Source: Bdellovibrionota bacterium
GTDB lineage: Bacteria > Bdellovibrionota_C > UBA2361 > OMII01
Direction of reading: 5' to 3'
Length of the DNA stretch: 43,293 nt
Assembly: GCA_044356215.1 (NCBI GenBank)
Contig: JBIKWQ010000024.1
Location: 1-43,293 of the forward strand
The notes under the pieces are model-generated. The model saw only the letters and a list, made by a program, of their open reading frames with translations, ran no database searches and was not told where the DNA came from. Positions 1 through 43,293 of this stretch are shown piece by piece. Position 1 is the first letter of the stretch, and every line of letters begins with the position of its first letter. Position numbers and translations under genes: made by a program.

Positions 1-352
1 CATGCAACTTTACAACGGTCATGTATGAGAATCCGTGCTCCTGTGGTGATTCAAGTAACGGAACTACACGATCTTTAAATTCAGCGTGAGGCACCTTACG
101 GGGACGACCAGGGCGCGGTTTCGTCACTACTCCATCTATCCCCCGAGCATTAAACAATGCTATCAGTTTGCGTACTGTGCTCGGTGCGAATCTAGTTAAA
201 TCCTCCACTACAGGACGGGCATAACCGCGGTATAGATAATCAATCACTACAAGACGCTTGTAATCCTCTTGTGTTCGCGCACAATTCATCGCTGTCTCGA
301 TCTTCTCAAGACTCGCATTCTCCCGATTTAACTCATTCTCCTTGCGCCCCAC
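1..352 (-). CDS. IS630-family transposase, N-terminal HTH part (partial; not in ORF track)
   Basis: Manual translation from GTG at 352: MGRKENELNRENASLEKIETAMNCARTQEDYKRLVVIDYLYRGYARPVVEDLTRFAPSTVRKLIALFNARGIDGVVTKPRPGRPRK...ESPQEHGFSYMTVVKLH, open to the edge. The 'GIDG...RPGRPRK' segment is typical of IS630 HTH regions. Confidence 0.8.
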   Translation of the reverse strand, partial: MGRKENELNRENASLEKIETAMNCARTQEDYKRLVVIDYLYRGYARPVVEDLTRFAPSTVRKLIALFNARGIDGVVTKPRPGRPRKVPHAEFKDRVVPLLESPQEHGFSYMTVVKLH

Positions 353-423
353 TCATTAGTGTATGCCACGTAAACGGCGGTTTAGATACCCCCTATTTCG
401 CTACGTATTTTTGGAGAACGCTA
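1..423 (-). mobile_element. IS630-family insertion sequence, one end only (element continues beyond the left edge)
   Basis: Minus-strand transposase-like ORF from 352. The element end reads TAGCGTTCTCCAAAAATACG (minus) and abuts a TA dinucleotide at 424-425, the IS630 target. Amidase homology begins exactly at this junction. Confidence 0.8.
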
Positions 424-1358
424 TAGCTTTAGGTTTAACGGGTGAGAATCAGTGGACCGGCGATGTCTTGAATCCCGTTGATCCAGCCAGGCAGAGCGGT
501 GGCTCGTCAAGCGGCTCCGCTGTAAGCGTAGCTACGGGTGCATGCGACTTCTCGATCGGCACCGATACCGCGGGTTCTATCCGAGTTCCAGCATCTTACT
601 GCGGAGTAATCGCGTTTAAGCCAACTTATGGCGCGGTATCACTCGCGGGGGTCGTACCACTGGTGCCAAGTTGTGACCATATCGGTGTGATCGCCCGAGA
701 CGTGAGCTTAATAAAAAGAGTAGCCGCGGTGCTAGGGATTGCACCCTCTTCTGATAATAGCGGAAAAAGGCCGGTCTATGGGATTCCAAGAGATTACTTA
801 AAGGACCAACTCACGGCCGGAGTGGAGCGTGAATTCTTCAGATTTTGTGAGAAATATCTACCCGATAGTCGCGATGTCTCTTTACCCGATCCCCTCCCCT
901 GCATCGACGCCTACACAAAATTGCGGCGCGAATCATTTATGTTTCATTGTCAGGAGATCGAAGCTCATCCAGAACGATTTTCTCCCGCAGTGCTCGATCT
1001 TCTTAAAGCAGGCAACGTCTCTGAGTCTGAATACATCGAGGCGAGAGCGTGGCAGAAAGCACATACGCGGGAGATAGAGGATATATTTTCGCGGTGCGAC
1101 GCTTTGGTATTGCCAACAACTCCAACTGTAGCCCCACTAATAGGCGAGCGTCATATTGAACTGCCGACAGGCAAAGCTGCGCTTAGGAATTCTGTCATGC
1201 GACTTACCCTCCCCTTTAGTATGTCTGGAGTTCCAGCTGTATCATTGCCACTACTGCGAGTTGACGGGTTGCCGGTTGGCGTGCAAATCGTCACACGTCG
1301 CCACTGTGACTGGGATGTCCTGGAGTATGCGGAGGAGATCTTGACTTGCAACTACTAA
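424..1358 (+). pseudogene. Amidase-signature (GatA-like) family amidase, 3' part; 5' part separated by the IS630 insertion
   Basis: GGSSSGS and GTDTAGSIR amidase-signature motifs present. Homology starts at 'IALGLTGEN'. The N-terminal catalytic Lys/'GKTN' region is absent, and the first ~20 aa of ORF 363..1358 are read from the IS end. Confidence 0.8.
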
Positions 1359-1595
1359 GCTAATTCTGCCGCGTATACCGGATACCTCCTTACAAGGCGC
1401 GACGTGGATCAGGATCTGATCGCTTTTACATATTCAACGCTGGCATAGCGGCTCATCTCGGCGCTAGCAAGAAAAATCGCTACACTATTCTTCTGATAAA
1501 TGAGATACGCGCGCAGACCGAATACAGTGGCTCCACGTGAATCGCAAGTCCCTGGGGCTTCGCGGTAGTTATTGATTCCCTCCCCTCTCACTAGC

Positions 1596-2939
1596 TCAGC
1601 TCCAGGCGGTCTTTGTCAGTCTCGGAAGCTGAGATAATGCATAGAGCGGGATAATTAAGATGTTATTTATCTCTCCGAAGTTTTCCATGGAAGCACGCAC
1701 ACCAATTTTGGTATGTGGTGAGGATCTCTTTTCGTTGAGGAACGAAAACATACTTTGCATTGAGCCTTTGCTCCCTGATTTAATCTCAAGTGGCACGATC
1801 TTCTCATCAATCTGCAACACAAAATCCACCTCTGCAGAGCTGCTTTTCTGCTCGCGGTGCCAGTAAAAGAGCTCTCCCTTTCTTTTCGGTGATGAATGCG
1901 CCAAGAGCGCGCAACCGGCGTATACTTCAGCCATGGCGCCCTTATTAATTGGATCAAATTCTTTTATTAGGAGCTCTGAAGGGGTAACACCGATGGAACG
2001 TTGATAGACTCCGTGATCAAATGGAATCGCTTTAAATTTCTTTGCGTTCATCTCTCCGCCTAGTGGCACACCGTTGGCTGAAGAGTGATGAATGGTGTGA
2101 ACTATCCCTGCCTGCACAAGAAGATCAAGAGCTTGTTGCACCTGCCCAGCCTTAGCATCTTGATATGCGTGGCTACACACAAATTTCTTTCCAGCCTGAA
2201 GAGATACAGAGCGTACCACCTCTCTCAGGCGCGCCTCTGGAACCCGTTTGCGATATTTAGCAAAATCATCCTCGAAAGATAGACGCAGATCGTCTAATAA
2301 AGATGCTGTCGCCTGGTAATCGCGGCGCTCGATGAAAGAGGCAGCTACCTCTGGGAGTCCGCCATGGAAGAGAAATTCTTTGAAAATAAGGAGTAATTTT
2401 TCGTGAACGATCGGATCGCTCTTTGAAGGTGAGGCATTGTGAATATACGCTAGTAACGAGTGCTCTGAGCGAGCCGCAAGGTATTCGTCAAAAGATACAG
2501 GATACATAAAGAGCGACTCGACTCTTCCTACCCCATAAGACGGAATTTCAGCGAGCGCAAATTCCAATAACGAGCCTGCGGATATTACGTGCAGCATTGG
2601 GCGCTTTTCGTAGAAGAACCTGAGAGCTGTTATTGCCTCTGGACACTCCTGAATTTCGTCGAAGAACAGAAGTGTCTGGCCGTCGACAATCGGCTTGCCA
2701 TAGATCGTCGCTAAGCTCTCAAGGATACGATCAACCGAGAGATCGCCTTTAAAGAGCTGATGCATGCGCTTTTCGGCCAGGAAATTGACCTCGATAAAAT
2801 GTGGAAACTTTTCACCGACCTTGCGAGCCACGTAGGTCTTCCCAACCTGACGAGCGCCGCGTAGCAGCAGAGGCTTTCGATTCGATGATTCGGCCCAGGC
2901 GACCAATGACCCGTACACCAATCGAGGTATTGAAATCAT
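1596..2939 (-). CDS. AAA+ ATPase, AAA_14 + DUF4143 (ATP-binding protein with C-terminal PD-(D/E)xK-like motif)
   Basis: Walker A GARQVGKT, Walker B FFDEIQE, GGLPEV, and C-terminal 'AEVDFVLQ...PLEIKSG'. ATG at 2939 preferred over the ORF-track start at 2975. Confidence 0.9.
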   Translation of the reverse strand: MISIPRLVYGSLVAWAESSNRKPLLLRGARQVGKTYVARKVGEKFPHFIEVNFLAEKRMHQLFKGDLSVDRILESLATIYGKPIVDGQTLLFFDEIQECPEAITALRFFYEKRPMLHVISAGSLLEFALAEIPSYGVGRVESLFMYPVSFDEYLAARSEHSLLAYIHNASPSKSDPIVHEKLLLIFKEFLFHGGLPEVAASFIERRDYQATASLLDDLRLSFEDDFAKYRKRVPEARLREVVRSVSLQAGKKFVCSHAYQDAKAGQVQQALDLLVQAGIVHTIHHSSANGVPLGGEMNAKKFKAIPFDHGVYQRSIGVTPSELLIKEFDPINKGAMAEVYAGCALLAHSSPKRKGELFYWHREQKSSSAEVDFVLQIDEKIVPLEIKSGSKGSMQSMFSFLNEKRSSPHTKIGVRASMENFGEINNILIIPLYALSQLPRLTKTAWS

Positions 2940-2961
2940 TATATTTTTTCTAATTTTGGAC

Positions 2962-3009
2962 TTTTTACAAGGCAATTATAGGTCGCAAATAGATTTTTTA
3001 CAAGGCAAT
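2962..3009. repeat. 15-bp direct repeat pair (TTTTTACAAGGCAAT), 33-bp period, upstream of the AAA_14 gene
   Basis: Exact copies at 2962-2976 and 2995-3009. Confidence 0.85.
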
Positions 3010-3080
3010 GATCACTGCGGTATGACGCGCACCTACTATAGCAACTCCCTTAAAGGAAGGCCTGCCACCGCCTAAAACGG

Positions 3081-3103
3081 AACGGCGCTTCATCGCCGTT
3101 TTT
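3081..3103. terminator. Possible intrinsic terminator hairpin downstream of the EamA gene
   Basis: AACGGCG-cttcat-CGCCGTT followed by a T-run. Confidence 0.35.
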
Positions 3104-3130
3104 AACTTAATCCAGGTCTTACTGCTTCTC

Positions 3131-4051
3131 CTAGCCATTCATAATAACCGCCCCAATCACCATTAGAACGATAGCCAAGACCTTCTGATACAGCGCCACA
3201 CCAGAGACGTCTTCCTTGCTTACCCTAGGGAAGAACTTAGCTAGCACTATACTGTAAAGCAGCACGAAGACAGGCTGAAAACTTACACCGATCCAGGCTA
3301 GTGTGATCGGCACATAAAGAGAGAGATTATTGAATACGATCTTGGCGATTATATTAATCACCTCGTTAGTCATCGCGAAGGTTGTTGCTAACCTATGGCG
3401 AGGAAATATCAATAAAAAATCATCTCTGTACTCTCGCGAAAACACTAGAGCGGCGCCTGCGAATAATATGAAACCCGCGCTCTCCCAAAAGACCGCGCTC
3501 CAGAATTCCACTTTTAGCGCGAAGACTTTAAATAGCAAGAAGCTAGTAGCGTAGATTAGAGAGCATAGAAGCATCAGACCTAATACATCGAATCTGAAAC
3601 CGAGAGACCTTGACCCTCTTAGAGAGTAGGACTTGAGTGAGATTATAAGAGCCCCTAGTATCACGGCTAATCCACCAAGTAACTGCTGAGATGATAGAAC
3701 TTCGCCTAGAAATATCCGCGCCAATATAAAAGAGAATACTGGGATTATCTGAAGGATCGGTATAGCGGCAGATGCGTCACTAATTCTTAGTGCCTTCAAG
3801 AATGGAATCAAGGCAGCGATATAAAGCCCTCCATTTAAAACGATTAGTAGCGTCTGAAACACCCCCAGCTGAAACGCTTCACGTTGCAGCAAGAAAGACA
3901 CCGGAAGGGTCACTAATCCAACGGATGCCGCGAAAATTACGATGGCTCCAACCCGCGCTCCTGGCATGAAGCGATTAAGAATCAACTTATTAAAGTGGTT
4001 CGAAGCGGCCCAGAGGGCGGGAGCTATTAGCGATAGAAGAAAAGAGTTCAT
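3131..4051 (-). CDS. EamA/DMT-family drug/metabolite transporter
   Basis: ~10 hydrophobic segments in two repeats; 'FILARIFLGEVLSSQQLLG' DMT motif. Confidence 0.8.
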   Translation of the reverse strand: MNSFLLSLIAPALWAASNHFNKLILNRFMPGARVGAIVIFAASVGLVTLPVSFLLQREAFQLGVFQTLLIVLNGGLYIAALIPFLKALRISDASAAIPILQIIPVFSFILARIFLGEVLSSQQLLGGLAVILGALIISLKSYSLRGSRSLGFRFDVLGLMLLCSLIYATSFLLFKVFALKVEFWSAVFWESAGFILFAGAALVFSREYRDDFLLIFPRHRLATTFAMTNEVINIIAKIVFNNLSLYVPITLAWIGVSFQPVFVLLYSIVLAKFFPRVSKEDVSGVALYQKVLAIVLMVIGAVIMNG

Positions 4052-4101
4052 AGGGACTATGAGTTACCCTAACATGTAAGAGGGAGCCAGAATAAAGATA
4101 T

Positions 4102-4304
4102 TGTAACTATTCAGCATATTCCGCCGCAATTACGTTAGCCCCTATTAAGGGGCGGCTTTGCGGAGCAAAGCGGGGTGGAGATAATAACTACTCACTCGAA
4201 AAAGGCACCCCCGACTAGGGGGTGTCAAGAAAGAAGAAGCGCGAAACAGTATATTTGGTGACATAATGGCTGCGACGAAGCAAAAAATCCGGTGAGTAGT
4301 TACA
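4102..4304. mobile_element. MITE-like non-autonomous element (203 bp)
   Basis: Terminal inverted repeats TGTAACTATTCAGC / GGTGAGTAGTTACA (12/14 match), flanked by direct repeat AGATAT (4096-4101, 4305-4310). No credible ORF inside. Confidence 0.7.
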
Positions 4305-4413
4305 AGATATGATGCTCGATCTTGGGCCCCCGTCTTTCAGCATACACCTAACATAAGCGGCGCGGGAGCGCCGCGCTCCAAGCTCCCAAAACCTTGAGTC
4401 GGTAGCCAATACC

Positions 4414-5466
4414 CTAGGCGCATTTAATCCAGCTCCGCTTCTCTGAACTAAGTGCGCACACCTCAATTAACTCAATCACAGCCAGTGCATCTTCCGCCAA
4501 CACTGGAGGGGGTGTTGATTCATTAATCGATTTCGACACACCACGATAAAATTCATGGTACGATCCGGCGAGCGTCTTAATCGGCACAGGTTTCATGTTA
4601 CCCTTGTCATCAACCTGATATAGACGAGCCTCGTCTTCGTCTAATCCCCACAAGGCCAATGTTGTCTCTGGAGTTATTCCAGCTTTAAGCACGTCTTCTT
4701 GGGGGTCTAACCCCTGCTTGATAAAACTCCCGCGGTCTCCATGCGCTTGAAGAACCGCGCCGGGCTGCCCTACAACACAACCAGCATGTAATCTCACTTG
4801 CAGAGAACCGTAATCTAATAAGATTACAAAGTAGTCATCTGTCGCTGCGCCCGCGCGCTGAGCTCGTAGATCACAGAACACCCCTTTAGGTCGTCCAAAG
4901 AGGTGATATGCTTGATCTATAAGGTGTGAGCCCAAGTCATATAAAACCCCCGATCCTGGCTGTGGATTCTCACGCCAACGATTACTCGCTACTTGCGGGC
5001 GAAAACGCTCGTATCGAGCCTCGTACTGGGACAAGGCACCCAAGGCATCCCGCTCAATCAAGCTCTTAAGGGTCAGAAAGCCGTTATCCCACCTTCGATT
5101 GTGAAATACTGAAAGTACTTTTCCAACTCGCTTGGCGCACTCAACGACAGCCCGTGCCTCTTTAGACGAAACTGCAAATGGCTTCTCTACGACTACATGC
5201 TTACCGCTCTCAAGTGCCTCTATCGCCAGCGTGGCGTGTTCCTGGTTAGGTGTCGCGATGACAACAAGGTCTATCTCCTCATCGGCAAAGACCTCTTGAG
5301 CTGACTTAGTGATCCTTGCATCGGCGATTTCTGCCACTACCTCATCCACTCGCGAAGTAACTACGGAATGAATCTTGAACTCCGGAAGCGATTTAATAAC
5401 CCTGGCGTGGAATACCCGACCTGACAAACCGAATCCGATTATTGCTGTCTGAATCTTAGTCCGCAT
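4414..5466 (-). CDS. Gfo/Idh/MocA-family NAD(P)-dependent oxidoreductase (YdgJ/IolW-like)
   Basis: GFGLSG Rossmann motif, VVVEKPF, FHNRRWD, LYDLGSHLIDQA. Confidence 0.9.
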   Translation of the reverse strand: MRTKIQTAIIGFGLSGRVFHARVIKSLPEFKIHSVVTSRVDEVVAEIADARITKSAQEVFADEEIDLVVIATPNQEHATLAIEALESGKHVVVEKPFAVSSKEARAVVECAKRVGKVLSVFHNRRWDNGFLTLKSLIERDALGALSQYEARYERFRPQVASNRWRENPQPGSGVLYDLGSHLIDQAYHLFGRPKGVFCDLRAQRAGAATDDYFVILLDYGSLQVRLHAGCVVGQPGAVLQAHGDRGSFIKQGLDPQEDVLKAGITPETTLALWGLDEDEARLYQVDDKGNMKPVPIKTLAGSYHEFYRGVSKSINESTPPPVLAEDALAVIELIEVCALSSEKRSWIKCA

Positions 5467-6500
5467 CTCTCATTAACTCTTTTATTCGCCAGATAAATAG
5501 TGAAAAACGGCATCAGCATCCATACCATCTGTGAGTGCGCGTTAACAATCAGAGGCATACTCGCGCATGCCACCACACAAATTAAGAGCAAAATTTCTCG
5601 CTCCGATAACTTTCGAGTAAACCTCTCTATTACTGGCAAGAACAGCGGTAAACACGAAACCAATCCGTGTGACCAGCAATAAGGAGCGAAAATCAGAGAC
5701 GCTCCTAAGGTAAGAGGCAGCAACGACAGCTGTTTACTCTCTCGCATACCGGCAGCAACCCCAAAAATCAGCGCGCACACACAAAATAAAATGGGAAAAC
5801 CTCCCCACCCAGTATTAACCGACAACTGCTGAGCTAGCGTGGCGCCAGCCAGAGCCACCGCCTCATCACCGAGGGAGCTTAATCGCTTAAAGTAGAGCTG
5901 CCATCCCTCAGGAAAGAATATCAGCGACACGAGCACCTGAGCTGACAACCCTAATAATCCGCCGGCATATACACTCCAAGATCTCTGCCGCGTAATAACC
6001 ACGGCCAAATATGCATAGGTACAGAGGTATAGATTAGGTTTTGTGAGTGTAAGTGAGAGTAGCAATCCAGCTATTAGATCCCTCCTGGCGTGATACAGGA
6101 CGGCGAATCCAGTTAATCCGAAAAAGTGCAGAGCGTTCACCTGTCCCCAAATCAGTGTGCTTAAAATCGGGGGGAACACTAGAATCAACATAGTAGCGAT
6201 GATTCTATTTTTGTAGGGAGGGAGGGCTTGAAGCTTCCACCAGTTAAGGCCCGACCACACAAATAATCCGGCGCTGATGAAACTCCATAAAACTAGGGCG
6301 AAAACGAACGGGAAGTAGCCTAAAAAGCAGTACAACCAAAAATTATAAGGAGGGTGAGTCAGCGCCTGGACTCCCTCTGACCCCGGCCACGAAATCGTCG
6401 TTAAGCATTGATTCAGCTGGACGACTGAGTAAGGGTTACCGCCCCCCGAACCCATCGCTCCGGCGCACCAGAGATAATAAAAGTCATATCCGTACATCAT
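5439..6500 (-). CDS. GT87/DUF2029-like GT-C membrane glycosyltransferase
   Basis: N-terminal 'DF..LW', 'NPY', 'HPP', 'GQVN', 'KP' motifs; multiple TM segments; overlaps the upstream DPM1-like gene. Confidence 0.75.
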   Translation of the reverse strand: MMYGYDFYYLWCAGAMGSGGGNPYSVVQLNQCLTTISWPGSEGVQALTHPPYNFWLYCFLGYFPFVFALVLWSFISAGLFVWSGLNWWKLQALPPYKNRIIATMLILVFPPILSTLIWGQVNALHFFGLTGFAVLYHARRDLIAGLLLSLTLTKPNLYLCTYAYLAVVITRQRSWSVYAGGLLGLSAQVLVSLIFFPEGWQLYFKRLSSLGDEAVALAGATLAQQLSVNTGWGGFPILFCVCALIFGVAAGMRESKQLSLLPLTLGASLIFAPYCWSHGLVSCLPLFLPVIERFTRKLSEREILLLICVVACASMPLIVNAHSQMVWMLMPFFTIYLANKRVNERCGLRFRQQ

Positions 6501-7269
6501 GATCGATAGCGTCTCTCGAGATCACTGGTCTCGGACCAGATTCATGGGCAGACCCGGGAAGTCGTGCGAAGGCGAGCCGAAACGGCAGAAAAAGACTCTC
6601 CCTAAAAATACCGATACTCATTTTAGAGAGCCCACGCACACGATCGCTAAAAACAATCGGAACCTCCGCCGTCTTCATGTCTAAACAAGAGGCCAGCCAT
6701 TTTAGTTCAATCAGGAATCCATAACCTGCGCACTGGATCTGATCAAAGTCAATCTTTCTAAGCGAACCAGCGCGCCAGCAGAGATATCCACTTGTCCAAT
6801 CACGAAGTCGAGCAGTCGGTCTTCGCATTCGGAGGACAATGCTCGCGTATCGATTTCCCCAACTGCTCAACGATTTTCGCCACCATGTGAGGCCCTCAAC
6901 TTGGCCCCCTGGTGCGTATTTACTTCCTATAACTACATCGGCTACTTCAGCCTCTCTAAGCAACTGTGAGAGATACCGAGGATGGTGAGAGTAATCACTA
7001 TCCATCTGAATAATAGTTTCGTACTGATGAGCTAGCGCGTATCGAAAGCCCTCGATATAAGCGGAAGCCAGCCCTCTCTTACGATCGCGTGATATAAGAT
7101 GAATGCCAGGACAGGCCTTCTGAAGATCACGGACAACTTCGGCTGTATTGTCCGGCGAGTTATCGTCAACTACCACGATATCAGCATCAATTTCAGATAA
7201 GATATCTTTAATTATAGCCGCGATATTTTCTCGCTCGTTATATGTCGGGAGCACTACGACAGTTTTCAT
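6484..7269 (-). CDS. Polyprenol monophosphomannose synthase-like GT2 (DPM1-like)
   Basis: VLPTYNERENI, VVDDNSPDNT, QMDSDYSHHP, EVPIVFSDRVRGLSKMS. Confidence 0.9.
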   Translation of the reverse strand: MKTVVVLPTYNERENIAAIIKDILSEIDADIVVVDDNSPDNTAEVVRDLQKACPGIHLISRDRKRGLASAYIEGFRYALAHQYETIIQMDSDYSHHPRYLSQLLREAEVADVVIGSKYAPGGQVEGLTWWRKSLSSWGNRYASIVLRMRRPTARLRDWTSGYLCWRAGSLRKIDFDQIQCAGYGFLIELKWLASCLDMKTAEVPIVFSDRVRGLSKMSIGIFRESLFLPFRLAFARLPGSAHESGPRPVISRDAIDHDVRI

Positions 7270-7854
7270 ACTAGGCTCTTTTATTTATCTCGAATTACCG
7301 AGATATCATCCTCGAAAACTTTGGCGCTGGGAATACCTATGTTCCATATTAATTTCAGCCACCAGCACCTCCGTTTCTGCCCTGCTTTACAAAGAAAAAC
7401 AGGTCACGTATATAAAACTTCCGAAGTGAGACATCAGACAAACTCTCAATGCCCCTTAAATCTGGGGTAAAACCGGCGAGCTCAATATAGGTTCTGACAT
7501 CTTTCTCAAAGCCTCGAGAGTGGAGTAGCGCCACACTTCCCCGATTCCTTGCGGAGGTCAACGCTTAAGTAGTGTGTCGCTCCCAGAGTAAGACGCGTAA
7601 GGTCTCGATGACGTAAGATCTGCTCTCCTGGCCCGATCTCCGCGACCGCTTTTTTAAATATATGACTCTTGAAGTAATCTCTGAAAGGATCGCTATCGCG
7701 CGCAGATAAGGAAACAAAGCAAAACCCATCCTCTCGGCCAACCAAAATCACCTGTCGCTAATAGTCTCTTATAGATCCGAATCTACGATAATTTTTAATA
7801 TTTCGCTCTTTTGTGTTATTTTTCGTCTAGTAGCCTAATTTCGATAGGAAGCAA

Positions 7855-10080
7855 ATGTTCACGCAAACTGAGCCTGAGTGGCACCAGCCCACAAGAGTAT
7901 CCCCGCGAGAAGGATTGCTAAATCTTTTCCTTGGCGGCCTCAGTGTCGAGCAATGCGGATCAATCAGCGAAGCGGCATTAAGACTTCAGAAGGACGAAAT
8001 CTTTAAACACCTGACCAAATCCTGCAAGAACGAATACCAATATTTGACCCGAATACTGCGCGAATTAAATAGCCAGGAACTTAATGATGAATCTTTTTGT
8101 GCCATGTGGTTAGACTCTGCCTTGGGGATTAGAAATAATCTACTCCTTGCCGGGAACGACATATTCAAAAATCTTACTTCGAGCTTAGAGCCAAACAATA
8201 GCGGATCTGTCAAGTTAAAAGAGATTTTTGATAATTCTGCAATCCGTTTGACTCAGGCCATCCTCGATTGCCTAGGGAAAGAACATCCATCACGAGAGGA
8301 TATGTTAGGTCGGCTATCAATTCAAACCTGCACCTTCCTCGGCGGAAAGGGCAGAGATGACAGTGACTTTAGGAAAAAAGTAGAAGAAAGTTGGAAACAA
8401 ATTACATTCGATTCGCGCCAGGGGCATTTCTATCATGTAAATTTTGCGGCTGACTCCTCAAAAAGCCCTGAATTCAGGGTATCTAAGGAGCTTGAAAAAT
8501 ACCGGCTGCTCTTAAAAGTTGCCAAAGAATCCCTTCGGACGCTAGCTAAGACAAGCGACACGATCGAAGCGCTTGGCATAGAGGCCCACGAAAGATCTGC
8601 TAAAGACAAGTCCGAGACCAACACATTCGCGGGTATCTCGCTTCCCGAGAGGAAGAGAGATCAAATGCCGGTTTTGTTATTTGGTGAGAATATAAGTCGA
8701 TTGTTTAAGTTCTTATCGAATCAGAGCTCTCATCTTGAGCGAGTTGGTCGTCTCGCAGACACTAATCGCGACATATCTCCGCGAAATCGTTTTATCTATC
8801 TGCCCGCTATCACGAAATTTGGTAACAATACAGGTGCTGGCGCCTTTGCCAAGTCCGTTAAGTTGATCTTCGGCAGCATGGCACTTAAGGATCCGACCAA
8901 ACTAAACGGAAAAATTCTAGCTCTAGATCCTGGTCTTCCGTTTCCGGGAACGTGTCAAACAGCGCGGCTATCTTTTCTTGTAGCTCTTTCGGAATATGTC
9001 GCCTCTCACGGTGGCACGTTATGGCTTGCCACTGAATACCAATCAGACGTTAAGCTGCTTGATTTATCTGGAACCAAATTCAGATATCTTAGCCCCAAAT
9101 CCAGCGAAGATAATATCAAATGGGTGAGTATAAACGAGGTTGACGATATTTTAGCGCTCACACAGGTAGAAGCCTCCACCAAAAAATCGATTTTCGCTAA
9201 ACGCTTGACAGAGCAACGCGATATCGACCGCACGAGCATCAATTCCCTTCTTTTTAGCTTTGCGAGTTTGCCGGAATTTTTGTACAGAGTCCCCGCGATT
9301 AAGGCGAGTGACAATAGCGATGAATACACCCATCGCCAGTTGGCTGAGTTTTTTTTGAGTAAAGTAGCAACGGTTGTATCCGATCGATTCTACGATTCTA
9401 ATGAGACGACCGAATCATCACCCTATGTTGCGGGCAAGATTACTTTCATAATTAACGGCAATCATTCGGGGGAAGTAGCGCTTTCTGGATTGAATTGGAC
9501 GCTCCCGATCGTCATTTATGGGCCCAACTCATCCGGTAAGTCAGAACTCCTTCGCCAGATGTTTATCAATCATGCAACGTGCTTCTACCAAATGAGTAAG
9601 TCTGGAGCCTCAAATGACCAGGGCGCGCCGCTCTCCATCCCATTTTTTGTCGGCGGTGGCACTCTTGAGCAACAACTACGGAAGATCTCCTTTATTTTTG
9701 AGAAGGCAGAAGGACGAAGCGACACATCTCTCTATGTTGATGAATTTCAGGCCCATCCAGAGGATGCCCGAATTCTGCAAGAGATCCTGATTGAAGAGTG
9801 CTCCACACGGAGTATTCATCTGACATTCGTATCAAATCAGCCCGAAAGCGTCGAGAAGCAGCTAAGAGAGCTTGATGGTCAGGCAATCAGAGTCAGTCGA
9901 GAAGAGAACGGTGTGCGCTCTTATGAAGTTTTTGGTCTAAGCTCTCAAGCTTTAGAGTTTAAACCAGAGCATTCAGCTACAGAGGGAGCTTTTCGCGCAC
10001 TTGAAGGGATAGTGCCGGAAGAATTATTGAGGCGGGCTAGGGAGATCGCGGGGGAGATCTCGGACAAGCGAGGGCGTTAG
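7855..10080 (+). CDS. Divergent MutS-related P-loop ATPase (tandem MutS_V-like domains)
   Basis: IYGPNSSGKSELLRQ (Walker A), LYVDEF (Walker B), and a C-terminal 'IVPEELLRRAREI' resembling the MutS dimerisation helix. An upstream degenerate copy of the same motif series is present. Confidence 0.6.
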   Translation: MFTQTEPEWHQPTRVSPREGLLNLFLGGLSVEQCGSISEAALRLQKDEIFKHLTKSCKNEYQYLTRILRELNSQELNDESFCAMWLDSALGIRNNLLLAGNDIFKNLTSSLEPNNSGSVKLKEIFDNSAIRLTQAILDCLGKEHPSREDMLGRLSIQTCTFLGGKGRDDSDFRKKVEESWKQITFDSRQGHFYHVNFAADSSKSPEFRVSKELEKYRLLLKVAKESLRTLAKTSDTIEALGIEAHERSAKDKSETNTFAGISLPERKRDQMPVLLFGENISRLFKFLSNQSSHLERVGRLADTNRDISPRNRFIYLPAITKFGNNTGAGAFAKSVKLIFGSMALKDPTKLNGKILALDPGLPFPGTCQTARLSFLVALSEYVASHGGTLWLATEYQSDVKLLDLSGTKFRYLSPKSSEDNIKWVSINEVDDILALTQVEASTKKSIFAKRLTEQRDIDRTSINSLLFSFASLPEFLYRVPAIKASDNSDEYTHRQLAEFFLSKVATVVSDRFYDSNETTESSPYVAGKITFIINGNHSGEVALSGLNWTLPIVIYGPNSSGKSELLRQMFINHATCFYQMSKSGASNDQGAPLSIPFFVGGGTLEQQLRKISFIFEKAEGRSDTSLYVDEFQAHPEDARILQEILIEECSTRSIHLTFVSNQPESVEKQLRELDGQAIRVSREENGVRSYEVFGLSSQALEFKPEHSATEGAFRALEGIVPEELLRRAREIAGEISDKRGR

Positions 10081-10291
10081 ATATTATCCCGCAGAGCGGC
10101 GGAAATGGTGTCCTGAGCATTCGGCCACGTCGCTTACGCTCAGACAGCTCCTCGGCAAAGAGTTGTAGCGAGTCTGAATCAGTCGGAATTGGCCGGAAAT
10201 AGGCCATTATAGAACACGACTCTACATAGCCTCTATACCATGAACTAGTCTCGGCCTTTATTATCGGCTATCTTTTGAATAGAATTTCAGG

Positions 10292-11434
10292 ATGCAAACT
10301 AATCATCAGCCGGAGATACCCCCGCAACAAATTTACGCCGAGGTTTCTAAACTTCTAGGTGCGGCTATAAACGAATTACCTAAGTCTAGAGACAAACAAG
10401 CGCGCGACGATCATCTTCTTCAGATCGAAAAAAGCTATGAAGCATTTTCCAAGGATGAGCAGGATCAATTTGATATCCGCTTATGCGATCTTCTTCTTAA
10501 TAAACTCGATAAAGCGCTACGCGGAGCGAGGTCCTGTCTGGCTAATCAAGGTGCCAACCCTGAAGAGACTTATAAGACTATCGATGAAGGGCATAGACTG
10601 TTGTCATTATTTATAAGCTGCTCTTTTCCGGATTCGAGATTCGGGTTTCTCGGGGATACTCCCAAAAAAGTGTGCGCTCAGATGTCTCATGATTTCGACA
10701 GTGTTTATCGTGGCCTTTTGTTCGCTTTTGAACGTCCTAATAGTTTAACTAACAGTCAGCCCGCTCTTAACAGGACCATCGATTTCTGCGCGGCCGTGCT
10801 TGCCGCACAACGCACTCTTCTGTTATTAGGAGATGTTCAAAGAGCCGAATTCGATACAGAAGATCTCCTGGATCTTGCCATATCTCAAATCGCTAAAGGA
10901 AAAGAGAGAACTCTCAACATAAAACTGGATCGCACGCGAGCCTCACATATATACACCGATCCGAACTGTCTAACCTTGGTGCTCTATAACCTACTAAAAA
11001 ACTCCGTGCGAGCAACCGAGGGACTGGAGAGCCGAAAGATCTCAATAACGGTTGATAACACTAGTGACCAATGGTGCACCGTCATCAAAGTTACAGACAA
11101 CGGCAAAGGTATCGCTTTAGATCAACTAAGGGACGAGATCGCCAAGATAGTCGAAGCCACCGCGTCTGATATGAATGATGAGGATGTTCTTAAATGGCTT
11201 TTCGATCCGCGAATCTCGATGTCTAACGGGGGAACCGGGCTAGGCCTGCATTTGGTACGTACTCTGATAGAGGATCGACTAAAAGGCCATGTTAGTATAG
11301 CGAATACCTCGGAAAGCGGAACCGAGATTCTGATTCTGCTTCCTAAAGGCCCTAAACATAGCTCCGAATGCGAACTTGAGGTATGCACTCTATCAAGCCT
11401 GCGAACGAAGTCACTAAGCGGATACCTGCGCTAA
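10292..11434 (+). CDS. Soluble histidine kinase-like protein (HATPase_c domain)
   Basis: N box YNLLKNS, G1 DNGKGI, F box LFDP, G2 GGTGLGL; possible H box MSHDF; no TM segment. Confidence 0.8.
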   Translation: MQTNHQPEIPPQQIYAEVSKLLGAAINELPKSRDKQARDDHLLQIEKSYEAFSKDEQDQFDIRLCDLLLNKLDKALRGARSCLANQGANPEETYKTIDEGHRLLSLFISCSFPDSRFGFLGDTPKKVCAQMSHDFDSVYRGLLFAFERPNSLTNSQPALNRTIDFCAAVLAAQRTLLLLGDVQRAEFDTEDLLDLAISQIAKGKERTLNIKLDRTRASHIYTDPNCLTLVLYNLLKNSVRATEGLESRKISITVDNTSDQWCTVIKVTDNGKGIALDQLRDEIAKIVEATASDMNDEDVLKWLFDPRISMSNGGTGLGLHLVRTLIEDRLKGHVSIANTSESGTEILILLPKGPKHSSECELEVCTLSSLRTKSLSGYLR

Positions 11435-11470
11435 TCCGAGTCTGCAATACCCCCCCCCCAAAAAAAATCA

Positions 11471-12397
11471 CTACACCGGCAACCGAGATCTCTTCCGATC
11501 AAGGAACGCGTTTGGTCTGCCTAATGTGTTCTTGTAAACACGAGCTAAATAAAGTGAGATAAAACTCAACACGATTCCGCAGTAGCTAAAACCAACCATA
11601 ACTAACGCTAGCTGCGCCCATAGAGCTTCTTGGCTAAGCGCGATACAGAACAATACAGTCATAATCAAAAGCCAAACTGGAAGAGCGTAAAGAGCGAATC
11701 TCAAAAAGATCGTAGTTGAAGCCAGTATCCCAGCCACTGCGAATACAACCATGCCCCAGATATTATAGTGGGTCTCACCGGCTATTCGCTTATGGCGCTT
11801 ATAAGGCAACCCGACACGTTTAAATCCAACACGCCCGATCGAGGCGCGAATAAATGGAAATGACGAGTTATCTTGAACAACCGCGTCGCGCACCTCTCTG
11901 GTCATCAGAGAGAACTCAGCCATATCAAGGATCACGTCGTCATCCCCAAGCGCTCTAATCACTCGGTAGAAGACCTTCCTCAAAAACTTGATGCTCTCAA
12001 CCTCCTCACGGTCTACACGCTCTCCGTAGACGATATCAAAACCCGCTCTGTGCTGATCGATAAATTGATGGATCATCTCTGGGGGATCCTCACAATCAAC
12101 ATCAATAAACACATAGAGATCGGCATCTGTATTCTTTAGGCCGAACTCTAGTGAACGTTGATAGCCGACATTTCTGGCTAATGAGATGAAAAATATCCGT
12201 GCCGATCCTGGATCTAGCGCCTCTATCGACTTGATCGTTCCATCATTTGAGGCGTTGTTAAGAAACACAACATGACAGGTGTAATCACTCGACAGCTTAT
12301 CAACTACCGGCCTTAAGCGCTCATAGAAAAGCGCTACCACTCGCTCTTCGTTGTATACCGGAACAAGTATCGCCAGAATCGGTTTTGTTTCGCTCAT
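11471..12397 (-). CDS. GtrB-like polyprenyl-phosphate glycosyltransferase (GT2 with two C-terminal TM helices)
   Basis: LVPVYNEE, SLARNVGYQ, DVDCEDPPE, 'R.AGET.Y', two TM helices, YLARVY...RP. Confidence 0.85.
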   Translation of the reverse strand: MSETKPILAILVPVYNEERVVALFYERLRPVVDKLSSDYTCHVVFLNNASNDGTIKSIEALDPGSARIFFISLARNVGYQRSLEFGLKNTDADLYVFIDVDCEDPPEMIHQFIDQHRAGFDIVYGERVDREEVESIKFLRKVFYRVIRALGDDDVILDMAEFSLMTREVRDAVVQDNSSFPFIRASIGRVGFKRVGLPYKRHKRIAGETHYNIWGMVVFAVAGILASTTIFLRFALYALPVWLLIMTVLFCIALSQEALWAQLALVMVGFSYCGIVLSFISLYLARVYKNTLGRPNAFLDRKRSRLPV

Positions 12398-12411
12398 TTA
12401 TTCTTTCCCTA

Positions 12412-13533
12412 TTAAGATCGCGCGCTAGATAACTGGCCTTGGAAGTATTCCAACTGCTCTAAGCTAAATCTCGTAATATCAACTTTTGAGTAGTAATTCT
12501 TGTACCAATCAGCGGTGAGCTCAAGAGCCTGGTCAAGGGTGCAGATCGGACGCCACTTAAGCTCATTGTACGCTAGCGAGCTATCTAGCCTTAGAAAATT
12601 AGCTTCTTTTAATAGTTCAGCCTGGCTCACAGCTCTATCACCCGCCTGCATCAGTCTCCACAATGCTCCAGCCCCCCAGCGATCCGCTAGCTTATCGGCC
12701 ACATACGATACTGGGCGTGTATCGGTCGGAAGTGGTCCAAAATTATATCCCTTTGAAAATAAGGTCGGAGAGTCAGTGACACTTTGCGCTAAGAGAAGAT
12801 ACCCACCAAGCGCGTCCAAAACGTGTTGCCACGGTCTTATCGAATTTGGGTTACGCACAACCGCGGCTTCTCCCTTTGAGAAGGCAACCATGCAATCAGG
12901 AACTAGTCGATCGAGAGCCCAATCGCCACCACCTATAACGTTACCCGCCCTCACTGACGCTAGACCAACAGAGAGATTCCCTGAATTATCGAAGAAGGAG
13001 CCACGGTAGGATGCCGTCACCAGTTCAGCGCACCCCTTGCTGCTACTGTATGGGTCCTTGCCTCCCATCGGATCGCTCTCACGATAAGCGTAAGGCCACT
13101 CGCGATTATCGTAACATTTGTCACTCGTGATATTTATAACGGACCTAACACTCGGCGCTCTTCGAACGCTATCTAAAACATTAACAGTTCCGATTACATT
13201 TGTAGTAAATGTGTCGACTGGGTCTGAATAAGACAAACGCACCAACGACTGCGCCGCCAAGTGAAATACGATCTCTGGTTTGTGGAGCGCGAGAAGGTCC
13301 TCAAGCGCTTTTAAATCTCTCACATCCCCTTGAATACTTACTAGGCTTGAGTCCCATTTAAGCGCGTCAAATATACACGGTGAACCAACACTTCCCTTTG
13401 AGAAACCGATTACCTTAGCATCTAGATGTCTAAGCCAGAGCGATAACCAAGCTCCTTTAAAGCCAGTGTGCCCGGTGACCAGCACCGTTTTGTTTCGCCA
13501 GAATTCCCGTTTAATTATTCCCAAGTCTTCCAC
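12412..13533 (-). CDS. rfbG: CDP-glucose 4,6-dehydratase
   Basis: [56 protein letters not shown] start at 13533 with upstream GAAGG preferred. Confidence 0.95.
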
Positions 13534-14285
13534 GGCGCCTTCCCTTCTTGCCACATATTCTCCAGCATATTTTTCTCGCGAAGAGTGTCCATCGGCTGCC
13601 AAAAACCATCGTGCGTGAAAGCTTGTAGCTGAGCATCTCTCGCCAACCTAGACATCGGATCTCGCTCCCAGATGGAGCTATCACCATCTATGTAATCGAG
13701 GCATTTAGGGGACAAAACAAAGAATCCTCCATTGATGTAACCACCGTCACCTTGAGGTTTCTCCTCAAAGTGAGTCACTTCAGCGCCGCTCATTCCCAGA
13801 GCACCGAAGCGTCCAGGGGGGCGGGTCGCTGTTACTGTGGCCAGCTTTCCGTGCGAGTGATGGAACTTTATCAACTTAGTCAAATCAACATCTGAGAGAC
13901 CGTCGCCGTAAGTTAAACAGAAGTCATCAGATCCAAGATAAGGCTTCACCCTTTTGATTCTTCCTCCGGTCTGAGTGTCATCGCCAGTGTCGATTATGGT
14001 AACTTTCCACGGCTCCGCCTTCGACCTGTGAACGATCGTCTCTTTACTGGCCAAATCGAATGTTACATCGCTTGTATGGATAAAGTAGTTGGCGAAGAAC
14101 TCTTTAATCATGTAACCCTTGTACCCCACGCTAACGATAAACTCGTTAATTCCATGCGTGGAATACATCTTCATAATGTGCCAAAGAATCGGCTTTCCGC
14201 CGATCTCGACCATGGGCTTCGGACGAACCTGTGTCTCCTCAGATAGACGCGTTCCAAGCCCGCCGGCCAAAATAACTGCTTTCAT
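13515..14285 (-). CDS. rfbF: Glucose-1-phosphate cytidylyltransferase
   Basis: [57 protein letters not shown]. Confidence 0.95.
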
Positions 14286-14523
14286 TCTCTAACTCCGTGT
14301 AGGGTTATCTTTAGAATATCTTTTGCCCTTGAGACACGTGTTCTAGCACAATGGTAGGTCTATTTCCATGAGATACCCGGGAGATAAACCACGCTAAATC
14401 AGACACCTAGGGAAGGCCGGCAAAACCCCTCCCTACTGCGAAAGCGGATCTTGAGCTGCTCTTCGAGTTTTATAGCCAGAGGCCAGCACGCCACAACCCC
14501 AAAGCCCACGGAAACACAGGTTT

Positions 14524-15594
14524 ATGAAAAACCCCATCTTTGAATACACCGTTAAAAATGCTAATCAGGACACCAGTAAACTTTATGAAATTTTATCAAA
14601 AGAGCGGACAATGACCTCCAACCTCTCCTCTAACGAAACCTTCCAGCAAGAAAGCACCAAAGCTTGTAGTTGCCCAGTTTGTGGAAGTTTGCAATCTGCC
14701 CCTCAAGTAGAGACGGCAATCAACGATGCCGCTGACTATATTACAGGAGACAAGTTTCAGGTATTACAGTGCTCTAATTGCTCTCTGGCCTGGACAGCTC
14801 CGCAACCAACCAAGTTGGACCGCTATTATCCAGCGAAGTACAGACGCTACAACGCACTCATATTAGGGATTCTAAAGACGCTTTACAGGATCCGAGCAAG
14901 AGGCTGGTCCAGCCGCTTTACTCAGCCAGGCTCCGCGCTTGAGATAGGATGTGGAGATGGATTCATGCTCGACGCGCTTAGATCTCTAGGCTGGTCGGTC
15001 AGCGGCACGGAAAGAACCGCCGATATGGCAAAGTTCGCCAGTGAGCATTTTGGGTTAAAAGTATACGCTGACGATCAGGAAAAGCTCCCCTCAGACGCGA
15101 AGTTCGACATGATTGTTATGTTTCAAGTCCTTGAGCATTTGACCGACCCTCTTGAACAGATAAAGAAATGCGCATCTCTCCTTAAACCAGGAGGAAGAGT
15201 AATTATCGGCGTACCCAATTTCTCAAGCTGGCAATCCAAATACGCTCGAGCCTCTTGGTTTCACCTAGATGTTCCTCGGCATCTATTTCACCACTCTCCG
15301 AGTTCAATGGAGCACTTAGCTCAAGCTGCCAACATGCGCATAGACAGAATCGGGTTTTTCTCACCTGAACACGATCCCTTCGGCTGGGTTCAAAGCATCC
15401 TCAACAAAGAATTAGGCAATCAAAACAGACTCACCAAATTCTTAATGAAGATGGTTAAACCTGAGGGCAGAGACTTATTAACGCTGGTAATCGCCGCGGC
15501 TCTAAGCCCCTTTTGCGCCATAGCTTCGCTAGTTAGCTGGAGTGCCAAGAAAGGCGCGATTATGCAGGTAGAGCTAGTGCCAGTTAAGAAGTAA
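14524..15594 (+). CDS. Class I SAM-dependent methyltransferase with N-terminal Cys (Zn) motif, glycan-locus type
   Basis: CPVC...CSNC, LEIGCGDG, FQVLEHL, LDVPRHL. True start may be the ATG at 14611. Confidence 0.85.
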   Translation: MKNPIFEYTVKNANQDTSKLYEILSKERTMTSNLSSNETFQQESTKACSCPVCGSLQSAPQVETAINDAADYITGDKFQVLQCSNCSLAWTAPQPTKLDRYYPAKYRRYNALILGILKTLYRIRARGWSSRFTQPGSALEIGCGDGFMLDALRSLGWSVSGTERTADMAKFASEHFGLKVYADDQEKLPSDAKFDMIVMFQVLEHLTDPLEQIKKCASLLKPGGRVIIGVPNFSSWQSKYARASWFHLDVPRHLFHHSPSSMEHLAQAANMRIDRIGFFSPEHDPFGWVQSILNKELGNQNRLTKFLMKMVKPEGRDLLTLVIAAALSPFCAIASLVSWSAKKGAIMQVELVPVKK

Positions 15595-15598
15595 CTCC

Positions 15599-16978
15599 TC
15601 ACCGTATTTTTTGAGCGGTTAGCGCGAAGGGCCGCAAAAAGCTTTTTAATCGCCTCTTGATGCCTCTTCCCTTAGCCATAGAAGTTAAGACCTGCTCTAT
15701 CGCGCCTACTCGGGTCTCGAACTCTTGCTTGGGAGCATAGTGCTTGAAGTAGCCAACGATCTCTTTAAATTGTCGGTCCAGATCCACCAACATGCTCTTG
15801 GCATCTTCTTGGGTTAAAAACGCGCCATTGCTCACCATTTTTTGAGTCTGCAAGCAACTCATGCTGTCCCTAATGACCGGTAAAAACCGCAGAAACTCCT
15901 TGGTTTTTCCAAGATCTTGCGATTCAGAATTAATCTTAGGCAAGCAGAGCTGATATGCGTTCTTAGCGAGATCCCAAGTTGTGTTGGCCGCGGTAGCTAA
16001 AGCGTTTTTCTTTAAGCGATTCAAAAGCTCTTGATCATCCCGCAACCTGATTATGGCTCTCCTGGCTCCCTCTAGGTCGTCCATCTTTACGACCAGGGCA
16101 TTTTCCTCGTGCTTAACGTATTCCTCATGACCTGAAACATCGGTCACGATCGCGGTTCCGCCACACGACATCATCTCTAAAGGAGGCAGGAAGAAGCCCT
16201 CTACTACGCTCAACTTAAGCAGCACATCGCAAGATGAGTAGACAGCCGCCATCTCCGTTGGGAGCTTAGCTCCGAGAAAGCGATCCGGTTTCCAGGACGT
16301 TTCCTTGTAGCCGTCTCCGCAGACGTACCAAACCTCGATCCCTGGAATATCTTTAGCCGCCTCAAACGCGAGACCGACCCTCTTATATGGCACAGCACCG
16401 GCACCCTCAATCAGAACTCTGAGCACTCCAGATTTCTTTTCCTCTAACGGCGTCGTTGGGCAAAACCTCTCCCGGTTAACTCCATTAGGCACTAAGTACG
16501 CCTCCTGCCCGAATTCGTCTTTAAGAAGCTGCTTAATCCAACCAACCTCGGTGATAAAAATCAGCGGCAACCGGTATGAAAGCTCCACTCCGGCTCTCAG
16601 GAAATTCTCATCCTCGCTGTAGAACCTCCTCTCGTCAGACTGAACAAAATAGGCGAACTTCTCAGCTCTTAAACTGAATATATCAAACGCAGTCTCCCAC
16701 CAAGTCGCTATTACCAGGTCAAAGCTTCTGGACATCGCGGATCTCCAATCCAAACACTCCGCTGAATATCCAAGCGCTCCGTACCATACCGGAGCTCCAT
16801 CGGCCGCGTACTTTTTATTGGGCGATATCGTCGTTCCAGGTGTCGAAACAGGAACTTCCCAGGAACGCAAAACTATGGACACTTCATGCCCAAGGGACTT
16901 GAGAATTTCGCCATGCTCGTATACTACTAAGTTGCCACCTGACAGACGATCTGCGGGCAATACAAAAGCAATTCTCAC
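15599..16978 (-). CDS. Glycosyltransferase family 4 (WsaF-like) with C-terminal helical extension
   Basis: SGGNLVVYEH, ATWWETA, YFVQ, EGFFLPPLEMMSCG. Confidence 0.85.
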   Translation of the reverse strand: MRIAFVLPADRLSGGNLVVYEHGEILKSLGHEVSIVLRSWEVPVSTPGTTISPNKKYAADGAPVWYGALGYSAECLDWRSAMSRSFDLVIATWWETAFDIFSLRAEKFAYFVQSDERRFYSEDENFLRAGVELSYRLPLIFITEVGWIKQLLKDEFGQEAYLVPNGVNRERFCPTTPLEEKKSGVLRVLIEGAGAVPYKRVGLAFEAAKDIPGIEVWYVCGDGYKETSWKPDRFLGAKLPTEMAAVYSSCDVLLKLSVVEGFFLPPLEMMSCGGTAIVTDVSGHEEYVKHEENALVVKMDDLEGARRAIIRLRDDQELLNRLKKNALATAANTTWDLAKNAYQLCLPKINSESQDLGKTKEFLRFLPVIRDSMSCLQTQKMVSNGAFLTQEDAKSMLVDLDRQFKEIVGYFKHYAPKQEFETRVGAIEQVLTSMAKGRGIKRRLKSFLRPFALTAQKIR

Positions 16979-17162
16979 AGCGCCAAACCCTCCCTGTTAA
17001 ATCATGGCCACGCGCGACGAGCCCGCTAAGACCAACCTAGTCAACTCATGCCGCCACGCCCGAGATGTTACACCAATCAATCCTATATACCAAATGCTTG
17101 AATTGGGTATCGAAGAGTAAAACTAATGGACAAGCAGTTTTACAGCTAGCAGCCTTTCTAGT

Positions 17163-18767
17163 ATGGTCCATGTGATGAGAACCCTATCTCGATATTTGAA
17201 AGCAATCTCCCTGCTCGGCTTTCTCGTTTACATAGCGCTTTCAACACTAACACTAGCGAAGTACGCGAAACACGCTGATGTTAAAGCCAATAATACGGTT
17301 TCCACATCTGGCGATGCTCACGGCTACCAGAAAATGGCTGTTAATATCTTACGAGGTCTTGGACCCGCGGATTCAGAGAGCCTACCTCTTAGTGAATACA
17401 AATTAGATCTCAGCACCCCATGGGGCGAAGCTGCCTTAGCTTACGAGCACCAAAATGGTCCAAGGCCAGTTAACAGTCACTTCGATCGTCCTCCTGGATT
17501 TCCACTAATGCTCGCGGCGACTTATTCTATAACTGGAGTAGACTCGCTCTACGCTCGATATCTCATCGCTATATGCGTGTCTCTCGGAGCGTTATTTCTC
17601 GCCCTAGGTGGTTATTGCGTATCTCCTACACTCGGCGCATTAGCGGGAATGCTCACCGCTTTTATATACCTGTCCGCGGCTCAGCCCGCTTGGTTTGATG
17701 GGATTCTAACCGAGATCCCCGCGAGCTTTTGGGTCGCTGCCTTTTTTTCTTTCTTCGCGCTATACGAAAGACTCGACGATCAAAGATCACAGCATTTGAA
17801 AACCACCGCTATGGCGATCAGCGCGTTTAGTTTAACCATGGCGATCTTCACGCGGTTTAATTTTTTTACTGTCATTCCTTTTATGTTGGCATATCTGGTT
17901 TGGAGGCGCGCCAGCCGATTCAGGGTGATACTGTTCTTATTGATTACCTGCATCCCATTAGCTCTGTGGAGCTCCTACGCTTCAAGTAAGCTTGGCAAAT
18001 TCACCTTCTTATCTACTCAGGGTAGCGGACTATTCTCTACCAGTAACAACATCGACTCTCTAAACGGTCTTGGGGCGGATGGATGGAATAGAGGGGGGTG
18101 GAATCCAGGCTGGATTAAGGGCCAAGATGGGAGCCTTTCGTGTGACTATCGATACCTGCCGCCAGACGGCAGCGGCTGGAAGCGGGGATTATCATTCTGG
18201 CGTCAAAATCTTACCGAGCTTCCGAGGCTTTTCTACAATAAAGCCGAGAAGGGTCTCTGGTATAACGATGGAATAGTCACCCTACCTACCAAACCAGAAG
18301 GATTTCACATTCTAGCGATCTGCTTTTTGCTGCTAGCGATAGGGCAACGACATCTTTCTAGGGAGAGATCTAATCCTTCTCATGCGCTTGGGTGGGTAAA
18401 CTTAACTCAGGTAGCCCTGATAACCGCGGCCGTATACTGTTGGAACACCGTCCCATTCTACTGGATCTTGACGATCTGGATAGGACTTCTGATTCTATCT
18501 CTACTTCGTGCCATCCGCGGGACTCCGCGTCTGGGGCTTCCGATGCCTCTCTGGGCTGCTAGCTTTGTCCTTTCTCATGTCATTTCGACCCTAGTTTTTT
18601 ATGGTTCTTGGAGGTTCCACCAACCCTTCGATTTGCTGATGTTTTTTTTAGCGTTCTTTGGCTTGATGGCCACGATCAAGTCCGTTTATGAAAAAAATGG
18701 GCCAATGGGGATACTAACGGGGATAACCTGGGCGGCCTTAATTGCAAGACAGTTCCAGCTGGTATAA
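17163..18767 (+). CDS. GT-C-like polytopic membrane protein (ArnT/PMT-like)
   Basis: 'GDAHGY' loop after TM1, RPPGFP, ILTEIP, many TM segments. Confidence 0.65.
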   Translation: MVHVMRTLSRYLKAISLLGFLVYIALSTLTLAKYAKHADVKANNTVSTSGDAHGYQKMAVNILRGLGPADSESLPLSEYKLDLSTPWGEAALAYEHQNGPRPVNSHFDRPPGFPLMLAATYSITGVDSLYARYLIAICVSLGALFLALGGYCVSPTLGALAGMLTAFIYLSAAQPAWFDGILTEIPASFWVAAFFSFFALYERLDDQRSQHLKTTAMAISAFSLTMAIFTRFNFFTVIPFMLAYLVWRRASRFRVILFLLITCIPLALWSSYASSKLGKFTFLSTQGSGLFSTSNNIDSLNGLGADGWNRGGWNPGWIKGQDGSLSCDYRYLPPDGSGWKRGLSFWRQNLTELPRLFYNKAEKGLWYNDGIVTLPTKPEGFHILAICFLLLAIGQRHLSRERSNPSHALGWVNLTQVALITAAVYCWNTVPFYWILTIWIGLLILSLLRAIRGTPRLGLPMPLWAASFVLSHVISTLVFYGSWRFHQPFDLLMFFLAFFGLMATIKSVYEKNGPMGILTGITWAALIARQFQLV

Positions 18768-18829
18768 CCTGTTGACTCCGCGTAATCCCAGTCTATGTCT
18801 CACGAGCCTTTCGACCTGAGTAGCTACCT

Positions 18830-19666
18830 GTGAATACATATTGCTCCGACAGCTCAAGGAGGAAATTACTTAAACCCTCCCTTTTGGATGCCATTCGGCA
18901 CCGACATTTAATCATCCGACTAGTCCATCGAGAGATCGTGGCTCGCTATAAGGGATCTACTCTCGGCATAGCTTGGGCTGTTCTAGTTCCGATATTAAGC
19001 CTCTCGGTCTACACATTCATTTTTACCCGTGTTTTTAAAGGGCACTGGGTGGGAGCGGAATCAAGACTTGGCGACTACTCGCTAAGGATGTTTTGTGGAC
19101 TGTTGATATTCAACTTTTTCGCTGAGGCGATTACCCGCGCTCCTCGGCTGATATTGGATAACGCCTCCTACGTTAAGAAAGTGGTCTTTCCCCTCGATGT
19201 CTTGGCGATTGTATGTGTCGGGTCCGCCTTAGTGAATGGCTTTATCGGCTTCTTCGTGTTTTTGGCTTTCTATTTAGTCAGCACCGGCTTTCCGCCATTA
19301 GAGATGATTTTTATACCGATAATCTTAGCACCACTAGCCCTATTTACAGTCGGGCTGGTATGGATTCTATCTTCACTCGGAGTATTCCTAAGGGATATAC
19401 AGCACGTTGTCTCAGTAGCGATATCGCTAATGCTTTTTCTTACTCCCGTTTTCTATCCGTTAAGCGCGCTTCCGGATGTGGCGAGAAAAGTGGCTCTATT
19501 TAATCCCGTGGCGATCTCCATCGAGGCTTGCCGCTCTCTGATTTTTAGTGGTGCCCTGATGAACAAGTGGGAGCTTGTTTTCGCCTCTATAATTAGTTTA
19601 GGAACATTTATTGTCGGCAACTGGTGGTTCTCCAATACAAGGAGAGGTTTCGCCGATGTCATCTAA
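18830..19666 (+). CDS. wzm: Polysaccharide ABC exporter permease
   Basis: RYKGSTLG..W, YVKKVVFP, FLRD, FLTPVFYP, FADVI. Confidence 0.93.
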   Translation: MNTYCSDSSRRKLLKPSLLDAIRHRHLIIRLVHREIVARYKGSTLGIAWAVLVPILSLSVYTFIFTRVFKGHWVGAESRLGDYSLRMFCGLLIFNFFAEAITRAPRLILDNASYVKKVVFPLDVLAIVCVGSALVNGFIGFFVFLAFYLVSTGFPPLEMIFIPIILAPLALFTVGLVWILSSLGVFLRDIQHVVSVAISLMLFLTPVFYPLSALPDVARKVALFNPVAISIEACRSLIFSGALMNKWELVFASIISLGTFIVGNWWFSNTRRGFADVI

Positions 19667-20870
19667 ACCAGTGATTACAGCCAAAGACCTTTCTAAAGCG
19701 TACACAATGTACGCTGCTCCACGGGACCGCTTAAAGCAGATGATCTTTGGAAATAGGCGGAAGTATTACCAGGAGTTTTGGGCGCTTCGAGGAGCGTCTC
19801 TTGAGATAAACAGAGGCGAGACAGTCGGAATAATAGGACGAAATGGCTGTGGTAAATCAACTTTACTTCAGATGATCTGCGGGACCTTAAACCCCACATC
19901 TGGAACAATTCATGTTGATGGCAGAGTCGCAGCCCTTCTTGAGCTTGGTGCGGGATTCAACCCTGAATTTACAGGCATTGAGAATATCCGGCTTAACGCG
20001 ATGATTCTTGGACTCTCCCCAGAGGAAATTGAGGACCGTCTAGATAAGATTATAGCTTTCGCTGACATCGGAGCTTTTATAAATCAACCGGTAAAGACTT
20101 TCTCAAGTGGTATGTACGCTCGCTTGGCCTTTGCCGTGGCAGTACATGTGGATCCTGAGATTCTTATCGTAGATGAGATACTTGCTGTTGGGGACGCCGC
20201 TTTCCAGAGAAAGTGCGTCGAGAAATTCTATGAGATTAGAGCCGCTGGAACCACGGTTTTATTTGTTTCTCACGATGCTTATCAAGTAAAGAATCTCTGC
20301 GATCGGGCAGTCTACCTTAAGAATGGGCAGATTGAAGCGATAGGCCCAGCAGATTCCATTGTGGATCAGTACACTTTCGACCTCGAAAATTCCACTAAAC
20401 CGCCGGCAACACAGGAGCAAAAAGATAATTCAACAAGCGAGCTGGAAAAGCTTTTTGCAATCGACAGCATCACTCTGGAAGACCACGCTGGAAATAAGGT
20501 CGATCAGGTAAAAAGCGGATCCGACCTTCGCCTTAGATTTTCCTATCGCGCCGTAAACAAAACATTCCCAGACGAGCTATCGTTTGTCTTCAATCTGTAT
20601 AGGCATGACGGATTATATGTATGTGGGGTAACCACTTTAATGGAGAAGTTGCCCCCCTTCAAAGCTTACTCTCAGGGAGAGGTTATAATATCATTTCCTA
20701 AACTATCACTTCTTGCTGGGCAATACACATGGCGTGTCGCGCTTAATGACGCCGGCGGATTATACGTCCACGCGCAAGCGAGCCATGTCTGTGAATTTAA
20801 AGTGATCGATGATTTTCAGGCTGTCGGACTAGTAGATATTCCGCACGTCTGGGAGTCTCGTGAATTGTAA
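19656..20870 (+). CDS. wzt: Polysaccharide ABC exporter ATPase with C-terminal Wzt_C carbohydrate-binding domain
   Basis: GRNGCGKST, FSSGM, IVDEILAVGD, ~150-aa beta-rich C-terminal domain. ATG at 19656 follows an AGGAGAGG SD. Confidence 0.93.
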   Translation: MSSKPVITAKDLSKAYTMYAAPRDRLKQMIFGNRRKYYQEFWALRGASLEINRGETVGIIGRNGCGKSTLLQMICGTLNPTSGTIHVDGRVAALLELGAGFNPEFTGIENIRLNAMILGLSPEEIEDRLDKIIAFADIGAFINQPVKTFSSGMYARLAFAVAVHVDPEILIVDEILAVGDAAFQRKCVEKFYEIRAAGTTVLFVSHDAYQVKNLCDRAVYLKNGQIEAIGPADSIVDQYTFDLENSTKPPATQEQKDNSTSELEKLFAIDSITLEDHAGNKVDQVKSGSDLRLRFSYRAVNKTFPDELSFVFNLYRHDGLYVCGVTTLMEKLPPFKAYSQGEVIISFPKLSLLAGQYTWRVALNDAGGLYVHAQASHVCEFKVIDDFQAVGLVDIPHVWESREL

Positions 20871-22971
20871 TGTCACAACCAAAAGTTCTATGGAAAGACT
20901 AAATTTTGATAATGTAGCTCAAGTGGATGATTGGGAAGTAGCTATTCATCTAGCGAGATATTCCGTGGTAGCCGACTTGTGTGAAGGGAAGACGGTGCTC
21001 GATATCGCTTGCGGTGAGGGCTATGGGGCGTACCTTATGGCAACCCGCTGGGGAGCCGCTGCGGTAGACGCCTATGACATATCAAAGGAAGCCCTAAAAG
21101 CCGCTGAAGAAAGATTCTCGAATCCAAAGATTCAGTGGCGACACGGGGACGCGGATCAGATGACCGTCTCTGACTTTCCCCGCAAATATGATGTCATCAT
21201 CAGCCTTGAGACGATTGAACACATTAATAACCCCGCGAAGTTCATTGCTACCCTTGCTCGCCTACTCAAGCCAGGAGGCCTACTATGCGTCTCGTGTCCA
21301 AACGATAGCTGGTATTATGGCGAAGGGCTAACATACAACAGATACCACAAGCATGTATGGACCTTCGAACAATTTAGGGAGATGGCCGACACCGCGGTGG
21401 GCTCACCGGGACAGTACCTCATAGGCTCAACCGCGAAAGCTATCTGCGCCGTTCCATTTTCAAAGTCCGTTGGAAAGAATTCGCCGGGAACCCTTTCAGA
21501 TAGAGTCGTTTCGTCAGAGAGGGGCGAGGCTACATTTTTTACGCCGGTTCAAGTAAACGCCTCGTCACCGTCGGAATCACTCTATTTTCTCGGTCTTTGG
21601 GGCGATATGGCAGCCACCGCCATGAAGCCTCATGGAGCCGCGGCGCCGGTATCACCGGAACGACTCGCGACAATCCAGCACTCCAGAGCCCCGAGGGCAA
21701 CCGCGAACAAGAAACCCGTAATAGTCCTCGCGGCTGACATTCCTGGATGGGCATATTGCAATATCGCCCACAACGTAAAGCGTTTCCTTGGTGCGTCTTA
21801 TGATATCCAAATAGTGTATCTTGGACACTATAACCATTGGAGCGAATTCTACTACGATGCCTTCTGGAAACGTGAGGCATCTCTGGTTCATGTATTCTGG
21901 CGGGAATTTCTCTATGAGACATGCTGGGCAGATGTTGCCTATGAAGTTAATGAGCGATTCAGAGCTGACCATGATCACTTCATACAAAGAATGGCTGACA
22001 CAGCTATTACCACATCAGTTTACGACCACCTGAATGTTGATGAGCTAAGCTTTAAACAACGTGAGCTGCTTTTCTCATTTGTAGACTCTTACTTTGTCAG
22101 CTCGGACAAATTACTCGATATATATTCTAAAGGATTGCACAACGCTCCAGACTTGGTGATCGAGGACGGCGTTGACCCTGAGCTCTTCACGCCACACAAT
22201 CTGGAACGGTTCTCCGATCACAATCGCCCCCTGGTCATCGGCTGGGCAGGAAACTCCGCTTGGTGCGAAAATAAGGATTATGACCCAAAGGGCTTTAAGT
22301 CGATTATCATGCCGGCCATCGAATCTTTGAAGAGCGAGGGCCTAAACATAGACGGTTTATTCGCTGATGCTTCTCAGGGAAAGAGACCGCGCTCTGAGAT
22401 GCCCAAATACTATAATTCAATCGACCTTTATGTCTGCGCCTCGGAAATTGAAGGCACGCCAAATCCGATCCTAGAATGCATGTCTTGCGGTGTTCCGGCG
22501 GTAAGCTCCGATGTCGGAGTCGTTCCTCAGGTGTTTGGTCCGCTACAGCTCCAGTTTCTTCTTCAGGAGAGAAACGTAGAAGCGTTCAAAAACGCTATCA
22601 GAAAGATCTACAACGACAGGTCGATACTTCAAGGGTTATCACAGGAGAATTTATCGCGGATACAGTCTTGGTCATGGCAAGATAAGATGGGACGTTGGCT
22701 ATCCCTTTTCCAATTGGCACTATCTCGACTGAACAGCAGAAATATCGCGCGCAAGAAGCATCTTCTGATGGGAGCGAATCTAGCGGCGAGTGATGAACTA
22801 TCTCTGCGGGGAATCGTTATCGAACAGCAGAAAATATCACGTGAGCGAAACCGCGATAATTCATACCTGAAGTCGCAGCTAGATGATAAGAACCGATTAA
22901 TACAGGATCTGCTAAAAGAGAGGGAAACCTTGCGCCTCGCGCGAAGGCTTAGCCAAGGAGAGGTGTTTTAG
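20860..22971 (+). CDS. Methyltransferase + GT4-like glycosyltransferase fusion with C-terminal coiled coil
   Basis: HLARY, LDIACGEGYG, SLETIEH, then EGTPNPILECMSCG. C-terminal heptad-like 'LKSQLDDKNRLIQDLLKERETL'. Confidence 0.8.
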   Translation: MNCNVTTKSSMERLNFDNVAQVDDWEVAIHLARYSVVADLCEGKTVLDIACGEGYGAYLMATRWGAAAVDAYDISKEALKAAEERFSNPKIQWRHGDADQMTVSDFPRKYDVIISLETIEHINNPAKFIATLARLLKPGGLLCVSCPNDSWYYGEGLTYNRYHKHVWTFEQFREMADTAVGSPGQYLIGSTAKAICAVPFSKSVGKNSPGTLSDRVVSSERGEATFFTPVQVNASSPSESLYFLGLWGDMAATAMKPHGAAAPVSPERLATIQHSRAPRATANKKPVIVLAADIPGWAYCNIAHNVKRFLGASYDIQIVYLGHYNHWSEFYYDAFWKREASLVHVFWREFLYETCWADVAYEVNERFRADHDHFIQRMADTAITTSVYDHLNVDELSFKQRELLFSFVDSYFVSSDKLLDIYSKGLHNAPDLVIEDGVDPELFTPHNLERFSDHNRPLVIGWAGNSAWCENKDYDPKGFKSIIMPAIESLKSEGLNIDGLFADASQGKRPRSEMPKYYNSIDLYVCASEIEGTPNPILECMSCGVPAVSSDVGVVPQVFGPLQLQFLLQERNVEAFKNAIRKIYNDRSILQGLSQENLSRIQSWSWQDKMGRWLSLFQLALSRLNSRNIARKKHLLMGANLAASDELSLRGIVIEQQKISRERNRDNSYLKSQLDDKNRLIQDLLKERETLRLARRLSQGEVF

Positions 22972-22985
22972 AGTGAGGGTGCGGA

Positions 22986-24698
22986 GTGAATAGAGGAATT
23001 ACCACAAAACTCATCGTGGCCATAATCGCGTTAGCTTCATGCTTCGCGTCACTATGTGTCTTGCGCGAGGATTGGCTTTTTACCAACCCGTACATCCTTC
23101 CGTGGTTTGACCCGTTCGTATATCTCGGGTTTTTCCTGCGCTATCCTGAGTATGTCAAAGCCTATCCTGGCTATTATCCAGGCGAACGGCTATCAGTAAT
23201 AATTCCTGGCTATCTAATATTTAAAGCATTTGAGCCTAGTATCGCTAGCGTTGTAATCAGAACTTTACTCTGGTTTGGCAGCTGCGGAGCTCTGCTCCTT
23301 TCGACTTCGATCATATGCGGGTGGAGAGCTGGCCTGCTAGCAACTCTCCTACTAGGTCTGCATCCAACTTTTTTAGGAGCCGCGGGTTGGGATTATATAG
23401 ATGGATTCGCTAACTGCTACCACTTCGCCGCTTGGGCAATACTTTCAATCATAATCGCTGGCCGCAGAAGTAACGGGCTATACGCTACCTTTGGAGCGAC
23501 ATTAGCTCTTATGTTTCTTAGCAGCACCTTTATGGCTGTTTTCATCGCGCCTTTAATCGCCGTTCTTACTGTCGCCACTTATTCCGGTTCGGTCAAAGCG
23601 GCATTTAGATCCTGGATGTGGATCCTTATTGGCTCTATAGCTGTAATACTCGCTGTTACTCTCATTAACGTGTGCGCTGGGGGCCCCGCGTTCATATTCG
23701 CCTCGCAATACAACGCCATGCGGCAACTCCTCTCAGGGCAGATCCCAGCGACCGATCCGAGCGCGTGGCAACCTATTTTATGGAACGCACCTTGGGCAGC
23801 TCTACCTTTGGTAATGGCATTATTTGGCACATTCAAGTTACCCTCCGCGCTCATGTCCCTGCGTAACCTAAGAAGTTTAGACGCCGTATCAAGAACTCGC
23901 GCCCTCCTCCCTGCGCTAGCGCTTTATCAGATGATGGTCTACGGTTTTCTTCAGGCAACTAGCTTCACTGCACTCTCCTTTTTCTGTTATTCGAGCATGC
24001 TGGTGCCTTTATGTTTTTTAGGGCTAGCGTCACTAATCAGCGAGTTTAGCGCAAATTTTTCAAGGCGAGCGTTTATAGGCCTATCGCTTTTCTCAGCCTT
24101 TTGCTCTCTGCTTACTCTTCATCCAAAAGTGGGAAAACTTATCCTTGATTGCTATTCAGTTGGCTACTACAAAACCTTCACTATTATTCCTGTTGTTGGA
24201 TTCTGTGGGGCCTTATTAGCGTTTTCGTCGATCAAATCAGACTTTAAGAAGGGATTGGGCGCGTTAGCCCTTTTTTGCATAGCTAGCGCGACGACCTTTA
24301 ATACCCCTCAGATAAATCATTTCTGGCACGAAAGACGAACCTATGGAATTAGAGCTATTGCTGAGGCGGTGAATCACTTCCAGGACTCAAACCGCGATGG
24401 CCAGTTAGGAATGTGGATGAACACTCGCGACCCTAAATATGGAGATAACATATTCTGGGCTTCCTGGATCGCCAACCACATTAGAGCGGGAAGCTTCAGG
24501 TCAACGGACCTTCCGGCGTTTGATCCTAAGACCGCTTCTCATGGATCGAAGGTTATGGTGTTTACCTCCGAAAACAACGGCAACGAATTGGTCACCAAGG
24601 CTCTTAGAGATCAAGGACTGTCTCATACAGTAGTCAGCCAACGTCGCATCGTCCACGGACGGATAGATTTTTGGATGACCCTGATTAGCTTAAACTAG
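22986..24698 (+). CDS. Polytopic membrane protein, putative GT-C glycosyltransferase
   Basis: ~12 TM segments, acidic loop after TM1 (WFDPFVY), soluble C-terminal domain, glycan-locus context. Confidence 0.5.
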   Translation: MNRGITTKLIVAIIALASCFASLCVLREDWLFTNPYILPWFDPFVYLGFFLRYPEYVKAYPGYYPGERLSVIIPGYLIFKAFEPSIASVVIRTLLWFGSCGALLLSTSIICGWRAGLLATLLLGLHPTFLGAAGWDYIDGFANCYHFAAWAILSIIIAGRRSNGLYATFGATLALMFLSSTFMAVFIAPLIAVLTVATYSGSVKAAFRSWMWILIGSIAVILAVTLINVCAGGPAFIFASQYNAMRQLLSGQIPATDPSAWQPILWNAPWAALPLVMALFGTFKLPSALMSLRNLRSLDAVSRTRALLPALALYQMMVYGFLQATSFTALSFFCYSSMLVPLCFLGLASLISEFSANFSRRAFIGLSLFSAFCSLLTLHPKVGKLILDCYSVGYYKTFTIIPVVGFCGALLAFSSIKSDFKKGLGALALFCIASATTFNTPQINHFWHERRTYGIRAIAEAVNHFQDSNRDGQLGMWMNTRDPKYGDNIFWASWIANHIRAGSFRSTDLPAFDPKTASHGSKVMVFTSENNGNELVTKALRDQGLSHTVVSQRRIVHGRIDFWMTLISLN

Positions 24699-24700
24699 TC

Positions 24701-26215
24701 ATGTTGAATAAAGAGAGCTCGCGAAACCTTTCGTTTAAAGCACTAGGCGCCCTAGCCATAGTCATTTGCGGCTGCTTTCTCATCATTAAACTTAAGCTTT
24801 TTTACGGGCTGGCATACACCTCTGATCTATTTATCCATACTCAAAAAAGTCGCAGCTTTCTCTACGGCCTGCCTCTTCTATACGACAATATTCACGGACC
24901 CCACCCATATCACAACACCTTTCTTGAGCTAGCTCTTAGTCCCTTCAGCGCTTTATATGGGGCGTCAGGTTTGATATCCGCGTACTGGCTTATATGCGCT
25001 AGTGTCTTTACTTGGATGATCTATTCGTCGAGAACCGCTTCTGCCGCAGGAAGAGTTTATATCCCATTCATGCTCTTTGTTTCCCTGCTTGGCCCGATAG
25101 GCTTCTGGACCTTCGACAATCCGGTCTATGGCTGGCACCCGGAGATGCTATCTCTGCCGTGCGGACTGGGGTTGGCTGTTAGCCTAATCCAGCGGCGCCG
25201 CGCCCTCACACTTATTTTTAGCCTAGCATGCCTACTCACGCACGAGATTGGAGCGGTACTGGCCGGGTCCATTCATCTGTTATTTTTTTACATAAGACAG
25301 CTTCCTAGCACATCAGGGTTACGACAGATCAGCAAGCGACACGTTCGGATTCTTTGGCCGTGGGTAATACTTTTCGCGGTAGGACTTATTATCCAGCGTC
25401 TGTGGGATTCCGCTGGCTCCGGCAGATTGGATGGCGTTATTCAGCAGCTACAGACAGAGGCGGGAAGAAAGCTGGCAGTTGGTTTAATATCGCCCTTACT
25501 CGGGCTCTTGGCGATATCGTCCCTGGGGTTTCTCGCTTTAACGAAATCTGTAAAGCATGTGCTCATGATTCTCTTCTGCGCGACTCCAGCTATATTGGCT
25601 GGGGCCGGAGCTGGACTTGCTTATGGAGACTTCCCCGGCGCGGATATGCACAACATATTCTGGCCTCCACGCTGGTCATTTATCTGGGCTATTACTATCT
25701 CGGGAACCTTTTTCTCTTTGTTCAATTCCTCTAATAGTAGAAATGGAATATCTGGGCTTATCCTATCGGCGTCTTTATTAACTGTAGTCCTTATTTGGTG
25801 CCAAGACAGCTGGCTGAGAAAATACAGGTCTTACAACGCGACTGAGCGGGTCACTATGGCGTTCTCGGGCTATATCAGACCACTTTTCTCTCAAAAAGAG
25901 CTATCTCTGATTAGCTGCCTTAGTGATCAAATATCTAAAAGAAATAGAATAGTGCTACCTGGATCGATGTGGGCTCTTTTCGAAGCGCATGACATCGAGT
26001 TTCTAAACCCTAGCAATCCTTATCGAGCCGACCCTTCTATCTTGCTGTGCGATCTCGCGACCAGGACCCCGTTCGATTATGACTGCCTAAACAAACAGGA
26101 GCCATACTCGACTAATACAGAGTATATGACTAAAGACTTTGAGAGCTTGCGTATTACTTTTAGGAAGAGGTTACGTGATACTTACCGTCTCTGCAGAAAG
26201 AGCCTGCTTGACTGA
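24701..26215 (+). CDS. Polytopic membrane protein, DUF2079-like/GT-C
   Basis: 'SDLFIHTQ', 'GWHPE', 'THE' resemble DUF2079 'DLGIF.Q', 'FHP', 'KE'; many TM segments. Confidence 0.5.
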   Translation: MLNKESSRNLSFKALGALAIVICGCFLIIKLKLFYGLAYTSDLFIHTQKSRSFLYGLPLLYDNIHGPHPYHNTFLELALSPFSALYGASGLISAYWLICASVFTWMIYSSRTASAAGRVYIPFMLFVSLLGPIGFWTFDNPVYGWHPEMLSLPCGLGLAVSLIQRRRALTLIFSLACLLTHEIGAVLAGSIHLLFFYIRQLPSTSGLRQISKRHVRILWPWVILFAVGLIIQRLWDSAGSGRLDGVIQQLQTEAGRKLAVGLISPLLGLLAISSLGFLALTKSVKHVLMILFCATPAILAGAGAGLAYGDFPGADMHNIFWPPRWSFIWAITISGTFFSLFNSSNSRNGISGLILSASLLTVVLIWCQDSWLRKYRSYNATERVTMAFSGYIRPLFSQKELSLISCLSDQISKRNRIVLPGSMWALFEAHDIEFLNPSNPYRADPSILLCDLATRTPFDYDCLNKQEPYSTNTEYMTKDFESLRITFRKRLRDTYRLCRKSLLD

Positions 26216-26247
26216 AGAGCTGAAAAGAGTCGAGACTCCTTGCAACT

Positions 26248-27804
26248 ATGAATAGGCGCTTGCCCTTGCTATCAATTATTATCTGCGTTTTTGTCGCGAC
26301 GCTCTGTTTATTGCGAATTCAGGTCCCACTCCTCGATTATCCTTTTCTCTTTCCGGACTCGTTCGATTGGCTCATGAATGGCCTAGAATACGCGAATATC
26401 CTCCCTGGCCACTCTGAAATATCGCACCGTGGGATGTTAATGACTCTAGTTTTGGCGTTCCTTTATAAAATCGATCAGATTCAATTAGCTACTATTCTTG
26501 GTACTCTCTCCCTTGGACTACTCTGCCTCTCTCTAGTGATCCTTTTATCCCCATCTCTCACCAGAAGAACTGTGATGTGGGCAACTGTTTTAAACCTAAT
26601 ATCATTCACAACGCTCAGTCAGTCAGCATATGTAGGGGCTGACTCTATCGCCAACTTATGCGCCAGCGTATTCAGCCTGGGCATGATACTCATGGTGCTT
26701 AAACCCGGAACCGGTCTGATGTACGCACTCGGTGTGGTCGGAGGATTAGGAGCTCACTCTCAAAACATATTTCCTATCCTTGCCCCGCTTTATCTGGCGA
26801 TTCTCTGCTGGGGGCTAATTACTCATTCAAGCTTTAGAGATGTGGTGTTCTCACGTCACGGCTTAGGCGCTCTCCTCCTTTTTTTTCTTCTGACCTTCGT
26901 TTTTCTCCTCCCACGATGGTCAATGTACGGAACATTTTATGAGGAACGAGTACAGCATGCGTCGCTCATCAGCTTTAGCCTAGCAGGTAGCAAATACTAT
27001 ATTTCGGCACTGGTAAGCTCGTTTAGCTGGCCTATCTGCGTGTTAGCCACGATCGGAGCATTCATAGGTTGGCGCTCCGGGGGAGCCTCGAGAATTTACG
27101 TATTTTTTTTCTTGGTGTGGATTTTTAACGTATTCGCGTTCTTCGCATGGCTATATAGCTGGCGTGACGTCAGATTCTGGATCTACGGATCTGTACCACT
27201 ACTAACATTAGCGGCGATGGCGCTGGATTTCCTCTCTATTGTTAGCAATCGATTTATCTACACCCTAATCTCCTGTGTCGCGGTGTACTCTATTCACTCA
27301 CCTCCCACTAATGATCCGTGGGATCGTTCAATAATGATAACTCCTTGGCGCGCCATTAGCTTCCGGGGGAACGGCGTATATCGTTTCGACCGGATACTTT
27401 CCTTGCCTTTCCTAAAAGGTCACTTAACAGATCTTTCTGACGCGAAGCAGGCAAGCCTCGCGGGAATTCAGACAGGTATGAGAGATCCAGATTTACAAAA
27501 AATAGTGGTGGCCGCCGCGCCAATAGCTGGCCCTTCACAAATAGCCGTTTTTGGGGAGCTATCTCCGGATTGGCACTATATAGCTAAGAACCGTAACCAA
27601 CTTTACATTAGATCTAACAGAGTGATTCTTATTACCGATCCAGAGCACTTAAAGAGTTTTTTGAGTCAAGGCAACTTAGCTATTTGCCGACGTGACATAT
27701 CGGCAAAAGTCCTGTCAGATCTACACTCGATGCCGATTAAAGTTAGCGAGCTATCTTTGCCTACAACAAATACCGCCTATACGCTTATAGGCACAGCTCA
27801 ATAG
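26248..27804 (+). CDS. Polytopic membrane protein, putative GT-C glycosyltransferase
   Basis: 'PDSFDW' loop after TM1, 'RDVRF' late loop, many TM segments. Confidence 0.5.
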   Translation: MNRRLPLLSIIICVFVATLCLLRIQVPLLDYPFLFPDSFDWLMNGLEYANILPGHSEISHRGMLMTLVLAFLYKIDQIQLATILGTLSLGLLCLSLVILLSPSLTRRTVMWATVLNLISFTTLSQSAYVGADSIANLCASVFSLGMILMVLKPGTGLMYALGVVGGLGAHSQNIFPILAPLYLAILCWGLITHSSFRDVVFSRHGLGALLLFFLLTFVFLLPRWSMYGTFYEERVQHASLISFSLAGSKYYISALVSSFSWPICVLATIGAFIGWRSGGASRIYVFFFLVWIFNVFAFFAWLYSWRDVRFWIYGSVPLLTLAAMALDFLSIVSNRFIYTLISCVAVYSIHSPPTNDPWDRSIMITPWRAISFRGNGVYRFDRILSLPFLKGHLTDLSDAKQASLAGIQTGMRDPDLQKIVVAAAPIAGPSQIAVFGELSPDWHYIAKNRNQLYIRSNRVILITDPEHLKSFLSQGNLAICRRDISAKVLSDLHSMPIKVSELSLPTTNTAYTLIGTAQ

Positions 27805-27885
27805 ATAGAACTACCTGCTCCATATCGGCTAGAAACCGCTCTCTTCGTGTAGCTACTCTTCGATGCCCAATTCACTAAACGACGC

Positions 27886-27910
27886 GTAAGCGAGGTTTTG
27901 CCTCACTTAC
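27886..27910 (-). terminator. Hairpin between convergent genes (possible terminator)
   Basis: Minus strand GTAAGTGAGG-caaaa-CCTCGCTTAC, a 10-bp stem with one G-U pair, directly after the stop. Confidence 0.45.
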
Positions 27911-30720
27911 TAAAGCGAGGTCTCTCGTCTCTTCTTTAATCTAGCCAAAAGTCGGTACAGTGGCTGTTTCTTTATCTTATCTAGTTCCCTCTTGTACTCA
28001 TGCTCTTTTTCCGCTCTCATCTGGTACTGGTGCGTAAGCGAAAGATTAGTTAGTCGCAATTCATTTATCTCTGACATTCTTTTAGTTACTAAAGCTGCCA
28101 GCTCATCACTATCTATGGAAACTTTTGCGTCATGAGCTAGCTTCGTCCTTCCGCTTTCTGCCCCCGCGTCGCGCCCCTCAAGGGAAACATCATTACCGCG
28201 ATCTTTGAGATTGGATACGCACAAAGCAGCTACGGACTCTCCCCGTATTAAACGAGCAAAAAGGTGCGCGTAGCGCTCAAAACACGCGAACTCCGAGAAA
28301 GATTCCGTAGAGGCAGCCGCATTTTCCCGCATACTCGCCAGAGGACCATCAGCCTCGAGCATCATCCTTACCTTGGCTAAATAAGACTCTGGCTGATTAA
28401 CGAGCGGCTCGATCAAACCGTTGTATCCGTCTCTCAAATAGCTGTTAACGCCACCAGAGTTAGACGCCACAACCGCCGCGCCACATGCTAGAGCCTCTAA
28501 CGGCAGCAACCCAAAACCTTCGTGCAGGGACGCGTCAACAAATATATCAACATCTCTAAGATAGGTGGCGAGCTTGTCCCTCCCAACAGGTATAGTGACA
28601 ATCTTGGTATCGCTTTGCTCTATCCACGGCGACTCAAATGGATAATCGGCGGGCTTAAAGACCGTCAGGGCAACTCTTTCACGGTCCGCGAACAGCAGAT
28701 CCACCAACTCTCGCAGCACAAATTGACCTTTGTCCGCGGCGGAACGGAACACGACCCCTACTCTCTTCCGCTCCGCAGCTTCATTACCTTGTCGCTTTGG
28801 AAAGAAAGTCAGGTGGTTTACACCTATCGGTAGCAGCACAACCTCCTTATTAGGAGCCTTAGCTCTTACCAAGCGCGCCAGCCATTCCGACGTAGTGACC
28901 AGCAAATCGGCTGAAAAGTAAGAGTCTTTTACCACCTCATAATGGATTCCATTTTGGAAATACGGTTCATAGCCCTGAACAAAATTTACCAGCTTAGCTC
29001 CACTTTTCTGGGCCAGCTTCCAACTTGCGGGAACAGTCGAGAACAATGTAGAGACAACTATCTTGGGCTTGATTTGTAGCTTATTAACTAGCTCATCCTC
29101 ATTTTCAACCCGTAGCGGATTAAGATAAAGCGGCTCGGCATACTGCCTAAGAGCTGCTGGATCTAAAGCACCCATCACAACAACCTTGGCGTTAATTCCA
29201 CTAATGATTAAATGATTGCATAGGTCTAAAACAACATGCACGCCACCGATCCCCGCGCTTAAGCCAGGTAGCACAAAAAGAACGTCGCAAGGTTCAAAAC
29301 CCTCTGGCTTTCTATAATTCCTTACGCGGCTTTCTACTGCTGGGACCGGATCGTAAAAATTCGAGGTCCTGTGATAACAAGCGAAGCTTTCACCCCATAA
29401 AGTCATAAACCTTTGGTGATTCTTTTGCTGGAGTTCTTCCCTATTATTTTCATTGCGGAATGTGCCGCCACCAAAGTGATAGACGTACGCGTCTGTTACC
29501 AATACTCCTCGATATCCTTTTGCTCTTGCCCGCAGGTGCAGATCACTCTCTTCACCGTAGCCTAACCCCCAGGACTCATCCATTCCATTGACAGCGTGGT
29601 AACAATCCCTGGATACCATTAGGCAGTGCCCTACCGTGGTGCAGATATCCTCGTATGGAGCCCCCTTTACATCAGAGAGCTGCTCCAAAATATCCTCAAA
29701 AGATATAAAGCTCTCGCCTGTTGGAAGCGCGATAGTGGCGTTAGCCGCATTATTTGCCGCCGCGCAGGCCAGACCCACTGACTTATCTCGCTCAAAGGCT
29801 TTCAACAACTTCGAAATTGTTGAGCGATTGACCAAGCAATCGCTATTCAAAAAAAGCACATGACACGCCGAAGTCGCTGAAAAACCCAGATTACAAGCGG
29901 CAGCGAAGCCATGCTTACCAGAACTGGTAACCAATCGCGCTTTTGAATTTGAAGCTACTAGCTGCTCTAGCTGCTTTCTACATTCGGGACTACAACCGTC
30001 ATCTACGCAAATTATCTCACCCACTATCTCAAGATCATCGCACAGTGCTAGCGCCCTAAAAGCCCTCTCACACCAATCGATAGCGTTCTTGACCGGTATA
30101 ACTATGTCACACAGAGTAGTTTTGCTTGGCTGCTCCTCTTTTGATCCTCTTTCATTTTCCTCAAGTGAGCCCAAGACGCCCGCTCTAGAAACTGACGTAA
30201 GAGCCTTCTCTATCATTTGAGAGGCGAAATCTCTCCGTCGCGAATCGTCACGATTACTCGCAAAATCGGCTAGTACTCGAGAATTAGGAAGATCACTATC
30301 CACAACCTGTCGATATAAATCGTAATCAAATAGTGGGTAGGGTTTCAGCCCTGCTTTCGCCCCGAAGCGAAGATAATGCTCTAGTGGCGCCAAGCCGCTC
30401 AGATCTCCACAAACTTGAGATCGGTAGTGTGCGCTATCGAAAAAACTATTTGGCTCTCTCCCCTCAAGGTGGCCCCAACCGAGGTAGTGCGCCAAAGGAT
30501 TAACCCCTTGCCGCCTCAGGTCCGGAGACTTCTGCAGATAGGTCGCCGCGTCAAACAAAGGATGTGGATGCAGAGCCCAAAGAGATGAATCCTTTATATA
30601 AGAGACCGCGCACTTAATACGATTAGCCGGCAGATCCGGTCGCTGCTCTCTTAGATAGTCAACGCAAAAAAGCTTACTGCGTAAGATTAACGATACTAAT
30701 CTTAAGTCCTTCAAATTCAT
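27910..30720 (-). CDS. Multidomain glycosyltransferase: N-terminal repeats + GT2 + GT4 (WsaF-like) + coiled coil
   Basis: Repeats FD...Y...PL.HYL..G..EG..P; GT2 IVIPV, VDDGC, FLNSD, GYGEESD; GT4 EGFGLLPLEALACG; C-terminal heptads. Confidence 0.88.
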   Translation of the reverse strand: MNLKDLRLVSLILRSKLFCVDYLREQRPDLPANRIKCAVSYIKDSSLWALHPHPLFDAATYLQKSPDLRRQGVNPLAHYLGWGHLEGREPNSFFDSAHYRSQVCGDLSGLAPLEHYLRFGAKAGLKPYPLFDYDLYRQVVDSDLPNSRVLADFASNRDDSRRRDFASQMIEKALTSVSRAGVLGSLEENERGSKEEQPSKTTLCDIVIPVKNAIDWCERAFRALALCDDLEIVGEIICVDDGCSPECRKQLEQLVASNSKARLVTSSGKHGFAAACNLGFSATSACHVLFLNSDCLVNRSTISKLLKAFERDKSVGLACAAANNAANATIALPTGESFISFEDILEQLSDVKGAPYEDICTTVGHCLMVSRDCYHAVNGMDESWGLGYGEESDLHLRARAKGYRGVLVTDAYVYHFGGGTFRNENNREELQQKNHQRFMTLWGESFACYHRTSNFYDPVPAVESRVRNYRKPEGFEPCDVLFVLPGLSAGIGGVHVVLDLCNHLIISGINAKVVVMGALDPAALRQYAEPLYLNPLRVENEDELVNKLQIKPKIVVSTLFSTVPASWKLAQKSGAKLVNFVQGYEPYFQNGIHYEVVKDSYFSADLLVTTSEWLARLVRAKAPNKEVVLLPIGVNHLTFFPKRQGNEAAERKRVGVVFRSAADKGQFVLRELVDLLFADRERVALTVFKPADYPFESPWIEQSDTKIVTIPVGRDKLATYLRDVDIFVDASLHEGFGLLPLEALACGAAVVASNSGGVNSYLRDGYNGLIEPLVNQPESYLAKVRMMLEADGPLASMRENAAASTESFSEFACFERYAHLFARLIRGESVAALCVSNLKDRGNDVSLEGRDAGAESGRTKLAHDAKVSIDSDELAALVTKRMSEINELRLTNLSLTHQYQMRAEKEHEYKRELDKIKKQPLYRLLARLKKRRETSL

Positions 30721-31020
30721 AAAACCGAGTCTTCCTTAACGGTCGATTATCCTTATAGGCCACTTAGCAGGCCACGGCGCGCTTGAATTTCTTTGCCCCT
30801 GGCCGGCAGCCAGTATGATACAGGAGCGAGTAATTTAGAACACCTTACCACGAGGAGGATGTCACTCTAACCTTGTTGATCCCATTAACGAGCTACTATC
30901 ATCATAAGCTAATGAAATCACGCGGCTTCAAAGTCGCGGTTGAGTTTCGCACTACGCACCTGCTGTTTAGGTGGCTTTTAGGCTTATTTGACCGGTAATT
31001 TCTGAATGTTAGGAGGACCA

Positions 31021-32127
31021 ATGCACGTCCCATTTTTAGATCTGAAGACCCAATATCACTCGATTAAAGAAGAGGTTATGCGTCAAGTTGACGACGTATT
31101 CTCAAACACAGCTTTCGTTTTGGGACCCCAAGTGGCCCGTTTTGAGAAGGCGTTTGCTGAATTTCTAGGTACCAAATTTAGTGTCGGCGTGGCAAACGGT
31201 ACCGATTCCCTCGTTCTAAGCTATCAGGCCCTTGGGATCGGACCTGGAGATGAGGTGATCATTCCTGCGCACACCTTTGTGGCAACCGCCATCGGTGTCC
31301 TTAACGCTGGTGCTAGGCCTGTGCTGGTTGATATCGACCCATCCACGTATCTCTTCGATTACTCAAAGCTTGAAGCAGCTATAACTCCGCGAACTAAAGC
31401 TATCTGCCCTGTGCACCTATACGGCAGAGCTTGTGACATGGACCAAGTTATGGCCTTCGCTAAAAAGCACTCTTTAAAGGTCGTCGAAGACGCGGCCCAA
31501 TCTCACGGCGCTAAGTGGAAAGGAGTTGCGACAGGAACTTTTGGTGAGTTCGGATCGTTTAGCTTCTATCCTGGAAAAAACTTAGGAGCTTACGGAGATG
31601 GTGGAGCGATTTGCACGGCTTCCGCTGAATTGAACTCTAAGATCCGCAGACTGCGTAACTACGGCTCAGAGATTAAGTACGAGCACCCTGAGCGTGGAAC
31701 AAACTCACGACTCGATTCCGTACAAGCGGCGATCCTTGATATTAAGCTTAAGCACTTGGCTAAATGGAACGCCGATCGGCACGCGGCCGCGGTGCGTTAC
31801 GCTGAGCGATTAAAGCCGCTTGAGTCACGCGGTGTGGTAGTACCTGATGTAAGAACCTCTGATGAGCATGTGTTTCATCTGTTCGTGATTCAGGTGGAGA
31901 ACCGCACGAAGGTGATGGAATACCTGGCTAAGAACGACGTACATACAGGCATTCACTATCCTGTGCCGTTTTATCTGCAAGGTGGATACCGTGAGCTTGA
32001 GTACTCTAAGGGGGCTTTCCCAGTAACTGAGGCTATAGCGCCGAAGATCCTGTCGCTGCCGATGTTCCCTGAGCTAACTACTAATCAGATAGATTTTGTG
32101 GTTGAGAAGTTGGCTGAGGTGGTCTAA
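31021..32127 (+). CDS. DegT/DnrJ/EryC1/StrS PLP-dependent sugar aminotransferase (FdtB/QdtB-like)
   Basis: VPFLDL, PVHLYG, EDAAQSHGA, FSFYPGKNLGAYGDGG, NSRLD. ATG at 31021 follows an AGGAGG SD. Confidence 0.93.
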   Translation: MHVPFLDLKTQYHSIKEEVMRQVDDVFSNTAFVLGPQVARFEKAFAEFLGTKFSVGVANGTDSLVLSYQALGIGPGDEVIIPAHTFVATAIGVLNAGARPVLVDIDPSTYLFDYSKLEAAITPRTKAICPVHLYGRACDMDQVMAFAKKHSLKVVEDAAQSHGAKWKGVATGTFGEFGSFSFYPGKNLGAYGDGGAICTASAELNSKIRRLRNYGSEIKYEHPERGTNSRLDSVQAAILDIKLKHLAKWNADRHAAAVRYAERLKPLESRGVVVPDVRTSDEHVFHLFVIQVENRTKVMEYLAKNDVHTGIHYPVPFYLQGGYRELEYSKGAFPVTEAIAPKILSLPMFPELTTNQIDFVVEKLAEVV

Positions 32128-32218
32128 GGGCTCTTGGTAGTAAAGGTAGCCAAACCTCTGAACTTACTAAATTCTCGATAGCTTGTTATATTTAATAAGC
32201 AAATACAAATAGTTAATA

Positions 32219-32257
32219 GTGCTATACTCTAATTAATAAGTGCTGTATAATTAGTCT
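32219..32257 (+). promoter_or_regulatory. AT-rich promoter with -10 TATAAT overlapped by an inverted repeat; probable leaderless start
   Basis: TATAAT at 32246-32251, 6 nt before ATG 32258, no SD. Inverted repeat CTAATTA (32229-32235) / TAATTAG (32248-32254). Second TGnTATACT at 32220-32228. Confidence 0.55.
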
Positions 32258-32761
32258 ATGGACCTTATACAGAACGTCATGGCGCTCCTCGATGCGGAAC
32301 TAGCGGACATAAACCGCGAGCGTGGTTTGGAAGATTTACCGAGCTTAAAAACTGTTGAGATAAAAATCTTAGGGCAAATGTCTTTGCTGATGGATCCATC
32401 CGCAAAAGATATTAATCCTACTGCTACGCGTGACCTTGACGCCTTGATTGTCGGCGACTTTGTGGCAGCCGATAAACTGAGATCTATTCTTAAATCAAAA
32501 GGGCTTGTTTACGACGAGCTAAGCAAAGAGATCTGGCTCCCTGACAATGCTATATTCATTCCATATTACAGCTCAGAGAATCTTACAGTTTCATATCTCG
32601 ATCCAATCTCCGCCCTTACAAGCAAAGCCATAAAGGCGAGAGAGAAAAATCGTTTTCTGATTCGCAGAGCATTAGAGGTTTTCGGAAAAGCTCTCACACA
32701 GGAGATTACCAGGTACGGAGGTGATCTCAACTATTTTAGAAATGGGACTCTTGAACTCTGA
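32258..32761 (+). CDS. DUF6036-like putative nucleotidyltransferase
   Basis: 'IKILGQMSLL' and 'ATRDLD' (T.D.D) motif, 'LTSKAI.AREK' helix; 167 aa. Confidence 0.6.
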   Translation: MDLIQNVMALLDAELADINRERGLEDLPSLKTVEIKILGQMSLLMDPSAKDINPTATRDLDALIVGDFVAADKLRSILKSKGLVYDELSKEIWLPDNAIFIPYYSSENLTVSYLDPISALTSKAIKAREKNRFLIRRALEVFGKALTQEITRYGGDLNYFRNGTLEL

Positions 32762-32762
32762 C

Positions 32763-33251
32763 ATGAGCGAAATGCAAAAAAACAACTCGCTATTTTTAGA
32801 ACATCGAGTACTGGGATTTCTCGTGGCCAAAGGGCTTCTTTTTGCACCTCATGTTAAGCCTCTAGGTTCTGCTAAAATCAAGATCTCTGATGCCATAAAA
32901 GTCGGCCTTACATCTGAACCTCGAGTTCTTGAAGTTCTCCCTGCGGCACTACTTCATTTTCCTCGTTCATTTCTCGGACATCAAGACATGCCGGATAAAT
33001 TGAAACAAACGCTTGATTGCATTCGCCAAGGGAGCCAATCAGGGCCGTCGCTTTCCGGCATCCCGTACTCAGCAATGCTAAGGTGGGCAAATGAGCAATT
33101 ACCGGATAAGCGAACCCGCCCGGAAAGCCAAAGAAAAATAACAAAAGCTTTCAGATTAAAAAAGTCAGCCCTAGAAAAACTGACCAAAGCCGCTCAGAAA
33201 GAACAAATCTCGCAACGTGCTCTTTTAGAAAAGCTCCTGGAGGACCTTTAA
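32763..33251 (+). CDS. Hypothetical protein with C-terminal ribbon-helix-helix-like DNA-binding segment
   Basis: C-terminus 'KITKAFRLKKSALEKLTKAAQKEQISQRALLEKLL' fits an RHH pattern. ATG is 1 nt after the upstream stop. Confidence 0.55.
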   Translation: MSEMQKNNSLFLEHRVLGFLVAKGLLFAPHVKPLGSAKIKISDAIKVGLTSEPRVLEVLPAALLHFPRSFLGHQDMPDKLKQTLDCIRQGSQSGPSLSGIPYSAMLRWANEQLPDKRTRPESQRKITKAFRLKKSALEKLTKAAQKEQISQRALLEKLLEDL

Positions 33252-35584
33252 CCAAATCTTACAGGCGGCTTACCCAACTCATAGCCCACGTTCTCAAGCT
33301 TAAAGTTAGGATTATAGTAAGGGTCGTTTAGCAACTTCTCCCCCCACCTCTCCTGCATCGCTTTAAATTCACGGGCGAAACGGGCCTTCTTTTCAGGGCT
33401 ATCCTCATAACCACGAGAAACTGACTCGTGATGCAAAAGCTCGGCGTACGGAGTGTAAACGATAAGATATCCGGCTTCTCTTATTTTTAGACAGAGATCG
33501 ATATCGTTAAAAGCGACAGCTAACCGCTCCTGATCAAAACCGCCTACTTTCTTGAACAGATCTGTATGAACTAACATACAGGCCGCTGTAACCGCTGATA
33601 GATTCTGCGGCAAAACAGCGCGACAGAAATATCCCAAGCTTCCAACTGAGAAGGTCTTAAACTGATGCCCAGCGACTCCGCCGATGCCAGTTATTACTCC
33701 CGCATGCTGCACAGTTCCATTTGGAAACAACAGGCGCGCGCCAACCGCTCCGATATCTTTACGCGCTAAATTAGACACCATCTCATCCAACCAATCGGGT
33801 CGGATTATCTGAATATCATTATTAACAAAACCAAGCACTGATCCAGTAGCGTGTTTAACGGCGTCGTTGTTTATCCGCGCGAAGTTAAAAGCCCCCTCAT
33901 CTCGGATAACCTTCACTCGGGAATCCTTACTAGGAAGCTCGCGGAGATACTCAAGGGTCTCCGGATCATTGCTGCGATTATCAACGATTATTAGCTCGAT
34001 ATTTTTGTATGATGTTCCGTTAAGTATCCCATCAACGCACTGCGAAAGTAGTTTGTATTGGTTAAATGTTGGTACTATCAGCGAAACCAGCGGGGCCGGA
34101 CTAGGAAGAACGTATCGTGTTCTTAACATCGACAGCTCTGGGATCGACTCAACTTTAGCTCCACGATCCCCTCTTCGCTCAAGGTGCTCCGAAACGGCTC
34201 GAATCTGCGCTGCGGTTACGTAAGGCTTCGCGGATGTTTCTTTAGCTGTCGATCCCTCGATCACGCGCCAATGATAAAGTATGTGCGGGATGTGTCTTAT
34301 CTTATCGCTCGTCGTGACCTCTGACACCCTTAGCGCCAGATCCCAATCTTGCGCCCCGTTACACTCCTTTCTTAGCCCACCTAGTTGCTTGTAAATCGTG
34401 GCCCTAACGACTGTAAAGTGGCAGATGCAGTTGTGGCAAAGGAGCAACTCTGGGTTCCAATCAGATTTAAAGTAAGGATCGTGACGGACACCTTCAGGTG
34501 TTATCTTATCTTCATCACTAAAGATCAGATCAGCGTCACGGTACCGCTCAAGCTCACGCGCCATCATGTAGAGGGCATGCTCACGGATCTCGTCGTCGTT
34601 GTCTAAAAACGCGAAGAACTCTCCTGTGGCTATCTCCGCCGCTGAATTAGTTGCCTGCGAGATATGCCCGTTTGTGGTCCTAAAGACATAGACTATTCGC
34701 GGATCGATCGCTGCGTATTCCTTAATAACTTCACGCACTGCGGCGTTTGGCGAATTATCATCAGCGATACAGAGCTGCCAGTGCGGATAAACCTGGGAGC
34801 GCACAGAATCTATCGCCTGCCTCAGATAGGTCTCAGGCACATTGTATACAGGCATAAGGATAGAGAATGTTGGCTTGTACTCCATCTGCTCGATGTGAGC
34901 ACGCATCTCGCGGCGATCGCTCTCGGTTATAGTGTCGTAACGAGCGATCCACTCCGGATAAGCGTTTCTGCGAAAAAGTCGCTCTTTTAGCGCGCCTATG
35001 CCTCCGCGGCGGAGTAGTAGATAAGCTTTACTAAACTTCGATACAACAGCCTCAGGGTGCTTTACGTGATACCGAACTAGATCCCGAACCTTAGGGGCGT
35101 AACGCTGAAGCTTACCTATCTGGTTAATAACCACCTTTGGTGAAAGCTGCGCTGCCTCACTGGAGTAAAGAACTAAGGTAAAAGTTGATATGCCAGCCGG
35201 AAGCGCGGCGAAAACCGAAGCTCGTCCACTATCATCAGACGCGAACCAAATATTCCCGACGGTATCGTTTCGCGAGCTATAGTAAAGACGCCCCGTCGCT
35301 GGCCCCTTAGCTCCGTGCAGAGTGATCTGAACTTGAACCTCACCAAACGGGGGCAGCTTCTCCGAGTTGTTAGTTGAGTTAAGCTGCCACGTCATCTGTG
35401 GCATAGATTTCTCTACAGCATCATTGGCGTCAGCGACGCGGGCCTCAGTCGGAGTGGCTTCATATTTAAAGCTACCAAAGCGGAGATATCTGGGACGCTG
35501 AACACCTGAAACGCTTAAAGACACTCGCTCGGACTCCCTTGTTGGCTCAATTTTAGAATTTACTGCTGCGTTATCGCTGGACAT
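33248..35584 (-). CDS. Glycosyltransferase with two GT2 domains (RfbC-like O-antigen biosynthesis protein)
   Basis: SILMPVYN...ADDNS...FLDNDD...AQDWDL, then SLIVPT...VDNRS...NNDI...AVTAAC...FNDIDLC...HHESVSRG. Confidence 0.92.
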   Translation of the reverse strand: MSSDNAAVNSKIEPTRESERVSLSVSGVQRPRYLRFGSFKYEATPTEARVADANDAVEKSMPQMTWQLNSTNNSEKLPPFGEVQVQITLHGAKGPATGRLYYSSRNDTVGNIWFASDDSGRASVFAALPAGISTFTLVLYSSEAAQLSPKVVINQIGKLQRYAPKVRDLVRYHVKHPEAVVSKFSKAYLLLRRGGIGALKERLFRRNAYPEWIARYDTITESDRREMRAHIEQMEYKPTFSILMPVYNVPETYLRQAIDSVRSQVYPHWQLCIADDNSPNAAVREVIKEYAAIDPRIVYVFRTTNGHISQATNSAAEIATGEFFAFLDNDDEIREHALYMMARELERYRDADLIFSDEDKITPEGVRHDPYFKSDWNPELLLCHNCICHFTVVRATIYKQLGGLRKECNGAQDWDLALRVSEVTTSDKIRHIPHILYHWRVIEGSTAKETSAKPYVTAAQIRAVSEHLERRGDRGAKVESIPELSMLRTRYVLPSPAPLVSLIVPTFNQYKLLSQCVDGILNGTSYKNIELIIVDNRSNDPETLEYLRELPSKDSRVKVIRDEGAFNFARINNDAVKHATGSVLGFVNNDIQIIRPDWLDEMVSNLARKDIGAVGARLLFPNGTVQHAGVITGIGGVAGHQFKTFSVGSLGYFCRAVLPQNLSAVTAACMLVHTDLFKKVGGFDQERLAVAFNDIDLCLKIREAGYLIVYTPYAELLHHESVSRGYEDSPEKKARFAREFKAMQERWGEKLLNDPYYNPNFKLENVGYELGKPPVRFG

Positions 35585-35717
35585 GTTGGTTCTGGCTTAA
35601 TTTTGTCTATAGTTCCTGCCGGTATCCTACCTATATTGACTAACTCAGTAAACCTTACTCAAATTAGGGCGAATCGGCGTTTAAGAATCGAGAAACTACC
35701 GATTAGCCCTGATAAAA

Positions 35718-36869
35718 ATGGTTCTAAAAGCCCTCATAAACACCATCGACACGCTGATTTTCACGCGCTTGATTACTCGTCTAATAATAAACAAGGGGGA
35801 ATTAACGGCTAAAGTCACGCTTTACATCTCCGCGTCATTCCTGCTTCCCTGCGCTATTTTATTGGGCGAGCCTTACATCGTAGAGATCGTGTCACGGTTT
35901 CTAGGGTTTAGCTTTTTTGAGTCCTCAGTTAACTCACACCAGATAGCTAACACAGGGGCTCAGATCGCATTCGCTTACAATCCACCTTTTCCTTGGATTC
36001 TTCCTAGCGAGCTGTACTCCTATCTTTTCGCTGGGACTGAGCGTTTGACGAGGTTACTCGAACTAACTCCTTTAATAATCTTCATCACTTTAGTTACCTG
36101 GCTAGTTAAAAGCCCAGCTATTGCATCTAGGTGGCTAGCAGCTCTTATCCTTTGTGGCCTCACTTCCTGGGTCGCTTTTAATATTCACGGCGGAGGAGAC
36201 GCGATGTCGCCGCTGTATCTAGTCAAACCGTATCTGTATGAGACAGCCCTACAAAATGGCGCCTTGCTGGGATTTGTCTTACTAAGCTCTGGCTTATCAA
36301 TCGCCGCCTACTCGCCCTATCGACGCTTCTTTTACCTGGCTGGACTAATCGGAGTGCTGGCGCTCGTGTTTAAGCCAGAGATAGCACCAGCGACTCGATT
36401 TAAGGCTTTTAATTTAGCCCCCAGGGAGTGTCACGATAACGCTGGCGGCTGCCTATCAAACTCTGAAATCTTGGCTCTGAAATTTATCTCTGACCACACA
36501 AGCGAGATCAAGCTAAGATATCCCGACCTAACCTACTCATCAGCACCGAAAATACTAATACTTGGCCATCCAGTTGTTAGAGGACCTGAAAAATGGGTCT
36601 TTCCATCAGGGATATCAAAGGTTGTTCCACTGTACTCCAAGCTACCTGTCGCTTTCTTTTACGGTCGTGGTAATCCAGCATGGGATCATGAGAACTATCT
36701 TGCGAGGGTGTGCAAAAAGCTTGATCTAACGTGGCTAAGGGATCGCAATGTGCGTTTCCTGGTGTTAGGTAAACGAGATCCCGGTTGCCTGAGTCACCGA
36801 CGTGATGTTGTTAAGAACTCTGAGACGCTCTTTGAGATGGATGGGGTGAGGGTGTTGAGGATGTTTTGA
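35718..36869 (+). CDS. Hypothetical membrane protein (TM segments + soluble C-terminal domain), possibly 5'-truncated
   Basis: Long ORF with several hydrophobic segments; no recognisable family motif. Confidence 0.45.
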   Translation: MVLKALINTIDTLIFTRLITRLIINKGELTAKVTLYISASFLLPCAILLGEPYIVEIVSRFLGFSFFESSVNSHQIANTGAQIAFAYNPPFPWILPSELYSYLFAGTERLTRLLELTPLIIFITLVTWLVKSPAIASRWLAALILCGLTSWVAFNIHGGGDAMSPLYLVKPYLYETALQNGALLGFVLLSSGLSIAAYSPYRRFFYLAGLIGVLALVFKPEIAPATRFKAFNLAPRECHDNAGGCLSNSEILALKFISDHTSEIKLRYPDLTYSSAPKILILGHPVVRGPEKWVFPSGISKVVPLYSKLPVAFFYGRGNPAWDHENYLARVCKKLDLTWLRDRNVRFLVLGKRDPGCLSHRRDVVKNSETLFEMDGVRVLRMF

Positions 36870-36920
36870 GGGCGGAGGTGTAGCGAGGCTCGCTAGGAAA
36901 AGCGGGAAGAATGACCTGTG

Positions 36921-38261
36921 TTATTTTACGTATCTACCTATCGCGTAAATAGGAACCACATCAACCCTCACACTCTTGTTGCTGACCTGTGTTGATATAG
37001 TCGAGAAATTCTCTAGTGAAGTTCTTATTGCGTATCCTGCGCCCTTTTCGGCGAGAAAACGATAGAGACTCTGCATCTGTCCCTTCGTGCCCGCCTTCAC
37101 TTCAAGTGGAATAATAACAGGGCCGCGTTGTACTACATAGTCAACCTCAGCAGAGCTTGAAGGCGCCTCTCTGTGCCAGTAAAAGAGTCCGCATTTGATA
37201 TGGTGCGGCGCGTTTGCAATCAATTCAAGGCCGCACACGATCTCCGCGAACGCTGCCCTATTGGAGAATGAAACAGAGTCGTCTAATAGTAGATCAGAGA
37301 GGGGCAGCCCCAGCAGACGATTATATATCCCCAGATCGAACGGGATGCTTTTGAAGCTTTTGGGATCTACCTCCGCCCCCAGGGGGATCGCATTTGCGGA
37401 GCTACGAGTAATTTTGTAAATCAATCCTGCCTGAGACAGGAGGTCAATTGCTTGATCGTAACCTGAGAGCTTAGCGCCGGGGTTGATTCGGGAGTAGACG
37501 AACTTACTTCCAGCTTGTTGAGCAACAGACCGGAGCGTCGCTCTCAGCTTATCTGAGCTGATACGGGTCCCATACTTCGCGAAATCATCCTCATATCCGA
37601 GCACTAACTCCTCTAGCAGCGGAAGACACTCCCGCAGATCTCGAGTATCACAGTATCTCTGCACTACTTTTGGCAAACCTCCAATCATGCAGTAGAGCTT
37701 CATCAGATCCAAAGCTTTGCGATGGAACACAGCATCAAGTGGCGTCTCCAGTGAGGCTTCCCGCAACGCCCGGCCGAATCCATCCCCCGTGAGCGCCTGC
37801 GCGAACTCCTCAAAAAACAGAGGATACATGAAGAGCGACTCAATTCTGCCAACTCCGTAAGACGGAAGATCTCTAAGCGCAAACTCAAGAAGCGAGCCGG
37901 CTGCTACAACGTGCAGCTCGGGAAGCTGTTCATAAAAGAATCTCAGCGCCGTTAATGCCTCAGGGCATTCCTGTATCTCATCGAAGAACAGTAGAGTCTC
38001 ACCTGGCGAGATCGAAGCGTTACAGTATATGGATAGCTTGTCGATGAGGCTCCTCGGTGAAAGGTTTCCTTCCCGAAAGAAGGCTTTAACCTCGGGCGTT
38101 TCTAAAAAATTAATCTCAACAAATGATCTGAAGCTGCTGAGCGCAAACTCCCGAACTGATGACGTTTTGCCAACCTGCCTCGCCCCTCGCAATAGCAAGA
38201 CTCGCCTATCGTGAGCATGCTTCCAATTTTCTAGCGCTGCGGCGATTTTTCTTTTAAGCAT
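36921..38261 (-). CDS. AAA+ ATPase, AAA_14 + DUF4143 (paralog of 1596..2939)
   Basis: GARQVGKT, LLFFDEIQECPEA, 'FYWHRE..SS.AEVDY...PLEVKAG'. Long blocks identical to the first copy. Confidence 0.9.
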   Translation of the reverse strand: MLKRKIAAALENWKHAHDRRVLLLRGARQVGKTSSVREFALSSFRSFVEINFLETPEVKAFFREGNLSPRSLIDKLSIYCNASISPGETLLFFDEIQECPEALTALRFFYEQLPELHVVAAGSLLEFALRDLPSYGVGRIESLFMYPLFFEEFAQALTGDGFGRALREASLETPLDAVFHRKALDLMKLYCMIGGLPKVVQRYCDTRDLRECLPLLEELVLGYEDDFAKYGTRISSDKLRATLRSVAQQAGSKFVYSRINPGAKLSGYDQAIDLLSQAGLIYKITRSSANAIPLGAEVDPKSFKSIPFDLGIYNRLLGLPLSDLLLDDSVSFSNRAAFAEIVCGLELIANAPHHIKCGLFYWHREAPSSSAEVDYVVQRGPVIIPLEVKAGTKGQMQSLYRFLAEKGAGYAIRTSLENFSTISTQVSNKSVRVDVVPIYAIGRYVK

Positions 38262-38278
38262 TTCAACATATTACACCA

Positions 38279-38358
38279 TGCTCGGAAAAATACAAGGCAA
38301 TTTTTACTATCAACTCGGAATTTATAAAGTCTGAAAACAGAGCTTGCTCGGAAAAATA
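38279..38358. repeat. Three CTCGGAA-anchored repeats with 33-bp period upstream of the second AAA_14 gene
   Basis: CTCGGAA at 38281, 38314 and 38347. TGCTCGGAAAAATA is exact at 38279 and 38345. The first unit contains TACAAGGCAAT (38291-38301). Confidence 0.8.
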
Positions 38359-38387
38359 GTGGGCGTTGGGCCCAGCTAGCCCTCAAA

Positions 38388-38412
38388 GACGCGCCTTAGT
38401 CGGGGGTGCCTT
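38388..38412 (-). repeat. Second copy of a 25-bp hairpin motif also found at 4202-4226
   Basis: Reverse complement AAGGCACCCCCGACTAAGGCGCGTC vs AAGGCACCCCCGACTAGGGGGTGTC, 22/25 identical. Confidence 0.7.
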
Positions 38413-38576
38413 CGCATATCTAAGGCTCGTTCCTCTTAAGCCCTCTTTCTCTATGGGGTGAGGGCTTCTTGGCGTTTGTCCGGAGAACGTTTCGGTTCAA
38501 AAATATCGCGCCAAATCAATGCATGTCAATTCAGATGGTTGAGCGCGACATCTTTTCGACTGATATATTATCCTAA

Positions 38577-38813
38577 GTTCACCCCGGCGCTGCTTTGCGT
38601 GATGAGTTGGAGGAGATTGGAGTCAGCCAATCCGCTCTCGCTGAACATATTTAAGTGCTACTCAAAACTATCAATTAAATTTGCCGAGGAAAGCGGGGTA
38701 TCAGCGCTGATATGACGCTAAAGCTCTCGCAGGCTCTCGGCGCTACGCCGTATTTTTGGCTTAATCTCCAAAACAACTGGATGTTAAGTCAGATAAGTGG
38801 CACCAAAAAATAA
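38577..38813 (+). pseudogene. higA: HigA-family antitoxin pseudogene
   Basis: VHPGAALRDELEEIGVSQSALAEHI*VLLKTIN*ICRGKRGISADMTLKLSQALGATPYFWLNLQNNW. TAA stops at 38652 and 38676; no start codon; collinear with 40796-41020. Confidence 0.88.
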
Positions 38814-38920
38814 AGCTACTGACCGCATAGCTACCCGGTTTACCCAGAAGCTATCCTCGCTGTGTTTACATTATTTTTAAGACAGCGTGGTTGCTTGTAG
38901 GGTCCGCCTTTTTACTTAGA

Positions 38921-39006
38921 GAAGAACATGCGAGTTTCATTAGACCTGGTGTCGGGGCATGACGCTCGCGTGACGGGCGCTAGTCCGATCCACGCTCTTG
39001 TTATCC
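38921..39006 (-). other. Degenerate attC-like site at the 3' end of narK
   Basis: Left arm GGATAAC-AAGAG-CGTGGATC-GG-A resembles AGATAAC-AATTG-CATGGATT-TT-A of the 41867 site and contains the narK stop. The right arm pairs poorly. Confidence 0.35.
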
Positions 39007-40278
39007 GTTGCTTGCCTTTGCAGACGGTTCGCTTCCAGAAGTGTCCCCTAAAACCAGACCTCCTTTCCCGATCCAAACGCCTGTCCAAAAACGTTGGGCG
39101 TAGCCTAGTACAAATATTACAACAATTCCCAGTAAGCCAAAACTTAGGAAGCCACCCGAGTAAGAACCGGTCCACTGCTTGGATTGCCCCATCAAGTTGG
39201 GAAGAAGAGACCCTCCAAGAGCGCCGATTTCACCAATCATGCTTCCAGCAACTGCGGTTGTAGTCGGCCAACGAAGCGGGACAAGCTGAAACACAGCGCC
39301 ATTTCCCGCACCGAGCAAACCAAAACAGCACATCAGCAAAATCGTAGTCGTCATAAGGGAGGGCTGGGTGCTTAGCACGAACAACAGAAAAACCGCGGAA
39401 ATCAGTAAAAACTTTAGGGCGACAACCCCACCAAAGCGATCTGCAATATACCCACCAATAATTCGCATAGCGCTGCCTACGAACGCTGCAAGTACCGTAA
39501 GCTGACCTGCCTGCACTTTGGTAACTTGAAATTGTTCGTAAAAAAACGTTGGGAGGAAGCTTGCCAGTCCTATAAATCCCCCGAAAGTTACCACATATAC
39601 TAAGTTAAATACCCACCCATCTGCTTCCCACAAACATTTAATATGAGCTTTGATAGATTGATGAGCCCGGTCTGGAGGTTCCTTGGCAAAAAAAATCATT
39701 ACGATGATTGGGGCAATCATCGCCCACCCTGCAAAGCCGTACACATGCTGCCACCCGTAAATCATTGCCAAGGGCGGCGCGACTAGTGCAGCTATCGCAG
39801 TCCCACTATTTCCGGCTCCAGTAATGCCCATTGCAAGACCTTTAAATGTCTTGGGATACCATCCGGAGCCCAAGGATAGCGCAATACCGAAACTCGCCCC
39901 TGCTACACCTAAAAGAATCCCCATCCAGATAACTCCGTCGTATGATGTCACTAGGAATCGGGCCAACAGACAAGCGACAACGATGGTCAACATCTCAAGG
40001 AGAGCTGAGTTTTTTCTGCCGATATATTGCGAAAGCACACCGAGCGGAAATCGCATAAGCGCCCCAGCAAAAATGGGAACAGAAAGCATGAAACCCGTTT
40101 CAGCTGGAGACAACTTAAAGTGCTCGGTTATAAAGGGCGCCATAGCTCCATTGAGTACCCAGATCGCAAAACAGAAATCGAAGTAAAGAAAAGCCGAAAA
40201 AAGCGTCGGGAAGTGTCCGACTCTCAAGAATGCTTTGGTTTTATTTAGCATAATGCCCAATCGGATCTGATATACCAT
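39001..40278 (-). CDS. NarK/NasA-family nitrate/nitrite MFS transporter
   Basis: GHFPTLFSAFLYFDF, GASFG.AL...W, AMGITGAGNSG, TFGGFIG, GAGNGAVFQLVP nitrate signatures. Start may be the ATG at 40251. Confidence 0.92.
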   Translation of the reverse strand: MVYQIRLGIMLNKTKAFLRVGHFPTLFSAFLYFDFCFAIWVLNGAMAPFITEHFKLSPAETGFMLSVPIFAGALMRFPLGVLSQYIGRKNSALLEMLTIVVACLLARFLVTSYDGVIWMGILLGVAGASFGIALSLGSGWYPKTFKGLAMGITGAGNSGTAIAALVAPPLAMIYGWQHVYGFAGWAMIAPIIVMIFFAKEPPDRAHQSIKAHIKCLWEADGWVFNLVYVVTFGGFIGLASFLPTFFYEQFQVTKVQAGQLTVLAAFVGSAMRIIGGYIADRFGGVVALKFLLISAVFLLFVLSTQPSLMTTTILLMCCFGLLGAGNGAVFQLVPLRWPTTTAVAGSMIGEIGALGGSLLPNLMGQSKQWTGSYSGGFLSFGLLGIVVIFVLGYAQRFWTGVWIGKGGLVLGDTSGSEPSAKASNG

Positions 40279-40382
40279 TCGTTACAAAGCAGTGGCGCTC
40301 GATGTCGGCGCACAGTATTATTCACCAGCTCCCCTAGACAGTCTATCTCGACCCGGAGATCATAAACAACACTTTGATACTC

Positions 40383-40571
40383 CTAGCCCGCGCCGCGGTC
40401 ACGATACAACAGGTTTCCTTGCTGAAAATCTAATTCGACGCCGCCGTCAGCGAGAGTCCGCTTGGAGGGATCTACCGAAGCATACGTTTGCACTTTGGCT
40501 CGAACGAGAAAGTCCCGAAAAACCTGGTCAAAAGCTGGGGTGCCAAGATTTGCTTTTTCTGGATAATTCAT
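40383..40571 (-). pseudogene. Truncated DUF5680-like gene
   Basis: 'FLVRAKVQTYA...DGGVELDFQQGNLLYRDR' resembles the DUF5680 N-terminus; similarity is lost and the frame stops after 62 aa. Confidence 0.55.
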
Positions 40572-40792
40572 AAGTGGGGTTCAGGTATAACGCTAACGAT
40601 AACCCGAAACTCGCCATCAGGGCGACATCTCGAGTTGATTCAATCGATGTCATGTTGCCAATGCCCACCGTATTCATCCCCTCCGGTACAATGCATAAGG
40701 AGTAACTCGTAAAAGCCACGCTATTAGTCTCCACCTCTTGGTCACGTACACGTGTCCACGACGAGCCTTCAGAGCCCGTACAATCTACGACG

Positions 40793-41020
40793 CCAGTCCA
40801 TCCCGGTGCTGTTTTGCGCGATGAGCTTGAAGAAATAGGGGTTAGCCAATCCTCTCTTGCTGAACATATTGGCGTACTACCCAAGACTATCAACGAAATT
40901 TGTCGCGGGAAGCGAGGTATTAGCGCTGATATGGCGCTAAAGCTCTCACAGGCTCTCGGCGCAACTCCGTATTTTTGGCTTAATCTGCAAAACAACTGGG
41001 AGCTGAGTCAGAACATCTAG
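40793..41020 (+). CDS. higA: HigA-family antitoxin (Xre HTH); start codon uncertain, possibly a pseudogene
   Basis: PVHPGAVLRDELEEIGVSQSSLAEHIGVLPKTINEICRGKRGISADMALKLSQALGATPYFWLNLQ. No ATG/GTG upstream of the HPG motif before the in-frame stop at 40703. Confidence 0.8.
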   Translation, partial: PVHPGAVLRDELEEIGVSQSSLAEHIGVLPKTINEICRGKRGISADMALKLSQALGATPYFWLNLQNNWELSQNI

Positions 41021-41314
41021 GGGCCGAAAGTACTAGACGCAACTTCTCTAGAGAGACATCGATATATAGGCATGGGCTCAAAGCAGCCCCTAAGGTGTTA
41101 TTTAATTCTGTTAGATTGGTGATTTGATTGCGGCAACTTAGCTACACGACCGAGAACCGGTATCTTCTCAGGATCCGCCGATTCCACTGCTTAGATGGCA
41201 CGCGGCGTCCATGAGATATGAGCGTGTCTGAAATTGTCGCAGTCATGTCAGACGTGCCACCTCTGGAGCGACTGACCGCCAGATATTCGAAACCGGACGA
41301 AGCCCCATAGAGCT

Positions 41315-41872
41315 ATGAAGAAGCCAAAAGCACAAAATCGGATTGTTCAACAAAGCCATTTATCCACCCGCCCACATATCATACTGATTCGTGGGCATAG
41401 AGTAATAATAGACTCAGATTTGGCGGAGCTTTATGGCGTAAAGACAAAACGTCTCAAAGAGCAGGTGAGGCGAAATGGTGAGCGTTTTCCAACTGACTTC
41501 GTCCTGCAATTAACGAAAGCCGAAACGGACGAGGTGGTCGCAAAGTGCGACCACCTTCAAAAGCTCAAATTTTCGAGTATCTTACCGCTTGCTTTTACGG
41601 AGCACGGGGCGATCATGGCCGCGACGGTTCTTAATAGTAAGGTTGCAATCGAGACAAGCATCCTAGTTGTCAGAGCTTTCATTCACGCTCGCGAGATTAT
41701 CTCTGAACATCGCGAGCTGAAGTTGCGACTAGAACGACTGGAGGAGCGAGTCGCTCGAGGATTTCACGATACTGAGGATGAACTACAAGCTGTCCGCTTT
41801 GCGATTCAACAATTGATGGATCTACCGCCGCCAAGCTCAAAAAAACCGATTGGATTCGGTAGAAAGGGATAA
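41315..41872 (+). CDS. ORF6N domain DNA-binding protein
   Basis: IRGHRVIIDSDLAELYGV.TKRL..QVRRN.ERFP.DF, AFTEHGAIMAATVLNS, C-terminal PIGF. Confidence 0.92.
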   Translation: MKKPKAQNRIVQQSHLSTRPHIILIRGHRVIIDSDLAELYGVKTKRLKEQVRRNGERFPTDFVLQLTKAETDEVVAKCDHLQKLKFSSILPLAFTEHGAIMAATVLNSKVAIETSILVVRAFIHAREIISEHRELKLRLERLEERVARGFHDTEDELQAVRFAIQQLMDLPPPSSKKPIGFGRKG

Positions 41873-41925
41873 CCTTTGCATGATTTTGGCGCAAACAGCG
41901 CCTAAAATCCATGCAATTGTTATCT
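41867..41925 (-). other. attC-like integron cassette recombination site (59 bp)
   Basis: Minus strand AGATAAC-AATTG-CATGGATT-TT-A-GGCGC-TGTTT-GCGCC-AA-AATCATG-CAAAG-GTTATCC: R''/5/L''(8)/.../L'(7)/5/R', with two extrahelical bases on the expected arm. Confidence 0.7.
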
Positions 41926-43079
41926 GATCCGTCCGCAAACAACCAAATATCAGCGAAGCGCCTCGTTTCTCCCATTCTTAATCATTCGCAAAACATGTCT
42001 TGGTCCGTTGAGGTCCCCGTGCATATCAAATGAGTAGGCCCCAAATATACCTTGAAATGTGCCAGAACGGAGATAGTCGGCTAGCGTCACGCCAGATTTA
42101 CTGCTATCGCGCACCAGACGAAAGGCCTCGAAAACACCCGGGAAGGTGAAAGACCAGCCGCTGATTGGCCCAAATTTAGATTGATACTCGCTATACACCC
42201 GCTGTCCCTCTTCACTTAGAAGTTCGGCCGCCCCTGGAAAATCAAGAAAGATAATGCCGTCAGCCAAGGGGCCTGCAGAAGCGAGAAAGCTAGCAGAGCC
42301 GGGAATGTAGGCCGCATATAATTTGGGAGTCATTCCCAGCTCCCGTAGCTGCTTGAGTAATGCGGTCAAACTCTGCTCACTCTGGGTGTTCAGGAACAGC
42401 GCCTCGCCATTTGATTGTTTTATTCGGAGCAAAAGAGAACGAAAGTCATACTGCTGAGGCTGAAAAAGCTCGTTATGAGTCTTGAGTCCTATGGAATCGG
42501 CGGCGATTTTAAAATCTCTCCAGAATTCCGATGGATAGTCAGCTTCCTCAGTAAGCACTGTGACTGCTTTATGCCGCTCCTTGATAGCGTGGACCAGAAA
42601 AGCTGCCCCGACTGCATCACTCAATGACATGCGAAACACACCAAGCCGCGACAATTTACTTGGCGTGCCCATAGTTATGACTGTTACACCAGCACGTTTA
42701 TAAATCGGAGCAGCAGCCAATACTGATTGCCCGCACATAACGTACACCTGATTAACTTTATCTATCGCAGTCAATTTCTGCGCTGCGGTTACCGCGCTTT
42801 TTGGCTCACAACGATCGTCCTCAAAAATCAGTCGAACTGACCCGCCGCTCAGTTTTTCGTTCGCGAATGTAAGGGTATTTCGAACATCAACTCCCCACCC
42901 GGCTCCATTACCCGATAACGGAAGCGACACTCCCAACGTCAGTGGGCCAGCGCTCGCGGGTTGCGTAAATATGAGGAGGAGGAGGAGGACTATTCGAATT
43001 TTCATTGATCTAGCCAGTCACAAGTATGTGCTATTCCGAAACCTAATTGTGCCAGCCGCGTTAAAGCTGCATCAGATAA
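41873..43079 (-). mobile_element. Putative integron gene cassette carrying the LivK-like gene
   Basis: Starts at G^TTATCTGAT (43080-43071, minus), a perfect 10-bp complement of ATCAGATAAC at its own attC R'' end (41928-41919). One ORF fills the unit. Confidence 0.6.
41950..43005 (-). CDS. ABC transporter substrate-binding protein, LivJ/LivK (periplasmic binding protein type 1) family
   Basis: Signal peptide, LPLSG..A..G, EDDRCEPKSAVTAAQKL, DFRSLL, FQG..G...FD..GD. No permease or ATPase genes adjacent. Confidence 0.85.
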   Translation of the reverse strand: MKIRIVLLLLLIFTQPASAGPLTLGVSLPLSGNGAGWGVDVRNTLTFANEKLSGGSVRLIFEDDRCEPKSAVTAAQKLTAIDKVNQVYVMCGQSVLAAAPIYKRAGVTVITMGTPSKLSRLGVFRMSLSDAVGAAFLVHAIKERHKAVTVLTEEADYPSEFWRDFKIAADSIGLKTHNELFQPQQYDFRSLLLRIKQSNGEALFLNTQSEQSLTALLKQLRELGMTPKLYAAYIPGSASFLASAGPLADGIIFLDFPGAAELLSEEGQRVYSEYQSKFGPISGWSFTFPGVFEAFRLVRDSSKSGVTLADYLRSGTFQGIFGAYSFDMHGDLNGPRHVLRMIKNGRNEALR

Positions 43080-43293
43080 CATAGTATTGTCCCGATCCGC
43101 CCATCTAGGCAATCCGGACGCTGTTTTCAGGTTAGCGCACCCCCTCATACTACTCAATCGAAACAATAGGGCGTCGCAGTTCTTTTTTTATCCCCCTCAG
43201 GAAGTCGGCCATTTGGAGTATTTTTGGGGTCTTAGACGGTTTATTTGGGGCTATCTGACAGGTGGATAGGTGAATTTGGGGAGGAAAAAATAT

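Follow-up and report, generated by a model that had tools for sequence, protein, structure and literature searches.

The closest described counterpart of the locus analyzed here is the first-position cassette of class 1 integrons. In the accessible parts of the sources on these elements (PMC4889954, PMC12901181), an attI site with an L box, a 5-nt spacer and a G|TT crossover is preceded by a promoter and followed by a promoterless open reading frame in sense orientation, the start of the cassette is complementary to the R'' box, and the attC site has two extrahelical bases; our cassette has these features, with a promoter-like stretch in the place of the promoter. It departs from the class 1 paradigm in that no intI gene was found adjacent to it, its R boxes read GTTATCY, the bulged base is a C on the bottom strand and its cargo is a transporter subunit. 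Cassettes with attC sites but no adjacent intI, in genomes that carry an intI elsewhere, are known as CALIN or SALIN elements (PMC4889954; 10.1101/2022.09.11.507474), and our locus resembles them in this respect. Unlike them, it has kept an attI and a promoter-like stretch; these are present in many copies per genome and are maintained in different species, while the first cassettes change. The origins listed for CALINs include the loss of intI (PMC4889954). Since attI is unknown for most integrons and cannot be searched for in them, IntegronFinder is blind to a retained attI (PMC4889954). Mobilization of CALINs in trans and conserved CALIN loci have been reported (PMC9668308, 10.1101/2025.06.18.660453), and the available parts of these two papers make no mention of retained, multi-copy attI sites.

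With respect to cargo, the known relatives are the HAAT importers (LivKHMGF), which share with our system the PF13458 fold, the LivH/LivM permeases and a LivG-like ATPase; here, a genome has up to 35 binding proteins for one operon with a single ATPase gene, and some of them are mobile cassettes. Integron cassettes have been reported to be enriched in signal peptides (PMC10661359). A term search of the available text of that paper and of PMC7370490 returned no solute-binding-protein cassettes; their supplements could list some. We found no description of multi-copy orphan attI platforms or of recurrent LivK-type cassettes in the open-access literature, supplements aside. New in our analysis are the signs of reshuffling seen at the junctions themselves, a binding protein as cargo and a unit with its own attI that several species have in common.

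The window, i.e., the whole 43,293-nt stretch of DNA that was analyzed and on which the cassette parts are numbered, contains a gene cassette of 1207 bp (41873..43079, minus strand), which begins with the TT beyond the attI crossover and ends with the G of the R' box. Upstream lies a type-B attI core (43078..43107, minus strand) with a conserved TAGATG..GATC box, an L box at 43092–43086, a 5-nt spacer and a G|TT crossover at 43080/43079, and downstream a 59-nt attC site (41867..41925, minus strand). The sequence GTTATCTGAT at 43080–43071, which lies 66–75 nt upstream of the start codon (ATG at 43005), is exactly complementary to 41928–41919, so that the 10-bp match between the upstream core and the R'' end that had been proposed was confirmed. 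The cassette encodes a 351-residue LivK/LivJ-like solute-binding protein of the HAAT family (41950..43005, minus strand), and no transporter gene adjoins it, as the original prediction had it. It is virtually certain that the LivK-like gene is a true integron cassette, arranged attI–gene–attC and in first position.

The assignment of the protein came from Pfam, AlphaFold and Foldseek. It matched PF13458 with 94 bits (cut-off 31.7), and its AlphaFold model had the two-lobed type I binding-protein fold (pLDDT 93), the best Foldseek match being LivK of T. maritima (3td9; TM 0.83, 22% identity). Identity to solved HAAT members was about 20%, and the N-terminus, judged by eye, is hydrophobic and resembles a signal peptide. 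There was no close orthologue among 40 relatives (best identity 41%), and protein-pattern scans of metagenome and genome contigs returned relatives at 24–33% identity only.

A LivK-like gene had been considered unusual cargo for a cassette, which did not hold within the genus: 14 LivK-like ORFs lay on the cassette strand downstream of attI, against 0.4 expected in 210 kb, a statistic that is inflated by kin since the test treats kin and shared cassettes as independent. About five of the 14 had a canonical attC behind them, as judged by eye, and another three or four a degenerate one, and a LivK-like gene was the first cassette at 5 of the 79 attI sites described below. The window genome has 35 PF13458 genes, the upper end of the genus range (1–35). 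These paralogues are very divergent (20–38% identity), and in a quick tree the cassette-borne and other paralogues were interspersed, with near-identical cassette pairs in different species. Only the window cassette among the 35 has an attC; of the other 34, one had the core match taken as the signature of a former cassette, which is not above background (26 of 1542 control ORFs). The idea that all 35 LivK-like genes are former cassettes was thus not supported.

The genome has a single livH-livM-livG operon, with one ATPase gene, no binding protein and no livF. This operon was conserved in the loci of 20 relatives, 15 of which had no adjacent LivK gene and five of which had a PF13458-family gene beside it. 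The view of the cassette as a binding protein without a transporter holds for the surroundings of the gene, and the likely partner livHMG lies elsewhere in the genome. With 35 LivK-like genes set against one livHMG operon that has none beside it, the cassette is likely to serve as a plug-in for a shared importer. When LivH, LivM and the cassette protein were modeled as a complex, the score was 0.50, compared to 0.15 for the best of three controls, and the runs agreed in at least 75% of the contacts, with partner pLDDT of at least 77. Among solved pairs, 116 of 157 reached the mark used for such scores, compared to 2 of 215 mismatched pairs; only 18 of the 157 did so with scores of 0.60 or below, along with both of the mismatched ones. 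The value of 0.50 is therefore a weak indication, which may reflect family likeness. We infer, with somewhat more confidence than doubt, that the protein, once exported, would bind a small solute of an amino-acid-like or aromatic type and pass it on to LivHM.

Alternatively, the cassette may be real while its protein serves in sensing, with a chemoreceptor or kinase as its partner, or in solute sequestration, rather than in transport by LivHMG. Binding proteins often stimulate signaling receptors (PMC8050422, in the part available), and 35 very divergent paralogues are many for one permease pair; the missing livF and the weak complex prediction point in the same direction. However, livHMG was present in all 20 loci, mostly without its own binding protein, and the binding proteins that do adjoin it belong to the PF13458 family, which makes a role outside transport the less likely reading, with sensing as a serious rival.

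The explanation that we prefer, and which as a whole we consider reasonably likely, is that the LivK-like cassette occupies the first position after an attI platform that has a promoter-like stretch and beside which no integrase gene was found, and that its product would act as an exchangeable binding subunit for the only LivH-LivM-LivG importer of the genome. The cargo of the V. cholerae integron has been reported to be functionally isolated from its host (PMC11551772, in the part available). If the binding protein needs a host permease, it would be a counter-example to such isolated cargo, with integrons tuning the nutrient uptake of freshwater bacteria.

The upstream junction, which the original prediction had taken for a cassette core, retained its 10-bp complement on closer analysis, yet it turned out to be a full attI with a promoter-like stretch instead of a bare core. 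The segment 43075–43166 has four relatives in the genome (on contigs C5, C51, C55 and C130), and the likeness among the five copies ends at G|TT, each being followed by different DNA. The same sequence is found directly upstream of intI in two relatives (G004 and G050). A type-B attI model (R1), trained only on 16 intI-adjacent sites, scored the window attI at 54 bits and yielded 75 matches in 26 of 35 genus genomes, including the 16 training sequences; in other families of the order, 55 genomes had no match. A type-A model (R2, four training sites) had 15 matches in 9 of the 35 genus genomes. The window genome, which in total has one intact intI and eight attI-like sites, accounted for three of these: one next to its intact intI, one on C9 and one at window 40312–40389. 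By its occurrence beside intI in complete integrons, the end of likeness at G|TT and its position at the head of cassettes, the upstream junction is very probably a real attI.

Within the attI region, a TTG and a TA..T at 17-nt spacing were conserved in the 16 intI-adjacent sites and in the five local attI copies, which suggests a Pc-like promoter at 43129..43157 on the minus strand (-35 at 43157–43152, 17-nt spacer, -10 at 43134–43129), pointing into the cassette. A consensus promoter scan did not call the stretch 43157–43129. The possibility that the upstream site is a second attC was rejected, as it forms only a weak hairpin (-7 to -8.5 kcal/mol), which the five copies do not conserve. Type-B attI sites in the genome (G000 C51:417, C55:58260, C74:14422) and in relatives are preceded, at a distance of about 170 bp, by a 24-bp palindrome, TAGATG-N4-GATC-N4-CATCTA, whose left half recurs beside the attI L box; it is a candidate binding site for an integrase or regulator.

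The two models were applied to the 35 genus genomes, and the loci of all but the two weakest R1 matches were re-scanned. Of 86 hits, seven without GTT at the crossover were dropped, among them the type-A site of the window, leaving 79 sites in 27 genomes, which are fragmented assemblies in which kin count as separate sites. Seventeen of these sites lay beside a full intI and 15 beside a truncated one, 38 had no trace of intI with at least 1 kb of upstream sequence, and nine were at contig edges. For sites with a detectable first attC no more than 1.9 kb away from attI, the R'' of that attC was compared with the crossover heptamer. The two were exactly complementary at 20 of 31 testable sites that lack a full intI and at 8 of 9 full integrons. 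The shuffle mean for the former count was 2.5, and none of 10,000 shuffles reached 20. This complementarity is the signature of attC × attI insertion.

At one and the same locus, a full integron in one species may correspond to a truncated or absent intI in another (G021/G048, G046/G010), and solo attI sites persisted at one locus in four, three and two species, with first cassettes that had no detectable likeness between species. The nearest kin of 37 solo sites was the intact platform of the same genome in 16 cases and that of another genome in 21. This split does not support a single origin; both copying within genomes and decay of foreign integrons seem to contribute. A retained attI with its promoter, invisible to current tools, can provide a testable origin for many integrase-less cassette clusters.

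Several other features were observed around these sites. Transposase fragments, which we take to be IS91-like, lay within 2.5 kb upstream of six attI sites (L129, L132, L131, L071, L130 and L185), at three of them where intI would lie; such elements could delete intI or move platforms. Two loci (L069 in G014 C93 and L073 in G004 C33) were tandem platforms, with a ruvX-like fragment and attI present repeatedly in a single array, and with the 3' end of a second intI directly behind an array. The first cassette at the C130 attI (G000 C130:406-1929) encodes a 507-residue ATP-dependent nuclease-like protein, presumably of the OLD family and a possible defense gene. It is followed by an inverted toxin-antitoxin cassette, which is the first cassette at C51.

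A search of the genome with TIGR02249 gave six matches, of which one exceeded the cut-off (C13; 436 vs. 265 bits); an intI above the cut-off was found in 21 of the 35 genus genomes. The intact gene (G000 C13:23679-25067) encodes an IntI of 462 residues, which at both termini is longer than the family model with its 315 positions, and is followed by a cassette and an attC. In a quick tree, this IntI belonged to clade A, whereas the type-B attI accompanies clade-B IntI, no full gene for which was found in the 96% complete assembly. Integrases have been reported to prefer their cognate attI, which they recognize by its sequence, whereas attC is recognized by structure only (PMC8191803, in the part available). 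Shuffling of attC sites would therefore be open to the resident clade-A IntI, while new capture at the window attI is less certain. Taken jointly, it is fairly likely that the platform is a left-over or copied clade-B attI, that attC × attC exchange in trans, through the genome's clade-A IntI, would be possible, and that new capture at the window attI would probably need a visiting clade-B IntI.

The contig ends in an insertion-sequence-like repeat (43167..43293), which has eight matches in the genome, begins 87 nt upstream of the crossover and breaks the contig where intI would lie, for which reason the window attI was counted among the nine edge sites. With only 214 nt of sequence upstream of the attI available, the array might belong to an ordinary complete integron, with its intI beyond the insertion sequence or unassembled. 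In one freshwater run (X3, below) the platform lacks the insertion sequence and continues as a native platform, and 5' remnants of clade-B intI occur at C74 and in the window, as such an integron would have it. Against this, apart from the lack of a full clade-B intI in the assembly, the sister sites on C5, C51 and C55 run into chromosomal genes over 18–90 kb upstream, and 38 of the 79 genus sites are without intI trace. A complete integron is thus improbable, and the window attI probably has no adjacent integrase, an unassembled intI being possible at the contig edge.

Three observations concern decay and contig breaks elsewhere in the genome. The remnant at G000 C74:14133-14560 is a decayed clade-B platform with intI residues 1–63 and the upstream palindrome, its attI part replaced by a 96-bp repeat. 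This MITE-like palindromic repeat of about 96 bp, found at G000 C112:1-96 and well over 100 other places, lies at many contig ends, and its end resembles that of the insertion sequence at window 43167. Finally, a common element directly follows an R' box reading GTTGAAC in three arrays and at one chromosomal gene (G000 C13:25982-26107, C9:1-126, C55:59535-59658 and C109:1-127); all four contigs break there, and the element may be an attC-targeting insertion element or a multi-copy cassette.

Single cassettes inserted by IntI at attG sites are common (10.1101/2022.09.11.507474, in the part available) and no intI is near, which would fit a lone cassette placed at a random chromosomal GWT site. 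However, our cassette is flanked on the left by a repeated element of 100 nt, the copies of which cease to match at G|TT and which in relatives forms the attI of intact integrons, i.e., the left junction is an attI and not an attG, so that this alternative is contradicted and very improbable.

The junctions were then compared with natural samples. Of 24 sequencing runs listed (lake, freshwater and one wastewater), none of them RNA, six had at least half of the sequence words, and contigs of four runs were compared, one of which (X1) may be the source. In run X3, a 934-nt contig covers 41868–42539 and has unlike DNA beyond 41868, and in X7 a 508-nt contig covers 41869–42321 with 55 unlike letters beyond. 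Unlike DNA thus sets in at 41868 (X3) and 41869 (X7), in both cases inside R' and after the crossover between the G and TT; what follows in X3 and X7 matches neither the window nor the other run. On the attI side, the cassette is linked in an X2 contig with an attI, the 65 intervening letters fitting the C130 copy in length, and the upstream end of the cassette in X7 continues into a C51/C55-like attI variant. Run X3 also holds the window attI without the insertion sequence. Changing neighbors, predicted for a mobile cassette, were thus seen at both ends in contigs of X2, X3 and X7; these contigs have depths of 3–8 and may come from related strains. Two independent samples, from lakes or fresh water, thus have the gene and its attC with other DNA following where the crossover had been predicted. 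Since the C92 and C130 attI copies have a common 31-nt core and the same insertion-sequence end, the assembly may have swapped which copy heads the cassette. The joint of an excised circle (41873/43079) was not present among the sample contigs, which drop rare forms. Another X3 contig, short and weak, matches the ORF6N gene downstream of the cassette up to 41873 and then has 25 unlike letters.

The attC site consists, on the minus strand, of R'' (41925–41919, AGATAAC), 5 nt, L'' (41913–41906, CATGGATT, 8 nt), a center, L' (41885–41879, AATCATG, 7 nt), 5 nt and R' (41873–41867, GTTATCC), giving the 7-5-8..7-5-7 geometry. L'' and L' pair at 7 of 7 positions with one G looped out (41910, or the adjoining G at 41909), and another base, the A at 41903, is left unpaired seven nt further along the same R''/L'' arm; read as bulges of the bottom strand, the extrahelical bases are T-N6-C. 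The full 7/7 pairing occurs in the minus orientation only, and the extrahelical bases thereby fix the orientation of the site, with the crossover between 41873 and 41872 (G and TT of R'). The site is an inverted repeat R''(..AAC)-L''...L'-R'(GTT..) within the 57–141 bp range, whose bottom strand folds with an energy of about -19.7 kcal/mol. It was the only equally strong site in the window, and none occurred in 200 dinucleotide-preserving shuffles (both strands). An Rfam search of 38000–43293 gave no relevant match. Sequence and folds thus bear out the 59-bp geometry, and the two unpaired bases on one arm, the orientation, the crossover points and the unusual bulged base are as the original prediction had them. 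Assignment of the attC to the ORF6N gene, i.e., the opposite cassette orientation, was rejected because the bulges would fall on the wrong arm.

Although ORF6N and the LivK-like gene converge on the hairpin, there is hardly any chance that it is only a bidirectional terminator, since it lacks T-tracts, was not called in a terminator scan, has the exact attC geometry that no shuffle produced and marks the point inside R' at which neighboring DNA switches in natural samples, in a genome that has an intI and further attC sites.

Those further sites include the one after the cassette on the intact-intI contig C13, which has a G-type bulge like that of the window attC. The proposed lineage-specific attC family was not supported, however, by a comparison of 60 attC sites gathered in the genus, and a homogeneous family was rejected: their lengths were 51–114 nt, position 4 of L'' was G in 31, C in 27 and T in two, and the nearest of them scored only 38 of 59 against the window attC. 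With R' starting GTTAT in 45 of the 60, the sequences show a lineage bias and not a repeat family. The G at the bulge on the top strand means a C on the bottom strand, and such a T-N6-C site has been described as rare among known or clinical cassettes, yet was found to raise excision (PMC3053210, in the part available). By sequence, the deviation in the R boxes (GTTATCY) and the bulge is real and compatible with activity.

The next unit of the array (41014..41872, minus strand) contains an inverted ORF6N gene (41315–41872, plus strand), a 5' remnant of a clade-B intI (41080–41256, plus strand; residues about 9–67) and a promoter region. The stretch 41873–41014 was 94.5% and 93.8% identical to two relatives (G019 and G047, respectively) over about 860 nt, whereas their livHMG DNA was 64% identical to that of the window genome; from this contrast we infer a recent transfer of a cassette-like unit with its capture site. 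In both relatives the unit begins at G|TT, behind an attC-like site other than that of the window, and closes with a complete attI that has other cassettes after it. It resembles the delta-attI-type and attI-gene-attI cassettes of class 1 and 2 integrons (PMC12901181, in the part available) in being an array unit with an attI-derived downstream site, and differs in carrying a whole promoter region, an intI fragment and, in G019 and G047, a complete attI that heads further cassettes. A cassette-like unit that moves between species with its own promoter and attI would be a concrete route for the multiplication of capture sites. For the genus, we tentatively propose a distributed integron, in which many promoter-attI pads, kept after integrase loss and partly spread as attI-bearing cassettes, would be reloaded in trans, with swapped binding subunits on one ABC importer; this is less likely than our reading of the window itself. 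If true, cassette shuffling would reprogram nutrient uptake in the genus, through cassettes that work only via a host-encoded partner.

Further downstream, a second, type-A attI-like site (40312..40389, minus strand) is kin to the attI beside the intact intI, but its junction is not GTT. A degenerate attC (38957..39006, minus strand), whose R' begins GTC, lies at the stop codon of a Pfam MFS_1 transporter gene (39001–40278, minus strand), which we take to be NarK-like. Lying between these two sites, the gene is possibly a second transporter cassette, now immobilized. The window array thus has one canonical and one degenerate attC 2.9 kb apart, with an intI remnant inside and a contig edge. Two HigA-like antitoxin genes (HTH_3), 83% identical, are found at 40795–41020 and 38576–38793 (plus strand), with no toxin gene seen beside either. 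The copy at 38576–38793 has stop codons, and with that at 40795–41020 a cassette-like G|TT junction begins, where the unit with ORF6N and the intI remnant ends.
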